Part shown: positions 1 through 63,093 of the stretch, in pieces
Layout of the letters: each line of letters opens with the position of its first letter
How positions within the stretch are numbered: the stretch's first letter is position 1
NCBI GenBank assembly: GCA_038821645.1
Contig: JAWBDT010000010.1
Location: 1 to 63,093, forward strand
Reading direction: 5' to 3'
DNA: 63,093 bases
From: Ignisphaera sp.
GTDB taxonomy: Archaea > Thermoproteota > Thermoprotei_A > Sulfolobales > Ignisphaeraceae
Translations under genes and position numbers: made by a program
The notes under the pieces: generated by a model
Told to the model about the DNA's origin: nothing
Seen by the model: the letters and a program-made list of their open reading frames with translations, nothing else
Databases searched by the model: none

Positions 1-966
1 ACGGGGTTCTTCATGCACATCAATACCAATTCCATGACCAAGACCATGTAGAAAATATCTATGGAGATCCATCTTTTTGAAGATGTTCCTCACCTCTTCG
101 TCAATCTTATTGCATTCAGTACCTTCTCTAGCTAAGGATATTGCGTATTCTATTGCATCTTCAATAATATCTAAGATCTTGCTGTATTCGCTATTGATAT
201 TCTTTGGCATTATTATCCTAGTAATATCACATACATATCCCGATATCCTTACACCAAAATCTACCAATATAGGTTCTCTTCCAGTAAAAGACCTCTTTGA
301 GGGTATGTGATGTGGTTTAGCTGCATTCTCTCCAATAGCTATTATTGGACTAAAAGCGAATCCTTCTGCCCCTAACTTCCTAGCTTCATTTTCAACCAAT
401 GATGCTAACATTAATTCGTTAATACCTTGAGTGATATAAGGCATAACATTCTGTAAAGCTGTTTCTGCTATCTCTACCGCTTTCTTTATTATCTCGAGCT
501 CTTCTACCATCTTAGTTCGCCGTATCTTCCTAATTATCTTACCTATATCTATACATACCGTTTCTTCACATATCGATGTATCATCGATAGCCACACGCCT
601 ATATCGAGAAACTTTACCCATGGTTATACTATCGAGTGATGATTTCTCAACACATTTTATATCTTGAGGAATATCTGTACATGATGATAAAACCGAATAA
701 ATATTTACATCACTATCTCCGTAGATCTCCTGAATTCTATAGTGCTCAAGAGGAGAAACATATATATCGATAGAATTACTATTTAAGTCAAATAAAACTC
801 TATGTACAGCAATTTCCTCTGGTGGAGGATAATAAATTTCAGACAACATATATTTCAAAGAGTTTGTGTTTTTCAAAACAATGAAATCTACATCAAACCC
901 CAAAGTATCTGTTAAATACCTGGTGAGCCTATTCAATTTTAACTTAAACAGTACTATGAGACCCAC
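1..966 (-). CDS. Xaa-Pro aminopeptidase / M24 family peptidase (runs off window start)
   Basis: Manual translation of the minus strand gives ...RYFLHGLGHGIGIDVHEEPR at the edge (M24 metal-binding motif). Start is GTG at 966 or TTG at 936. Missing from the ORF track because it is truncated. Confidence 0.9.
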   Translation of the reverse strand, partial: MGLIVLFKLKLNRLTRYLTDTLGFDVDFIVLKNTNSLKYMLSEIYYPPPEEIAVHRVLFDLNSNSIDIYVSPLEHYRIQEIYGDSDVNIYSVLSSCTDIPQDIKCVEKSSLDSITMGKVSRYRRVAIDDTSICEETVCIDIGKIIRKIRRTKMVEELEIIKKAVEIAETALQNVMPYITQGINELMLASLVENEARKLGAEGFAFSPIIAIGENAAKPHHIPSKRSFTGREPILVDFGVRISGYVCDITRIIMPKNINSEYSKILDIIEDAIEYAISLAREGTECNKIDEEVRNIFKKMDLHRYFLHGLGHGIGIDVHEEPR

Positions 967-1085
967 CTAAATAGTGATGAAGTTGTTCTAGAAACAAAAA
1001 GTTTATGTAGCTGAATAAAAACTGTTATGTTAAGCAACAAAGTGTGTTCAGTAACTGTTGCCAAGAATAGTGATGGTGTATAGCG

Positions 1086-1301
1086 ATGCATATAGACAGA
1101 AGAGCCGTCAATGTATGTCCAAAATGCAAAAATAATTTAAGATTAGTAATAGAATCAGAAAACAAACCAAAGACTGTGTTCATGAAATACACATACGTAT
1201 GTGATGTATGTAGATTTAAGAAAATTATTGAAAGTATGATCATAAAGATGGATGGCAATAAGATCATAATCACTAAGAAAGTTGGTGAAAACTTGAGTTG
1301 A
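1086..1301 (+). CDS. small zinc-ribbon protein
   Basis: CPKC...CDVC pairs; GGTG upstream. Confidence 0.7.
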   Translation: MHIDRRAVNVCPKCKNNLRLVIESENKPKTVFMKYTYVCDVCRFKKIIESMIIKMDGNKIIITKKVGENLS

Positions 1302-1370
1302 AATAATTTTTGTACTCTATATCGGATCTACCTTAACTTTATATACACTAAAACTAAATTATGAGACGAG

Positions 1371-2066
1371 TTGGTGATACACGTAATGAATGGTAAGGCA
1401 ACATCTATAGCATTAACAATCTTACCTTTACTGTTCTTCTCAATAGTTTCAACATTTCTACCAAGAGAAAATCTATGGATAGTATTTCTCTTATACACCA
1501 TAGCTTTGATAACCTTAATGAGTTTGATGCCTAGGATTAGATCTAGAAAAATTACTTCAGGATCCAAAGGAACTCTTCTATTTAGATGTGATGAAAAAGC
1601 CGTTATGGATATAGTTATGCGTGACCAGGAATTGTTTAACGAGATAAGAAAACAGATGAGAAGCACATTTATATTTATGATGGTGCCATTCATACTATGG
1701 TTTATAATAATACCTCCGTTATCAAATATACTGATTATCGATTCAGCACCATATCTAGAGAAGTTTTTGCGTTACCTTGCTTTCTATGGTATTATGTGGG
1801 GCATGATGTATGGACTAAGGTACATACTTATGCCCAAGAGGATTGTGATACCTTTAACTAGGTATGAGGTACTTTCTACAGGTATTCGTTATGCTAATGT
1901 CTGGATTCCATTCCCTATGGATAAGAATAGATATAGTGTTAGAGTAGATCATAAGAAAGGTTATATAGAGATTCATGACAAAAACTCAAAACAAGTGTAT
2001 AGACTCTATACAACTGATACGTATAAGCTTCAATCAATAGTTGAGAAATATGGTTTCAGTTCATGA
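1371..2066 (+). CDS. conserved crenarchaeal membrane protein (DUF2208-like)
   Basis: About four TM segments and a soluble beta-rich C-terminus; family from recall. Confidence 0.6.
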   Translation: MVIHVMNGKATSIALTILPLLFFSIVSTFLPRENLWIVFLLYTIALITLMSLMPRIRSRKITSGSKGTLLFRCDEKAVMDIVMRDQELFNEIRKQMRSTFIFMMVPFILWFIIIPPLSNILIIDSAPYLEKFLRYLAFYGIMWGMMYGLRYILMPKRIVIPLTRYEVLSTGIRYANVWIPFPMDKNRYSVRVDHKKGYIEIHDKNSKQVYRLYTTDTYKLQSIVEKYGFSS

Positions 2067-2263
2067 GCTATTCTTTGTGGAAGCCTACCAATATAACTAA
2101 TAATGATGTTTATGATGTAAGTAATCTATTAATCAATATACTCTTTACATCAATCAGTAAAGTTCCTCAACTCGTTCTAATTCTATCAATATTATCGATA
2201 GTTTTGATAGCTACAGGAATTTATTTACTCGAAATGGAGAAATTTGGTAATAAAGATGGATAG
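2063..2263 (+). CDS. small membrane protein
   Basis: ATGA overlap with upstream gene; one hydrophobic segment. Confidence 0.5.
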   Translation: MSYSLWKPTNITNNDVYDVSNLLINILFTSISKVPQLVLILSILSIVLIATGIYLLEMEKFGNKDG

Positions 2264-2313
2264 AAGATAATCTGAATATAACCACTTATAGCAAACATAA
2301 CTGTTCTTGTCAT

Positions 2314-2865
2314 CTATATCGGGTTTTGAATTTCAGCAACTCTAATATTCTTAAATACACAAGATCTTGCAACACTAAGAATTGCTACTTTTTGCCATCT
2401 CCTAATCGATATACTTCTTATATAGATAACCCATTGCGGATTCTTTAAGTCTACTTTACGATCTATGTCTTGTGCTATAATCCTTATAGCATCAATACTA
2501 TGCATTTTAACAAGTCTACCTCTTTCATCAACTGTGTAGAGATGGCCATGAAGTGTTATTCTAAATGTAGCATCAATAGGTATCCTCTTTAATGCATATT
2601 CTCTAGCAATAGCTGCTACTTTATCCACTATAGGATCTACGACTTCATCCACAGGTATGATTCTATGTATAGGTGTTTCCTTACCATCTATGCATACCCT
2701 TAAGTTATACCAGAAAGTATAGGGATCTTGAACATTTAGTAGAATTATAGAGCTTCTAACCTTTGCTACAACATAAGATGTGCCTATACAGCTATTAAGT
2801 TGCGAAAATACCCAATCACTATTGTTTATTCCAGGCTCATATGTTATAACAACATTAAATTTCAT
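2314..2865 (-). CDS. THUMP-domain RNA-binding protein
   Basis: RIIPVD, TFRITL and KVDLKNP motifs. Confidence 0.85.
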   Translation of the reverse strand: MKFNVVITYEPGINNSDWVFSQLNSCIGTSYVVAKVRSSIILLNVQDPYTFWYNLRVCIDGKETPIHRIIPVDEVVDPIVDKVAAIAREYALKRIPIDATFRITLHGHLYTVDERGRLVKMHSIDAIRIIAQDIDRKVDLKNPQWVIYIRSISIRRWQKVAILSVARSCVFKNIRVAEIQNPI

Positions 2866-2867
2866 AT

Positions 2868-3293
2868 CTAACGCCTCAGAATCTTTACATAAATTATGCT
2901 TGTTCTAGGGACTATTACAGCTCTATTACCTTGTACAATACCTATCTCACTTCTAGTAAGTTTCATAACCCTGCCGCTGACTTCTCCACCATTAACAAGT
3001 TTTATAGCTACCTCTGACCCTATGAAATCTTCATCTAAAACATACTCAGATTCACAGCATTCTCCATGTCCATGGATATCACTTAAACCTGTAGCTATAT
3101 AAAGTATAGAGCTCCTAGGAATTATCACAGGACTTCCTTCTACAACCATCCCTATCTCGTTTTGTGAAACCTCATCTACTAAACCAAGAAGCTTCTCACC
3201 ATCTAATGTGTATAACTCGAGACTCCTACCCTCAAATCTGCTATCTAGTACCGTAATGGGTCTTCTTCTCTGATGGTACGACACCTTCTGCAC
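2868..3293 (-). CDS. tandem Sm/Lsm/Hfq-like domain protein
   Basis: Two ~55-aa repeats (LDxxFxG..L.L..G..G.V......EIG.V.G...I.PR.SI.Y) joined by HGHGECCE. Confidence 0.6.
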   Translation of the reverse strand: MQKVSYHQRRRPITVLDSRFEGRSLELYTLDGEKLLGLVDEVSQNEIGMVVEGSPVIIPRSSILYIATGLSDIHGHGECCESEYVLDEDFIGSEVAIKLVNGGEVSGRVMKLTRSEIGIVQGNRAVIVPRTSIIYVKILRR

Positions 3294-3386
3294 CTTTAAG
3301 AAAGAGAATCACAACAGAATATTTAAGTTGATTAGAGCTCTAACGAGTTTTGTGTTAGGTAATCCTGCTTCAGTACGTGACTACTT

Positions 3387-4139
3387 ATGTCTAATGTGAA
3401 GGATATTAAGGCTAGAATTAGAGAAAAAGTTTGGAGGACTCTAGAGGAGAAGAACATAGCATTATTCCCAAGACCAGTATATCACAGGATACCAAATTTT
3501 GTTGGAGCAGATGTAGCCGCACGTAGACTCTCTCACCTTGATGTATTTATGAAGGCACGTGTAGTGAAGGTTAATCCCGATTCTCCTCAAAAACATGTAC
3601 GATATCTAGCTCTACTACAGAATAAGATTGTGATCATGCCTACACCACGCATAAGGAATGGATTTATTCTGCTCGATCCATTGAAAATACCTAGAGATAA
3701 GATTGCTGAAGCTAGCACAATATCTGGCGCCTATAGATATGGAAGCCCTGTAGATCTATTATCGTTACCTAAGATAGACCTAGTTGTAATAGGTTCCGTA
3801 GCTGTTAACGCTAGTGGTGCACGTCTTGGTAAAGGAGAGGGTTATGCTGAAATTGAGTATGCTATTCTTAGATCATTATGTAAAATAGATGAAAATACCT
3901 ATGTTGTTACAACAGTTCACGATGAACAGATAGTTGATGACTATATACCTATTGAAGAACATGATGTAGGTGTTGATATTATTGTTACCCCAACTAAAAC
4001 TATATCCATAATCCCTAGACCAAGAAAACCTAAAGGAATCATATGGAATATTCTCCCAGACAAGAAGTTTATTGAGATTCCGATACTTAAGGAGCTTAGA
4101 ACAATTTTAAAGAACGAAAAAGCTATAACTTGTAACTAA
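3387..4139 (+). CDS. 5-formyltetrahydrofolate cyclo-ligase family (MTHFSD-like)
   Basis: RIPNFVGA, VKVNPDSPQ, GARLGKGEGY, HD motifs. Confidence 0.9.
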   Translation: MSNVKDIKARIREKVWRTLEEKNIALFPRPVYHRIPNFVGADVAARRLSHLDVFMKARVVKVNPDSPQKHVRYLALLQNKIVIMPTPRIRNGFILLDPLKIPRDKIAEASTISGAYRYGSPVDLLSLPKIDLVVIGSVAVNASGARLGKGEGYAEIEYAILRSLCKIDENTYVVTTVHDEQIVDDYIPIEEHDVGVDIIVTPTKTISIIPRPRKPKGIIWNILPDKKFIEIPILKELRTILKNEKAITCN

Positions 4140-4166
4140 TTCACCTAATTCTGGTGAAAAACATTT

Positions 4167-5597
4167 GTGTCAATAGCTCTATACAATACATTAACTAAGA
4201 GAATTGAGCCACTAGAGCCTCTAGATAGATACACAGTTAAAGCTTATTTCTGTGGACCTACAGTCTACGACCATACACATCTAGGTCACATAAGAGCCTA
4301 CCTAGCATTTGACTTTATAAAGAGATACATTGTAGCTAAAGGTTATAGCTTCATCCATGTGCAGAATATCACAGATATAGATGATAAGATAATAAAACGG
4401 TCACAAGAAGAGGGTACGACATGGAATGCTATAGCTGAACGTTATACTAGAGAATATCTAGAGGTATTAAAAGCATTAAACATAAATGTAGATATTCATC
4501 CAACAGTATCTTCACATATAAACGAAATAATAGAATTTGTCCAAAAACTTGTAGACAAGGGATATGCTTATGTAGCACCTAGCGGTTCTGTATATTTCGA
4601 TCTATCTGTAGTTACTAATTACGGAAAACTTTCAGGTAGAATATCATCTGATGAATGGAGACAAGAAGAAGAATATCTTCATGAGAAGAGACATCCATAT
4701 GATTTCGCTCTATGGAAGGCATCCAAACCTGGTGAACCTTGGTGGGAATCTCCATGGGGTAGAGGTAGACCTGGATGGCATACAGAATGCGCCGTCATGA
4801 GCAGTAAATATCTAGGACCTCAATTCGATATACATGGTGGAGGCCAAGATCTGATATTTCCGCATCATGAAAACGAGATAGCTATGGCTGAAGCAGCTTT
4901 TGGTATCAAGCCATGGGTCAGATATTGGATACATGTAGGCTACCTCACGATTCGTGGAGAGAAAATGAGTAAAAGCCTTGGCAACATCATTTATGCTAAA
5001 GAAGCTATAGATAAATGGGGTGCTGAAGTCCTTAGGCTGTGGACCTTTTCTGCACATTACAGAAAACAGATAGAATTCAATGAAGATATTCTTAACCAGT
5101 ATCGCGAAGTACATAAAAGGTTAGTACTTGCTACTGAATCTCTAAAGAAAATTATCAGAAGCTCTAATGCTTCTCATAAGCTTAGCGATTCCGAGATAAG
5201 TGTGTTAAAGCTCTTGGAAGAAATAAATATGCAGTTCCATGAATCTATGTCTAATGATTTCAACACCCCGAAAGCTATGGAGGCTCTGAATAGCCTTATA
5301 ACAACAGTATTTAGAGATATTGAACCTAAGGAAAACCAGGCTCTAGCTTTGCGTGCTTATTCTATTCTATATAGTATAGACAAAGTTGTGGGAGTATTAG
5401 ATAAGTATCTCGGTGAAAAGATTGAACTAGATATACAGCTTGTTGAAAAACTTGTTGACCTTATTCTTAGAATTAGAACAGAGCTTAGAAAGAGAAAAGA
5501 TTATGAGATAAGTGATAGAATAAGAGAAGAGCTACTTAAGTTAGGGATAAGGGTATTTGATTATAAAGAAGGAAGTAAATGGGTATTTGAAAAATGA
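4167..5597 (+). CDS. cysS: cysteine--tRNA ligase
   Basis: CGPTVYD, HLGH, GRPGWHTEC, DLIFPHHENE, KMSKS. Confidence 0.98.
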   Translation: MSIALYNTLTKRIEPLEPLDRYTVKAYFCGPTVYDHTHLGHIRAYLAFDFIKRYIVAKGYSFIHVQNITDIDDKIIKRSQEEGTTWNAIAERYTREYLEVLKALNINVDIHPTVSSHINEIIEFVQKLVDKGYAYVAPSGSVYFDLSVVTNYGKLSGRISSDEWRQEEEYLHEKRHPYDFALWKASKPGEPWWESPWGRGRPGWHTECAVMSSKYLGPQFDIHGGGQDLIFPHHENEIAMAEAAFGIKPWVRYWIHVGYLTIRGEKMSKSLGNIIYAKEAIDKWGAEVLRLWTFSAHYRKQIEFNEDILNQYREVHKRLVLATESLKKIIRSSNASHKLSDSEISVLKLLEEINMQFHESMSNDFNTPKAMEALNSLITTVFRDIEPKENQALALRAYSILYSIDKVVGVLDKYLGEKIELDIQLVEKLVDLILRIRTELRKRKDYEISDRIREELLKLGIRVFDYKEGSKWVFEK

Positions 5598-5917
5598 TCT
5601 GTAGCATATTATCAGAAGAACAATCTGATACCATTATGAATGAACTTGTTAACATAGTTGCTCAACAAACACGAATAATTAGATCAGAATTCTTTACACT
5701 GATATTTATATCAGATAATGTTAACAATGTGTTTATGCATAGAGATATATTCACAAGGTATATAGATATTGGTGTTAGAGTGTATATAGAGAATTGTGTA
5801 GAGAAGATTTACAGTATTCTAAAGGGCTGTAGATACATATATGTATCATCTAAAGATTATAGAGCTATTGAAGTTCTGAAAAAATTCAAAGATCTACAGA
5901 CAATATACATTATATAG
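5594..5917 (+). CDS. hypothetical protein
   Basis: 107-aa ORF overlapping the cysS stop (ATGA). Confidence 0.6.
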   Translation: MICSILSEEQSDTIMNELVNIVAQQTRIIRSEFFTLIFISDNVNNVFMHRDIFTRYIDIGVRVYIENCVEKIYSILKGCRYIYVSSKDYRAIEVLKKFKDLQTIYII

Positions 5918-5926
5918 CGGTCCCTA

Positions 5927-5971
5927 TCGCTCCACCTCCATCATCAATCAGTACTGCTCCTAGGTCATCCC
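5927..5971 (-). ncRNA. candidate box C/D sRNA
   Basis: Minus strand GGGATGA-13nt-CTGA-T-TGATGA-10nt-GCGA; inner boxes canonical, outer boxes degenerate. Confidence 0.5.
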
Positions 5972-6002
5972 AATAATATTCAATACTCTACAGGGATTAT
6001 AT

Positions 6003-6284
6003 GTGTATCCGATGTTTTGTGAACTATGCGGAGAAAGAGCTTCACGTTACAGATGTAACGTATGTGGAAGATATGTTTGCGAAAAACACTACAATTCTTT
6101 GAGAAAGCGTTGTTTTTTATGTATAGATAGTGAATGTAGCATATGCCGCAATTTTCTATCAATAGGTAACTGTATGATATGTGGACGCAAGATCTGTAGT
6201 TCATGTTCTATCGATATAGATGGTGTTAGAAGGATATGTACATATTGCTTAATTAGTTCTAAACCCAAGAGATTCTCTAGATGA
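6003..6284 (+). CDS. Cys-rich multi-zinc-finger protein
   Basis: Seven CxxC and one CxxH pairs in 93 aa. Confidence 0.8.
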   Translation: MYPMFCELCGERASRYRCNVCGRYVCEKHYNSLRKRCFLCIDSECSICRNFLSIGNCMICGRKICSSCSIDIDGVRRICTYCLISSKPKRFSR

Positions 6285-6331
6285 TGAGTTCAAGACGGAA
6301 TGATATTAATGATTTAAACTCCCCGAACTGA
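6281..6331 (+). ncRNA. box C/D sRNA
   Basis: C box ATGATGA 6281-6287, D' ATGA 6300-6303, degenerate C', D box CTGA 6328-6331; guide TTCAAGACGG complements the conserved LSU rRNA sequence CCGUCUUGAA. Confidence 0.8.
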
Positions 6332-6361
6332 TGAAAACATATAACAGATGTGTGAAGAAAA

Positions 6362-7192
6362 ATGGTAACAAGTGTTACTCCTTGTGGTATTATAGCTATT
6401 CTGACTGATTTTGGATTAAATGATCCTTATGTAGCTATGATGAAGGCTGTAGCACTTGATATATGTCCGTATGTTAAGATTGTAGATATTGTTCATACCG
6501 TTAATAGTTTCGATATAGAGGGTGCAACTTTCGTGCTATACATTACGTATAGATACTTTCCCAGAGGTACAGTATTTGTTGCAATAGTTGATCCTGGTGT
6601 TGGAAGCAGTAGAAAAGCTATAGCAATAGCTACTAAAAACTATATCTTTATAGGTCCTGATAATGGATTGTTAGTACCATCGGCAAGAGATGATGGTATT
6701 GTTTCAGTATACCTAATAGAGAATGATAGATACTTTAGAAAACCTACCTCCAAATCATTTCACGGGAGAGATATATTCATGCCTATTGCTTCACATATTG
6801 TTTGTGGTCTTCCTCTAGATAATATCGGAAGAAAGATAGAGCCTCAATCTCTAGTTGATCTAGATCTAGATGTAGACTATATAGAGAAATCAGGTAACTG
6901 TGTAAAGCTCAAAGCAATATACATAGATAAATTCGGTAATATAGTGCTCTCAACATCTTTCAGTAAACTTAAGCAGCTTCTTGAAGTAGACATAGGCACT
7001 AAAATATCGTTAATTACTAATGATAGAAAGTTTGTAACAGAAATAGCAGAAGTATTCTCCCTAGCTCCTAAAGGCTCAATAATTTTGTATGAAAATAGTT
7101 TTGGATTTGCTGAACTAGCTTTAAATCAAGGTTCAGCTCAAAATATTCTAAATATAAATAGAAGTGAAACAATACTGTTGTGTAAGGACTAA
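6362..7192 (+). CDS. SAM hydroxide adenosyltransferase (DUF62, chlorinase/fluorinase family)
   Basis: LTDFG, VDPGVG, GPDNG, SFHGRD, IDKFGN. Confidence 0.93.
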   Translation: MVTSVTPCGIIAILTDFGLNDPYVAMMKAVALDICPYVKIVDIVHTVNSFDIEGATFVLYITYRYFPRGTVFVAIVDPGVGSSRKAIAIATKNYIFIGPDNGLLVPSARDDGIVSVYLIENDRYFRKPTSKSFHGRDIFMPIASHIVCGLPLDNIGRKIEPQSLVDLDLDVDYIEKSGNCVKLKAIYIDKFGNIVLSTSFSKLKQLLEVDIGTKISLITNDRKFVTEIAEVFSLAPKGSIILYENSFGFAELALNQGSAQNILNINRSETILLCKD

Positions 7193-7194
7193 CA

Positions 7195-7269
7195 GGGGCC
7201 GGGGGTGGCCCGCCCCGTGCACATAGAGCCCCGTGACAACGGGACCATATTTACACGGGCACCGAGGCT
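7195..7269 (-). ncRNA. unidentified GC-rich structured RNA
   Basis: GC island in AT-rich intergenic DNA; long hairpin whose G-U pairs work only on the minus strand; TTTATTTA 22 nt upstream. Confidence 0.7.
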
Positions 7270-7290
7270 AGAAATAACTTTCTCACCCAG

Positions 7291-7306
7291 TAAATAAATT
7301 TATCTA
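7291..7306. promoter_or_regulatory. back-to-back TATA elements for two divergent ncRNAs
   Basis: TTTATTTA (minus, 7291-7298) and TTTATCTA (plus, 7299-7306), each about 22-24 nt from an RNA 5' end. Confidence 0.5.
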
Positions 7307-7330
7307 CTTTCACAAAACTTTCGAAATTAG

Positions 7331-7379
7331 ATGATGAATGACTCCAATACCGATAGATGACGATCTCAACCCTTACTGA
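7331..7379 (+). ncRNA. box C/D sRNA
   Basis: ATGATGA-12nt-CCGA-3nt-ATGACGA-12nt-CTGA; canonical archaeal dual-guide spacing. Confidence 0.85.
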
Positions 7380-7769
7380 AATCAAGTAAAGTTTGTAATA
7401 TGATTAGACATCTTATATGATAAAGAGACCGATATTCAGGATTTTAAAGTAGAATATATATAATGTATTAACATATTATTGTTTTAATATATTGTTACTC
7501 TATCAACTTAATTCTTATTACTTAATCAAAAGCTTAGACCATTGGTTCAATCTATATCATTAACTACGTCTTGCACTATTTATCTATGTTAATAATCTAA
7601 TTCTTATACTTCATCAGATGCCATTAACTGGTAAGGGAGAATCTATACCAGTATTTTCCTCATTTACTAACACTATATCCAGAAATTATTTTGAATAACA
7701 TAAACCTATGAATACCTCTATTCAAGAGACTAATCTCTACAGCTAAAAGAAATGTTCTTTAGAGTAACA

Positions 7770-8210
7770 TTAATACACCATGTTATTACATTTAACATTA
7801 TACTCTCCATACTTCTTCATCAACTCAATAACATGTACACCATTACCTAGAAAATCTGCCTTCTTGATTATATGAAAATCGTTTCCAGTATACATCACTA
7901 CACCTATGGGTCCTCCTATTTTCTTCACGATCCATGGATAGAGAATTACGGGAACAACAACATACAGGTAATCAGCTATATGAATCCTTTTACTAAGCTG
8001 ATCAATAAGCATTATTTTAGGTCTCGTCTTTATCTCATATACATGAACTAAAGGCCTATCCATAGCAGGTTCTATAGCTAGAACATCTATTTCTATTCCA
8101 TTTAGCTTTATATTACCATGAACCTTATATCCAAGACTACAAAGCTTATCTATGAATAATCTTGCAATAACTTCTTCATTCAACTTGAATTTATTCAGCT
8201 TCAGCACCAC
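7770..8210 (-). CDS. PD-(D/E)XK nuclease superfamily protein
   Basis: N-terminal helix EE, EIDVLA and VYEIK motifs. Confidence 0.7.
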   Translation of the reverse strand: MVLKLNKFKLNEEVIARLFIDKLCSLGYKVHGNIKLNGIEIDVLAIEPAMDRPLVHVYEIKTRPKIMLIDQLSKRIHIADYLYVVVPVILYPWIVKKIGGPIGVVMYTGNDFHIIKKADFLGNGVHVIELMKKYGEYNVKCNNMVY

Positions 8211-8418
8211 AAAAACGAAGATTATTCGGAATTAAATGTCACACAGTTAAAACAAACTAGAACTTGTTAACATTTTAACATTTAAAATATTCATTTATAA
8301 ACATACACTAGTTAATACCTATGGAAAGAAACGATCAAAGTAAACTAGGTATTACTTGACCCAAACTTAGTAAATTATGACTCATAACCTTATTATATCA
8401 GGTGGTAACAATATAACA

Positions 8419-8598
8419 ATATAGGTGTGGGTCAGACCTACTGTAATGTAGTGGTTTAATATTGAGTAAATAGATGTATATCACCAGGTGAACCTACCTC
8501 AAGGGTGGTAAAGCCCTAGGGGTAGGTTTATCTGGTGATATACATCTATTTACTCAATATTAAACCACTACATTACAGTAGGGACTATACATTTGTAT
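8419..8598 (+). repeat. long inverted repeat / putative hairpin ncRNA
   Basis: 8437-8487 is the exact reverse complement of 8532-8582 (51 bp); pairing extends inward and outward with G-U pairs on the plus strand. Confidence 0.9.
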
Positions 8599-8684
8599 CT
8601 AGTGTTTTTGTACCTTCTATATACAATATATTATCAACTAGCTTGTTACTGATATCATGATTCATGATAATAAGGTAATTATTT

Positions 8685-9221
8685 ATGAATCTGTGTATAA
8701 TTATGTTTCGATCTCAAGGAGTTGAGGAAGAGGTGATAAGATCATGTAAAACTGTTCTTGAGGATGTTTTTGTTGATTGTAGTGTTGAGATATCTAAGGA
8801 TGTTGTGGTTATTCCTGAGTATTTCTATAACTATGATAGGGGTCAGTATCTTGCTGATGGTATTGTCTATAGAGTTTCAGAGTTGGTTAAAATGGATTGT
8901 TTTGGTATTCTTTTAGCTAATGTTGATGCATATGTTGAAGGTCTGAATTTTGTTTTTGGTTTAGCTATACCGTGGTTAAGATCTGCTGCTGTATTTCTTT
9001 ATCGTTTAAGGTTTAGTACTAACTTCGATAATTATTTGCATAGAGTAGTGAAAGAGGTTATTCATGAACTTGGACATCTTCTAGGTTTAGAACATTGTAA
9101 GTCTCCTGGATGTGTAATGAATTTCAGTAATAGTGTTTATGATGTAGATAAGAAAGGTTATATGTTCTGTGATAAGTGTTTGAAGAAGTTGAGTAAGAAA
9201 GGTATTAGGACATCTGTATAG
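8685..9221 (+). CDS. amzA: archaemetzincin Zn metalloprotease
   Basis: HELGHLLGLEHC..CVMNFS..FCDKC; LNFVFG. Confidence 0.93.
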   Translation: MNLCIIMFRSQGVEEEVIRSCKTVLEDVFVDCSVEISKDVVVIPEYFYNYDRGQYLADGIVYRVSELVKMDCFGILLANVDAYVEGLNFVFGLAIPWLRSAAVFLYRLRFSTNFDNYLHRVVKEVIHELGHLLGLEHCKSPGCVMNFSNSVYDVDKKGYMFCDKCLKKLSKKGIRTSV

Positions 9222-9299
9222 AGCTACGCTATGTTTTCTAGTCATAAGTTTTATTAGATTGTGTAGACTATTTTTATATGATTTTAAGGTGGATCTATA

Positions 9300-9710
9300 T
9301 TGTCTTCAAAGCCTATGAGAATAGGTGTTTATATTCCTAAGGAACTGGCGGAAGAGATTACAAGAATAATGAATGAGATAGGAATAGATTCTGTATCTAA
9401 AGTTGTGCAAGAGGGTTTAAGACTCTATATAGCTGAGTATCGTTGGAGAACAGAAGGTGATGTTGTTGGTGCGATAGGTATTATCTATGATCATGAAGTA
9501 GGTCATGTTGATGAAGAGTTAACAGATCTTCAGCATAAGTATATAGATATTATAGTTTCTTCTCTCCATATTCATCTTGATTTAAGGAACTGCCTAATTA
9601 TAATTATAGTTAGAGGATTGTCTAAGACTATAAAGAAATTTTTAGAGGATATCGAGAAGATTAGAGGTGTGAAGATGGTTAGACTTATGTTGATGTCTAG
9701 ACAGTTATAA
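9300..9710 (+). CDS. nikR: NikR-family RHH metal-responsive regulator
   Basis: RHH N-terminus; YDH, QH, HIHLD..NC. Confidence 0.85.
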   Translation: MSSKPMRIGVYIPKELAEEITRIMNEIGIDSVSKVVQEGLRLYIAEYRWRTEGDVVGAIGIIYDHEVGHVDEELTDLQHKYIDIIVSSLHIHLDLRNCLIIIIVRGLSKTIKKFLEDIEKIRGVKMVRLMLMSRQL

Positions 9711-9754
9711 AAATAATGTAGGTACTTTACCATAAGTCTTATATCTGTAATTAA

Positions 9755-11032
9755 GTGAGTACTAAGGTGATGGTGCATAACGCTGTGAATAAGAAGCTCC
9801 ATAGATTAACCGACCTAAATGAAGCTATAGATAAAATGTCTAAAGAGATAATTATAGAATTAGCTAGCGAATGTATAGATGTTGTTAATGCATTGCTTCG
9901 TTTATCTTCAAGAGATATTGTTGCTGAGTATCCTCTGCCCTTTGTTGATAGAAGTGTTGTTGATGGATATGCTGTTAAAGCTGAAGACACTTATGGTGCT
10001 TCAGAGCACAATCCTATAGCTTTAAAGATTGTTGGAGAAGCCACATTTACTACATTCAATAAAATCTCTATAGATTCTGGAGAGGCTGTCAAGATATATA
10101 CAGGTGTTCCTCTACCTTCGGGAGCAAATGCTGTAGTCATGCTTGAGGATGCTATAGAGAATGGAGATATTGTCTACATTATGAAAAGTGTTAATGTTTA
10201 TGCAAATGTTGCTATACGTGGTGAAGATATAGCTCTAGGAAGAGTTATAGTTAGGAAAGGACATGTTATAGAGCCTAAACATATAGCTGCTTTAGTTGCG
10301 CTCGGTATCAATAAGCTAGAGGTGTATGAAAAAATTCGTGTCTGTATAGTGTCTACAGGTGATGAAGTTGTAGAAATAGGGTCTATTGATGCTGAAACAG
10401 TTCATTCTAAAGGACTTGTATTTAATTCTACAGCGTTTCTGCTTAAAAGTTACATGGATATGTTGAACTTCTTTAAACCCATGTATATAGGTATAGCGAG
10501 AGACTCTCGACATGAAATTATATCAGCTTTAGAAAAGAGTGTTGAATTATGTCATGTAGTTATAGTTACTGGTGGTGCTGGTCCTTCAGCCCATGATCTA
10601 TCAATCGAAAGTATTGAGAGTATAGGTGGTAAACTGGTAATACGGGGTATATCCATGAGGCCTGGAAGACCTACTAGTGCTGGTGTTGTTAATGGAAAGC
10701 CTGTTTTTATACTATCAGGATTTCCAGTAGCAGCATTTCTTGGCTTTAAGTTCTTCGTATTACCGGTAATAGAGAGAGTCCTCGGTATTGTTGTACCTAG
10801 ACGACGTATTTATGCTAAATTAACTAAACGTATTGCTAATATAGCTGGATACACAACCTTTACTAGAGTTAAATTAACTAAGTGTGGTAACGAGTTTTGT
10901 GCAGAGCCTCTAGCTTCTATGGGTTCAGGTATGATTTCAACATTATTGGATAGTGATGGTGTGGTAGTTGTTCCATCTAATCTAGAGGGTTTTGATGAGG
11001 GTCAATATGTTGATGTAGAATTGATTTATTAG
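9755..11032 (+). CDS. moeA: molybdopterin molybdotransferase
   Basis: RSVVDGYAV, STGDE, TGG, RPGRP, SGFP. Confidence 0.93.
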   Translation: MSTKVMVHNAVNKKLHRLTDLNEAIDKMSKEIIIELASECIDVVNALLRLSSRDIVAEYPLPFVDRSVVDGYAVKAEDTYGASEHNPIALKIVGEATFTTFNKISIDSGEAVKIYTGVPLPSGANAVVMLEDAIENGDIVYIMKSVNVYANVAIRGEDIALGRVIVRKGHVIEPKHIAALVALGINKLEVYEKIRVCIVSTGDEVVEIGSIDAETVHSKGLVFNSTAFLLKSYMDMLNFFKPMYIGIARDSRHEIISALEKSVELCHVVIVTGGAGPSAHDLSIESIESIGGKLVIRGISMRPGRPTSAGVVNGKPVFILSGFPVAAFLGFKFFVLPVIERVLGIVVPRRRIYAKLTKRIANIAGYTTFTRVKLTKCGNEFCAEPLASMGSGMISTLLDSDGVVVVPSNLEGFDEGQYVDVELIY

Positions 11033-11043
11033 ATGGGATAGGT

Positions 11044-12993
11044 ATGAGGAGGTTATTCCATAAGCTGGTTTCTCTCAACGAAGCTATCGAAATAATTGAA
11101 CATAATGTATCACTTTCACCACGAGGAATAGAGCAAGTCAATATCCTAGACTCTTTGGGACGTGTGCTTGCAGTTGACGTGTATGCCTCTATTGATTACC
11201 CGCCATTTGATAGATCTGAAGTTGATGGATATGCTGTTAAAGCTGAAGACACCTACGGTGCATATGAGTCTAGACCAGTAAGGCTACAGATTATAGGTTC
11301 TTTAAAGGTTGGTGAAATACCTCAGTACGATGTTGCAAGATTCAAGGCAGTAGAAATAGCTACAGGAGCTGTTATGCCTAGAGGATGCAATTCTGTTGTT
11401 ATGGAGGAATACACATCTAGAGAAAATGATTATGTGTATATCTATAGAGCAGTATCACCTCTAGAGAATGTGGCTATAGCGGGTAGCGATATATCTCGTG
11501 GCGAACTTGTTCTAATGAAGGGAACTAGGATAACACCTTTCGATATAGGGATACTAGCTGCATTAGGCTACAGTAGTATAGATGTTTATCTAAAACCACG
11601 TATAGCCGTAATATCGACAGGTAATGAAATTGCTGAACCGGGGCAACAGCTTAGATATGGACAAGTCTATGATTATAATGGATTTGCTGTAACATCATAC
11701 TTAAGATCTATAGGTGCTGATGCTTATTACCTTGGCATTGTACCTGATGATAGAGAAATTCTGAAAAGTATAGTGACTAAAGCTCTAGAGGAATACGATA
11801 TGATTATAACTTCTGGAGGTACTTCAGCAGGTATTGATGATGTTGTGTACCGCGTCATCGAAGATGTTGGTACTATCTTGGTCCATGGACTAGAGGTTAA
11901 ACCTGGTAAGCCGACAGTTATAGGTGTTTCTAGAGGCAAAATTATTATGGGGTTGCCTGGATTTCCGTTTTCTGCAATATCAGTATCTATAACTCTTCTA
12001 CGCTATATTGTTGAAAAACTTAGTGGAATAGAGTCACCAAATATCTATAGCAATCTGAAAGCTAGAATAACACAGAGGATACGTAAGGATGCTGGTAAAA
12101 CCCTCTATATACCTATAGCTATAGTTAGACGCAATTCAGATTATATAGCTATACCAATTCCATATCGTTCAGGAAGTATTACACCAATTATTAGAGCTGA
12201 TGGTGTAGCTGTTGTAGGTAGGGGTATAGAAATTGTAGAGGAAGGAGAAGAAGTTGATATCGTTATGTTTAATCCAGTATATAGAGAAGCAGTATTTATA
12301 GGAAGTCATGATGTGATCTTACCATTACTGATTAAACATGCAAACATTATGAATAGAGTCAAGCTACTGTATGTAGGTTCTCTAGCAGGACTTATTAATG
12401 TAGCTAAAGGTTATGGCGATATAGCACCCATACATCTTCTACATCCAGAATCAAAAGAATACAACCTACCTTACGTAATGCAGTACAAGGATCTTGTACT
12501 TCTATCTGGATACAGAAGAAGGCTTGTAATAGCTTTTCAGCGCGGCAATCCTAAAGGTATTAAAAGTGTTAGAGATTTCATTAGAAGCGATATAAGGATT
12601 GTTAATAGAAACCAAGGATCTGGAACAAGAACTATACTAGATATAATGCTCAAGGAGTTGGCAAAAGAACTAGGAATCTCTTTCGAAAATCTTATAAAAA
12701 AGATAGATGGTTATACATACGAAGTTACTAGCCATACAGGAGTAGCTGCAGCAATAGCGCAAGGAAGAGCTGATGTAGGGATATGTGTAGAGTATGCAGC
12801 CATACTCTACAATCTAGACTATATGCCGCTGACTTGGGAAGAATACGATTTCGCTATACATAGAGATAGTCTAGATAAACCAGTTATAACGAAATTCATT
12901 GAGTTCCTCAAATCTGGAAAAACACTAGAGATACTGAAGTCTATACCGGGGTACGATGTTAAGAGTAATATAGGCGAAATAGTTTATGGATAG
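11044..12993 (+). CDS. moeA: MoeA fused to a C-terminal periplasmic-binding-protein-like domain
   Basis: RSEVDGYAV, SGGTS, KPGKP; C-terminal GSHD, GSLAGL, NRNQGSGTR. Confidence 0.93.
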   Translation: MRRLFHKLVSLNEAIEIIEHNVSLSPRGIEQVNILDSLGRVLAVDVYASIDYPPFDRSEVDGYAVKAEDTYGAYESRPVRLQIIGSLKVGEIPQYDVARFKAVEIATGAVMPRGCNSVVMEEYTSRENDYVYIYRAVSPLENVAIAGSDISRGELVLMKGTRITPFDIGILAALGYSSIDVYLKPRIAVISTGNEIAEPGQQLRYGQVYDYNGFAVTSYLRSIGADAYYLGIVPDDREILKSIVTKALEEYDMIITSGGTSAGIDDVVYRVIEDVGTILVHGLEVKPGKPTVIGVSRGKIIMGLPGFPFSAISVSITLLRYIVEKLSGIESPNIYSNLKARITQRIRKDAGKTLYIPIAIVRRNSDYIAIPIPYRSGSITPIIRADGVAVVGRGIEIVEEGEEVDIVMFNPVYREAVFIGSHDVILPLLIKHANIMNRVKLLYVGSLAGLINVAKGYGDIAPIHLLHPESKEYNLPYVMQYKDLVLLSGYRRRLVIAFQRGNPKGIKSVRDFIRSDIRIVNRNQGSGTRTILDIMLKELAKELGISFENLIKKIDGYTYEVTSHTGVAAAIAQGRADVGICVEYAAILYNLDYMPLTWEEYDFAIHRDSLDKPVITKFIEFLKSGKTLEILKSIPGYDVKSNIGEIVYG

Positions 12994-13090
12994 AGTGACT
13001 TGTATATAGAGAACATTATCATTGTGTCTCTGTACATGATAAAACCATTTCCATTGTGTTACTAATGTGTAGCCCAAAACCTATAGCAGA

Positions 13091-13411
13091 TTATTTCTCA
13101 TATTCCTTAACACTATCCCTGATCCTGAATTTCACTATAATGTAATCATTATCAGCTTCATGATCGATATCGACAATATCTATATCTATACCTAAATCTT
13201 TAACTATATAGACATAATCTTCAATCCAGTCAATAACTCCACAAGTTCTACAAAAATGTCCAAAAAATTTCATACTAACATACTCACCATTAACATCCTC
13301 TATAACCCCTATAGCTTCAGGAGCTCTATACTTGTTATAGATGTCTACACCTTTCTTCAAGACATCAATAACACTGCTCCTATCTTCACTAGGTATCTCG
13401 TCTATTTCCAT
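13091..13411 (-). CDS. conserved archaeal CxxC protein (NifU-C-like)
   Basis: YNKYRAPEA and FFGHFCRTCG; GGTG ribosome-binding site. Confidence 0.65.
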   Translation of the reverse strand: MEIDEIPSEDRSSVIDVLKKGVDIYNKYRAPEAIGVIEDVNGEYVSMKFFGHFCRTCGVIDWIEDYVYIVKDLGIDIDIVDIDHEADNDYIIVKFRIRDSVKEYEK

Positions 13412-13609
13412 AAATTCACCACCAGATCTAGACTAGGTCAACTCTGCTACTAAAGGTAATAATTCTAACTAGCATGAAACTCTAGCATTATCGAACATTA
13501 ATGCGATGAGGATAACCGCTTAATTCTAGACACTCTATTTAGGAAAAATTTAAATATCCTGCTCCACATAACTCCAATGAAGTTGTATTGGTGACCTAGG
13601 TGCAGTTTT

Positions 13610-14398
13610 ATGCCGATTAGTCTCCGTAATGTTTACTCAGGTTACTCAAGAGGTAGCTACATATTGAAGGATATCAACATGGAGATCTCTTCTAACACTA
13701 TTGTGTTAGGTCCTAATGGAAGTGGCAAGACAACTTTGTTTAGAACTATTATCGGTATAACTCCTACTGTCAAGGGTGAGGTTAAAATAGATGATTTAGA
13801 TTTAGAGACAATACGTGGGTTCCCTGGCTTAGTTTCAACTAATCTTCGTGAAGTGTATATACAATATGTTGCTTCTGCATGGGAACTCGCCTCTCTTTAT
13901 CTCGATCTTCAGGGTGGTGATTTCGGTAGGTTCAATGAGTTGGTAAGGTTCTTCAACATAGCTAGAGATCTAGATAAAAAACCTTACAAGCTTTCAACTG
14001 GGACCCAGACACTACTATACGACTTGATAGCTCTATCCACTAATGCAAGGTATGTTCTCCTAGATGAGCCGTTTGAAGGCGTTGACCCAGCTAAGAGAGT
14101 GCTTCTCCTCAAGGAGATAATAAACTATAGGGGTACAGTATTGCTAAATACTCATACAACTTGGTTGCTCAAACAAATGAGTGAATGGAACGTCTATCTT
14201 ATGGTTCGTGGCCATGTATATGGGGTTATCAGTGTAAATGAGTTAGTATCGTCAAGAATATCTCTGAGCAGAGGATTAGACACATTGTTGGAGCTCAAAC
14301 TAGAAGATAAATCAATCTACTTGAACAAAGTAAACGGTATTCCGCTATCAGAACTAGACTCTCTAGATAAACTCTATGAAGTGATAACATGGCAGTAA
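13610..14398 (+). CDS. ABC transporter ATP-binding protein
   Basis: GPNGSGKT, degenerate signature LSTGT, LLDEP. Confidence 0.9.
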   Translation: MPISLRNVYSGYSRGSYILKDINMEISSNTIVLGPNGSGKTTLFRTIIGITPTVKGEVKIDDLDLETIRGFPGLVSTNLREVYIQYVASAWELASLYLDLQGGDFGRFNELVRFFNIARDLDKKPYKLSTGTQTLLYDLIALSTNARYVLLDEPFEGVDPAKRVLLLKEIINYRGTVLLNTHTTWLLKQMSEWNVYLMVRGHVYGVISVNELVSSRISLSRGLDTLLELKLEDKSIYLNKVNGIPLSELDSLDKLYEVITWQ

Positions 14399-15282
14399 GC
14401 AGATTATATAGAGTCTTAACCAAACACATCTTAACCAGCTATGAGTTCTGGTTCTTCTCGATATTCTTCACATTGTTTTGGGCTTTTATGGGAGCATATG
14501 CGTTTTCACGCAACTTAACAGTAGATACTTTACGTGAGATGCTGCTAAATCGCGGTGTTCCACCAGATATGATAAACAATATTATTGATGAAGCATGGAA
14601 TAGTGTTGTGAAAAGCTATTCTGGTGGATGGTTTGCTACAGTTGTAGTAATATCGTTTGGCTCTACCTCTATTGGACTTGTTCATTATGTCTACAACTCA
14701 ACTCTACCATTGAGATACTTATCTAAATTCTCTAAAATAACAAGTAGGCGGATCCTACTAGAATTAGTTATTGGTTCTCTTGTAGCATTACTAATAAGCT
14801 TCTTGATACTCTTTACTGTTTGTACAGCAATGTTTAGCCATAGATTCGATAAACTAATACTTCCCGAGAATCCACTAGGTTTAGCTCTAGCGAGTATTGT
14901 ATATGGTTTATTAATCTACCTACTATCAATGACCCTGGGTCTAACAGCAGTAGTTCTTAGAAAACCCGGTTTAATCACCAAGATATCATACATCCCATTT
15001 ACCCTTAGCATGGCTCTCTCACTACTAAGTGTATATGTAGGTGGAGAAGTATATCACTATACACCCTTTGTATCAGCAATGTCACTTCTGTTTTACTACT
15101 CTGCTAACATCAAGCCACCCTACGACAAGCCACTAGCATATAGTGGTAGTGATTTCACTCCAGTAGAGCCCCTACACGCTTGGATAGTACAAGTACTATG
15201 GATAACACTATTCACATTAACATCATTAATACTACTGAAAAAACAGAAAGGAATACCAGCAGAAGAAATACTAGCAACATAA
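14389..15282 (+). CDS. ABC-2-type permease
   Basis: About six TM segments; overlaps the ATPase gene. Confidence 0.8.
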   Translation: MAVSRLYRVLTKHILTSYEFWFFSIFFTLFWAFMGAYAFSRNLTVDTLREMLLNRGVPPDMINNIIDEAWNSVVKSYSGGWFATVVVISFGSTSIGLVHYVYNSTLPLRYLSKFSKITSRRILLELVIGSLVALLISFLILFTVCTAMFSHRFDKLILPENPLGLALASIVYGLLIYLLSMTLGLTAVVLRKPGLITKISYIPFTLSMALSLLSVYVGGEVYHYTPFVSAMSLLFYYSANIKPPYDKPLAYSGSDFTPVEPLHAWIVQVLWITLFTLTSLILLKKQKGIPAEEILAT

Positions 15283-16253
15283 CAGAAGAGAATCAAACCT
15301 CAAGACCTGAGACCCATCTTCTGTAGACAAACCTAAGTAACTAAACTAAGATACCCCTAAAGATGCTTAAGCCCGGATCTCTCTAGACATTATCTAGAGA
15401 ACCTACTGTTTGGTAATGAAACAACAAATGCTTTGCATATTACTCACTATTCTCTTCGTATAGCTACAGGGATCCAGAGGCTTCGATAGACCTTAAACTG
15501 AAAACTCTTGTAGCAATGATGAACCCAATGTATTTTATTTCTAGGTAATGGAAGGATATAGCCAACTATTGGATTGGAGCAGAGTCAAAAGATAATTTCG
15601 CATCAATATTTATGTAGGCAAATCTTAAGCTATAGCTTTAGAGAACCTTGGTAAATCTGTTGATTTCAAAATCTATTGGGACATTTAATTATGTTGATCA
15701 CGAATCTTGGAAACTAATGTAATGAATACAAAATATTACTGGTTATAGGATCCATATCCTCAAATAACTATCACAGATAACTACACAGATAATTACATAC
15801 ACTATGACTATAACCCATAAAGATATCTACCATATACCTAATACAGCACACAACAGTATTCTTGGAAATAGAAAGAATATAAAAACAGTTACACAAACCA
15901 TAAAGCCTCTGGTAATAGCAACAACACTCTTTAATAATACTAATAGCGATAACGGTTATAGTATACATCAAGAAAAAATAGTATCTTTGTAGATATTCTT
16001 AGCTAAACATTAAAGCATTGATAGGATTAATATATAGATGAAATCATGTAATAGCATAGCTTTACCTAATTCTTGTATAATTGGTAAAAATAGTTTGGTT
16101 ATGATATTGATACAAAAACGCTTCAAAGATTCGAGATCAAAGAATGCAAAATATCTGTATTTATATTGGGCCTAATGGTTTTGTATGACCGATACTTATT
16201 ACAATAATACAACTTCGGAGAATACTTAGGAGAATTGAATGTAGTTCTATTGC

Positions 16254-16329
<76 letters not shown>

Positions 16330-16447
16330 TTTAGTATAATGTGTTGTTGTTAACCTTTATTAATTTTTATTATTTTAGTTTGTTTTGCACCATTTATGCT
16401 TAGGCTTATAAAGTTTTCTTAGGATAATTTTGTAGTGGGATTCGGTA

Positions 16448-17077
16448 TTGAGTGATCCTGGTATTAGTGAATCGTTACCTACATTTTATAGAGCTTATCT
16501 ACAGATAGCGAACTTTATTTCGAATTCATTGTTAATCCTAAGGAGGAGTCAGGTTGAACAATTCGTAGAGGTTCTGGTTAAGGCTTATCATGAATCTAGA
16601 AAAGTTTTAGTTATGGGTGCTGGAAGAAGTGGTCTTGTTGGAAGAGCATTTGCTTTGCGTTTAAAGCATCTAGGTTTTGATGTATATGTTCTCGGTGACA
16701 CAATTATCTCGCCTGTGAGAAAGAATGATATAGCTATAGCTATATCTGGTTCTGGTAGAACAGCTCTCATAGTTACAGCAGCTGAAGCTGCTAAACAAGT
16801 TGGAGCTATAGTTGTGGCTATAACTACGTATATAGATTCACCATTAGCTAAACTTGCAGATATTGTTGTAGAAGTGCCTGGTAGAACTAAGGTTAGCGCA
16901 ATAGAGGATTATTTTGCTCGACAAGTGTTAGGCATACATGAACCTTTAGCACCTTTAGGGACTCTATTTGAAGATTGTACCATGGTCTTCTTGGACTCAA
17001 TTATAGCAGAACTCATGGGAAGACTTCACAAAAATGAAGAAGATTTACGTAATGAACATGCAAATATAGAGGTATAG
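16448..17077 (+). CDS. hxlB: 6-phospho-3-hexuloisomerase
   Basis: [23 protein letters not shown]. Confidence 0.95.
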
Positions 17078-17179
17078 TGGGGCAGTACAACCTATTAACT
17101 AGATTACGATAAGATATAGTTACTGGTTTATCCATCTTTTACACTATTATGAAGAGAAGAGTTATAGTGATTAAAATAT

Positions 17180-18259
17180 TTAACCAAAGAGAGCTGCTAA
17201 ACCCTCTGCTAACTGTTCTTCTAAAGCTTCTGCTTTCTCTTCTTTCTTTTCTTCCTTTACTTCTTTAGTTTCTTCTAACTTTTGCTGTACTTGTTGTACC
17301 TGTATAGTGGGTACAGCTGATGATAATTCAGGTATTCTTTGTGCTAGTATTGATGCTAATGTGTATACCTTCATTAATGCTGCTCTAAACACTAAAGGTG
17401 CTATATCTCTTGTGACTATACCTGTCTCTATAGCTAAATTACATGCTCTTGCATATGCTCTTGATATTGCTAACCTAACTATATCTGGCTCTGGAACTAC
17501 AAATTCTACAGCTAGAGATAACGCACTCTTTATACCATCAATAATACTGCTCTTTACACCCTCTACATCTATAACAAGTTTATCAGCAGGTATTACAAGA
17601 CCTCCTTCATATGCCAACTTAATCTTCGGTTTTAAAAGCTTAGGCTCTATACCGAGTTTATCAAGTAATGATGCTAACTCTTGTGTAACGGTATCACCTG
17701 GCTTCGCTATAGTTGCTTCTCTCATAATCCATATAACTCCATCCCTAACTTGTATAGGTATCTTGAGTCTTCCAAAGAGACTCATGATTGGACCTGGTTT
17801 TAGTTCTGTTCTCGTTGGTGGAACAATTATTTCGTTTTCAATCTTGTCTCCAGGTTTAACCCTATGAGTTATAGCTATTTTATCCATTATAAGTTTAGCT
17901 TCAAAAGCATTAAGATTAGTAAAGACAGCAACATTTGGACCTGTTAAATATTTCGCTACTTCTTCAGTATTTGGCATACCTAGCTCGTTTAGCGCTTTAA
18001 GGAGTAATTTATTCTTAATCATCTTGATATAGAATATATCTCCATACATTCGCCTCATATGTAGATATAGTTTCGATGGTACTCCCGTACCTTCAAGCAA
18101 GATAAGTGTCCTATACTTAGTCAATAGTTTTTTTGTCTCCTCTATTACAACTCTTTTCTCTTCTAGCGAAGGCCTAGTCTTCTCTTCTTTGATAACCTTT
18201 TTTTGTGTCTTATACACCTTTACTAATTTCTCGAGCTCTTTCTTTAAACCGATCTTCAT
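17180..18259 (-). CDS. rpl10: 50S ribosomal protein L10 (P0)
   Basis: KNKL, L.GPN, T.LKPGP, acidic tail GLAALFG. Confidence 0.95.
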   Translation of the reverse strand: MKIGLKKELEKLVKVYKTQKKVIKEEKTRPSLEEKRVVIEETKKLLTKYRTLILLEGTGVPSKLYLHMRRMYGDIFYIKMIKNKLLLKALNELGMPNTEEVAKYLTGPNVAVFTNLNAFEAKLIMDKIAITHRVKPGDKIENEIIVPPTRTELKPGPIMSLFGRLKIPIQVRDGVIWIMREATIAKPGDTVTQELASLLDKLGIEPKLLKPKIKLAYEGGLVIPADKLVIDVEGVKSSIIDGIKSALSLAVEFVVPEPDIVRLAISRAYARACNLAIETGIVTRDIAPLVFRAALMKVYTLASILAQRIPELSSAVPTIQVQQVQQKLEETKEVKEEKKEEKAEALEEQLAEGLAALFG

Positions 18260-18264
18260 TATAT

Positions 18265-18927
18265 CTACACCTCTATAGCTGGACTACTTGTAGTCTTCAC
18301 ATATATTCTAGCTGTCTGAATTAATGGTCTTTTAATCTTGTCTTCAACATACTTAAGAACAGCTATAGCGTTATCAACTAATTGATCTATACTCATCGAT
18401 TCTAGACCTATACTACAACCAACCCAGGGCTGATCCTTGGATCTTAATGTAGTTATCTTTCTATGTTGCTCAATAAAACTCACAATATCTACATTCACAG
18501 GCATAGCTATAGGAGCTTTACCTCTCGGACCAAGTGCTGGTCCAAGAGATCTACCAACTAGACCCATGAGAGGTGCTCGAACAAGTACAAAATCACATTG
18601 TTGAGCTATCTTCTTTGCAGTCTTTTTATCCATATTCTGTATATCACTCTTAGTTATAACCATATGAACCAGTCCCGAAATAGTCTGGGCCATACCATCA
18701 TCAACTACAACACATATCTTTGGTTCCTTTCCTAAACCATGTGGTAAAAGAACGTTGTCTCTAAACCTAAACTCTTGCTGTTTTTTAACATCAATACCCT
18801 TGAAGGTTAGAATAAGTTCTACACTTTGTTTATATCTCCAAGGCTTTTTACTTTTGATGGCAAGCTCTATCGCTGTTTTTAGTCTAGGTTTTAGTTCCTC
18901 GATAGCTATACTCATATCTAAATTCAC
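18265..18927 (-). CDS. rpl1: 50S ribosomal protein L1
   Basis: QSVEL, LPHG, LGPRGK; synteny. Confidence 0.95.
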   Translation of the reverse strand: MNLDMSIAIEELKPRLKTAIELAIKSKKPWRYKQSVELILTFKGIDVKKQQEFRFRDNVLLPHGLGKEPKICVVVDDGMAQTISGLVHMVITKSDIQNMDKKTAKKIAQQCDFVLVRAPLMGLVGRSLGPALGPRGKAPIAMPVNVDIVSFIEQHRKITTLRSKDQPWVGCSIGLESMSIDQLVDNAIAVLKYVEDKIKRPLIQTARIYVKTTSSPAIEV

Positions 18928-19433
18928 CTAGAGAGCCATTCATTCTCATATCTTTTAAGGATATCGTCGTATACTCCTCGATCTATATCTCTAGAAACAT
19001 CTTTAGGATCTTTTCCTTCTACAGTAATACCTATAGATCTAGCTGAACCAAGAACTGTCTTTATAGCTCCCTTTAATGATTTAGCTGTAAGTTCAGGTTT
19101 TTTAAGTATAGCTATTTTCACAACATCCTCAAGTTTTATATTCCCAACCTTCTTGTGCATAGGATCTCCAGAAGGCTCAGAGACATTTGCAATATTGAGT
19201 AAGAGACTTGTAATTGTTGGAAGCTCAAGCTGAATGTCGTAATTCTTAGAGTCGAGATCTATAATCAGTTTTACTGTTAAGATGTATCCACGATATTTTT
19301 CAGTGATCTTATTTATTCTGTCTATAACCTCAGCTACATTTAGTCCTGCATCAGCTATAGCGGGACCTAGAGGTGGCTCTGGCTTAGCTTCACCACCCTT
19401 AATCTGCATTTTTACAACCTTTATCCTACTCAT
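18924..19433 (-). CDS. rpl11: 50S ribosomal protein L11
   Basis: GGEAKPEPPLGPA, GSARSIG. Confidence 0.95.
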   Translation of the reverse strand: MSRIKVVKMQIKGGEAKPEPPLGPAIADAGLNVAEVIDRINKITEKYRGYILTVKLIIDLDSKNYDIQLELPTITSLLLNIANVSEPSGDPMHKKVGNIKLEDVVKIAILKKPELTAKSLKGAIKTVLGSARSIGITVEGKDPKDVSRDIDRGVYDDILKRYENEWLSR

Positions 19434-19436
19434 GAT

Positions 19437-19946
19437 TTATCTCCCACCTTTAGCAGGTCTAATATAATCAACAGGTACGGTAATTGTTAGAGGATAGTTA
19501 GCTTCTAAAATATTAAGCGAAACCTCGTTACGGGCTCTATCTACAGCTGTAATTTTAGCTTTCATACCTCTGAATGGTCCTGCTACAACCTCTACTTCTT
19601 CACCAATCTGTATAAGATCTATCAATGGTTTAGGCTTAACCATAGATTCTAGATCCTCCCAACGTAATGTACCTGAAACCTTTCCTTTGACATGTTTCAA
19701 ACCTCTTATAGCTTCATAGATCATCTGGAGATTCCTAGCTTCCATAACGATGTACCCCCTTAGGCTAGGTATAGATAGTATTGAAAATATTGGAAGATTG
19801 CTTGTTTTAGTTCTTGTTTCAACAAGTAAAGCTACATTTAACTCTTGACCTGCAGTAGTTCTAACTATGAATAACGTGTTACGGAATGTAGTAACAGAAG
19901 ATCCTGAAGCTGTAAATGACTCTTCATGTATATCTTCTTGATTCAT
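19437..19946 (-). CDS. spt5: transcription elongation factor Spt5 (NusG)
   Basis: VRTTAGQE NGN domain; KOW GPFRG. Confidence 0.95.
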   Translation of the reverse strand: MNQEDIHEESFTASGSSVTTFRNTLFIVRTTAGQELNVALLVETRTKTSNLPIFSILSIPSLRGYIVMEARNLQMIYEAIRGLKHVKGKVSGTLRWEDLESMVKPKPLIDLIQIGEEVEVVAGPFRGMKAKITAVDRARNEVSLNILEANYPLTITVPVDYIRPAKGGR

Positions 19947-19956
19947 TTAAAACCAC

Positions 19957-20154
19957 CTATGGACTCACACCTACTCCGAAAACCGTGAGCAACATTGATA
20001 TAGCCATAGCTATACCGAATGATAGAGCTCCAACAACTATGAAGCCCAACATCACAATCTTAAATATCTGCTTAAATTCACTACCTTCAGGTTTCTCTGC
20101 TAGCTCCAGTATCTTGGTCATATCTTTAAAATAGTCGGTGAATTTCCTTGACAT
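19957..20154 (-). CDS. secE: protein translocase SecE / Sec61-gamma
   Basis: LAEKP..EF followed by one TM segment; synteny. Confidence 0.9.
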   Translation of the reverse strand: MSRKFTDYFKDMTKILELAEKPEGSEFKQIFKIVMLGFIVVGALSFGIAMAISMLLTVFGVGVSP

Positions 20155-20369
20155 ATCTTCTTCACCATTACTGTATCCAGCTAATAGTTCATTTTATACA
20201 CATCTGTTCATCCTACGGTTTTACCACCTAAAAAGCGTTTCTAGACTTGGTTTTCTATTGACCTTCTATATGTAGTAACATAGTAAGAGATGTTCTTGAT
20301 TATAGCTATAGATGTAAACAATATTGCATAACTACGTATCTAGTGAATCGTATGAATCCAAGTTTAATC

Positions 20370-21284
20370 CTACAGAATTCTACTCAATATAGTATTTGGA
20401 TTGTATAGCTCAAGATCTTCATACCCTTGACCAACACCAATGAAGAAAATAGGTTTCCCTATACCAAGTATTACACTTAGAGCTGCACCACCTTTAGCAT
20501 CGGCATCCACCTTAGTAAGTATAACGCCATCGACTCCTATGGCTTTATCAAAAAACTTAGCTTGCTCTATAGCATCGTTGCCTGTTAAAGCATCAACTAC
20601 TAGAATCTTGAGGTGAGGATTAACAACCTTGACTATCTTTCTAAGCTCGTTCATTAAATCGATATCGATATGCATTCTTCCAGCAGTATCTATTAAAACA
20701 ACATCGTAACCATTCTTAGTTGCATAAATGACGCCATCAAAAGCTACAGAAGCTGGATCAGCTCCATACCTACCTCCTACAAACGGTATGTTTAGATTGA
20801 TACTATGCCTCTTAAGCTGTTCTTGAGCTCCTGCACGAAAAGTATCTGCTGCAACTATTACAGGTCTTAACGAATTTCTCGTAATCATGTAAGCTACTTT
20901 AGCAATAGTTGTTGTCTTACCTACACCATTAACTCCCACAAAGACTATTTTAACGGGCTTCGATGTACGCAAAGTATCTTTGATAATCTCCATAAAGTTT
21001 CTTGATAAGCCGCGATTAAGCATATCTCTAATACTATCTCTAGTTACCTCTAGAATAATTTCTTCAGAATCCCTACTTCTAGGTATCTTTATTTCACGAA
21101 GTCTAATTTTAATTGACTCAACTATTTCTTGAGCTACATCAAATGCTACATCGGCTTCTACAAGCTCTAGAAGAAGATTATTACAAAAATCCTCTACCTC
21201 TTTATCGCTTAATTCTCTATATTTAAGGGTTTCAGAAACACGTTTCGTGAAGGATTTTAGAGCCTCTTTAAGCTTCGAAAACAC
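20370..21284 (-). CDS. ftsY: SRP receptor FtsY
   Basis: GVNGVGKTT, DTFRAGA, DTAGR, TKVD. Confidence 0.97.
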   Translation of the reverse strand: MFSKLKEALKSFTKRVSETLKYRELSDKEVEDFCNNLLLELVEADVAFDVAQEIVESIKIRLREIKIPRSRDSEEIILEVTRDSIRDMLNRGLSRNFMEIIKDTLRTSKPVKIVFVGVNGVGKTTTIAKVAYMITRNSLRPVIVAADTFRAGAQEQLKRHSINLNIPFVGGRYGADPASVAFDGVIYATKNGYDVVLIDTAGRMHIDIDLMNELRKIVKVVNPHLKILVVDALTGNDAIEQAKFFDKAIGVDGVILTKVDADAKGGAALSVILGIGKPIFFIGVGQGYEDLELYNPNTILSRIL

Positions 21285-21323
21285 TTAATAGTACCCCCTT
21301 CTAGACTTAGAAGAAATGTGATA

Positions 21324-21776
21324 TTACGTTTTTTCTTCTTTTGAAAGGAGTGCTAGATATTCTTGAAGCTTAGTCTGTAATTGTTCGTATATAGATGTCA
21401 ACTGTTTTAATTCTGCTTCAGTTCTTCTGAGTTCCTCCATAACATCTTTTTCAAAGTTGAGCAAAACATTTTTTGCATTATCTATTGGAAGAAATACATA
21501 GAAATCCCTACCTATTCTAACAACAGCTTTCTCTATATCCTCAAGCTTTACTTTAACATAAACATAACCTTGTCTATCTAGGGAAGCCATCACATCTCTT
21601 TGGCTATGTTGTTGAATATTCGTTAGAGTTTCATAAGCTATTCTAATCTCCTGTATTTCGCTCGTTAATGCTAAAGATCTATTCTGTAATATACGTATAG
21701 CTGCTCTAAGTTCTTCTAATTGAACCAACAATTGTTGTACCGCTCTTTCAACATCTATTCTATCTGGATTGCTCAC
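21324..21776 (-). CDS. pfdA: prefoldin alpha subunit
   Basis: Coiled coil - beta hairpins - coiled coil; synteny. Confidence 0.85.
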   Translation of the reverse strand: MSNPDRIDVERAVQQLLVQLEELRAAIRILQNRSLALTSEIQEIRIAYETLTNIQQHSQRDVMASLDRQGYVYVKVKLEDIEKAVVRIGRDFYVFLPIDNAKNVLLNFEKDVMEELRRTEAELKQLTSIYEQLQTKLQEYLALLSKEEKT

Positions 21777-22045
21777 TATACCACCATATATTGAATTGAT
21801 TCAAGATCTACAACATATTTGTTTTTAGCTTCTTCAGGAGGTATTTCCTCAATGTTGATAATCTTTATATTCGATCTCTTGAGTTTATGTCTACTGCCAA
21901 GCTCTGAATAAATTTTCTCTAAAGCATGCTCAACTTTAACAGCTCTCACCTCTTTGACAAACTTTCTCCATTGTGGTAATTTGTCATGAGATATGAGCAT
22001 AAATCCGGTTATTCTATATATCTTGACTTCTCTATCCATTTCCAA
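21776..22045 (-). CDS. rpl18a: 50S ribosomal protein L18Ae (LX)
   Basis: YSELGSRHKLKR. Confidence 0.93.
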   Translation of the reverse strand: MEMDREVKIYRITGFMLISHDKLPQWRKFVKEVRAVKVEHALEKIYSELGSRHKLKRSNIKIINIEEIPPEEAKNKYVVDLESIQYMVV

Positions 22046-22703
22046 ACACCCTACTTATCCTCATTATCTCTGGACCTGTGGTTCTTTCACCTACGAGTAG
22101 TCCAGTAGAATTACCAACAAGTCCAGACTTTATAAATCCTATTCCGAAGTTGACAGTACCTATATCTATTTTCACTCTAAATAGATCTGAAAGAATTTCA
22201 AGATCCTTTTCTGTAGCATCTGGATGCACTAAACCTCCAACATTGTTTACATAAGCTGCTGAACCAACTGTAGGAATGTCGTTTATAAGACCCTTTTCAA
22301 CTACCTCAACCTCTAGAAAATCTTTAACAAATTTAGCTAACTCTTCATATGCCTGAGGATGTATTAATGCTGCTTTATCGTTAACAAGACATACATTTCC
22401 AAGAGCCGTAAACCTAGTTTCAACAACAGCTACATTACCTTCAAATTCTTGCTTAATTTTACGATATTCATGTTCTCTAACTATATGGGGAAGAAGAATA
22501 CCTTTATTATTGCCCACAATCAATATATTAATCACATTTGTATCAGCTATAGAGATACGCAAAACAGGTACATTTAGAGTTGATTTAACAAGATTTACAA
22601 GCTTTTCTTCAGCATCCTTTGGAACTAAAGCTATCTTATCATTAGCATACACATATATACCTATATTTGGATTACCATAATAGTTGGCCTTCTCTATAAT
22701 CAT
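22032..22703 (-). CDS. eif6: translation initiation factor 6
   Basis: GNPNIG, GTVNFG, TTGPE. Confidence 0.95.
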   Translation of the reverse strand: MIIEKANYYGNPNIGIYVYANDKIALVPKDAEEKLVNLVKSTLNVPVLRISIADTNVINILIVGNNKGILLPHIVREHEYRKIKQEFEGNVAVVETRFTALGNVCLVNDKAALIHPQAYEELAKFVKDFLEVEVVEKGLINDIPTVGSAAYVNNVGGLVHPDATEKDLEILSDLFRVKIDIGTVNFGIGFIKSGLVGNSTGLLVGERTTGPEIMRISRVFGNG

Positions 22704-22712
22704 CTGATTATT

Positions 22713-22985
22713 CTACCTCTCAACAGGTAAAGCGATAGACACTTTATACACACCGCTATCAATACGCATAAATTTAACAGCTATAATCCTAGGAGGTTTC
22801 TCTATTTTTCTACTATATATATACATACTTATTAGTGGATCCAACAACACTTTTCCACCTAAATGTCTCTCTAGAAACCTCCGTATATACTTGATAGCCC
22901 TTTGACCCCTATTCCTTCTGGATCCTGCTCTATAAACATTTCTTAAATGAATTACATATAAACCCTCATTTTTCTCTTGAGGCAT
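22713..22985 (-). CDS. rpl31e: 50S ribosomal protein L31e
   Basis: RA..IRRF..RH, IEKPP; probable start ATG 22985 (track extends to 23006). Confidence 0.9.
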   Translation of the reverse strand: MPQEKNEGLYVIHLRNVYRAGSRRNRGQRAIKYIRRFLERHLGGKVLLDPLISMYIYSRKIEKPPRIIAVKFMRIDSGVYKVSIALPVER

Positions 22986-22998
22986 TATACCCAATCCC

Positions 22999-23157
22999 CT
23001 AAACATCGCCTAGTTTGGATCTCCTCCAATGCCTTAACCTATATCCTCTTCTGATTTTTAATCTTGTTTTAAGCGATACCCATACAGGAACAGGTTGATT
23101 ACTTTTTTCTCTATTTATAAGTCTGAGTTTCTTAGCTAAAGGTTTATATCTAGCCAT
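22999..23157 (-). CDS. rpl39e: 50S ribosomal protein L39e (not in ORF track)
   Basis: Manual translation MARYKPLAKKLRLINREKSNQPVPVWVSLKT...RHWRRSKL, 52 aa. Confidence 0.95.
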   Translation of the reverse strand: MARYKPLAKKLRLINREKSNQPVPVWVSLKTRLKIRRGYRLRHWRRSKLGDV

Positions 23158-23171
23158 ATAGATCCCTAAAA

Positions 23172-23522
23172 CTATTTCTCACGTATACTTATTCTGAAAT
23201 CTCGTCTAGTTCTTTCATAGATTTCTTCGAGAATGGCTTTAAGCTCTTCATCTGTTAAAGGTCTTGTGATCTTGCCTTGTAAAGCTAAAACTATAAGTCT
23301 ATCTTCAACAGCTCTAGCTATCTCCGGTTTCACAAGCCTTATATTGTATAGTCTTTCACGTGCTTCTGATGTAAGAATACTCCTAAGTATCTCCTGTCTT
23401 CTAGCTTCCTCGAGTTCCTTTTGTAGCCTTCTTCTCTCAATTTCTTGCCTTCTAGCTAACAGTTCTTGATATCTTCTATCGAGTAAAGCTTCAATCTCTT
23501 CATCGCTTACCTCATAGGGCAT
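23172..23522 (-). CDS. PDCD5/TFAR19-like DNA-binding protein
   Basis: ILTSEARERL.NI.LVKPE. Confidence 0.93.
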   Translation of the reverse strand: MPYEVSDEEIEALLDRRYQELLARRQEIERRRLQKELEEARRQEILRSILTSEARERLYNIRLVKPEIARAVEDRLIVLALQGKITRPLTDEELKAILEEIYERTRRDFRISIREK

Positions 23523-23594
23523 AAATCGTCACCACTAATTTGTGTATCTATTAAACCAAATTACTGGACACGCTTAATATGCTTATCATCTATT

Positions 23595-24068
23595 TTATCT
23601 AGCTGAAGGAGGACCATATTTACTTAACTCGGGAATAGATTTTACCAAGGTCTTAAATATCTCGTATGCTATACTATCGAGAAGCTTCCTACCTTTAGGT
23701 GTTATTATACGTCCTCTAGGCGTTTTTGCGACAAGTCCTGCTTTTTCAAGTTGCTGAAGTATTATCCTTATATGAGATCCTCCACACTTTCTAAAATGCG
23801 GTGGTGCTGAACCTCTTCTCTTAAGCCCACCAAAAATTGTTCTAAAGGTTCCTAAACCTATGGGCTCTTCAGCCAAGTAAAGTTTTCTGAGAATTGCTGC
23901 TGCTCTATAGTACCACCATTCTTGGTTGTCTGGTACTCTTTCACGATGAGGTCCTGTTTTCACAAATAGAGCCCATGGTGGTGGTTTTACGTAATCTACG
24001 TTATTTTTAAGGTATTGTGCTAGTCTATCTATAAGTAGAGGAGCTGGTACATCTCTAACTGTAACCAT
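23595..24068 (-). CDS. rps19e: 30S ribosomal protein S19e
   Basis: PPWALFVKTG, WWYYRAA. Confidence 0.97.
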   Translation of the reverse strand: MVTVRDVPAPLLIDRLAQYLKNNVDYVKPPPWALFVKTGPHRERVPDNQEWWYYRAAAILRKLYLAEEPIGLGTFRTIFGGLKRRGSAPPHFRKCGGSHIRIILQQLEKAGLVAKTPRGRIITPKGRKLLDSIAYEIFKTLVKSIPELSKYGPPSAR

Positions 24069-24078
24069 GCATACTACC

Positions 24079-24396
24079 CTAGCCTTTTGATCTCTCTAAG
24101 TCTATACGGGAAGAGCTTTTAAGGATTTTTCTAGATATAAGTATATATGTGTAGCCACGTGAATCAACTATAACACCATCAACAGATTTAGCTAGCATAG
24201 CTATATCGTCATCAGAAATACTGTTTCTAGCATTTCTAAGTATCCTCACCTTCACAATACCATGTTCTTCTAAAACTCTCTTAACCTCATTGATTAAGTT
24301 CATATGTATACCATTTTTGCCTATGTTAACATCTGCCCTATGTCTTCTAATCCTCTCCTTATATAACCTTCTGGCCAACCCTCTAAGCTTCACCAT
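24079..24396 (-). CDS. YhbY/CRM-domain RNA-binding protein
   Basis: IGKNG, VKVRIL. Confidence 0.88.
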   Translation of the reverse strand: MVKLRGLARRLYKERIRRHRADVNIGKNGIHMNLINEVKRVLEEHGIVKVRILRNARNSISDDDIAMLAKSVDGVIVDSRGYTYILISRKILKSSSRIDLERSKG

Positions 24397-24715
24397 TTTT
24401 TCTACACCTCAAGAACTCGTATCTGTGGATCCAACCACATACAAGACATCTAGTTATAACTCTTAAAGTTTTCCCCTTTCTACGCGTCCTAATAACTACA
24501 TTTACTCCTGGAACCATTATCACCTTACAGTTTTTGCATATCCATCTCTTAATCGATCTCGGTATCTTAACCCTATTCCTCATAGAGATCCTGTATATAA
24601 GTTCACCATATCTACGAGCAAATCGATAATCCTTCATTCTCGAAGCTTCTACACCCATACTGTAGAGTATATACATACGCTGAATAGCTATATCCTTTAG
24701 TTTATCTTTATGCAT
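24383..24715 (-). CDS. rnp4: RNase P protein component 4 (Rpp21)
   Basis: IA.QR, KRWICKNC, CLVCG. Confidence 0.93.
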   Translation of the reverse strand: MHKDKLKDIAIQRMYILYSMGVEASRMKDYRFARRYGELIYRISMRNRVKIPRSIKRWICKNCKVIMVPGVNVVIRTRRKGKTLRVITRCLVCGWIHRYEFLRCRKNGEA

Positions 24716-24760
24716 AACAAATCCTCAATATACTTCTAGCCTAGGTATGAATCCATATGT

Positions 24761-24775
24761 AAAGCTTTTAAGTAA
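24761..24775 (+). promoter_or_regulatory. BRE/TATA promoter of tRNA-Glu
   Basis: AAAGCTTTTTAAGTA about 25 nt upstream of the tRNA. Confidence 0.65.
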
Positions 24776-24799
24776 CTACTACGCACAACACATCTTAGT

Positions 24800-24899
24800 G
24801 CCGCGGTAGTATAGCCCGGTCAAGTATGCGGGCCTCTCGAGCCCGTGACACTAAATCAAAGTGCGGGAGACCCGGGTTCAAATCCCGGCCGCGGCACCA
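24800..24899 (+). tRNA. tRNA-Glu(CUC) with 22-nt intron (24848-24869) at position 45/46
   Basis: Anticodon arm CGGGC-CT-CTC-GA-GCCCG; BHB-like motif CCCG/CGGG helix with UGA and AGA bulges; T arm GGTTCAAATCC; CCA. Confidence 0.95.
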
Positions 24900-25322
24900 A
24901 ATAGTAGCCCATCTCAATTTATCCTCATATAATCTGTTCTATGTAGTAAGAGCTATCATATAGTACCAGAAGCATGTATCAAAGATTGGTAAATGATATA
25001 GTCTCTAGGAATATGGATCCGATACTACAGAAGTTTAGAAACATAGAAAGTATTGCGATGTAGTATTCTCCTTTTCTATAGCTCTGTTCTCTATTTTGTT
25101 TTCTAGAATGATTCTCTTAAGAATATGACTAGTAGATCTATGTTTAGTTTCTAGGTTCACTACAACAAAAATTATTAGGTCAGTACTCAAGACCATAATC
25201 ATCTCTATTCATATTCTCCGAGCTCATCATCTTATAGTACTTTATACTTCGTTGAGTATTTTAATTTTGATAACGTTATACAATATATAAGGTTATGTAG
25301 AGCATAATTAGGTAAGTAGCAT

Positions 25323-26114
25323 ATGAAATTGATGAAGTGGAGAGAACTAGATATGCTGATTTCACAATCAGATATCGTATTAGAGGTTGTTGAAGCCCGT
25401 AACCCAATTTCTACTAGATGTAGATTTGTTGAAGAAAATGTTATACACAAGAACAAAAAACTTGTTGTTGTGCTTAATAAATGTGATCTTGTTCCTAAAG
25501 ATGTTTGTCGATTGTGGACAAAATTGCTTGCTGATGAAGGATTTACAGCAGTATGTTTCTCTCATAAATTCAAAAAACATATACAGTACCTCAAGAGACT
25601 TATAGAGAATATTGTAGAGATAAAGCCTATAACGATAGCTGTTGTTGGATACCCTAAGGTAGGTAAATCTTCGCTAATTAATGCTCTAAAGGGTAAGAAC
25701 TCTGCACCTACAAGTCCATATCCTGGATCCCCAGGTTATACGAAGGCTAGCCAGAAGTACAAGATAGCTCCAGGAGTATATCTGATCGATACACCTGGTA
25801 TAATACCTATACATAATACCAACGATATTGAGCTACTGATAAGATCTAGACCTATAGAGAAGATAGACAATACGCTTCATGTAGTATTAAAATTAATAGA
25901 GACAATCATAAGCAATAACAAGTTCGCATTTAAAGAAGCCTATGGCGTAGATTCACTAGACCCTCTAGAAATTCTAAATAGTCTAGCCATAAAGCGTGGA
26001 TGGTTTATAGGCAAAGGTTCGGAAAGAGAGCCCAATCTTGTGGAAGCTGCTAGAGCCATTATAAGAGATTACCTAAAAGGTAAGATAAAATTCTATGTAT
26101 TGCCTCCTACATAA
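25323..26114 (+). CDS. circularly permuted GTPase (RbgA/YlqF family)
   Basis: NKCD before GYPKVGKS; DTPG. Confidence 0.93.
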   Translation: MKLMKWRELDMLISQSDIVLEVVEARNPISTRCRFVEENVIHKNKKLVVVLNKCDLVPKDVCRLWTKLLADEGFTAVCFSHKFKKHIQYLKRLIENIVEIKPITIAVVGYPKVGKSSLINALKGKNSAPTSPYPGSPGYTKASQKYKIAPGVYLIDTPGIIPIHNTNDIELLIRSRPIEKIDNTLHVVLKLIETIISNNKFAFKEAYGVDSLDPLEILNSLAIKRGWFIGKGSEREPNLVEAARAIIRDYLKGKIKFYVLPPT

Positions 26115-27145
26115 TTACCTTTCCGTATCTTAGCAAGAACCTTCTTTAGATAGTGCTCAGATAGCCTATAAAGCTTCATGTATTCAACTATATCGCTATA
26201 CCCTATATCTCTACGGTCTCTATAAACTTTTGTAAGTTCATATACTATTCTCGAGATTTTGTCATCTATACCCATACAATCTATTATAGCTTCATCCATT
26301 TGTTTATCTCCCAACTTGATACTCAGTATCAAGTCAATTATTTTGTTTATCTCACTAGGAACACCTATCGATGAACCTTTAAGCTTTATAGCTTTTCTCT
26401 CGACGTCTAGCAAATGAAGTCTATAGATCATGTATGTTGCATAAGGTCTAGAATAAAGTCTATCAACTATACCTCCGATTACGAAATAATTAAAGCGAAA
26501 AACATCTTCTGTAGATAATGTCTCTTCAGCATAAGGATCAAGCATTAGTGTTTGAGATCTATCTATTGATGAATATGGACTGGAATCTATATACCAAGGA
26601 CACAGAAAGAGAATACGCTTTCTTAATCTGGCTAAAGCTTCTGAAGGAGCTGAAACAAAGACTAGGTGATAATCTGTTAACCATCTCCTAATTACGTTAA
26701 TAGAGACCTCAACCTGCTTCAAAAGCTTCAGTTTCTCTTTTTCATGATGTAGCTCCCACAAACTTAAATCAATCATGAATATAGGAATTTTGGGAACAAT
26801 ATCCATGAATAATGCTAGCAACCTATTTGATAGATCTTGAGAACAATACTCATCACTACGCACAACTGTTGCATCTGACCAATATGTATCCTTAGCTGGA
26901 TACAGAATATATATTCCTTTATAGAATCCTGCTAGAACACCTTTACTCTTTTTAGCACATATCTTTAGTTTATTCAATAGAAGTGCTATAGCTATTCTAT
27001 GGAGAACTTCTCTAGAACTACTTTTGTAACCTGTAAGAATATATTTTATGGTTTTCGTACTTAGAGCGAGAAAAGCTATACCATGCATTCTTAACGCATA
27101 GGTAAAAGCATCAACAATAATATCTCTAACCATGCTCATAGTCAT
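26093..27145 (-). CDS. trm10: tRNA m1G9/m1A9 methyltransferase
   Basis: LDPYA, FVIGGIVD, GVP..IN. Confidence 0.85.
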   Translation of the reverse strand: MTMSMVRDIIVDAFTYALRMHGIAFLALSTKTIKYILTGYKSSSREVLHRIAIALLLNKLKICAKKSKGVLAGFYKGIYILYPAKDTYWSDATVVRSDEYCSQDLSNRLLALFMDIVPKIPIFMIDLSLWELHHEKEKLKLLKQVEVSINVIRRWLTDYHLVFVSAPSEALARLRKRILFLCPWYIDSSPYSSIDRSQTLMLDPYAEETLSTEDVFRFNYFVIGGIVDRLYSRPYATYMIYRLHLLDVERKAIKLKGSSIGVPSEINKIIDLILSIKLGDKQMDEAIIDCMGIDDKISRIVYELTKVYRDRRDIGYSDIVEYMKLYRLSEHYLKKVLAKIRKGNYVGGNT

Positions 27146-27195
27146 AGATATACCTATAAAAGAGATCTAGCAAATCTCGCTATCAAGTGATACAG

Positions 27196-28239
27196 CTATA
27201 CGCTACTTGATGTGTTAGAAACTATGAATTCTTTCTCAAGCTCTTTAACCATACTCTTATACATAGCTATACTCTTTGTTTCTACGGGATTTAACCCTCT
27301 GATTTGAGCTAGATAAACACTAGCTATACCAGCTATTAGAGAACCGTAGAGATGTCTTTCAATAATGTTGCCCCTTAACTTCAATATGTAGGTTCTTAGT
27401 CCTATAGATTTCAGGTATTCGTTATAGAAGCTAATCAGCTTATCTTCATAGAGAATATCTGAATCAATCAGTATAGCTACATCCCTAACCTTAGCATTCT
27501 CCCATCCAACAATATCGTTATGGAATAACTCAGGAGCTATTTCAACCTTTACTGGTATCTTAGAGTTCTCGTTAAATTCATCTTTTATTCTATATGCTAG
27601 TGCCTGAAATCTTGATGTAGCTACTACGGTTATGATTTGAGAACTTGAAACATAATCTATAATTTCTCTAGCTATTTCTTTAGCATTCTCAGTATCTTTC
27701 AGAACATTAATAGAAGATAAAGCTACATCCATAGGCACAATCTCTATACCACATCTCGATAGAAGTTTTAGAGAGGCTATGAACATTATAGGCATAGCTA
27801 GTCTTGGAACAAGATCACCTCTTACAACAACATATGGTAAAGATCTACGTTTTGCGATATCTAGAAGTCTACCACCTGATGTAACTACACACACCTTTGA
27901 ACCTTTGTCTAAAGCCTTCAAAGTTGATGAGACAGTTTCTAAGGTATTTCCTGAGTAGCTTATAGCTAGTACTACTGAATCTTTACGCAAAACAGTTTTA
28001 GGGATATAGAAATCCTTATAGACATGGACAACTACATTACTATAGTCTGAAGCTATAGAGGCTAACAGATCTCCAACAATTCCACTACCACCTAATCCTG
28101 TAACCACTATCCTTTCTGCATAACCAAGATCAATAATATTCTCCACTACATAATCTAGTGCTTCTAGACTATACTTGTACCAATTTATATAATGATCAAG
28201 CATATTGCATCCCATCCCAAAGCATATACTCATTATCAA
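27196..28239 (-). CDS. bifunctional phosphoglucose/phosphomannose isomerase
   Basis: GLGGSG, SYSGNT.ET, TSGG, NENSK, PELFHN. Confidence 0.92.
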   Translation of the reverse strand: MIMSICFGMGCNMLDHYINWYKYSLEALDYVVENIIDLGYAERIVVTGLGGSGIVGDLLASIASDYSNVVVHVYKDFYIPKTVLRKDSVVLAISYSGNTLETVSSTLKALDKGSKVCVVTSGGRLLDIAKRRSLPYVVVRGDLVPRLAMPIMFIASLKLLSRCGIEIVPMDVALSSINVLKDTENAKEIAREIIDYVSSSQIITVVATSRFQALAYRIKDEFNENSKIPVKVEIAPELFHNDIVGWENAKVRDVAILIDSDILYEDKLISFYNEYLKSIGLRTYILKLRGNIIERHLYGSLIAGIASVYLAQIRGLNPVETKSIAMYKSMVKELEKEFIVSNTSSSV

Positions 28240-28347
28240 CTATCCTAGGTATAATATATTAAGCTGTATGCTGTAAATAGGTTGTATCTCTGTAATACTT
28301 TCAAAAACTTTTAAGCGTAACAGATGTTGATTGATCTCGGTGAGTAT

Positions 28348-28557
28348 ATGCCTATATTTATTTCAGATGAAAACAGATTTTACGAGCTAGCTAAAAATGC
28401 TATTGAATGTAGGATAAAGAATGACAAAAGAAGAGGTATAGTGAAACTAAAGGCAAGAACAAAGAGATACCTGTATACATATATTGTATCAAGCGATAAT
28501 GCTACATCAGCTATAGAAAAACTCAAGAGTGTATGCAAGTCGCTCAAAGAGATTTAA
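28348..28557 (+). CDS. rpl38e: 50S ribosomal protein L38e
   Basis: MP start after GGTGA; VKLKARTKRYLYT. Confidence 0.9.
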   Translation: MPIFISDENRFYELAKNAIECRIKNDKRRGIVKLKARTKRYLYTYIVSSDNATSAIEKLKSVCKSLKEI

Positions 28558-28609
28558 TGATGTATAGTTTTAACCCCATCTGAGAAATGATGAAGGTCGG
28601 CGCTTCTGA
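28557..28609 (+). ncRNA. box C/D sRNA, predicted tRNA G26 guide
   Basis: ATGATGT...CTGA(28580)-ATGATGA(28587)-AGGTCGGCGCTT-CTGA(28606); D guide pairs with tRNA-Thr positions 22-33. Confidence 0.88.
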
Positions 28610-28632
28610 TTTTTGGAGATTTTCTCATTCTA

Positions 28633-28905
28633 TTACTCTTCTACATGTTTCGCGATACTGATTACAGTATAGCTAGAAACCTCTATAGAAATTGCATTAA
28701 CTGGACATAGTATAACGCATCCATAACAAGATATACATGAATTATCGTTAACCACAATTCTATTAATATTCTCATCTACTTTAAACACGTTGGTGGGACA
28801 TAGATCTACACAAAGTTTACATAAGTTACATCTTGAATAATCTAAGGTTATATTACCTTTAACCACTATACTCATACCCCGTTTGCTGTACCATACTCCA
28901 TACAT
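28633..28905 (-). CDS. 2[4Fe-4S] ferredoxin
   Basis: Two CxxCxxCxxxCP motifs. Confidence 0.92.
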   Translation of the reverse strand: MYGVWYSKRGMSIVVKGNITLDYSRCNLCKLCVDLCPTNVFKVDENINRIVVNDNSCISCYGCVILCPVNAISIEVSSYTVISIAKHVEE

Positions 28906-29050
28906 TTAGTGTATCCTTAATCTTTTTGGTTAAACTATAATACTACTTGTTCTTCTTTAATATATGTTTGACCATACATGTATAGCTTGAATGATATCTG
29001 TATTTTCTTAATATAACATGTAAGTATTATTCATAAAAAGTTAAAAAGTT

Positions 29051-29764
29051 TTGGAACAAGTATATTTGTTTCGGTTAAAAGAAATGTTATCAGAAGATGC
29101 TGTAGCACTAATGATGTCTACAGCTTATTCAGCTCCATATATAGATGATGTTGACAATAGATATATCTTAAGTAGTGCAGAGGTGATGAAGCTAACAGAA
29201 ATGTATGAAAATGAGGCTAGAGAATATGTGATATTAAACGGAATAAAGCTGATGTCGGCAAACAGGTTGAGTGAAGATGCATACATTCTCTGTAGCAATA
29301 TGTTAATACATATAGGTAGATTCAATAGAGGATATGTACCATCAGATGAAATATTGAAGTACAGAAAATTATGTCTAGATATGGTTTCACTTCATACACA
29401 TCCTATACCTTTACCTCTACCTACACTAGAAGATATCATATCTACACAACAAGTTGGCTATAATACTGAATGTGTTTTAAGTAAAATAGGTAAGTACAAT
29501 GCAAAGATGATATGTATAGAGCCTACAAAAGATTGGAACAGAATCCTAAATTCTATGGAGTTTTTTACAGAAATTGTCTACAAATTAGTGGACAAGTATA
29601 TAGTTGTTGAAGACGAGTTTAGCATAAGATTCGTACCTTATCCTTCTGAAGACCGTCTACAAGCTATAGAAAACGAATTTATTAGAATTCTTAAAGGAGA
29701 TGCATACATAGATATTGTTATACTGGATATGAAGCTAAGTGAATATACTCGTATCACTTGGTAG
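29051..29764 (+). CDS. JAB/MPN-like metalloprotein
   Basis: E...HTH-x7-T-x2-D matches JAMM spacing. Confidence 0.55.
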   Translation: MEQVYLFRLKEMLSEDAVALMMSTAYSAPYIDDVDNRYILSSAEVMKLTEMYENEAREYVILNGIKLMSANRLSEDAYILCSNMLIHIGRFNRGYVPSDEILKYRKLCLDMVSLHTHPIPLPLPTLEDIISTQQVGYNTECVLSKIGKYNAKMICIEPTKDWNRILNSMEFFTEIVYKLVDKYIVVEDEFSIRFVPYPSEDRLQAIENEFIRILKGDAYIDIVILDMKLSEYTRITW

Positions 29765-29892
29765 TTATGGCAACCATTATTCAACTAAATCTTTATAGAA
29801 TTGTTAGAGAGTAAAATAAATGATTTGTATTACATATATGTTTCCTCAATATTCATGGAGGTATATTAGCTTTCAATAGATTTTCATAGCTT

Positions 29893-31212
29893 ATGAAGAA
29901 CCTATTAAGCATATATAGAGTTATAAATGATCCTATATATGGGTATATAAAGATCTATAACCATGAAGCATCTATACTAGAGAGTGAAGCTTTTCAAAGA
30001 CTCAGAAGAATCAAACACCTTGGTGTTACAGATTATGTGTATCCTGGAGCTACATACACCACTTTTCTTCACAGTATTGGTGTAGCTCATGTAGTCGAGA
30101 ACATGGTTAAAGAGATTCTAGTTAAAGCTGATGTAAGTTACAATGATATTGAAAGATACATTGTTCTCCTCAGATTAATATTACTTTTACACGATATTGG
30201 TTACGGACCTTACACATACATATTTGAAGAAGCTATTCTAGAGCCTCGTCAATTGACACATGAGGATATGGGAGCCAGAATTGTTGATGAATTCAATGAG
30301 ATTTCAGTTGGTATAGAGAAGGTTTTAAGGAATTACGGATATACATATAAGCATATCATTCAAGCTATAAACAGTAGAAACATAGATAATTGGCCTTTTA
30401 GATCTCAGATAAATAGTGAAATTAACGAAAGAGTATTGTTTCATTTTGTCAAAGGAGCTTTTAGTGCTAATGTCATAGATCGTGTCTTAAGAGACTCGTA
30501 TTATACAGGAATAACACATTCAGTAATAGACTGGCACAAACTACTACATTATATGATTGTATATGAAGATAAAGTTGTATTCGATAGTAGAGCTACAGAT
30601 GTGTTAGAGCAAATATTAGCAACAAGAATGAAGTTATTACTACATGTCTACTACGATTCTGAGGTAAGGAATACATCAATATTTTGTAAAAATGTGTTGA
30701 AGAAATTAGATCAAGAAAGACTCATGGATTTTGATGCCATAGTAAGAGATGTTTATAAGTACTTAACTTTAGATGATTATACAATTTTCTCTATAGAAAA
30801 TGTGAGATATGTGAAAGATATTAGGAGTTTTATCTATGGAAGAAACCCTTATGTCGTTTTTATCGAGTATTATGTACCTCGAGAGAAGTACTTCAAGACA
30901 GAGATAGATATAAATAAAGTTAAACAAATCGTGGTAGAACATATTAGAGATTGTGGAGTTGAAGTAGATGTAGATACTGATCTTTTTATCGATGTTTCGA
31001 ATCATTTAATGAAACTATTATTCAAAGAATATGAGATCTTGATCAGATATAGAGATGGCTCTATAATCAAAACGAAGATCCATGATTTTCTACCTATATT
31101 ATTCAGTCATAAAGTAGTAGCCTTTAGAGTATATATTAAGAGAACTTTGAGTGATAAGATATGTAACATGAGGTACAGAATCATTTCCTCTATAGATAAC
31201 GAGATAATGTAA
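29893..31212 (+). CDS. HD-domain dNTPase family protein (SAMHD1-like, degenerate)
   Basis: DPIYG, FQRLRRIK.LG, YPGA, HS.G, HDIG. Confidence 0.88.
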   Translation: MKNLLSIYRVINDPIYGYIKIYNHEASILESEAFQRLRRIKHLGVTDYVYPGATYTTFLHSIGVAHVVENMVKEILVKADVSYNDIERYIVLLRLILLLHDIGYGPYTYIFEEAILEPRQLTHEDMGARIVDEFNEISVGIEKVLRNYGYTYKHIIQAINSRNIDNWPFRSQINSEINERVLFHFVKGAFSANVIDRVLRDSYYTGITHSVIDWHKLLHYMIVYEDKVVFDSRATDVLEQILATRMKLLLHVYYDSEVRNTSIFCKNVLKKLDQERLMDFDAIVRDVYKYLTLDDYTIFSIENVRYVKDIRSFIYGRNPYVVFIEYYVPREKYFKTEIDINKVKQIVVEHIRDCGVEVDVDTDLFIDVSNHLMKLLFKEYEILIRYRDGSIIKTKIHDFLPILFSHKVVAFRVYIKRTLSDKICNMRYRIISSIDNEIM

Positions 31213-31215
31213 GGC

Positions 31216-31860
31216 TTAGTGAATAAGCTCGATATACATATGCACAATTTTAGTGAGACTTTCTATTGGCAACCGTATTACTCTCAATAAAGCCATGTCA
31301 TAGATATATACATATTTAATCGTCCAGTTCTTTAGATACATGATCGAGTTATAATCTATAGCATAGAATTTTCTAGCTATAGTTACGACTCTCTCAAGCT
31401 CCTCTTCTGATCTTTCTTCTGGTTTTTTCAAAAGTTCTAGAGGAATTAGTGGCACTACACCATAGGGATATGCAAAAGTTAGTGAAATTGATTCCTCCTT
31501 TGCTATCTGTAGAATTTTCTTTATATGTCTAGCTATAATGTAGTGGTATCCATCTAGAATGTACTCGACAGGTATTGAGTGAGTTTCTATCTCTATACAT
31601 ATCCTTCTTGATTTGCTTTCAGCATAAACATCACATTTTGTTGACCCTATAGTCTCTTCTATAGATATGTAATTGTATCCTTCATTCTTAACGTATGAAT
31701 ATATAAGTACTTCTGCAAGAATATGTGTTACTGATACCCCCTTATCTATCAACTTCATAGCTTTATAGATAACTCCATCTGTACTCTCTATACCCAATCG
31801 ATTAGACATCATCAACAACAATGAGTATAGATCCAGCGTCTCTATCATCGTGATCCACAT
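31216..31860 (-). CDS. conserved archaeal PD-(D/E)XK-like protein
   Basis: CDVYA...IEIET motif. Confidence 0.55.
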   Translation of the reverse strand: MWITMIETLDLYSLLLMMSNRLGIESTDGVIYKAMKLIDKGVSVTHILAEVLIYSYVKNEGYNYISIEETIGSTKCDVYAESKSRRICIEIETHSIPVEYILDGYHYIIARHIKKILQIAKEESISLTFAYPYGVVPLIPLELLKKPEERSEEELERVVTIARKFYAIDYNSIMYLKNWTIKYVYIYDMALLRVIRLPIESLTKIVHMYIELIH

Positions 31861-31940
31861 AACTGTCCTTAAAGCTTATAGCTAGCTAGGTATATAGCTT
31901 TAGTAAAATATATCCTTAAATCATAGATGGGTAACATAAA

Positions 31941-32798
31941 GTGGATACGATAATAGCCTATTACGTTGACGATCCTGCAGGCAGAGGGATAATTAAGTAC
32001 ATAATTGACTTTGCTAAATGCTTAGAAGATAGTACCTTAAACAGCAACACTAAAGAGCTTAAGGAACGATATATTTGTAAAAATGACAACATTTCTCTAC
32101 TTGGATTCAGTATCGATGTTATATATCTTGAAGTACTCAACAATTTCTCTAGTGCAGAATATTACGTGATAGTCTCACGACATAGCGCAAAATCCGGGAA
32201 ACCTAGTTTAACTACTCATACACCTGGAAACCCCTGGGGAAGAAGTGATTTTGGTGGAAGACCTTGGGAAATACCTCCATCAAATCCTATTTTGATGTGG
32301 TACATCATTAAAGGACTGAATAAGTATAGTATAGAATTCGGGTTAGAAAATAAGTATGAAGTATGTTATGAAGTTACTCACCATGGACCTACATCTATAA
32401 ATAAACCGGTAACATTTGTAGAGCTTGGAAGTAGTGAAAAAGAATGGACCAATACCAATGCTCAAGAGGCTATAGCTATGGCCATTCTAGAGGCTATTAA
32501 AGAATTCAGAACCAGAAGAACTGAAAATGAATGCACGATATCTGTAGGATTTGGTGGATCACATTATGCTCCAATCTTTACTAAGAGAGCTTTTGAAGAA
32601 AATGAATGCTATGGTCATATGATACCGAACTATGTGATAAAAGAGTTAAAGTTAGAGGAGCTAAAGTTTATAGCTAGAAAAGCTATAGAACTTACACCAG
32701 GAAGTAAGAGAATTGTAATTGAGAAGATGAGGAAAGAAATGAGAGAAATTATAGAGGAAGAAGCAGATAGGCGTAATCTTGAGATAGTTAGGTACTAG
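31941..32798 (+). CDS. dtdA: D-aminoacyl-tRNA deacylase
   Basis: SRH, HTPGN, EVTHHGP, FVELGS, GGSHY. Confidence 0.95.
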   Translation: MDTIIAYYVDDPAGRGIIKYIIDFAKCLEDSTLNSNTKELKERYICKNDNISLLGFSIDVIYLEVLNNFSSAEYYVIVSRHSAKSGKPSLTTHTPGNPWGRSDFGGRPWEIPPSNPILMWYIIKGLNKYSIEFGLENKYEVCYEVTHHGPTSINKPVTFVELGSSEKEWTNTNAQEAIAMAILEAIKEFRTRRTENECTISVGFGGSHYAPIFTKRAFEENECYGHMIPNYVIKELKLEELKFIARKAIELTPGSKRIVIEKMRKEMREIIEEEADRRNLEIVRY

Positions 32799-33001
32799 AA
32801 TACAATCTTCTTTGGATAAGAGTTAATAAATATGTGCTATACTATTATGATTTGAAATACAAAGTCTAAGTCATATAATAGGGTCAGTTGTTACAGTATT
32901 TAAACAGTATTTAAAATTGTAGAGTTTCACGATATATGAGAGATATTTCATGAATACTCACTCTATTAAAGTTCTAGTAACAAGTTTCTTGACCAATGCT
33001 T

Positions 33002-34267
33002 CTAAATATCTATAGTTTCACCGTTTTTAGGAGCATAAAATTCTATTCCAAGCTCTTCACGTATCCTATAACCAATCGTATATATAGCATCTTCAGATCC
33101 ATGTACTAGAATAACTTTTTCGATATTTTTTACAGACTTAATTATATTCACCAGTTCTTCGGATCCAGCATGACTTGAAAAATCGAACCAGAACACCTTT
33201 GCATTTACGGGTTGTCCATTTTCTTCAAGACTACCATCCACAAGAAGTTTTCTTCCAGGTGTAGTAGTAGCTTGAAAACTAACCAATATTACGGCATTTC
33301 TACTATTGAAGCCAAGTCTCTTAATGTAGTATACAGCTGGTCCTCCCTTCAGCATACCAGCTGGTGCAACAATTATGTTGCCTGGTTCACTACATATTTT
33401 CTTCCTTATCTGAGATGATCTAACTGATTCAAATAGTGTATAAGCTTTTCTAAGTAGGTCAATACGATTTATATATTCTTTTTGTTCAAGATATAGCATC
33501 ATTATTTCACGCGCCATACCATCATAATATACATTTGCATAAGGCATTCTATCAGCTAAAACAGCTAGAATCTCTTGAGCTCTACCTAACGAAAATGATG
33601 GTATTAGTACACTACCTCCATCGTCTAGAACGCTCTTTATTGTTTCAACAAATTTTTCTTCAACTCTGTGGCGTGGAGGATGATTGAACATACCATATGT
33701 AGATTCCATAATAACTATATCAGCATTCATATTCGTTAGATCTACACCTTTCACCAATTTCGTATCTATTGTATTTATATCACCTGTATAGATGATTGTC
33801 TTACTTTTTGTATGAATTCTAAACATAGCGCTTCCAGGTATATGTCCAGCATTAAGTAACTCGATACTTATTCCATTAAGTTCAACTGTTTCACTAATTC
33901 CTACAGTTTTCGAGTTTTCCAACATTGTTGCAAGTTCTGGATATTCAAAAGGTAAGTAGTATCCTGAGAGCCTTAGCATATCTTCTATCATTAATTTTCC
34001 TGTAGCAAGAGTAAGATTTGTAGCTATAAGTAAAGGTTTTGCTGAAACATATAGAAGTGGAGTTGCACCTATATGATCCAGATGAGCATGACTTACTAGT
34101 ACTGCCTTTAGTTGTGAAGGTGCTACTGATAATGGAAATACTGGTTTATCATATTCATCAAATGATATACCATAGTCTAGAAGCAGAGAACTAGAGTCCT
34201 CTGCTTCAGAAAGCAATATAGCTGTTCTTCCAACCTCTCTTCCAGCACCTAGTACCGTTATTTTCAA
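33002..34267 (-). CDS. beta-CASP metallo-beta-lactamase ribonuclease (aCPSF2-like)
   Basis: GAGREVGR, SHAHLDH, AGHIPGS, ESTYG, FSSHA, LVHG. Confidence 0.92.
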   Translation of the reverse strand: MKITVLGAGREVGRTAILLSEAEDSSSLLLDYGISFDEYDKPVFPLSVAPSQLKAVLVSHAHLDHIGATPLLYVSAKPLLIATNLTLATGKLMIEDMLRLSGYYLPFEYPELATMLENSKTVGISETVELNGISIELLNAGHIPGSAMFRIHTKSKTIIYTGDINTIDTKLVKGVDLTNMNADIVIMESTYGMFNHPPRHRVEEKFVETIKSVLDDGGSVLIPSFSLGRAQEILAVLADRMPYANVYYDGMAREIMMLYLEQKEYINRIDLLRKAYTLFESVRSSQIRKKICSEPGNIIVAPAGMLKGGPAVYYIKRLGFNSRNAVILVSFQATTTPGRKLLVDGSLEENGQPVNAKVFWFDFSSHAGSEELVNIIKSVKNIEKVILVHGSEDAIYTIGYRIREELGIEFYAPKNGETIDI

Positions 34268-34396
34268 GTTACAACATCCTCTACTACTGTATCAACAATA
34301 TCCTCAATACCTATAAACTCTTTTTCAGGATTTTAAGCCAAAATGACCCTAGAATATGTACAACCTACTGATCATAGCATAATTATTGATATAATC

Positions 34397-34888
34397 TTAC
34401 TGATTTATGTCACAATTCTTAGAATTGGATTCCAACTGTGTATTGAGTATTTCTATTATTTCTAAAACTTTTTTGCTTAGTACCTCCACTACATGATTGG
34501 GTATCACAACGTTTTTCTCCCAAAGTATTTGTACAACACTTATGAGTTTATCTATATTGAGTCTATTTATTATATTAAACATTGTTCTAATTTTTCCGAT
34601 AGTATCGTATATTTCCTGCTTTTTGGTGTAAACATAGTCTACACCTTTGCTTGTAAGTTCATACACCCTCTTCCTACCTTCGTTGTGTGAGATCAAGAAA
34701 CCCTCTTTTTCAAGTTCATGAAGAGTTGGATAAAGTATCCCATTGCTTGGAACATATTTTAAGTTGAATAATTTAGCTATATACTGTCTCAATTCATAGC
34801 CATGAGCTCTACCTAATTCAAAGATAGAATACAAAATAACATACTTAAGAGCGCCTTTGATCTTGACTAGAGTTATGCTATCAAGCAT
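34397..34888 (-). CDS. PadR-family transcriptional regulator
   Basis: HGYEL, G.LYPTL..LE, RKRVYELT..G. Confidence 0.92.
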   Translation of the reverse strand: MLDSITLVKIKGALKYVILYSIFELGRAHGYELRQYIAKLFNLKYVPSNGILYPTLHELEKEGFLISHNEGRKRVYELTSKGVDYVYTKKQEIYDTIGKIRTMFNIINRLNIDKLISVVQILWEKNVVIPNHVVEVLSKKVLEIIEILNTQLESNSKNCDINQ

Positions 34889-34970
34889 TATTCTACAACC
34901 GTAAGAATTATCTGTAGCGATAACTTAATTAATTTTTGAGTACTTTTATATGCTATAGGTCTAGATTATT

Positions 34971-35687
34971 ATGAATGAAGTAGTGATAGCAAAAGATCTC
35001 GTTAAGGTCTACAAGGTTGGTAGCAATTATGTTTATGGACTTCGCGGCATAAATATGGTGATACGAAGAGGAGAATTTATAGCAATAATGGGTCCATCGG
35101 GATCAGGTAAAACAACTCTATTGAATATGCTAGGACTTCTTGATAAACCATCTTCAGGTAAGCTACTTCTTGACGGAATAGATGTAGTTAAGCTTAATTC
35201 TCATGAAATAGCTAAGATAAGGAATACAAAAATAGGATTTGTTTTTCAATTCTTTAACCTTGTAAATAGATTAACTGTACTAGAAAACATAGAGTTACCC
35301 TTAATTGCTAGAGGTATCCCTAGATCGAAGAGAGTTGAATTAGCTAAAGATGCTTTACTAAAAGTTGGAGGAGAACTCAGCTGGTTATATAAAAAACCTC
35401 AACAACTTTCTGGAGGACAACAACAAAGAGTTGCTATAGCTAGAGCTATTGTTGGTAATCCAGAGATACTGTTAGCTGATGAACCTACAGGTAATCTAGA
35501 TAGAGCTAGTGCTAAGGTTGTAATTAAAACATTTACAGAATTGAACAATGAAGGTAAAACAATAGCTATTGTTACTCACGATCCTGAAGTAGCAAACTGT
35601 ACTAATATAATCTACATTATTAGGGATGGTACTATTGTTGATGTTAGAGAACCTCAAAGAGATAAATGTTTATTGTATACCGCATAG
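34971..35687 (+). CDS. ABC ATP-binding protein (LolD/MacB type)
   Basis: [38 protein letters not shown]. Confidence 0.95.
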
Positions 35688-35748
35688 TTCAGGATTCTTC
35701 ACATAAACACTTATAAGCTCCCGCAAATACTGTGTCTCCAGACATATT

Positions 35749-38700
35749 ATGGTGTCTGTGATGTATTCGATATCTATTAATAGAATAATCGTCTTTTTAG
35801 CTACATTACTACTACTGATTCTACCAATTATAGGAAGGATGTTTGCACAGAACATCCAGGGAAACGATTTCATTCTCTACAGCTATAGCTACAAGTCCTC
35901 TGCAAATGAACCATACATATACCCAGGCAGTAAGTATGTTGAATTATCAATAGATGTTATAAATACTAACAACAAAAGGCTATATGTGTATGGAGCGTGC
36001 ATAACCTTACCACAAGGATTTACTATTTCACGAGGATATACATCGTGTTCAGCAGCTCGTAATCCAAATGGTTCAACCATCTATATAGTTGATCCAGGAG
36101 GTGTTGTATCCTTTCGATACTACATAGATGTATCTAAAGATGTTGTGCCTGGTTATTATTCATTATCTATAAACATTAGATATAATGATGATGTAAATGT
36201 TTATGAACAAACAATAGATAGAATAACTATAGCAATCTCTAGTTATCCTTCGCCTAGTATAGAGGTTATTAACTGGTATTGGAGTCCTGATGCTTATCCT
36301 GGCTCAGAAAACATATACCTGTATATAGTTTTGAGGAATAGCGGTAACGTGGATATAGTAGAAGGATATGGTAGTATAGAACTGCCCGCTCAAGTGTTTA
36401 GACCCTCTAGAAGAACAATAACATTAAACAACTTAAACAGAGATATGTCTGCATCTATATCTGTAGGTCCTCTCTCCATCTACTCTTACGCAGATCAGGG
36501 CCCTTACAAAGCTAGACTTAATCTAAATGCTACAATGAGAACTCCTGATGGTGTGTTCTATGGAAGTACTATAATGATTGAATTTCAAGTTACTTTATCC
36601 CCTTCCCCATATACTTATATAACTGTTGTTGATTATGGTTTTGCTGATACTAAGGTATTCCAAGGATCAACAAGAACCAGATTCTATGTAACTATACTTA
36701 ATCAGGATTTCGCTACAATTAGGAGTATTGTAGCATACTTCACACTTACTTCATGTGGAACATTTATCAATAACTCAAGGCAATCTGTATACATACTGGA
36801 GACTCCTCTAAACTACGGTGCTACAGCTACACTTTATTCAGATTACATAAACATAGATTATAGATGTAGATATATTGAATTATCCCTTAGTCTGAATATT
36901 TTCGGTGATATAAATGGAGCTGAATTTTGGTCTACTCAAAGATACACCTTTAGCATTCCTCTAGAGATCCCCACTATTAATATAAATGTTGTAGAGACCT
37001 ATTGGAGCGGTAGCTATGCTTATCCTGGTACAAAAGACGCTAATCTTGTTATTGTTTTAGAGAACCTTGATGTTGTTAATGTTAGAAATGCTATTGTGAA
37101 ACTAGATCTAGATCCAAAAATATTTTATCCATCTACACTAGTTTTATCAAATATAGATATAGCTTCAGGTAGTAGATCTACACTCATCTTCAGATCCATA
37201 TCTGTATCTACTCAAGCTTCTCCAGGTCTATATGTCGCCTATGTAATGGTGTCGGGTATAGCTACAACACCAATAGGCTCTTTCTTTAGAACTAATCTAA
37301 CATTAAGGACTCTTATCGAGATAAAGAAACCTGAATCAGAGAACATTGTAGAGATTGTAAGATACAGCTGGTCTACAGGAAAAGCCTATGTATCTATGGT
37401 CAATACAGGGATACATGTAGATATAAGGGTATGTAATCCATTCTACATGGTAGAAAATCCTGTTGCAATACTTCATCTACCTCCAGGCTTTGTTTCTAGG
37501 GACAGTAACAGAAAGATAACAATATCTCTTACTGGAAGATATAGCTATGGACAAGTCATACCAATTCAATTCCAAGGTATTGATATAATGGTTACAGAAG
37601 CTGGACTTTACCCAATAATTCTAGAACTCAACACATTAGTGATAGATAGTTCTGACTCTGAATTCTGGTTCAATAAAACCATGACCTTCATGATGTATGT
37701 ACATAAATCCTCTCTCAATATCACCATAATAGATTCTGGATGGATTAGCGATATCGTTACAAGTTCAACCTATGGTGCTTCAGTCTACGTAACTCTACAA
37801 TCATATTCTATAGATACCATAACGAGTATTACTGCTTCACTAGGTGTAGACCCTAGAGTAGCTATAGCTTTGGGTAAGAATGGTGTAGTTTCATATACTT
37901 CCCGCATCATTAACTATGGCGATATCGTTACCTTAACCTTTGATGGAATTGACATAATTTGTAGAGACTGTGTTGATGTGGATATGTATGTAAACATATC
38001 CGTTGTTAAGTCTATAGGTTCTTCATACTATACAGCTAGAGATAGCTATAGATTTAAGCTAAGATTAGTGAAAGAGCTAAGTTCTTTCAAAGTAGTATCC
38101 CTCAATACTTACTATAGCGGTAATCCAGCACCCATACTACCTTCTGCACGAAACCTCTACATTAGTATTGATATAGCTAATGTAAGACCTTATGATATAT
38201 CATGGATAAAACCTGAAATAATACATATAACCAGCAACATGATTAGAATCAATAGTATAGGTGGTTCATGCTTAAGTGGTGTAGCTCGTGGAGGTGTGTG
38301 CACTCTAGCACTAAATATAGATGTAGATGAACGTATACAGCCAGGGAAACACACCATAATCTTGAACCTTACATATGCGCTATACATAAGGAATACTGTT
38401 ATTGTCTCTAGCGAAATAATTGATATACCTCTAGCTGTAGCCGATTATAGCTACTATAGACCCTACATAAGACCTTCGACATGGTACTGGGGTATTCAAA
38501 CACCAATACGTGCTTTACCAGGTCAACGAAATGTACCTCTAACAATTGTCTTTATTAATAATGGTAGATATAGAGTTGATGATGTAGAGGTACAAGTAAC
38601 ATCTTTAACTAACTTTGCTACAGCTATTATAAATAGAAGTTTATGTGCAGCTACTCTACTACCTACAGCCTACTGTTCAGTCACATTCTATATAGATTTA

Positions 38701-40488
38701 GCTGAATCTGTAAATGAATCTATACCCTTTGATGTAGTTATCCAGTACGTATTTAGTGAGTATGGAACACATATAGTTGATAGAGATTTGTACACAATAT
38801 ACATGAATGTAGATATATTTGCAGGAGGTAGAGGACTAAATCTTGTGGATCATTATTGGATTAACAACTGGCCTGTATATCCGGCCACAGAAAACGCAAC
38901 ATATGTAGTAAGATTGTATAATAGTTGGCCTTATCGTGTCTCAAGTATTTCAGCTAAGTTATTATTGCCAAAAGGTTTCTCATCACGTGGTTTACCCTAT
39001 GCCTATAGCTATGTATCTGGACCTATACAGAGTTTCCAACAAGTAGATCTATCCTTCACCATATCTATAGACGAAGAAATCGAGCCGGGTAGATATTGGG
39101 CTAAACTAGCTGTAGAGTATATTGTTGAAAGTGGTTTACCTTATATGAGAGTTGAAGATGTTTTCTATATATATCTACAAGTGAATGATATATCTAGTTC
39201 TGTTTCATTACTTTTCATTCAATGGCTTGATTCAGTACCTGAACCTAGAACCTATGGAGCTATTCTAGGGATAGGGATTAGAAACAATTATGTACCTGTA
39301 ATGAGGGGACCTGTACTAGAGGTATACACACCATCAAATATTCTATGCTCAGATACTAATACCTCATACACTTCTGTAATAGCAACAAGAGTTTCACCAG
39401 ATATGATAAGGTCAATGACATTAGCATCTACATTGCGTCTTCAGTACGGATCTTTACAAGAATACATTAGCCGGTTAATTAAAGAATACACTAATGTAGA
39501 GCAGTATAGCTATGGCGACATACTGTACTTCTACTTGAAGCTTAACTTGTTAGTCGATGCTCCAGGAACATATATAGCTAGAGGTTATGTTAATTTCATA
39601 GATCAGTGGAATAATGTTAGAAAGATACCTATAGATATACCTATACATGTCATTGGATCGATTAAGGTTATCGATATAACCGTTCTTCAGCCTATAAAGA
39701 TCAAGAACGGTAGTGCAACAATAACTATAGGGCTCATGAATATAGGCTCTGCACCAATATACAACGTGTATGTCTATTTAATTCCACAAACACCTCTACT
39801 TATACCAAGTGGTGGTCTAAGATATGTAGATACCTTAAGACCAAATATAACAGAGTATATATCGTTCCAGTTAGTTTATAATCCTATGGCGCTTTTCTCA
39901 GGAACCGCTATGCAAGCTGTAAGATACACAACAGCTGTGTTTATGTTAACTATTCTTTATCGAGATGCCTCAGGATACATTAGATATGTTAATACATCAG
40001 TAGCATCACTTATAGAGCCTTTCATTGATCTCGAGATAGTTAATATAAAGGCTAGTGGTGTAGGTAATACTTTAACTGTTTCAGGAACTATTGTTAACTA
40101 TGGCTTAGCTACTGCACGAAATGTTGAAGTAGCTGTACTAGAAGAGAGTAGGGTATTGGGTAGGAGCTTTCTTGGTGATCTAGATCCTGCATCACAATAC
40201 GCATTTAGAGTTGAAGCTTCAGTTGATAGACCAATATCACCACTAATTCTAAGAATAAGCTATAGAGATGAATATGGTATATCAAGATATGTAGAACTGC
40301 CTATAGCTGTATCTTATGAACAAAGATCTGTAGCTTCTACAGCAAGAGTAAACCAAGAGCAGATACCGCTAATGACACATTATATCATAATAACTCTTGT
40401 AGCTTTATTTTTAGCATCCATAGGATTGATATTGTATAGATACGTTAGAAAACATATTCATAAACTTAGTGAAAGAATTGAGGTATAA
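35749..40488 (+). CDS. large membrane-anchored surface protein with repeated Ig-like (COG1361-like) domains
   Basis: N-terminal signal/TM, about 10 repeats of YW...YPG..N..L.I.L.N, C-terminal TM and basic tail. Confidence 0.8.
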   Translation: MVSVMYSISINRIIVFLATLLLLILPIIGRMFAQNIQGNDFILYSYSYKSSANEPYIYPGSKYVELSIDVINTNNKRLYVYGACITLPQGFTISRGYTSCSAARNPNGSTIYIVDPGGVVSFRYYIDVSKDVVPGYYSLSINIRYNDDVNVYEQTIDRITIAISSYPSPSIEVINWYWSPDAYPGSENIYLYIVLRNSGNVDIVEGYGSIELPAQVFRPSRRTITLNNLNRDMSASISVGPLSIYSYADQGPYKARLNLNATMRTPDGVFYGSTIMIEFQVTLSPSPYTYITVVDYGFADTKVFQGSTRTRFYVTILNQDFATIRSIVAYFTLTSCGTFINNSRQSVYILETPLNYGATATLYSDYINIDYRCRYIELSLSLNIFGDINGAEFWSTQRYTFSIPLEIPTININVVETYWSGSYAYPGTKDANLVIVLENLDVVNVRNAIVKLDLDPKIFYPSTLVLSNIDIASGSRSTLIFRSISVSTQASPGLYVAYVMVSGIATTPIGSFFRTNLTLRTLIEIKKPESENIVEIVRYSWSTGKAYVSMVNTGIHVDIRVCNPFYMVENPVAILHLPPGFVSRDSNRKITISLTGRYSYGQVIPIQFQGIDIMVTEAGLYPIILELNTLVIDSSDSEFWFNKTMTFMMYVHKSSLNITIIDSGWISDIVTSSTYGASVYVTLQSYSIDTITSITASLGVDPRVAIALGKNGVVSYTSRIINYGDIVTLTFDGIDIICRDCVDVDMYVNISVVKSIGSSYYTARDSYRFKLRLVKELSSFKVVSLNTYYSGNPAPILPSARNLYISIDIANVRPYDISWIKPEIIHITSNMIRINSIGGSCLSGVARGGVCTLALNIDVDERIQPGKHTIILNLTYALYIRNTVIVSSEIIDIPLAVADYSYYRPYIRPSTWYWGIQTPIRALPGQRNVPLTIVFINNGRYRVDDVEVQVTSLTNFATAIINRSLCAATLLPTAYCSVTFYIDLAESVNESIPFDVVIQYVFSEYGTHIVDRDLYTIYMNVDIFAGGRGLNLVDHYWINNWPVYPATENATYVVRLYNSWPYRVSSISAKLLLPKGFSSRGLPYAYSYVSGPIQSFQQVDLSFTISIDEEIEPGRYWAKLAVEYIVESGLPYMRVEDVFYIYLQVNDISSSVSLLFIQWLDSVPEPRTYGAILGIGIRNNYVPVMRGPVLEVYTPSNILCSDTNTSYTSVIATRVSPDMIRSMTLASTLRLQYGSLQEYISRLIKEYTNVEQYSYGDILYFYLKLNLLVDAPGTYIARGYVNFIDQWNNVRKIPIDIPIHVIGSIKVIDITVLQPIKIKNGSATITIGLMNIGSAPIYNVYVYLIPQTPLLIPSGGLRYVDTLRPNITEYISFQLVYNPMALFSGTAMQAVRYTTAVFMLTILYRDASGYIRYVNTSVASLIEPFIDLEIVNIKASGVGNTLTVSGTIVNYGLATARNVEVAVLEESRVLGRSFLGDLDPASQYAFRVEASVDRPISPLILRISYRDEYGISRYVELPIAVSYEQRSVASTARVNQEQIPLMTHYIIITLVALFLASIGLILYRYVRKHIHKLSERIEV

Positions 40489-41710
40489 AGTTATGTTACA
40501 GTTTCTTCTGGATATAGCCAAACTGTCATTAAAGGTTTTATCTGAAAGAAAACTTAGATCAACATTAACGATAATAGGTATAGCGATAGGTCCTTTAGCT
40601 CTTGTAATGATATCAAGTGTAATAGATGGATATAGCGATTATGTTATATCTCAGATAGAGCGCATAGGCCAGAATGCTATAGTCCTATTCCCTAATTCAG
40701 GGTATAGATTTACAGAAAGTGATTTGAATATAATTAGAAGCATCGATGGTGTGTCTCGAGCAGAACCATTCTATTCCATTCAAGCATATGCTCGAATAGG
40801 TGGAGAAGATAAACTTGTATTTGTTTATGCTCTTCCTATAGATATAATATTTGAAGCTTTTGGAGGGCTAGAAGTAGAGAAAGGATCTCTACCAACTGAT
40901 GCTGAATTCGTAAATGCTGCAGTAGGTTACAAAATTGCTTACAAAGATGGTGAAAATATTTATGATGTAGGTGATGTTATTCCAATAACATATCTAAGAG
41001 TTGAAGGGGGGAGAAACACTATTAGAAGAGCATATATCATGGTTTCAGCTGTATTGAAGGAATTTGGAGGTGCTTTTATACTTAGTCCAGATACAACAAT
41101 ATTTATGCCTCTTGAAGCCGGTAGAAGAGTATTTGGTTTAAATGATTGGTCTGGAATAATAATTTTAGCTAGAAGCAGTAGTGATGTCCCTGTAATTGTT
41201 AGAGAGCTACAGTCATTGTTTAGGAATTCTGCTGAAGTTATATCTTTCCAAGGTATAGCTAGTATCGTAAGTTCTATTACAGGTGCTATGAGCTTTATCT
41301 CTTTTGCATCTACTCTATCAGCATTTGCTGTAGCTGTAGCAGGAGTTTCTGCAACAATGATTACTTCAGTTGTAGAAAGAACAAGAGAAATAGGTGTGAT
41401 GAAGGCTATAGGTTTTACTGATTGGCAGGTTCTCATAATGATACTCATGGAGAGTATAGTTATGAGCTTGATAGGAGGATTTATAGGTATATCGATAGGT
41501 GTTATAGGAGGACACATCCTAGCTTCTGTAGGATTTGAGGTAAGAGCCTCACAACAAGCTCTCATGGTTATAAGAGCTTCTCCAAAATTTGCACCAAGTA
41601 GGATTCTCGTAACGATTGCTTTAACAATAGTTATAGGCATAGTTGGTGGCATATTTCCTGCATACAGAGCCTCAAAAATACCGCCAGCTGTTGCATTAAG
41701 ATATGAATAA
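40469..41710 (+). CDS. MacB/FtsX-type ABC permease
   Basis: RSTLTIIGIAIG, SV.ERTREIG.MKAIG, P.VALRYE. Confidence 0.95.
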   Translation: MKELRYKVMLQFLLDIAKLSLKVLSERKLRSTLTIIGIAIGPLALVMISSVIDGYSDYVISQIERIGQNAIVLFPNSGYRFTESDLNIIRSIDGVSRAEPFYSIQAYARIGGEDKLVFVYALPIDIIFEAFGGLEVEKGSLPTDAEFVNAAVGYKIAYKDGENIYDVGDVIPITYLRVEGGRNTIRRAYIMVSAVLKEFGGAFILSPDTTIFMPLEAGRRVFGLNDWSGIIILARSSSDVPVIVRELQSLFRNSAEVISFQGIASIVSSITGAMSFISFASTLSAFAVAVAGVSATMITSVVERTREIGVMKAIGFTDWQVLIMILMESIVMSLIGGFIGISIGVIGGHILASVGFEVRASQQALMVIRASPKFAPSRILVTIALTIVIGIVGGIFPAYRASKIPPAVALRYE

Positions 41711-41780
41711 ATAGATTGAATATACATATCCGAGTAGCTTATTTAGATAGTGTATTTTTAACCTTAGTTGGGTATAGATA

Positions 41781-43370
41781 TTGAGCTTCGATGAAGTAAA
41801 ACATGTCATCGATTATGTGTCTAGATTTTCTAGTATAGGAGAAGTTGTAGCAGGTAGCACAAGAGAATATCAACAAATAGAATTGATAAAGTCTGCTGTA
41901 GAGGATTATGTAGATGAAATTGTGATAGAACCTGTTGAAGTCTCTACTTGGGACGAGGAATTCTGTACTATATACCTAGATGGTGAAATTTTTCGTTGCT
42001 CTATCCATCCTCCATACGAAGGTTATATCGATATAAATACATCTAGAAACAACATCGTCTATATACATGATATAAGTTTATTAAATAACGCAAAGAGTAA
42101 TCTAGAAGAAAAGGTAGTGATTGTTAGTGATGTTGATGATCCAAACTATATAGCTGTCTATACACACATTCTTAAAGTATATAGACCTATGGCAATAATT
42201 TTTATAGATATCTATGAAGCTTTGCGACGAATAGTTGTACTAGACGATATTGTATCAAGTCAAAAACCCACTATACCCTCTAGAATACCTGTTATCCATA
42301 TCCCTAAGAATGTTGGTAAGAAGCTACTTAATTCAAGATATATACATATTGCTGCTAAATCTATACTAAAGTTTTCTTATGGATACAACGTTGTAGCAAA
42401 ACTAAATAACGCTTCAGACAAATACATATACATTACTTCACATCATGATCATTGGTTTAATGGTGTAACTGATGATTCTGTAGGTGTAGCTTTAATGCTC
42501 AATATATCTAGAAACCCAATGACTAGGAGAGGTTTAAGAGAGGGAATTACTCTAGCTTTCTTTACAGCTGAAGAAGGTTTTCCCTATCCTTTATCATCAT
42601 TCTACTGGTTGGTTGGTTCGAGAAAACATGTGGCTGGCAATGCTGATAGATTGTTAGAAGATGTATTATTTGTTTTAAATCTTGATGTTCTTTATAGAGG
42701 TAGATTAAGGTTCTCGACATCAAGTCTTGTTGCTAGAGGTTTTTTAGCAAACATAGGGATAGATATTGATAGTTTAGAGAACGATAGTATGTTCTTCGAT
42801 TCATTTTCTTTTACATCTCTAGGTATTCCAAGTATAACTATACATAGCTATAATGAAGTCTTACGTAGTGGTCTATACCATAGTACTCTAGATACAATAG
42901 ATATGATAGACATTGACTCCATTAGCTACACACTTAGTGTAATTTATAAACTGATTAGAAATTCGCATATGATTAAGAGTAATATTAAGAAGCTTTTAGA
43001 ACTAGGAGCAAAAACTATAGCTATGGAGTTGATGAAAACAATCAAACCTCTTGAAGTTATACTGAACTTGTACAGAGTACTTAGATTGTTTCTAGACTGT
43101 CTAGACAGTAATACTCTTGTCAATTATATGTATAGTTTCCATAGAATAATAACAACTACATATATTAGTAGAGATGTATATAAGGGATTAAAAATATATG
43201 AAGAAACTTCGTATATTGATTGTAGAGATGAATACATATATCTACCCATAGACCCTCTGTTCAATAATGCTGACGATTGTTATAGAAATATATTGTTTAA
43301 TTTAGAGTCATTAGCATATATACTACTTAAGTACTGTAAAGATATAGAGGTAGTACAACAAAATGAATAG
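41781..43370 (+). CDS. M28-family peptidase
   Basis: SHHDH, G.TDD..G, TAEE, NLD, YHS..D. Confidence 0.85.
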   Translation: MSFDEVKHVIDYVSRFSSIGEVVAGSTREYQQIELIKSAVEDYVDEIVIEPVEVSTWDEEFCTIYLDGEIFRCSIHPPYEGYIDINTSRNNIVYIHDISLLNNAKSNLEEKVVIVSDVDDPNYIAVYTHILKVYRPMAIIFIDIYEALRRIVVLDDIVSSQKPTIPSRIPVIHIPKNVGKKLLNSRYIHIAAKSILKFSYGYNVVAKLNNASDKYIYITSHHDHWFNGVTDDSVGVALMLNISRNPMTRRGLREGITLAFFTAEEGFPYPLSSFYWLVGSRKHVAGNADRLLEDVLFVLNLDVLYRGRLRFSTSSLVARGFLANIGIDIDSLENDSMFFDSFSFTSLGIPSITIHSYNEVLRSGLYHSTLDTIDMIDIDSISYTLSVIYKLIRNSHMIKSNIKKLLELGAKTIAMELMKTIKPLEVILNLYRVLRLFLDCLDSNTLVNYMYSFHRIITTTYISRDVYKGLKIYEETSYIDCRDEYIYLPIDPLFNNADDCYRNILFNLESLAYILLKYCKDIEVVQQNE

Positions 43371-44529
43371 TTATGGAAATACTGATCTATTACAGGTACC
43401 ATCTAAGATTCTAGCTGAACTTACGAAACCTTTTGTTGGTAGAGAAGAGGAGGCTAAGGTGATACTTTTAGCCCTATTGACAAAAGAGCATGCTGTGTTG
43501 ATAGGTGAACCAGGTACGGCCAAAAGCGCATTAATAAGAAGAACTGCAGCAATCCTTAATATGAAATGCTTTATCTATCTTTTAACACGGTTTACAGAAC
43601 CTGCAGAACTTTTTGGTCCACTAGATATAAATGCATTAAAGGAAGGTAAATATGTTAGGATAACGACAAACAAGTTACCAGAAGCCGAAATTGTTTTCTT
43701 AGACGAGATATTTAAAGCAAATTCAGCTATACTAAACACGCTTTTGACTATAATGAATGAAAGAGTGTTCTACGATGGATATACCGAGATGAAGGTTTCT
43801 CTATGGAGTCTGTTTGGCGCTAGTAATGAAGTTCCAGAAGATCCTGAACTTGAAGCTCTTTACGATAGATTTTTGCTGAGACACTATGTTAAACCTGTAT
43901 CTGATGATGCTTGGAAGGACTTACTTAGATATTCATGGAATATAGAGAAATATGGTTATACAAAACCTGAGATAAAAGTTGATAAAGATATTTTAGAAAA
44001 AATACATAAGACTATATTCGAGGTGGATCTTACACCTATAGAGAGTAAAGTGCTAAAGCTTTTCTCGATACTCGAATCAAAAAATATTCATCTAACTGAT
44101 AGAAGAAAAGGTAAGGTGCTAAAGGTTATAGCAGCTCACGCTGTACTTAATGGAAGATTTACTGCTATAGAAGAAGATCTATCTGTACTAAAATTTGTTG
44201 CTGCTCATGATATAGATGATTTTGAGCGTATAAACATAATTCTCTCTGAAGAACTTAAGACAGCTTACAGATACCTTAAGGAACTTGAAGAAATACATAG
44301 AAATGTAAAAGAGGTATACAACTATATATCTTCATTTCCTAGTGTAACATCTAGATTCGTTGAATATAGATTACTAGAGATATATCGAGATCTTGAATCA
44401 ACTAGAGATAGAGTTATATCTATAGTTAGAGAGACAAGTGACGAGAAAGTACATAAAAAGGCTACAGAAGTAGTAGAGTATCTAAATGAGGTGTTAAGTA
44501 AAATAAGACAGAAGATCGAGGGTAGGTAA
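43363..44529 (+). CDS. MoxR-family AAA+ ATPase (RavA-like)
   Basis: GEPGTAKS, FLDEIFKA, ASNE.P, ALYDRF. Confidence 0.93.
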   Translation: MNSYGNTDLLQVPSKILAELTKPFVGREEEAKVILLALLTKEHAVLIGEPGTAKSALIRRTAAILNMKCFIYLLTRFTEPAELFGPLDINALKEGKYVRITTNKLPEAEIVFLDEIFKANSAILNTLLTIMNERVFYDGYTEMKVSLWSLFGASNEVPEDPELEALYDRFLLRHYVKPVSDDAWKDLLRYSWNIEKYGYTKPEIKVDKDILEKIHKTIFEVDLTPIESKVLKLFSILESKNIHLTDRRKGKVLKVIAAHAVLNGRFTAIEEDLSVLKFVAAHDIDDFERINIILSEELKTAYRYLKELEEIHRNVKEVYNYISSFPSVTSRFVEYRLLEIYRDLESTRDRVISIVRETSDEKVHKKATEVVEYLNEVLSKIRQKIEGR

Positions 44530-45851
44530 TGCCAGGTTCTCTAAAGAATATAGATTATCAAGATCCATTCGTTAGGTATAGAGGTCAGAAAATACTTGAT
44601 AATTTAAAGAAGTTTAGTATGCATAATAATGTTCAACTAGAATTAGCTATAGACGTCTACTATTCACTCTATCTACCTTTTCCAATTCTTGAAGATCCTA
44701 ATAAAATTACTGTAGGTAATAGGAATATTTACGAAATTGTTAGAAATATCCTTGAAGACAATGAATTCAGAAGACTCAGATACTATACTATTGCTGATGC
44801 TTTTGCTTCTGTAGCTATAGGAACACTATTTTTACTGAATCTTCAGGAAGAACTTAAATCAGAAAACGAGCAGCAAAGTCACATGGGTAGAGGAAGAACA
44901 GGAACTAGAAACAAGGATACTGAAGTAGAAAATAATAGCGAAAGTATCGAGGATTCAAGAAGTAGTGATTTGAAGAACATGGTTAGAAATGCTATAAAGA
45001 AAACACTAGAACATTCAGAAACAATAAAAGAATTACAGCATTTTACCTATGGCTATAGAGCAGGTATAGGACACACACTTGATCTAGATGAAGATGTAAA
45101 TAAGGTCTTGAGATTGGTTAGGAATACTGATATAAAGAAGATATTGATGTTTTTATCAAAAATGCCTAACATAAATACTATAGTTAAGAAAAAGAAGATG
45201 AGTTATCAAAGAGGTGAAGTAGAGGGATATACAACGGGTTCAGATATAGAGAGAATTGTATCCACAGAGCTAGCTTATCCATCCATATACATATACATTA
45301 AGATAGCTGAAAACAAGCTACTTCTATACAATAAGGTTCTATACATGTCGCTAGGACCTATATATGTATTGATAGATAAGTCTGGAAGTATGGATGGAAA
45401 CAAAATCTTGTGGGCGAAAGCTACAGCTCTTGCATTATTAATGAGGAGCAGAATTGAAAAAAGAGCATTCTACATAAGGTTTTTTGATTCTGAGCCATAC
45501 AAGCTTATGAAGATTAAACCTAATGCTAAACCATCAGAAGTACTAAGAGTTGTTGAATATGTAGCTATGGTTAGAAACGGTGGAGGAACAGATATATCTA
45601 AGTCAATTATAACAGCTTGTAACGATATAATGAAGTTTCGATCTAGAGATTTTAGCGATATAATAATAATAACCGATGGAGAAGATAGAATAGCCAAAAG
45701 TTTAGTTAAAAAGTCTTTAGCTTATTCACGTTCTAGACTGATATCTGTTATGATTATGGGAGATAATAGCGATCTAAAAGAGATAAGCTATAAATATTTG
45801 AAAGTCGTAAAACTTTCTGAAAAAGAGATGCTTAATGTTATTGAAGCCTGA
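44529..45851 (+). CDS. VWA-domain protein (ViaA-like)
   Basis: MIDAS DKSGSM, GGGT, ITDG; follows the MoxR gene. Confidence 0.9.
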   Translation: MPGSLKNIDYQDPFVRYRGQKILDNLKKFSMHNNVQLELAIDVYYSLYLPFPILEDPNKITVGNRNIYEIVRNILEDNEFRRLRYYTIADAFASVAIGTLFLLNLQEELKSENEQQSHMGRGRTGTRNKDTEVENNSESIEDSRSSDLKNMVRNAIKKTLEHSETIKELQHFTYGYRAGIGHTLDLDEDVNKVLRLVRNTDIKKILMFLSKMPNINTIVKKKKMSYQRGEVEGYTTGSDIERIVSTELAYPSIYIYIKIAENKLLLYNKVLYMSLGPIYVLIDKSGSMDGNKILWAKATALALLMRSRIEKRAFYIRFFDSEPYKLMKIKPNAKPSEVLRVVEYVAMVRNGGGTDISKSIITACNDIMKFRSRDFSDIIIITDGEDRIAKSLVKKSLAYSRSRLISVMIMGDNSDLKEISYKYLKVVKLSEKEMLNVIEA

Positions 45852-45864
45852 TCATGATTTATTC

Positions 45865-47265
45865 CTAGCTACCTATCCTAAGTATCTCCACACGTTGCTT
45901 TGGCTCTCTCAAACCATAAGTAAGTACAGCTAGTTCTCCATAACTTACTAAACCGCTTTCTATAGCTTTTTCAAGCATTTTTTGCATTCCTTCTTCATAG
46001 CTTTCTGCTTCAACATGTAGTAGATTTAGTCCCCAGAGAATAGATAATTTCCTAAGTACATGTATATTTGGTGAAGCTACATATATAGGTACTCTAGGTC
46101 TTAGAGATGATATTCTTTTAGCTGTATTCCCATACATACTAAACACAAAAAGTTTTGCATCAATATCTTCTGCAAGCTCTAAAACACCTTTTGTAAATCT
46201 TAAGCGTAGGTCTTCAAGTCTTTCTCTAGCTCTTGAAGATACTTCATCAATTGATTTATGTATATGGCTTTCTACAAAATCTACTATCTTTTTCAACCAC
46301 TTTACAGCTTCTAGAGGATACTTTCCAGCTGATGTTTCACCTGTAAGCATTAAGGCATCTACACCCATCTCTATAGCTATACTTACATCAACAACCTCCG
46401 CTCTTGTGGGAACAGGATTCTCAATCATAGATTCTAGGAGTTGTGTAGCAACTATAACAGGTGTTCTCTTCTTTAAACATTTATCTACCACAAGTTTCTG
46501 TAGATGATGTATCTCTTCAAGACCAAAATTCATTCCTAGATCTCCACGAGCTACAAGAACTGCATCACTTACTTCAACTATATCGTCAAGATTCTTTACA
46601 GCACTTTTAGTCTCTATCTTAGCTATAATCCCTATATCACCTCTACCGTATCTTTTTAATATGTCTCTGACGTTCTCTACATCTTCTGCCTTCCTGACAT
46701 AACTTAAACCGATATAATCAACATCATTCTCTACAGCAAACTTTATACACATTAAATCTCTATCACTTAAGATAGGCATATCTATCTCTTTTGCTTGTAT
46801 TGTTAGTGTTTTTCTAGACTTTATCACCGATTCTGTAAGTGCTACAACATCTACATAATTAGAGCCTCTATCTACAACACGAAGCCTTGTTCTCCCATCA
46901 TCCATAATAATTATATCTCCAACTTCAATTATATCGAAAAATTTCTTAGCAACTATCGGTACAGTATTTGGGTTAGTAGTTGTAGAACCTAAGATAAAAC
47001 GTACAGTATCGCCTTTCTTCAAGACTATAGGGTTAGAAACTTCACCAATTCTAATTGAAGGTCCCTGTATATCGCCAATAATCGGTAAAGGCTTCCCTAA
47101 CTCAGCTTCAGCTTTCCTAACATACTCTATACGCATTTTCCATTCGTTTGGATCTCCATGAGCAAAATTTATCCTAAATCCATCTATACCGAACTCAACC
47201 ATAGATCTAATGATTTCGTAACTACTTGATGACGGTCCTAGAGATGCTATCTTTTTTACAAACAT
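45865..47265 (-). CDS. pyk: pyruvate kinase
   Basis: RINFAHG, AKIE, VARGDLG, ATQ.LESM, PTRAE. Confidence 0.97.
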   Translation of the reverse strand: MFVKKIASLGPSSSSYEIIRSMVEFGIDGFRINFAHGDPNEWKMRIEYVRKAEAELGKPLPIIGDIQGPSIRIGEVSNPIVLKKGDTVRFILGSTTTNPNTVPIVAKKFFDIIEVGDIIIMDDGRTRLRVVDRGSNYVDVVALTESVIKSRKTLTIQAKEIDMPILSDRDLMCIKFAVENDVDYIGLSYVRKAEDVENVRDILKRYGRGDIGIIAKIETKSAVKNLDDIVEVSDAVLVARGDLGMNFGLEEIHHLQKLVVDKCLKKRTPVIVATQLLESMIENPVPTRAEVVDVSIAIEMGVDALMLTGETSAGKYPLEAVKWLKKIVDFVESHIHKSIDEVSSRARERLEDLRLRFTKGVLELAEDIDAKLFVFSMYGNTAKRISSLRPRVPIYVASPNIHVLRKLSILWGLNLLHVEAESYEEGMQKMLEKAIESGLVSYGELAVLTYGLREPKQRVEILRIGS

Positions 47266-48423
47266 ATCTACAGACCTTGATATACTTTCGGTAAGACTAT
47301 GAAGAGTTAAAAATATTGATGCCCCACTAATATAATGTTCAAATATGGAATACAGTAAATCTATGTCAAGAAATAGATACTCTTTGGAATTAAGGGAATA
47401 GGTATAATTATATACCTATAGAGTTGATTACATCGTTTCTACATGTATTTAAGTCATTTTCTGAGAGCACAATAGGCTCTCTTTCTCTCCTCCATAGATA
47501 TACAACCTTACTGAGTTTATCTCTCAAGAATCTGTATTTGAATGCTATATTGATATCTGCCAATCTCGAGAATAACATGAATATATCGCTATTTGCTCTA
47601 ATAGACATTATTATGGTTAGTATTTTCTTGCTTTTCATATAGTTTACCATATTATAGATCGTGGACATGTGTTTAGGTTTGTATGCTAATGCAAATATAT
47701 CAAAAGCATGTAGTAGAACTATATCTGGTTTCACAAAGTTTACTACCTCTATTATCTGTGTCATGAGTTCTGTACTTGAGTATGCGAATGGATTATAGCT
47801 TCTAAATACGAAGTTGCTTTCTATAAATTTCTCTATCCTTATATCGCTGATACCGAAAGACTGAAGACTCTTAATTATTGTTTGCTTCATTGTTGCAGGC
47901 GATATCCTAAAACTTATTACGAGTGTTCTAGCCTTGTTTGCTAATGTAAATCCATAGATTTGGAGAAATATTTCTGGTGGACGAGCTATTGATGGATAAG
48001 ATATAAAGATTACATGACCTTTCTGGATATCACCTAGAGCATTTGCTAGATGTCTGCATGGTGGCTCTATTCTATCTCCTTCTGATGGAATATCCTCAAG
48101 AATTGGAGGTACATATACCTTGAGACCTTGTTTCTCTAGTATAGTAAAAGGTATTTCAGCAATTGTTATAGGTGATCCTCGAGCTTTTCTTATTTCAATT
48201 ATTCGAACAAGTCTACCATCTTCAACCCTATGTTTAAGAATAAAAACAGCATCAGTTACAAACTCTATAGAACCCAAATCAACTATTTCAGAACCGAAAG
48301 GCAGTTCTGCAACAAGCACTACAACACCATCTATTTGTTTTGCAAGTTCATAAAAATAGTTCTGTAACCATGCACACCTATTGCAACTGTTTTGGGTTTC
48401 ATGTAGGTTTGTATTAGGTGATG

Positions 48424-48567
48424 TTATTCTTCTGCTATGATTAGTACATAGACTTCTTTTCCGTGGAGATGCTTGATCTTTTCTTTGTCTTTGCCGAGTG
48501 GGTAGAGGACGTAGTCTCCTCTCCTATACTTTATGACGCTACATCTAACTATCTCAATTCTAGCCAT
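48424..48567 (-). CDS. 47-aa element-encoded small protein (not in ORF track)
   Basis: MARIEIVRCSVIKYRGEDYVLYPLGKDKEKIKHLHGKEVYVLIIAEE; GGTGGA ribosome-binding site; divergent from tnpB. Confidence 0.75.
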   Translation of the reverse strand: MARIEIVRCSVIKYRRGDYVLYPLGKDKEKIKHLHGKEVYVLIIAEE

Positions 48568-48630
48568 ATATATCCACCTATATAGATACTGGAGAGAAAA
48601 TATTATAAGCTCTACTCTATAGCTCTAGAT

Positions 48631-49869
48631 GTGGTGAACTACTCGATGAAGGGTGAAGAGCTTGTTGAGACTCTTAAGATGAAGGCTCTTCCCGAGGGTA
48701 GTGATGATTATGATGCATTAATCGAGTTTCTGAAGCTCTACCGTGATGCAGTTCAACTAGTAGTAAACAAGCTGTGGAATCTAGATAGGTTGCCTTCGAT
48801 AAGCACTCTACATAAAATGTTCTACGGTGAACTCAGGAAGCATGGTTTTAGAGCACATCACGTTAAGCAGATATATATCTACGCTAAAGCAGTTGTTAAA
48901 TCTAGTAAACAGAACAATGGTAGAAAACCAGTTCTAAGAAAACTATCAGCTAGAATAGATAGATACGACTACAGGCTAAACCTAGAGAATAGAACACTCA
49001 TTCTGAAATTACATGAAGACAAGGAGATCAAGCTAAAACTACTAACATCTACAGAGAGAATAAGGAAGTATGAGGATTGGAGCAACTACGAAATATCTGT
49101 AAAGGTTGTTGAAAATGGAATCTATGTATCAATATACTTCAGGAGAACGGTTGAACCAAGGAGAACCAGAACTGTTATGACCATAGACATGAACTTCGAC
49201 AACATTACACTAGCTGTATTCACATCTAGTGGAAGGATGGTCAAGCTTAAACGCTTTGAAACACCACTCAGAAGGATATTGACGCATAGGATATGGATTG
49301 AGAGGATTCAACAAAGATACTCTAGATCATGGAGATTCATCAGAGGTGTCAAGAAAGCTATTAGACGACATGGTGAGAAGATCAAGAACATAGCTTGGGA
49401 CTACGCTCACAGGATAGGTGATAGAGTAGCAGAGATAGCTGATGAACATGATTCAACCATAGTTCTCGAAAACCTAAACAAACTCAGGAGTAACATGAAT
49501 AGAGGTAGCAGTTTCAATAAGAAGTTATCCCTGTGGTTCTACAGGAGAACTCAGTTCACGATCAGCTACGAAGCCCTCGAGAGAGGATTAATGGTTAGCT
49601 ACGTTAACCCAAGCAAAACATCATCAACATGCCCGATATGTGGAAGCAGGTTAAAAGATAACGGCTGTAGAGTGCTGAGATGCGGTAGATGCGGTTTTAC
49701 AGGTGATAGAGATGTGGTTGCATGTATAAACCTGTTCTACAGATACACAAGATGTGGGGTGCTAGGGGTGCCCCCGAACGCCCCCAAGCCCGATGAGAAC
49801 CCGAGCGGAATGCAGAGGAAAAGAGATAAGGCGATGAAATCAACCAATATAAACCTATATCAGAGCTGA
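48631..49869 (+). CDS. tnpB: RNA-guided endonuclease TnpB family
   Basis: RuvC-I TIDMN, RuvC-II VLENL, TSSTCPICG..CGRCG zinc finger, RuvC-III DRD..A..N. Confidence 0.95.
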   Translation: MVNYSMKGEELVETLKMKALPEGSDDYDALIEFLKLYRDAVQLVVNKLWNLDRLPSISTLHKMFYGELRKHGFRAHHVKQIYIYAKAVVKSSKQNNGRKPVLRKLSARIDRYDYRLNLENRTLILKLHEDKEIKLKLLTSTERIRKYEDWSNYEISVKVVENGIYVSIYFRRTVEPRRTRTVMTIDMNFDNITLAVFTSSGRMVKLKRFETPLRRILTHRIWIERIQQRYSRSWRFIRGVKKAIRRHGEKIKNIAWDYAHRIGDRVAEIADEHDSTIVLENLNKLRSNMNRGSSFNKKLSLWFYRRTQFTISYEALERGLMVSYVNPSKTSSTCPICGSRLKDNGCRVLRCGRCGFTGDRDVVACINLFYRYTRCGVLGVPPNAPKPDENPSGMQRKRDKAMKSTNINLYQS

Positions 49870-49872
49870 ACC
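49750..49872 (+). ncRNA. putative TnpB omegaRNA scaffold
   Basis: GC-rich structured segment overlapping the tnpB 3' end (GGGGTG/CGCCCC stem); 5' boundary uncertain. Confidence 0.6.
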
Positions 49873-50503
49873 CCTACTTTCATCCGATGCTGATAGAAGG
49901 AATGTATTTATTGAATCAATTACTAATACTTTAGGTTTAAAACTTTCTACTATTCTATGTATTTCAGCAACAATATCATTAACGTTTAGAACTATGGGTA
50001 ATCTGGTGAATAATAAATTACCTGTCTTTTCGACTTTTTCAAAATATATTCCTAAATTCGTTAGATTCTTATATAGCTTTTCTTTATGTTCTTGAAAAGA
50101 TATATAGAGACATTTATTGTCATTTAATGCATTTTTATAGCAGATAGTTGAAGCTAGTATAGTTTTACCAGCTCCAGGATGACCTGCTACTACTATTGTT
50201 GATGGAGATGTTAATGTATTTCCAAAAAGCTTATCTAAGGCATCAATGCCGAAAATAATACCATTCAATTTTATCATGCTTGTGTTACCATCTGTAGTCT
50301 TATGATATATCCTGAAGTATATGTATATAAACCTTTCATAAATTTAATTACATTAATTGATTGATCTAAAACAAACATATTATTTATAGATTTAGATAAT
50401 ATTGATGGAGTATCAATTTTCTGATTAAGGTGATAACTTTAATAATTCTTTAGGCTAGTTCTATAAATGTATTTAAATCTACTAATATGCGTTATCCAGG
50501 GTT

Positions 50504-52042
50504 TTGCAGAAGATACCTCAATTAGGTGTATCGATGTTGACAGATGTATGTTCAGTCTATGTAACTACACCTATATATTATCCAAATGATAAACCTCATC
50601 TAGGACATGCATATACTACTGTTTTAGCTGATATAGTGTCTCGTTGGTATTCTTTAATTGGATGTGAAGTTATGTTCTTAACTGGTACAGATGAACATGG
50701 TTTAAAGCTTCAACGTGAAGCTGAAAAACATGGTGTAGATCCTAAGCGATTCGTTGATAGTATGGTTGATATCTATAAAGAGTATTGGAAATTGCTCAAT
50801 ATTAGGTACAGTAGATTTATAAGAACAACTGATAGTGATCATGAGGAAACAGTTAAACTTGTTCTTAATGAGCTCTACAGAAGAGGTTATGTGTATAAAA
50901 GCAGGTATAGTGGATGGTATTGTGCAGGATGTGAGAAATTCTATAGCGAAAAAGAATACTTGATCGAGGATGATAAACCACTATGTCCTATACATAGAAG
51001 AGCTCTTGAATTTATTGAAGAAGATGCATATTTCTTGAAGCTTTCAGCTTTCAAAGACTATGTGGTAAAGATATTGCGTGAAGATGATATTGTTTATCCA
51101 AAACATTATGCTCTAGAGGTTCTAGGTAAAATAGAGATAGAAGGTTTACAGGATATAGCTATCTCTAGACTCAAGAGCAGAGTTTACTGGGGTATAGAGC
51201 TTCCTTTTGATCCTCAGTACACAGCTTATGTATGGATTGACGCATTACTCAACTATCTATCTGGATTAGGTTATCCTAGAGATATTGATAAATTCAACAA
51301 GTTTTGGAGCAATTCTATACAATTCATAGGCAAAGATATCTTATGGTTCCACACAGCTATATGGTTCTCTCTGCTAGCTATGATCGGTATACCGCCGCCC
51401 AAGAAACTTATTGTACATGCTTTCTTAACATTTAAAGGACAGAAAATGGGTAAATCGCTAGGTAATGTTGTATCTATAGACGATATGGCTAAAAGATATG
51501 GTACAGCTGAAGCAATAAGATTCATTATTGCTAGAATAGCGAATTTCGATAAAGATAGTGAAATTTCTTGGGATATCTATGACTCTATATACACTAATGA
51601 TCTAGTTAATAATTATGGCAACTTGGTTAGACGTGTAACGATGCTGGCTAAGAAAATTCTTGAAGGTATAGTTGAAAAAGATCTGGATACAGAATTCGAA
51701 CAAACTATTTCTAGAATAAGAGATAAAGCTGTTGAGAGCTATAATCAGCTAAAGATATCTGATGCAGTTAAATATGCTCTAGATATTGCTCATGAAACTA
51801 ACGCCTACCTAAATAAGAAAGAGCCCTGGAAATCTAGCAACCCTAGACCAACAATATACACTTCACTAGAAGCAATAAGAATATCTTCTCTACTTCTTTA
51901 CCCAGTTATACCTGAAACTATTGAAAAACTATTCAAAGCCATTGGTATCGAAATTAAGAAAGGACTAGATCAGTTCAATATAGGTTTTGTCTCTAGATAC
52001 ACTATCAAAGAATCTCCAATACTTTTTAAGAAAATAAATTAA
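50504..52042 (+). CDS. metG: methionine--tRNA ligase (short form)
   Basis: TTPIYYPN, HLGH, TGTDEHG, YVWIDAL, GKDI, KMGKS; probable start 50534. Confidence 0.96.
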   Translation: MQKIPQLGVSMLTDVCSVYVTTPIYYPNDKPHLGHAYTTVLADIVSRWYSLIGCEVMFLTGTDEHGLKLQREAEKHGVDPKRFVDSMVDIYKEYWKLLNIRYSRFIRTTDSDHEETVKLVLNELYRRGYVYKSRYSGWYCAGCEKFYSEKEYLIEDDKPLCPIHRRALEFIEEDAYFLKLSAFKDYVVKILREDDIVYPKHYALEVLGKIEIEGLQDIAISRLKSRVYWGIELPFDPQYTAYVWIDALLNYLSGLGYPRDIDKFNKFWSNSIQFIGKDILWFHTAIWFSLLAMIGIPPPKKLIVHAFLTFKGQKMGKSLGNVVSIDDMAKRYGTAEAIRFIIARIANFDKDSEISWDIYDSIYTNDLVNNYGNLVRRVTMLAKKILEGIVEKDLDTEFEQTISRIRDKAVESYNQLKISDAVKYALDIAHETNAYLNKKEPWKSSNPRPTIYTSLEAIRISSLLLYPVIPETIEKLFKAIGIEIKKGLDQFNIGFVSRYTIKESPILFKKIN

Positions 52043-52056
52043 ATTTTAGGATCAAG

Positions 52057-52410
52057 TTACGATGGTATGGATATAGCCGCCTCTTTTTGAGTCCAAAGAG
52101 ATTGTATGTACGTCCAAAGAGTTTCAAGTTCTTCATCAACTCTAACCCTATAGGTAGCTATATATACTGCTAATGTATATCCAAGTAGGTTGTTGAGCTC
52201 TATACATGTATCTTGATCTAGATAATGATAGCTACAGTAGGCTCTACTTAACAGAAGTGCTGTTAAAATTGCTGTAGCAAATTCTTTGTCAGCTTCTTTA
52301 GCAAAACCACTACTCCTTAAGATTTGTACTCTATAGTTCGCATGCTCTAGAACATCAACAATCTGTTGCTCTATAAGTAGCTTTGAGATACCATCCATAT
52401 CTATGGACAC
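52057..52410 (-). CDS. hypothetical helical protein
   Basis: 117-aa ORF. Confidence 0.6.
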   Translation of the reverse strand: MSIDMDGISKLLIEQQIVDVLEHANYRVQILRSSGFAKEADKEFATAILTALLLSRAYCSYHYLDQDTCIELNNLLGYTLAVYIATYRVRVDEELETLWTYIQSLWTQKEAAISIPS

Positions 52411-52562
52411 CTAGATATAGAGTTGATGAGTATTTACTTAAAAGAACTGAGATAGGAAATACCCATAGTACAGATATAGCGATAATACCTTAATTTGGTA
52501 CAATTATTGTAATCAAGACTGAGATGAATATAGTTGTGAAGTATATGTACTATAGAGGTTAT

Positions 52563-53477
52563 TTATGGTGATACAGCCCATATCCTTATATTTGATGCTG
52601 ACTTATTCTTTAGAACATCTAAAGCTTCATTACCACATATCGGGGCTCCGCTTTTTTCGAATTCGATATATATGTTGGCTGTTGTAGTATCATGAACTAT
52701 ACGCAGAAAAGCATCCTCAACATTTCCACTGATATAGACATATCTTGGCTTTTTTTCTTGAGCAACTTCTTTAATCTTTTCGATAATCTTTTCTAAAGTT
52801 AATGGTACTGATACCGTTTCTATAATTTGTGAAGATCTCATAACGCTATACAGAGTTAGAGGATCTATGCATTCATTAGCTATAGAAATCTCTTTAGCTA
52901 CCGTAGGTATTGGTTGAGCAGGGGGCTGTGGAGAGATTACTTCTACTTGTTTTTCTACTGGTTTTTCTTCGGTAGCTCCTGTAGGTGCTACCGAAGGTGG
53001 TGAGGGCTCTGGAACTGATTCTATAGGTGACACAGATACTTTTTCTTCTACCTTAACTGTAGAAGGTGCTGTAACTTCTATAGATGGAGGAATAGATGGA
53101 GCTACCATTGCTTCAGGACCTAGAGATGTTATTAAAGCTGTTCTTTCTTCTAACCTAGATAACGGGAATACAACTAAATCAATTAATACACCTTTCTTAG
53201 GTACATCTACAACTTCTATAACTCCTTCAGGTTGGTAGAGGTATCTCATTGCTGTATCACTACATACTGTACCTTCATATATAACGCCTCTGTCTACAGC
53301 TCTACAGCCAACTATACTTCCATTGACCATGGATATGGATATATAGACCCCTTGAACAATATTTCTGTAGTTTACGTAGCCTGTAAACTTCTTTGCTATA
53401 TATTCTTTCAATACTCGACCTAACGACTTTAAGTCAGCTTCAACTGTTTCTATAATGCTACCACTACTTAAAAACAT
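52563..53477 (-). CDS. DUF2226-like protein with Pro-rich linker
   Basis: FTGY...NG.IVG N-terminal domain, P/E/S-rich linker, related C-terminal domain; family from recall. Confidence 0.55.
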   Translation of the reverse strand: MFLSSGSIIETVEADLKSLGRVLKEYIAKKFTGYVNYRNIVQGVYISISMVNGSIVGCRAVDRGVIYEGTVCSDTAMRYLYQPEGVIEVVDVPKKGVLIDLVVFPLSRLEERTALITSLGPEAMVAPSIPPSIEVTAPSTVKVEEKVSVSPIESVPEPSPPSVAPTGATEEKPVEKQVEVISPQPPAQPIPTVAKEISIANECIDPLTLYSVMRSSQIIETVSVPLTLEKIIEKIKEVAQEKKPRYVYISGNVEDAFLRIVHDTTTANIYIEFEKSGAPICGNEALDVLKNKSASNIRIWAVSP

Positions 53478-53618
53478 TAATTATTACACCTAATACCTAT
53501 GAATCACTCTATTTTTGAATATATAAAAATATTTATGAAACTCCAGCAAACATTTTCATATAAAGCACGAAATATTTTTATTCCAGTTCTGCAGATGTGA
53601 TAATATTGGTGGACTCTC

Positions 53619-54032
53619 TTGTCCACAGTTATAAGAGAATTTGGAAGTATAGCCGAATTCACTAAAAGTTTAGATGATGCTGTTTCTGAATATAGAAAAA
53701 GATTAGGTGAAATGCTTAGGAGACTCGAGGAACTGAGGGTTAGAGCTGAACAAGAGAAAAAGCTTAAGAGTGTGCTCACTAAACTAGGTTTGCCGGAATC
53801 ATCATCACCTAACGAGATAGCTCTACGTAATGTAAGAGTGGTTGTGAATCCATCACCTTCACAAGAATTATCAGCTATAGAATCAGCAGTAGAAGCATTA
53901 AACAATAAAATCACATTGCTTACAGCTGTTAGAAAAGAGCTCGAGATACTGGGCAATATAGATGTAGAGGCTAAGCTAATTGTAGTCTATGTAGATGATG
54001 TACCTAGAACAGTTGTACTGAAGTTTAGTTAA
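53619..54032 (+). CDS. conserved coiled-coil hypothetical protein
   Basis: GGTGG ribosome-binding site; two long amphipathic helices. Confidence 0.7.
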   Translation: MSTVIREFGSIAEFTKSLDDAVSEYRKRLGEMLRRLEELRVRAEQEKKLKSVLTKLGLPESSSPNEIALRNVRVVVNPSPSQELSAIESAVEALNNKITLLTAVRKELEILGNIDVEAKLIVVYVDDVPRTVVLKFS

Positions 54033-54184
54033 ACTCAAGATATAGACTCTAGATATAGTTCAAATCTATTTATATTTAGTATCTTAAACATTTTCTATAG
54101 CTTTATACCAAATTCAACAAATGTTCGTATAGAAATAAAAAAATAGTATCAATAGAGAACATCTAATCTATTTATGTTTCTAAA

Positions 54185-57100
54185 CTAGAATAGCTCTTCT
54201 TCAGGTGCTAATCTTTTAGCAAGTATAGCTCTAACCTTCATTATAACATATATCGCTATACCGAGCCCTATTAGTGTAGCTATTACTGGCATATATCTCC
54301 ATAGTAGTGCTATAGGTGTTGGAGATATCGATATTAACTCACTTCTATCGCTATCAAGTGTTATATAGGGTATTTCTCCGATATTGTAATCAGGATGAGA
54401 AACCACTATTCTATAAGATCCATAGGGTATTTTTGTCTCAATAGTACCTCTTTCGTCTGTTATCAATTGTGTTATTATTGCTAAAGTTTCCATACTATAT
54501 ATAGTTACAATGGCGTTTCTAACAGGATTTACACCTTCTACAACCACAACCTTTAGTGCATAGGTTTTTCTATTTACGGGTATAGTGATAGAGGTATCGC
54601 CAACTACATTAACAACAACAAGATTAGATGGTTCGTAACCTCTATCCCATGTGCCACTAGGTATGAGCTGAACTGAGTATACTCCATAAGGTATATCAAT
54701 AGATGTGGTGATAGCTATGTTTTCAACCATCTTTGTTCCATTGATATAGACATCAAATCTTCCAACAACAACACCTATATATCTATCTTCAGCTTTAATA
54801 TCGAGTCTATACTTAACTCTCTGTATAGGTATCTTTATATTCTGTGAAGATCTTATCTCCATAGACATTGTATGAGGTGTATAGATAGAGGTATTTAAGG
54901 GCTGTACATCAATATTGTACATCCCATAGGGTAGCATTAGATATATAGTTCTGCCTGGAGGTTCAACAATATCTTCCGTAGACATAGGACCTCTTACTGC
55001 TACAGATAATGGTGATACAATTCTTCCATATACATCGACTAGATCTATCATTATGGTGTAATGGACTCTGGGAACAGCAACCTCTTGAATAATATTTTCA
55101 TAAACCCTAAGCTCTATATCATATGGTTCATACACATAACCATAGCCTTCAGATGGTGCAACTCTAAGCGTCCAATTACCATAATGTATGTTACGTATAA
55201 TCCTAGATTCTGTATTATTTGACGCAATTAGTGTACCATTTAAGTAGAGATTAATTGGTGCAACCAGTTCCTCGCTATATATGTCGCGTAACCTTATATC
55301 AACTCTATACATGTTTCTAGACATACTGATTGTATAGACCCTGATCTTAGGAACGTTCATCTCTATTTCTTTCACACCATAGACTTTTTCATAACCTTCA
55401 CAAGGTTTGAGAGTAACTCTATAAGCTCCGTAAGGCAATGTTACATTAATTACATAGTTTTCAGATGATATTATGTAGAAGGTTTTGAATATAGTTATAT
55501 TTATGGGGGCTATAGGATATGAATTCGTAAGTTCGTCTACTACCTTAATCATTACATTATATGTTTTCCTTTCAATAACTATTTGAACTTCTGTATCTTT
55601 GTCTATAAAGATCTCAGTTAAAGCAGTAGTATAAGCATCTTCGAAATCTTTTGAAGGTCTTACCTCTATTTTGTGTACACCATATAGCATTCTGATTGTG
55701 TGTGTATCTTCATATGTGTTTTCTTTCAAGAGTATGCCATCTATATATATGTCAATTGGAACTATGGGTCGTCCATACAGAAAACCATCTACTATCCTTA
55801 GTACAACATCATATTCTCTATATTTTAACCCTATATCAAGATTGCAGCATCTGGGTTTCGTTGGCAGATCTGTGTATTCCTTCCTAATGATATCTATAGT
55901 CATATCTTCTCTAAGTACAAATCTTATAGAGCTATTGTATATGTATGGTCTGCCAGTATATATATTTAATTCGTATTCAACATTAATTAATATGTTCTTT
56001 AGCATTAGCGATGTATCTCCGTTTAATCTATATTCTACAGTACCTCCTGGATATCTAAACACAACTAGAGTATCTACTGTAGATTCATTTCCAGGCATAT
56101 GGAGGTTTACTATAATATTTCTAGCCATTATATTGTCAACGGACAACATCATCTGTCTCTCTACAGCTATGTTGCTATTTCTAACAATCACTATACTACT
56201 TGAGTCTAGTAATACAATTGTCGATATATCTAGTAATGTGTCTCCATCTATATACCTCGGCGACGATAGATAAAGATCTAACGATTTCCTGAATATGGGC
56301 TGTGGATAAGGAATAGACCTTAGAACTTGAACACCACTTTCAGACACAATTACATAGGTGTAGCCAGGAGCTGTAGGTATGATGGTTATAGACTTTATTG
56401 TTGATGGTAATGTGTATATGTGTCTTAATGTGAATCCTCCTCCTGCTCGAGGTACATATACCCTTAGTCTACCATCAGATAGACCAACCATAATGTAACT
56501 TCCATCGCTATAGGTACTCGCATCACTAATAAGAGTTGTTCCTACACCTATGTAATCTTCTATAGTCGCAATGTTTCTTACTCTATCCGTTTCAATAGCT
56601 ACAGTTGTTATATATACATATCCCGGAGATCCATATACAACCTTAGGTCTAACTTCTTCTGATCCACGTATAAAGAATAGCCCGTGGAGAGGTGGGTCTA
56701 TAAGGAATGTTGCAGAAATGTTTCTTCCCATACTAATTGGTGCAGGTGTAACATCTATAAGCATGAGGTTTACTCTAAGGAAACCAGGTACTCCATACAC
56801 TTTTTCTGCAGGTCTTGTATCTACATGAGGTGTTGGTAAGATTGCTGAAGGTATAGGAATTTCTTCAGGAGGTATTCTGTATCTATTAGGATCATAAATG
56901 AATCGGTAGCTCCAAATAATTCTACCAAATACATCCCTTATCACAAAAGTTATATGTGTAAGTCTTTGGGGATCCACTTGTACAGGTATGTAGGCTACTC
57001 CTCTTGTATCAGCATTTACGCCATAAATCATAGAAGTGAATCCCACTACTGTTACGTTTACCTCTACAAGTGCTCTAGGTATAGATTCAACCTTTCCTTC

Positions 57101-57901
57101 GTATATATATGTGACATTGAGGACAAACCTAACCACATCTCTTTGAGGTATATAGGCCAGTAATACTTTTGATGCATCCCAATAGAATCCATCGCCACCA
57201 TATATAGCTAGAGGAGCTACATCTTGAACATATATACCTTCATATGCTCTACCTAGAGCTGTAGCATTCCCTACCTTAGGACCTATTCTAAATATTCCTT
57301 GAGCTTCTTCATCGAGTATATAGAGGTGACAGTTCATACAAGGTGCTACACTAGGTCCTCCTTCGCTTACTAATGCTAGGATCTTCATGTTTCCTACGCT
57401 ATCTTTTGCCAAAAATATTTTATTTACGTAGAAATCTGCTCCAAGGATTATGTAGAGATGTTTGGTTATTCTACCTCCATCAACTCTGAACACAAGTATT
57501 TCTCCACGATCACTTCCAACAGCTATTCTTGTTGTTGGATAACCATCTCTAGCTGTACACGTTGGTAAACCTGTTAATGGATAAATATCCTCTATGACAG
57601 GATCTCTATAGGGATTCGATACATCGAGTACAACAACACCATTAACATTACCTATACTACCTACAACCATAACTCTCGATCTATCTAGTAAGTTGATGTA
57701 CTTCGGTGCTATACCTATAGATGCCAAATCGATTGAATATGCAAAAACCATGTTCCTAGGCTCTATGAATTGTGAATATACATAAAGATCTCGACTGATG
57801 ATGCATAGAGATAAGAGTACAACTATCACAATAGAGATCCTAGTAATTCTTGGTACGAGTTTTGTTTTTGGTATAACCTTTAGGTTCATTTTTACACCCA
57901 T
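54185..57901 (-). CDS. large cell-surface/adhesin-like protein with repeated PEGA/CarboxypepD_reg-like domains
   Basis: Signal peptide, beta-propeller-like N-terminus, about 6 repeats with (L/I)PYG.Y, C-terminal TM. Confidence 0.8.
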   Translation of the reverse strand: MGVKMNLKVIPKTKLVPRITRISIVIVVLLSLCIISRDLYVYSQFIEPRNMVFAYSIDLASIGIAPKYINLLDRSRVMVVGSIGNVNGVVVLDVSNPYRDPVIEDIYPLTGLPTCTARDGYPTTRIAVGSDRGEILVFRVDGGRITKHLYIILGADFYVNKIFLAKDSVGNMKILALVSEGGPSVAPCMNCHLYILDEEAQGIFRIGPKVGNATALGRAYEGIYVQDVAPLAIYGGDGFYWDASKVLLAYIPQRDVVRFVLNVTYIYEGKVESIPRALVEVNVTVVGFTSMIYGVNADTRGVAYIPVQVDPQRLTHITFVIRDVFGRIIWSYRFIYDPNRYRIPPEEIPIPSAILPTPHVDTRPAEKVYGVPGFLRVNLMLIDVTPAPISMGRNISATFLIDPPLHGLFFIRGSEEVRPKVVYGSPGYVYITTVAIETDRVRNIATIEDYIGVGTTLISDASTYSDGSYIMVGLSDGRLRVYVPRAGGGFTLRHIYTLPSTIKSITIIPTAPGYTYVIVSESGVQVLRSIPYPQPIFRKSLDLYLSSPRYIDGDTLLDISTIVLLDSSSIVIVRNSNIAVERQMMLSVDNIMARNIIVNLHMPGNESTVDTLVVFRYPGGTVEYRLNGDTSLMLKNILINVEYELNIYTGRPYIYNSSIRFVLREDMTIDIIRKEYTDLPTKPRCCNLDIGLKYREYDVVLRIVDGFLYGRPIVPIDIYIDGILLKENTYEDTHTIRMLYGVHKIEVRPSKDFEDAYTTALTEIFIDKDTEVQIVIERKTYNVMIKVVDELTNSYPIAPINITIFKTFYIISSENYVINVTLPYGAYRVTLKPCEGYEKVYGVKEIEMNVPKIRVYTISMSRNMYRVDIRLRDIYSEELVAPINLYLNGTLIASNNTESRIIRNIHYGNWTLRVAPSEGYGYVYEPYDIELRVYENIIQEVAVPRVHYTIMIDLVDVYGRIVSPLSVAVRGPMSTEDIVEPPGRTIYLMLPYGMYNIDVQPLNTSIYTPHTMSMEIRSSQNIKIPIQRVKYRLDIKAEDRYIGVVVGRFDVYINGTKMVENIAITTSIDIPYGVYSVQLIPSGTWDRGYEPSNLVVVNVVGDTSITIPVNRKTYALKVVVVEGVNPVRNAIVTIYSMETLAIITQLITDERGTIETKIPYGSYRIVVSHPDYNIGEIPYITLDSDRSELISISPTPIALLWRYMPVIATLIGLGIAIYVIMKVRAILAKRLAPEEELF

Positions 57902-58047
57902 CCTGCAACCCTATTGATTCCTACATTAATATATCGATAAACCTTCTATATATCTCTTAATGAATGATTCTCAAATGTAGCGAAATACATAAGATATTTA
58001 TACTACTCTACAGTAATTATTTTTCGTGTATCTAGATCTGGTGATGT

Positions 58048-59691
58048 GTGAAAATCATGTCCAAAGACACGAAGAGCCCCAAGTTTGGTTTTCTTGACAA
58101 ATTTAGTAGAAAGAAGGAACAACAAAAGAAAATCGAAGAGGAGAATATAGTTGAGGAGAGTAAATCTGGAGAAGAGATTCCTGAAATCATTAGGTATACA
58201 CATAAGCTCTACAGTATTAGAAGAGGCTACAAAGTCATTGAGAGTTACCCCATACACGAACCTTTTGTGTATATAAATATTGTTGAAGATCCTGATGGCA
58301 AACTCATATATGAGGTCTACGAGATTTCTCTAACACTTGAGGAAGAGAAGGTATATAGAGATATTAAAGACCATATAGTGTGGGAGATAAAGCCTATAGC
58401 TAGTCTAGATATAGATGTTGCTAAAGAGATCAAGAAAATTGCTAGAAAAGTTATCAGAGAGTTCCAGATAAGATTCACAAAAACGCCTGGTCTTTCTTGG
58501 AGTAAGATAGAGTACTATATAGAGAGAGATATTATAGGTTATGGTGTTCTTGACCCTATATTTAGAGATAGATATATAGAGGATATATCTTGTAATGGTC
58601 CTAAGAAACCTGTTTATGTTTGGCATAGAAAGTATGAATCTATACCCACCAACATAGAGTTTATATCTGATGTAGAGCTAGATGAATATATACTCAAGCT
58701 TGCCCATATGTCTGGAAAACACATCTCTGTAGCCTATCCCGTTCTAGATGCTATTCTTCCTGGTGGACATAGATTAGCAGCAACTTTTAGGAAAGAGGTA
58801 TCTACTTCTGGATCTACATTCACTATAAGAAAGTTTAGTGAATCACCTATAACCATAGTCGATATGATTTCATCTAAAACACTTTCTCCAGAGATAGCTG
58901 CATATTTTTGGCTAGCGATGGAGCATAAGATGACTACTTTGATAATGGGTGTAACAGGCGCTGGAAAAACATCAACATTGAATGCTCTTGCAACTCTTCT
59001 TAGACCTACATACAAGATAGTAACTATAGAGGATACTCCCGAGATAAGGATACCTCATGAGAATTGGGTACAGCTTGTATCAAGACCTTCATATATAGGT
59101 AGTGGTGTTGGAGAAGTATCGCTATTCCATCTAGTGAAACTGTCTCTGAGATATAGACCAGATGTTATTGTTGTTGGCGAGGTTAGAGGTGAAGAGGCTT
59201 ATGTGCTTTTCCAAGCTATTGCTACAGGTCACAGCGGTATGACCACACTCCATGCAGAGAACATAGATGCTGCTGTCAAGAGACTTACCTCTGAACCTAT
59301 GAATATACCTCCATCATATATACCTTTAGTCAATATAGCTATGGTTATAAGGAGGGTTCAGGTAAGAGATGAGAGAGGTAGACCTAGACCAGGTAGAAGG
59401 ATAACCAATATCTGGGAAGTTAGAGACTATGAAAACTATATAGAGATAGCTAGATGGAATCCATCAGAAGATGTATTCGACATGGATCTCAAAAACAGTA
59501 TAGTTATCAAAAAAATAAGCGAGTTAACGGGACAACCATACGATGTTCTTATAGATGAGATTGAGAGACGTAGAAGAGTTCTAGAGTGGCTCATGATCAA
59601 GAATAAGAGTGACTATCGATCTGTAGCAACATATGTCTATAGGTATTATGTGGCTCCTGAATCTGTGCTTAAAGAGATGGGGATGAGTTAA
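58048..59691 (+). CDS. type IV pilus / type II-IV secretion ATPase
   Basis: EDISCNG, FTIRKF, GVTGAGKT, IEDTPE, LRYRPD..VGEVRG, TGH. Confidence 0.95.
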   Translation: MKIMSKDTKSPKFGFLDKFSRKKEQQKKIEEENIVEESKSGEEIPEIIRYTHKLYSIRRGYKVIESYPIHEPFVYINIVEDPDGKLIYEVYEISLTLEEEKVYRDIKDHIVWEIKPIASLDIDVAKEIKKIARKVIREFQIRFTKTPGLSWSKIEYYIERDIIGYGVLDPIFRDRYIEDISCNGPKKPVYVWHRKYESIPTNIEFISDVELDEYILKLAHMSGKHISVAYPVLDAILPGGHRLAATFRKEVSTSGSTFTIRKFSESPITIVDMISSKTLSPEIAAYFWLAMEHKMTTLIMGVTGAGKTSTLNALATLLRPTYKIVTIEDTPEIRIPHENWVQLVSRPSYIGSGVGEVSLFHLVKLSLRYRPDVIVVGEVRGEEAYVLFQAIATGHSGMTTLHAENIDAAVKRLTSEPMNIPPSYIPLVNIAMVIRRVQVRDERGRPRPGRRITNIWEVRDYENYIEIARWNPSEDVFDMDLKNSIVIKKISELTGQPYDVLIDEIERRRRVLEWLMIKNKSDYRSVATYVYRYYVAPESVLKEMGMS

Positions 59692-61541
59692 TGACAGTTA
59701 ATCAAGAAGATTCTAAAGCTTCTAAAAAACTCTTCAAGAAAAAGGCTAAAGAAGAGCAGCAGACGAAAGCTAGCCGAAAATCTGCTAGACATGTTAGGAT
59801 AACTACGAGAGATGTTTTCACAGCATTTTCTCTAACATTCTTCGAATCTACTGGTAGGAAATTTGCTAGAGCTTTTGAGCTAGATAAAGCATTTAATAGA
59901 GCTGGTCTCAATATACATCCTGTTAAATATGGTGCTGAAACCTTATCTCTATTGTTCTTCTCGATACTGTTTACAGTTGTCGGTTTCTTCATAATAGTTC
60001 TCACTACTTCTTTAACAGTTGTTCAATTGATTATAGGAATAGTTGTAGCAATAATGATACCCCTCATGGTGCTTATGGTAAGGCTTCTCTATCCCTATAT
60101 ACTCATCACTATGAGGAGAGTAGATGTTGAGAATGAGCTGCCGTTCTTTATGGCCTATATAGCTACAATGGTTAGAGGTGGATATAGTCTAGAGAAAGTT
60201 ATTGAAAGAGTTTCTCAGCTAAAGGTGTTTAAAGCTATTAGGAAAGAAGCCCAGAGGGTTATGACTAGGATCAAGATATTTGGTGAAGATCCTGTAACAG
60301 CTCTTGAGAAAGTTGCTTCTAATCATCCAAGCTCAAAATTCAGAGACATTATGTTGGGATACACAACTACCCTTAGGAGTGGTGGTGATGTTCTTCACTA
60401 TCTAGAGATAAGAACGAGAGAGCTTTTCGAGGCTAGAGCAACTGAGGTTAGAGGTATTCTAAATAGGCTTATGTCTTTTCTCGAAGTCTACATAATATTT
60501 GGTGTTATCGTTTCTGTCGTTATATTTGTGTTCTTTGTAGTTTCAGCCGCTATATCTGCTGCACAAGCTCTTAGAACCCCAGAACAGCTTGAAGGCTTCT
60601 CTATCGATATAACAACACCTTCTCTATACAACTTCTTTGTGCTACCAGTTATGGGTATAGCTATAGCTCTAGCTATACACATAAACCAGCCTAGAAATCC
60701 TGTAGGATTTGGAGAAACATATACCGTGTTACTCACATGGATCCCCATATCTATAGCCATATTCGTAATTGTTCTAACAGTTACAGGAGGTATGGATATC
60801 TTCATGGGGAGACTAGGTACTCAGCAAGTTAAATCAGCTGTATATGCAACTTCATCAGCACTTATAGCTCTCTCTGTACCACCAGCACTAAAGTATAGAT
60901 CTCTTCTCAAAGGTCATAGAGGGCTTGTGAAAGCTACAGCAGATCTTCTTAGAGATATAAGTGAGGTAAGGAAAACTGGTCTAAGTCCAGAGAAATGCAT
61001 TATCCTTGTATCTTCTAGAAACTATAGATCTCTAACACCAGTAGTCGAGAGATCTGCAGCTGCTCTATCGATAGGGTTTAGTCTTGAAGAAGCTCTTAGA
61101 AAAGCTCTAAAAGGTGTGAAAGAATGGTTCACTATAGCTTCATTCAGATTTCTAACAGATTCTATAATTGTTGGTGGTGGTTCTCCAGAGGTTATAGATA
61201 CTCTAGCTAGATTCACACAAGTTTTGAGTGAGTTAGAGGAAGAAACTAGGAGAAGGATGAGGAGCCAGATATTCCTGCCATACTTCGGGGCAATACTACT
61301 CTCATCTATACCGATAATAATTCTCTATATGCTTCTCTCTATAGCAAACATACCTATAGCCAAACTATCACCATTACTTCTAGTAATATCTCTAGGAAGC
61401 ATAGTAAACTCATACATGATGGGCATAATAGCTGGTAAAGCATCACAAACAACAATAGCTGCAGGCTTTCTCCATGCAACAATACTAACAACAGTATCCA
61501 CTATAGCGACTCTAGCAACATTCATATACATAGGTATATAG
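59691..61541 (+). CDS. TadC/GspF-type pilus membrane platform protein
   Basis: Two T2SSF domains (ENELPF..., DLLRDISE..KTG), many TM segments. Confidence 0.92.
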   Translation: MTVNQEDSKASKKLFKKKAKEEQQTKASRKSARHVRITTRDVFTAFSLTFFESTGRKFARAFELDKAFNRAGLNIHPVKYGAETLSLLFFSILFTVVGFFIIVLTTSLTVVQLIIGIVVAIMIPLMVLMVRLLYPYILITMRRVDVENELPFFMAYIATMVRGGYSLEKVIERVSQLKVFKAIRKEAQRVMTRIKIFGEDPVTALEKVASNHPSSKFRDIMLGYTTTLRSGGDVLHYLEIRTRELFEARATEVRGILNRLMSFLEVYIIFGVIVSVVIFVFFVVSAAISAAQALRTPEQLEGFSIDITTPSLYNFFVLPVMGIAIALAIHINQPRNPVGFGETYTVLLTWIPISIAIFVIVLTVTGGMDIFMGRLGTQQVKSAVYATSSALIALSVPPALKYRSLLKGHRGLVKATADLLRDISEVRKTGLSPEKCIILVSSRNYRSLTPVVERSAAALSIGFSLEEALRKALKGVKEWFTIASFRFLTDSIIVGGGSPEVIDTLARFTQVLSELEEETRRRMRSQIFLPYFGAILLSSIPIIILYMLLSIANIPIAKLSPLLLVISLGSIVNSYMMGIIAGKASQTTIAAGFLHATILTTVSTIATLATFIYIGI

Positions 61542-61551
61542 AGGTAACCAA

Positions 61552-61953
61552 ATGAATACATTTTTTGCTACAATAATAATACTTGGAGTAGCTATAGCGA
61601 TAACAATAGCTGCTGTAGTATGGATAACAACAACATATCACTCAATGATTTGGAGACCAGAAATACTAAAAATAATAGAGATAGAGATATATAGAAACAC
61701 TACAGACAATAGCTGGTGGCTCTACATAAAAGCTGAAAACATGGGGGAAAACAAAGCAGAAATATACAAACTAGAGATATACGGAATAGAGATAAAAGAA
61801 CTCAAACCACCAAAAACCATTGATCCAGGAAAAATCGACGAAATATACATAAAACTAGATAAAGAATACATATATGGAACAATGTATACAGTAAAACTAT
61901 ACCTAAAATCAGGAACAGTATACCCAGTACTAGAAAAAACAATAAGAGTATAA
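61552..61953 (+). CDS. minor archaeal type IV pilin-like protein
   Basis: Hydrophobic N-terminal helix, N.G...A.IYK.E, G..Y.VKLY shared with the next gene. Confidence 0.8.
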   Translation: MNTFFATIIILGVAIAITIAAVVWITTTYHSMIWRPEILKIIEIEIYRNTTDNSWWLYIKAENMGENKAEIYKLEIYGIEIKELKPPKTIDPGKIDEIYIKLDKEYIYGTMYTVKLYLKSGTVYPVLEKTIRV

Positions 61954-62021
61954 CCCACAACAGCAACCAATATAGGTACCCAACCTCAACACTTATATAC
62001 CGAGCTAACAACTAATATATA

Positions 62022-62486
62022 GTGGGAGAAAAAATGAAGAAACTATACAGAGGTATAGAGCCAATAATAGCTGTAGTAATACTTGTAGCAATAACACTAG
62101 TCATAGCAATAGGAGTAATAGGATGGATAATGGGTTGGTGGGGAACCTTTGGAGCAACAGAAAGCATAAAAATATACCCAGACAGCTACATTGACTCAAA
62201 TCTTACTCGACCGCAACTGATTCTGCATTTAAAGAATGAGGGATCAGCAACAGCTGTAATATACAAGATAGAATTAACAGGGGGACTAACAGTTAATATG
62301 ACAGGTTGGACTGTATCGGGAACGAGCGCCAATACTGGTGCTGGTAATGAGGTTACTGTTTCTCCTGGTGCTGAAGGTACAATAACGCTAGGTATATCAG
62401 GTACTCCTATTAGTGGTACTAGTTATCAGGTTAAGTTATATACTAGAGCTGGTAATGTTATTTCAGCTACTGTACAGGCTAGGTAA
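62022..62486 (+). CDS. archaeal type IV pilin with class III signal peptide
   Basis: KKLYRG|IEPIIAVVILVAITLV. Confidence 0.9.
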   Translation: MGEKMKKLYRGIEPIIAVVILVAITLVIAIGVIGWIMGWWGTFGATESIKIYPDSYIDSNLTRPQLILHLKNEGSATAVIYKIELTGGLTVNMTGWTVSGTSANTGAGNEVTVSPGAEGTITLGISGTPISGTSYQVKLYTRAGNVISATVQAR

Positions 62487-62494
62487 ACATTTTA

Positions 62495-63093
62495 ATGAAG
62501 TTTTTAAATCTATTTTTTAAATATTATTTGTATTTATTTATGTTTTTTCTTTTGGTTGTATCTGTTTTTTATTTTGTTTTAGATAGTTTTGGTAATAGAC
62601 TTCCTAGGTATGATGATGAGGTTTATTATATTGATTGTGGTTTGAGGTATGTTTCTGGTGTTCCTCCTTATCTATGTAATTTTGAGCATCCTCCTTTTGC
62701 TAAGTATTTTATAGGTTTTCTTCATGTTTTTGGTGTAGATCGTATTGTTTTTCGTTTGTTGTGTTTTTGTTGTTGTTTTCTTGTTTTTTTGATTGTTTAT
62801 AGGTTTTGTGGTGATGTTTTTCTTGGTTTTTCTTGTTTTCTTCTTCTTGTTTTGGATTCTCTTTTTGTTAATGTTTTTCGTTTTCTTCTTCTTGATCCTG
62901 TTTCTCTTTTCTTTTCTTTTCTAGCTCTTTATCTTTTTTTGGAGAAACGTTATATTTTTTCAGCTGTTTTTCTTGGTCTAGGTATTGCTTCTAAGTTTAG
63001 TGCTATTCCTATTGCTTTAGGTATATTTATTCTGTTTATCTGTTTGAGAGATTATAGGAAGATGTTTCTCTATTTCTCTATAGTCTTTATTGT
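62495..63093 (+). CDS. GT-C fold glycosyltransferase (PMT/GT39-ArnT-like), runs off window end
   Basis: Manual translation gives DDEVYY...NFEHPPFAKYFIG and multiple TM segments; not in ORF track. Confidence 0.85.
   Translation, partial: MKFLNLFFKYYLYLFMFFLLVVSVFYFVLDSFGNRLPRYDDEVYYIDCGLRYVSGVPPYLCNFEHPPFAKYFIGFLHVFGVDRIVFRLLCFCCCFLVFLIVYRFCGDVFLGFSCFLLLVLDSLFVNVFRFLLLDPVSLFFSFLALYLFLEKRYIFSAVFLGLGIASKFSAIPIALGIFILFICLRDYRKMFLYFSIVFI

Follow-up and report, generated by a model that had tools for sequence, protein, structure and literature searches.

A conserved rod-like hairpin RNA with a bulge-helix-bulge-type base and an adjoining PD-(D/E)xK nuclease gene in Ignisphaera and its relatives

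The closest described systems are the archaeal introns and pre-rRNA stems that carry the bulge-helix-bulge (BHB) structure, formed by a helix of 4 bp, a pair of 3-nt bulges situated on opposite strands, and helices to either side, from which the excised piece is released by EndA and then closed into a circle by RtcB (PMC4090602, PMC7714728). In the canonical BHB the 4-bp helix includes the first two bases of the anticodon, and the splice sites fall in the bulges (PMC4090602). As far as PMC7714728 enumerates them, the archaeal splicing endonuclease acts on precursors of tRNA and rRNA and in two mRNA cases, the BHB sites outside tRNA and rRNA being those of the cbf5 mRNA and of one 5' UTR; the set used here for comparison comprises tRNA and rRNA introns, circular pre-16S/23S, the cbf5 mRNA intron and the HVO_1309 5' UTR intron. 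A further case from the same phylum, which is neither tRNA nor rRNA, is the permuted SRP RNA of Thermoproteus, a rearranged universal RNA of known function that also undergoes BHB cutting and circularisation (PMC4731332).

The locus described here lies in a window of 63,093 nt, the whole stretch of Ignisphaera sp. DNA that was analysed, and contains a long hairpin whose base has the same 4-bp helix and opposite-strand 3-nt bulges, with a very long inner helix and a short outer one, and for which the successive action of EndA and RtcB, with circularisation of the excised piece, is likewise predicted. Unlike in the BHB introns, the motif has no useful flanks: the "exons" would be only a few nucleotides beside the candidate promoter and the T-run, and it is therefore the excised piece, one long perfect helix without an ORF or an embedded known RNA, that the gene would serve to produce. 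The locus differs from the Thermoproteus RNA in lacking similarity to any Rfam family and in being accompanied by a normal SRP RNA elsewhere in the genome.

Viroid-like and obelisk-like RNAs are covalently closed, rod-like and highly base-paired, as the mature form predicted for the window RNA would also be; in contrast to them, the latter is chromosomal and single-copy, is a predicted product of host splicing enzymes and not of RNA replication, is much shorter and has yielded no members among viral contigs. Bacterial 6S RNA is a rod of about 180 nt, conserved in structure and free in sequence, that binds and holds a protein, the sigma-70 holoenzyme; it needs a central open bubble, which is absent from the window hairpin, and has neither a BHB nor a dedicated neighbouring gene.

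The hairpin locus

The features of the locus, with their positions in the window, are the following:

7770..8210, minus strand: gene of a 146-aa PD-(D/E)xK nuclease, adjoining the RNA gene, assigned from conserved residues and predicted structure
8390..8397, plus strand: TATA-like box (TTATTATA), candidate archaeal promoter
8427..8429, plus strand: 5' strand of the outer helix (GUG), paired with 8590-8592 (25 parsed relatives)
8430..8433, plus strand: 5' strand of the 4-bp central helix (GGUC), paired with 8583-8586 (GACU) (25 sequences)
8434..8436, plus strand: 5' 3-nt bulge (AGA), with a putative cut after 8435 by the canonical BHB rule (PMC4090602)
8437..8582, plus strand: inner hairpin of 146 nt and about 69 bp, hypervariable between species (repeat and fold)
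8497..8522, plus strand: conserved apical stem-loop with a GGUAAA loop at 8507-8512 (apex pattern in relatives)
8583..8586, plus strand: 3' strand of the 4-bp central helix (GACU) (25 sequences)
8587..8589, plus strand: 3' 3-nt bulge (AUA), with a putative cut after 8588 (25 relatives)
8590..8592, plus strand: 3' strand of the outer helix (CAU) (25 relatives)
8605..8609, plus strand: T-run (TTTTT), candidate archaeal termination signal
8436..8588, plus strand: predicted excised and ligated closed rod RNA of 153 nt, from the BHB geometry and EndA/RtcB

The preliminary description of this DNA had reported a perfect 51-bp core, and in fact 8532-8582 is the exact reverse complement of 8437-8487; in full, the inverted repeat spans 8437-8505 and 8514-8582, with 69-nt arms, an 8-nt spacer and 94% complementarity. 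The AGA bulge (8434-8436), the TTATTATA box (8390-8397) and TTTTT (8605-8609) are found where they had been placed, and the apex is reproduced in the minimum-energy fold, where GGUAAA forms the loop, AGGGU/GCCCU closes it and the GUGAACCUACCUC/GGGGUAGGUUUAU segment is likewise present. The plus strand of 8400-8612 folds at -132.9 kcal/mol, the mean of its shuffles being -52.1 kcal/mol (n=200; z = -18.0), and 0 of the 200 shuffles folds as well; the hairpin is genuine, not a product of chance folding. In a 170-nt construct of it the pairs number 70 Watson-Crick and 6 G-U, with a single A-A mismatch. The earlier observation that the deviations from perfect pairing are G-U pairs of the plus strand holds, because the minus strand folds at only -107.9 kcal/mol as against -132.9 kcal/mol.

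The earlier proposed pairing of 8419-8433 with 8583-8598 occurs in the single-sequence fold, with a 1-nt bulge, but the register conserved in 25 relatives is different: 8430-8433/8583-8586 form a 4-bp helix, 8587-8589 a bulge and 8427-8429/8590-8592 an outer helix, the window's own minimum-energy form being a competing 11-bp extension with a 1-nt bulge. The reported switch from A-rich to T-rich composition, with a GC skew that passes from about -0.3 to about +0.4 across 8250-8500, is the change of coding strand between divergent genes. As regards the candidate transcription signals, in the relatives comparable A/T-rich boxes precede the hairpin base by about 25-45 nt, and T- or pyrimidine-rich tracts follow the hairpin; in the window an 8-nt tandem duplication (about 8409-8424) makes the spacer after the candidate box longer than in the closest relative.

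Against the possibility that the hairpin is an assembly fold-back stand contigs of independent studies and 17 other genomes of the family, which reproduce the architecture, as do 9 metagenome contigs. In particular, Logan contigs from four runs and four studies tile the locus without joints (8100-8466, 8437-8487, 8458-8561 and 8553-8900), and the piece spanning the apex, 8458-8561, shows 0 differences from the window; each contig covers a part of the hairpin, none of them the whole, and two runs with identical pieces possibly represent one data set. There is one hairpin locus in the 1.57-Mb genome according to blastn, k-mer scan and covariance model, and blastn of the hairpin against its own genome returns the self-match and no target elsewhere. 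The hairpin being single-copy, it is not a MITE, an option that had been left standing and that is refuted also by the lack of matches in plasmid, phage and viral collections.

In detail, blastn of the stem against phage and plasmid collections gave no match, the 25 peptide-pattern stretches retrieved from IMG/VR included 0 relatives of the 146-aa nuclease, and the two apex-pattern matches in IMG/VR cover only 22 nt of the covariance model; a spacer-like stem directed against viruses, phages or plasmids was thus rejected, no true matches having been found in these collections. No Rfam model reaches threshold at the hairpin locus, where the best are microRNA-precursor models with 38.1 bits against a threshold of 80, and over the whole window two tRNAs alone reach it. 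An identity with SRP RNA was rejected, since a canonical SRP RNA is encoded elsewhere in the genome (177.8 bits); a K-turn or K-loop reading of the apical loop was dropped by eye, the tandem G-A arrangement of that motif being absent; and no reverse transcriptase (Pfam), which a retron would have, is found among the neighbours of the window locus or of 11 related loci. A full-text literature search, restricted to main texts, found no description of this hairpin RNA.

Distribution of the RNA family and evolution of its stem

The hairpin is a member of an undescribed RNA family from archaea of hot springs, whose known range is limited so far to Ignisphaera, to other members of its family and, within a second family of the same order, to two genera. 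A covariance model built from 25 members matches 18 of the 26 genomes of the family, that of the window included, and 14 of 151 high-quality genomes of the order, with exactly one sense locus per genome having the RNA; surveyed by family, the order yields 11/12 in the own family, 2/23 in the second and 0 in eleven other families. Nine of the 53 metagenome pattern matches are true members (58-94 bits), and the members number about 35 in total. Of 325 genomes of the order, 6, all from one genus, contain the 26-nt apex pattern (0 for the reversed control), and looser versions of the apex with a GNUAAA-type loop are distributed across the family. A 10-mer scan missed the hairpin of genome G012, which the 8-mer scan and the covariance model found.

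The inner hairpins of the relatives are 90-153 nt long and nearly perfectly paired, with sequences that are unrelated between species and a stem GC content that ranges from 0.35 to 0.74; the check proposed earlier, whether relatives keep the structure as the core varies, thus has a positive outcome, their stems being paired and their core sequences completely different. Pairing in the stem was counted for each sequence and not on the MAFFT alignment of whole hairpins, which is structure-inconsistent in the variable stem and was scored for base and apex pairs only. Pooled over 25 hairpins, the counts are 1481 Watson-Crick pairs, 159 G-U pairs, 32 A-C mismatches and 14 1x1 mismatches of other kinds; in 23 of the hairpins the sense fold is stabler than the antisense, the two energies being nearly equal or reversed in the remaining two (L059 and L067). 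The excess of G-U over A-C (159:32) suggests that selection acts on the RNA from one strand and disfavours the cruciform-DNA alternative that had been offered for the hairpin.

Among 12 close pairs of hairpins, no change is seen at 632 base pairs; 34 were altered on both sides and 50 on one side without loss of pairing, 34 became unpaired and 12 fall in gaps. The identity of the hairpin follows that of the third codon positions of the neighbouring gene (0.88 vs 0.90 and 0.91 vs 0.95), and the sequence of the stem changes at about the synonymous rate while the pairing is retained. Close species also differ by a compensated 1-nt indel and by the compensated replacement of a 5-nt block, changes that could come as well from DNA-level correction between the arms of the palindrome. 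On the whole, the earlier suggestion of a separately transcribed RNA, almost entirely double-stranded and unlike the standard ncRNA classes of archaea, fits all the comparative evidence.

The base of the hairpin and the neighbouring nuclease

The BHB-type base and the co-inherited nuclease gene are both missing from the preliminary description. The base has an exactly 4-bp central helix and A-rich 3-nt bulges on opposite strands, each located 3' of its helix strand; this order, helix then bulge on both strands, is the canonical BHB layout, is present in 25/25 parsed members and is also adopted by the fold of the tRNA-Glu intron in the same window. The 4-bp helix is paired at 97% over 25 sequences and its outermost pair is variable (CG 10, GU 7, GC 3, AU 2, UA 2); in the window a compensated U-A occupies the third pair. 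A 5' bulge (ARA, AGU, GAA, AGC or AAC) is found in 25/25 parsed relatives, the 3' bulge of the 25 being ARR, AUA, ACA or CAC, and the register requires a 4-nt 5' bulge or one unpaired base in two of them (G004 and G009). The outer helix has 2-4 bp in 22/25, 1 bp in two and 0 bp in one; in alignment columns, its pair 3/198 is G-C in 25/25 and its pair 2/199 is GC in 19, UA in 2 and GU in 1. When base and apex are scored jointly, the values observed for pairing or covariation are attained by none of 500 shuffles, and controls in which the partner was slid collapse.

The genome of the window encodes both EndA (97 bits) and RtcB (575 bits), above the Pfam cut-off, and EndA of this archaeal group is described in PMC5829648 as accepting relaxed motifs. 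Because the base is shaped like a cut site of the tRNA-splicing enzyme, the hairpin is probably released as a closed circle of double-stranded RNA.

The gene that adjoins the RNA encodes a protein of 146 aa with the restriction-endonuclease-like fold, the acidic residues and the ExK motif of the PD-(D/E)xK superfamily; E39, D41, E58 and K60 are invariant among 18 homologues. The AlphaFold2 model has a mean pLDDT of 85.9, Foldseek retrieves restriction-endonuclease-like folds and, with VIA-align, the structural matches include 3dnx, PaqCI, XisH, NucS/EndoMS and Hjc, the best by VIA-align being 3dnx (Z 13.8, 125/146 residues aligned, rmsd 2.7). At the sequence level, the window protein has no Pfam hit and hence no gathering-score match to Hjc (PF01870), UPF0102 (PF02021) or MmcB-like (PF06319), and a profile search of PDB sequences with the nuclease gave 0 matches; Pfam on the 18 homologues shows UPF0102 (PF02021) in 8, with a best E = 5.5e-4, and Hjc (PF01870) in 1, with E = 0.029, and the sce7726 model gives E = 0.011 and scores 15.7 bits, its cut-off being 70. 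By structure, the neighbours in the Atlas are clusters of sce7726 and MmcB. The protein resembles the stand-alone nucleases of MmcB-like and sce7726-like type in that the fold covers nearly its whole length and E..D..ExK is intact; it differs from them in lacking a significant sequence match to their Pfam/NCBIfam models, and we know of no link of these families to an RNA gene. The nuclease family is lineage-specific; among 1.84 billion proteins it has 26 representatives at E <= 1e-10, and roughly 90 distant relatives at E = 1e-8 to 1e-3.

The RNA and nuclease genes adjoin in every genome having the RNA, which was never found without the nuclease; the RNA is present at 10/10 second-family loci with a strong nuclease homologue, at 7/7 named MAG loci and in 9/9 metagenome members. 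The relative orientation is divergent in the family; one genus has the RNA upstream, with both genes on the same strand, and another has them convergent, and the other neighbours of the pair vary between genomes. In genome G022 the nuclease homologue is a divergent one, at 29% identity, and no RNA was detected. A pseudogenised nuclease in G012 and G205 was considered and rejected: the flagged TAG lies upstream of the gene and therefore both genes are intact. A physical partnership of RNA and nuclease does not follow from adjacency, and the modelled fold of the protein is that of DNA nucleases.

Origin and possible role of the RNA

Taken jointly, the data are interpreted, with moderate confidence, as a conserved stand-alone gene of a structured ncRNA (about 8420-8610, plus strand) that would give rise to a BHB-excised closed rod and be partnered with the nuclease. 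We infer transcription, cleavage, circularisation and the RNA-protein partnership as follows. A primary transcript of about 170-190 nt would extend from the TATA-type promoter to the T-run and fold into one long hairpin, whose base would be the recognition structure of EndA. EndA would cut in both bulges, after 8435 and after 8588, and RtcB would join the ends of the excised piece, so as to generate a covalently closed, rod-like and almost fully double-stranded RNA of about 153 nt with the conserved apical loop at one end and a new 7-nt junction loop at the other; for the family in general, the mature product is predicted to have about 130-160 nt, with an almost fully double-stranded, hypervariable stem. 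In the stem the shape alone would matter: its sequence drifts at a rate close to neutral, and the pairing is maintained by selection acting on the RNA. The mature RNA would probably work with the neighbouring 146-aa PD-(D/E)xK nuclease, preferably as a stable ligand that may bind and hold or regulate it; a role as substrate of the nuclease appears less likely than that of ligand.

Some of the same features can be accommodated by a linear hairpin ncRNA not cut by the splicing endonuclease, in which the base (helix, bulges and GG/CC clamp) and the apical loop would be protein-binding sites and the stem a rigid spacer, comparable to helix 5 of SRP RNA. This possibility, which we consider rather doubtful, agrees with an outer helix of only 2-4 bp and with the different register of the window's minimum-energy fold; moreover, the genome's one other long inverted repeat is a perfect, AT-rich stretch of helix 5 of SRP RNA, which shows that in this organism ordinary linear RNAs contain long perfect helices. 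However, the BHB-like base has the 4 bp, the two opposite-strand 3-nt bulges and the helix-then-bulge polarity of the motif, with covariation, and is the most conserved part across two families, and the EndA of this group is reported to accept relaxed motifs (PMC5829648). That the palindrome functions as DNA, i.e., as a hairpin or cruciform site of the PD-(D/E)xK nuclease, for example in a selfish or recombination module with template-corrected arms, is unlikely. Such a function would suit a neighbour with the fold and catalytic residues of DNA nucleases and junction resolvases, the perfect 51-bp palindrome of the core, the compensated 1-nt indel and 5-nt block between close species and an adjacency maintained regardless of orientation. 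A cruciform should nevertheless lack strand bias, contrary to the G-U vs A-C ratio of 159:32 and to the stabler sense fold in 23/25; the conserved base lacks symmetry, having bulges and a helix that contains G-U, and its covariation is that of RNA pairs; the compensated changes between strains are mostly transitions, passable via G-U intermediates; and the element is single-copy, with no copies found in viral, phage and plasmid collections.

The two-gene organisation, in which a small nuclease and a structured RNA move as a unit in variable surroundings, recalls toxin-antitoxin or defence modules, with the nuclease as toxic effector and the hairpin or circular RNA as antidote in the type III manner; only two genera of the second family have the module, and the nearest language-model and structural neighbours of the nuclease include virus-rich clusters. 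We judge this explanation improbable, given that there is one copy per genome, present in 11/12 family genomes of at least 92% completeness, that the module was not found in viral, phage and plasmid collections, and that, at variance with ToxIN-like systems, the RNA has no direct or tandem repeats, the protein has the PD-(D/E)xK fold and lies outside the known type III toxin families, and the orientation is variable. Far less credible still are a removable leader element or intron of the downstream mRNA, a MITE or an assembly artefact. A 5' UTR BHB intron is known in HVO_1309 (PMC7714728), and one genus has the RNA on the strand of the nuclease gene, 106-118 nt upstream of it, but the downstream gene varies, at least 5 Ignisphaera genomes have it on the opposite strand within about 20 nt, and T-rich tracts follow the hairpin; a 5' UTR or leader of the downstream gene was thus rejected on orientation. 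The single-copy state speaks against a MITE, and the contigs of independent studies together with the same architecture in 17 other family genomes against an artefact.

Returning to the excised closed rod, its most specific form can be proposed only tentatively: a chromosomally encoded, viroid-shaped minicircle of double-stranded RNA, made from a dedicated gene via the tRNA-splicing machinery, that would act, for a dedicated PD-(D/E)xK nuclease, as its RNA subunit or its regulator. If so, minicircle and nuclease would constitute a previously unknown archaeal ribonucleoprotein, with selection acting only on the rod shape and the two end loops. An excised "intron" as the sole product of a gene would mean that the splicing pathway is used purposely to make a functional circular RNA, and a perfect double-stranded rod would be suited to near-boiling temperatures and to resist exonucleases. 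The strict linkage with the RNA is the first functional lead for this uncharacterised nuclease family, and the locus is an unusually clean natural case of neutral-rate helix evolution under pure pairing constraint.

Structure, copy number and integrity of the hairpin

The features relevant to the analysis, all in the window, are the following:

7193-7270, GC-rich island inside an AT-rich gap of 577 nt (7193-7769) without any ORF of at least 60 aa
7328-7380, plus strand, candidate C/D box sRNA
7770-8210, minus strand, gene of a 146-aa PD-(D/E)xK nuclease
8390-8397, TTATTATA, TATA-like box
about 8409-8424, 8-nt segment ACAATATA present as two tandem copies, downstream of the TATA-like box and upstream of the hairpin base
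about 8420-8610, plus strand, candidate RNA gene
8434-8436, AGA
8437-8505 and 8514-8582, arms of the whole inverted repeat (69 nt, 94% complementary)
8605-8609, TTTTT
8685-9221, plus strand, archaemetzincin (Peptidase_M54) gene
24800-24899, plus strand, tRNA-Glu(CUC) gene, interrupted in the variable-loop region, a non-canonical site, by an intron of about 21 nt

The preliminary description had reported a perfect core, and segments 8437-8487 and 8532-8582 are indeed exact reverse complements; the AGA, the TATA-like box and the T-run that it placed around them are also present. The plus-strand RNA of 8400-8612 folds at -132.9 kcal/mol (shuffle mean -52.1, z = -18, 0 of 200 shuffles as good) versus only -107.9 kcal/mol for the minus strand, and because of this difference the deviations from perfect pairing can be recognized, as claimed, as plus-strand G-U pairs. 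The A-rich to T-rich switch noted at this point corresponds to the change of coding strand between the gene at 7770-8210 and the plus-strand genes from 8685 onwards, beside which the GC skew reverses sign. The closest relative lacks the ACAATATA duplication, which makes the predicted 5' leader longer; pairing of that leader with the 3' trailer is possible in this genome.

The alternatives to an RNA gene include a leader, a MITE and an artefact. The element is not a repeat, since blastn, a k-mer inverted-repeat scan and a covariance model agree on one copy in the 1.57-Mb genome, and the MITE reading was dropped. Concerning a possible assembly fold-back, contigs from four public hot-spring DNA metagenome runs, two of which look like identical data, tile the locus with no joints, from the left flank into one arm, through a piece spanning the apex with 0 differences, and from the other arm into the right flank. 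Spanning of the entire hairpin by a single contig was not obtained, as expected because these contigs are de Bruijn unitigs over a palindrome. The hairpin is not an assembly artefact.

The output of the k-mer scan was dominated by runs of about 100 N, present inside contigs of this genome at nine places (e.g., C15 near 30898 and C8 near 29207) and possibly representing scaffold gaps. N-runs aside, the scan gave a single further long inverted repeat, which belongs to helix 5 of the SRP RNA, a canonical archaeal form (contig C2, L076:372-680, 177.8 bits); about 25 bp of this helix form an AT-rich segment with perfect pairing. For this reason, the hyperthermophilic host seems to make its sequence-free spacers as long perfect helices rich in AT. 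As regards other small RNAs, motifs resembling the C, D', C' and D boxes can be seen by eye in the candidate at 7328-7380, its best Rfam match being sR5 (22 bits, under the threshold of 40, E = 0.0087), while the island at 7193-7270, which has no Rfam match and folds at -39.5 kcal/mol on the minus strand (z = -2.6; plus strand z = -1.1), may be another small RNA.

Distribution of the RNA and evolution of its stem

In the genomes of relatives, blastn returned one close orthologue (86% identity) and several further matches confined to the apex (about 26 nt); the loci behind the latter, when folded, are rod hairpins of similar size with completely different stems. The 146-aa ORF adjoins the hairpin in all six loci first found by blastn, and the protein is present in 20 of the 26 genomes of the Ignisphaeraceae (one weak match counted); an inverted-repeat scan located a hairpin beside the nuclease gene at 17 of these 20 loci and, with shorter seeds, at an 18th in the genome G012. 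With a protein profile, strong homologues (E ~1e-35) were obtained from two genera of another Sulfolobales family (the second family below), in 10 of 42 genomes, and only weak matches elsewhere; all ten loci carry a hairpin, one weakly (21.8 bits). The genus Ignisphaera itself is assigned by NCBI taxonomy to the Desulfurococcales, Thermoproteota.

A covariance model built from 25 members on base and apex pairs only detects the RNA in 18 of the 26 Ignisphaeraceae genomes, with one sense locus apiece. Across the order it occurs in 14 of the 151 genomes with completeness of at least 92%; among these it was recovered in 11 of 12 from the Ignisphaeraceae, 2 of 23 from the second family and none from the eleven other families. 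A 20-nt apex pattern retrieved 53 stretches from metagenome contigs, nine of which are true members according to the model; viral contigs and the records of phages and plasmids yielded no member.

Whether relatives keep the structure while the core varies had been proposed as a check, and the rod hairpin is kept with stem sequences unrelated between species. The inner hairpin (8437-8582 in the window) ranges from 90 to 153 nt and from 0.35 to 0.74 in GC, with no sequence conservation. Its identity between close species is similar to that of third codon positions in a neighbouring gene (0.88 vs 0.90, 0.86 vs 0.80 and 0.91 vs 0.95), so the stem sequence is essentially unconstrained. In 12 close pairs, 632 base pairs are unchanged, 34 changed on both sides and 50 on one side while still paired, and 34 lost pairing, mostly in the two most distant comparisons; one species pair has a compensated 1-nt deletion in both arms and another a compensated 5-nt block.

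Summed over the 25 members, Watson-Crick pairs number 1481 and G-U pairs 159, with 32 A-C mismatches and 14 single mismatches of other kinds, and in 23 of the members the sense strand gives the better fold. Read on the opposite strand, a G-U pair becomes an A-C mismatch. The 5:1 excess of G-U over A-C therefore points to a stem under selection as the RNA of one strand and not as DNA. A DNA palindrome used as a site for the nuclease, a rival suggested by the perfect core and by the adjoining gene, should not have this strand bias. Consequently, the main reading of the preliminary description, a nearly double-stranded structured RNA, is upheld by the fold, the structure-conserving family and the sense-strand bias, and the locus is very probably a real structured RNA gene.

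The hairpin base as a putative bulge-helix-bulge motif

Two parts of the RNA are conserved: the apical stem-loop, whose loop is of GNUAAA type in the main family, and the base, which is kept most widely. From 5' to 3', the base consists of 2-4 nt, mostly G, a 4-nt segment and a 3-nt A-rich bulge preceding the stem, which is followed by the complementary 4-nt segment, a second 3-nt A-rich stretch and CC with a pyrimidine-rich tail. Pairing in the 4-bp helix reaches 97%, and the outermost of its pairs is CG, GU, GC, AU or UA; for base and apex together, the observed pairing or covariation score was reached by 0 of 500 shuffles, and both collapse when partners are slid by 1-3 columns.

[quoted passage not shown] The intron of the tRNA-Glu(CUC) gene, used as an internal control, folds in the same layout (4-bp helix CCCG/CGGG, 5' bulge UGA, inner helix, 3' AGA), and the genome encodes both a splicing endonuclease (EndA, 97 bits) and an RtcB ligase (575 bits). 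By motif architecture, the hairpin base is a predicted BHB.

Following the canonical rule, an independent transcript of the gene would be cut by EndA after 8435 and after 8588, and ligation of the excised 153-nt piece by RtcB would yield a circle, a double-stranded rod of about 69 bp and great thermal stability, capped on one side by the apical loop and on the opposite side by a junction loop of 7 nt. Selection would act only on its length class, pairing and two loops. A linear RNA is the rival to this scheme, and the weak points of the BHB reading are the shortness of the outer helix (22 of 25 members have 2-4 bp, two have 1 bp and one has 0 bp), the 4-nt bulge required in two members and the competing register taken at the base by the minimum-energy fold of the window's own RNA. 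We infer cutting and circularisation at the base, and consider this processing slightly favoured.

In the cited texts, BHB sites occur in tRNAs and rRNAs, in the cbf5 mRNA of crenarchaea and in a single 5' UTR from haloarchaea (PMC7714728), BHB-linked circles in a 2025 survey of archaeal circular RNAs concern rRNA and tRNA only (PMC12558985), and the permuted SRP RNA of Thermoproteus is repaired through the BHB pathway (PMC4731332). As described there, none of these is a stand-alone gene yielding an excised hairpin and, unlike the Ignisphaera RNA, none has a dedicated nuclease neighbour. A full-text literature search retrieved no description of this RNA.

The neighbouring nuclease and the proposed role of the RNA

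For the 146-aa protein, searches of Pfam, NCBIfam and PDB sequences gave no match at threshold; E39, D41, E58 and K60 are invariant among its homologues. Its AlphaFold2 model (mean pLDDT 85.9) adopts a restriction-endonuclease-like fold; among structures it matches 3dnx best (Z 13.8 over 125 aligned residues), ahead of XisH, AF1548, PaqCI and NucS, and its structural neighbours in the Atlas are sce7726 and MmcB-type clusters. The family is tiny, with nine clusters in an indexed search and 26 representatives at E <= 1e-10 in an exhaustive search of 1.84 billion proteins. The G012 homologue (L053) has an isoleucine codon where relatives start with ATG, directly after an upstream TAG, so that either translation may begin at an unusual codon or the start may have been lost; the adjoining RNA gene is intact (97.9 bits).

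In the main family, RNA and nuclease genes are arranged head-to-head with about 220-300 nt between them; in one genus the RNA lies 106-118 nt upstream on the same strand, and in another the two are tail-to-tail with a slight overlap. The remaining neighbours vary widely. Within Ignisphaera they are SAM hydroxide adenosyltransferase and an archaemetzincin that occurs in both orientations; outside it they include Nre, EamA, PAPS reductase, PIN, PLD, HypD, HD and TrkH. The archaemetzincin gene is co-directional with the RNA here and in the genome G004; in five further Ignisphaera genomes (loci L020, L023, L024, L025 and L053) it points towards the RNA and comes to within about 20 nt of the hairpin, which implies a local inversion.

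This adjacency survives rearrangement and therefore argues for a functional link over a shared promoter. The RNA was never found without an adjoining nuclease gene, and the reverse case occurs once, in the genome G022, whose copy is 29% identical to the window protein; a toxin-antitoxin-like module is a rival account of such a pair. Functional coupling between RNA and nuclease is considered somewhat better than an even chance. The rod RNA would act with the nuclease, and its most plausible role would be that of a stable ligand binding and restraining or directing the enzyme, although a regulator or ligand function as such is a tentative and rather doubtful assignment. The element is best filed as a BHB-bounded RNA that has a gene of its own, whose perfect stem is hypervariable and whose nuclease partner is obligatory.
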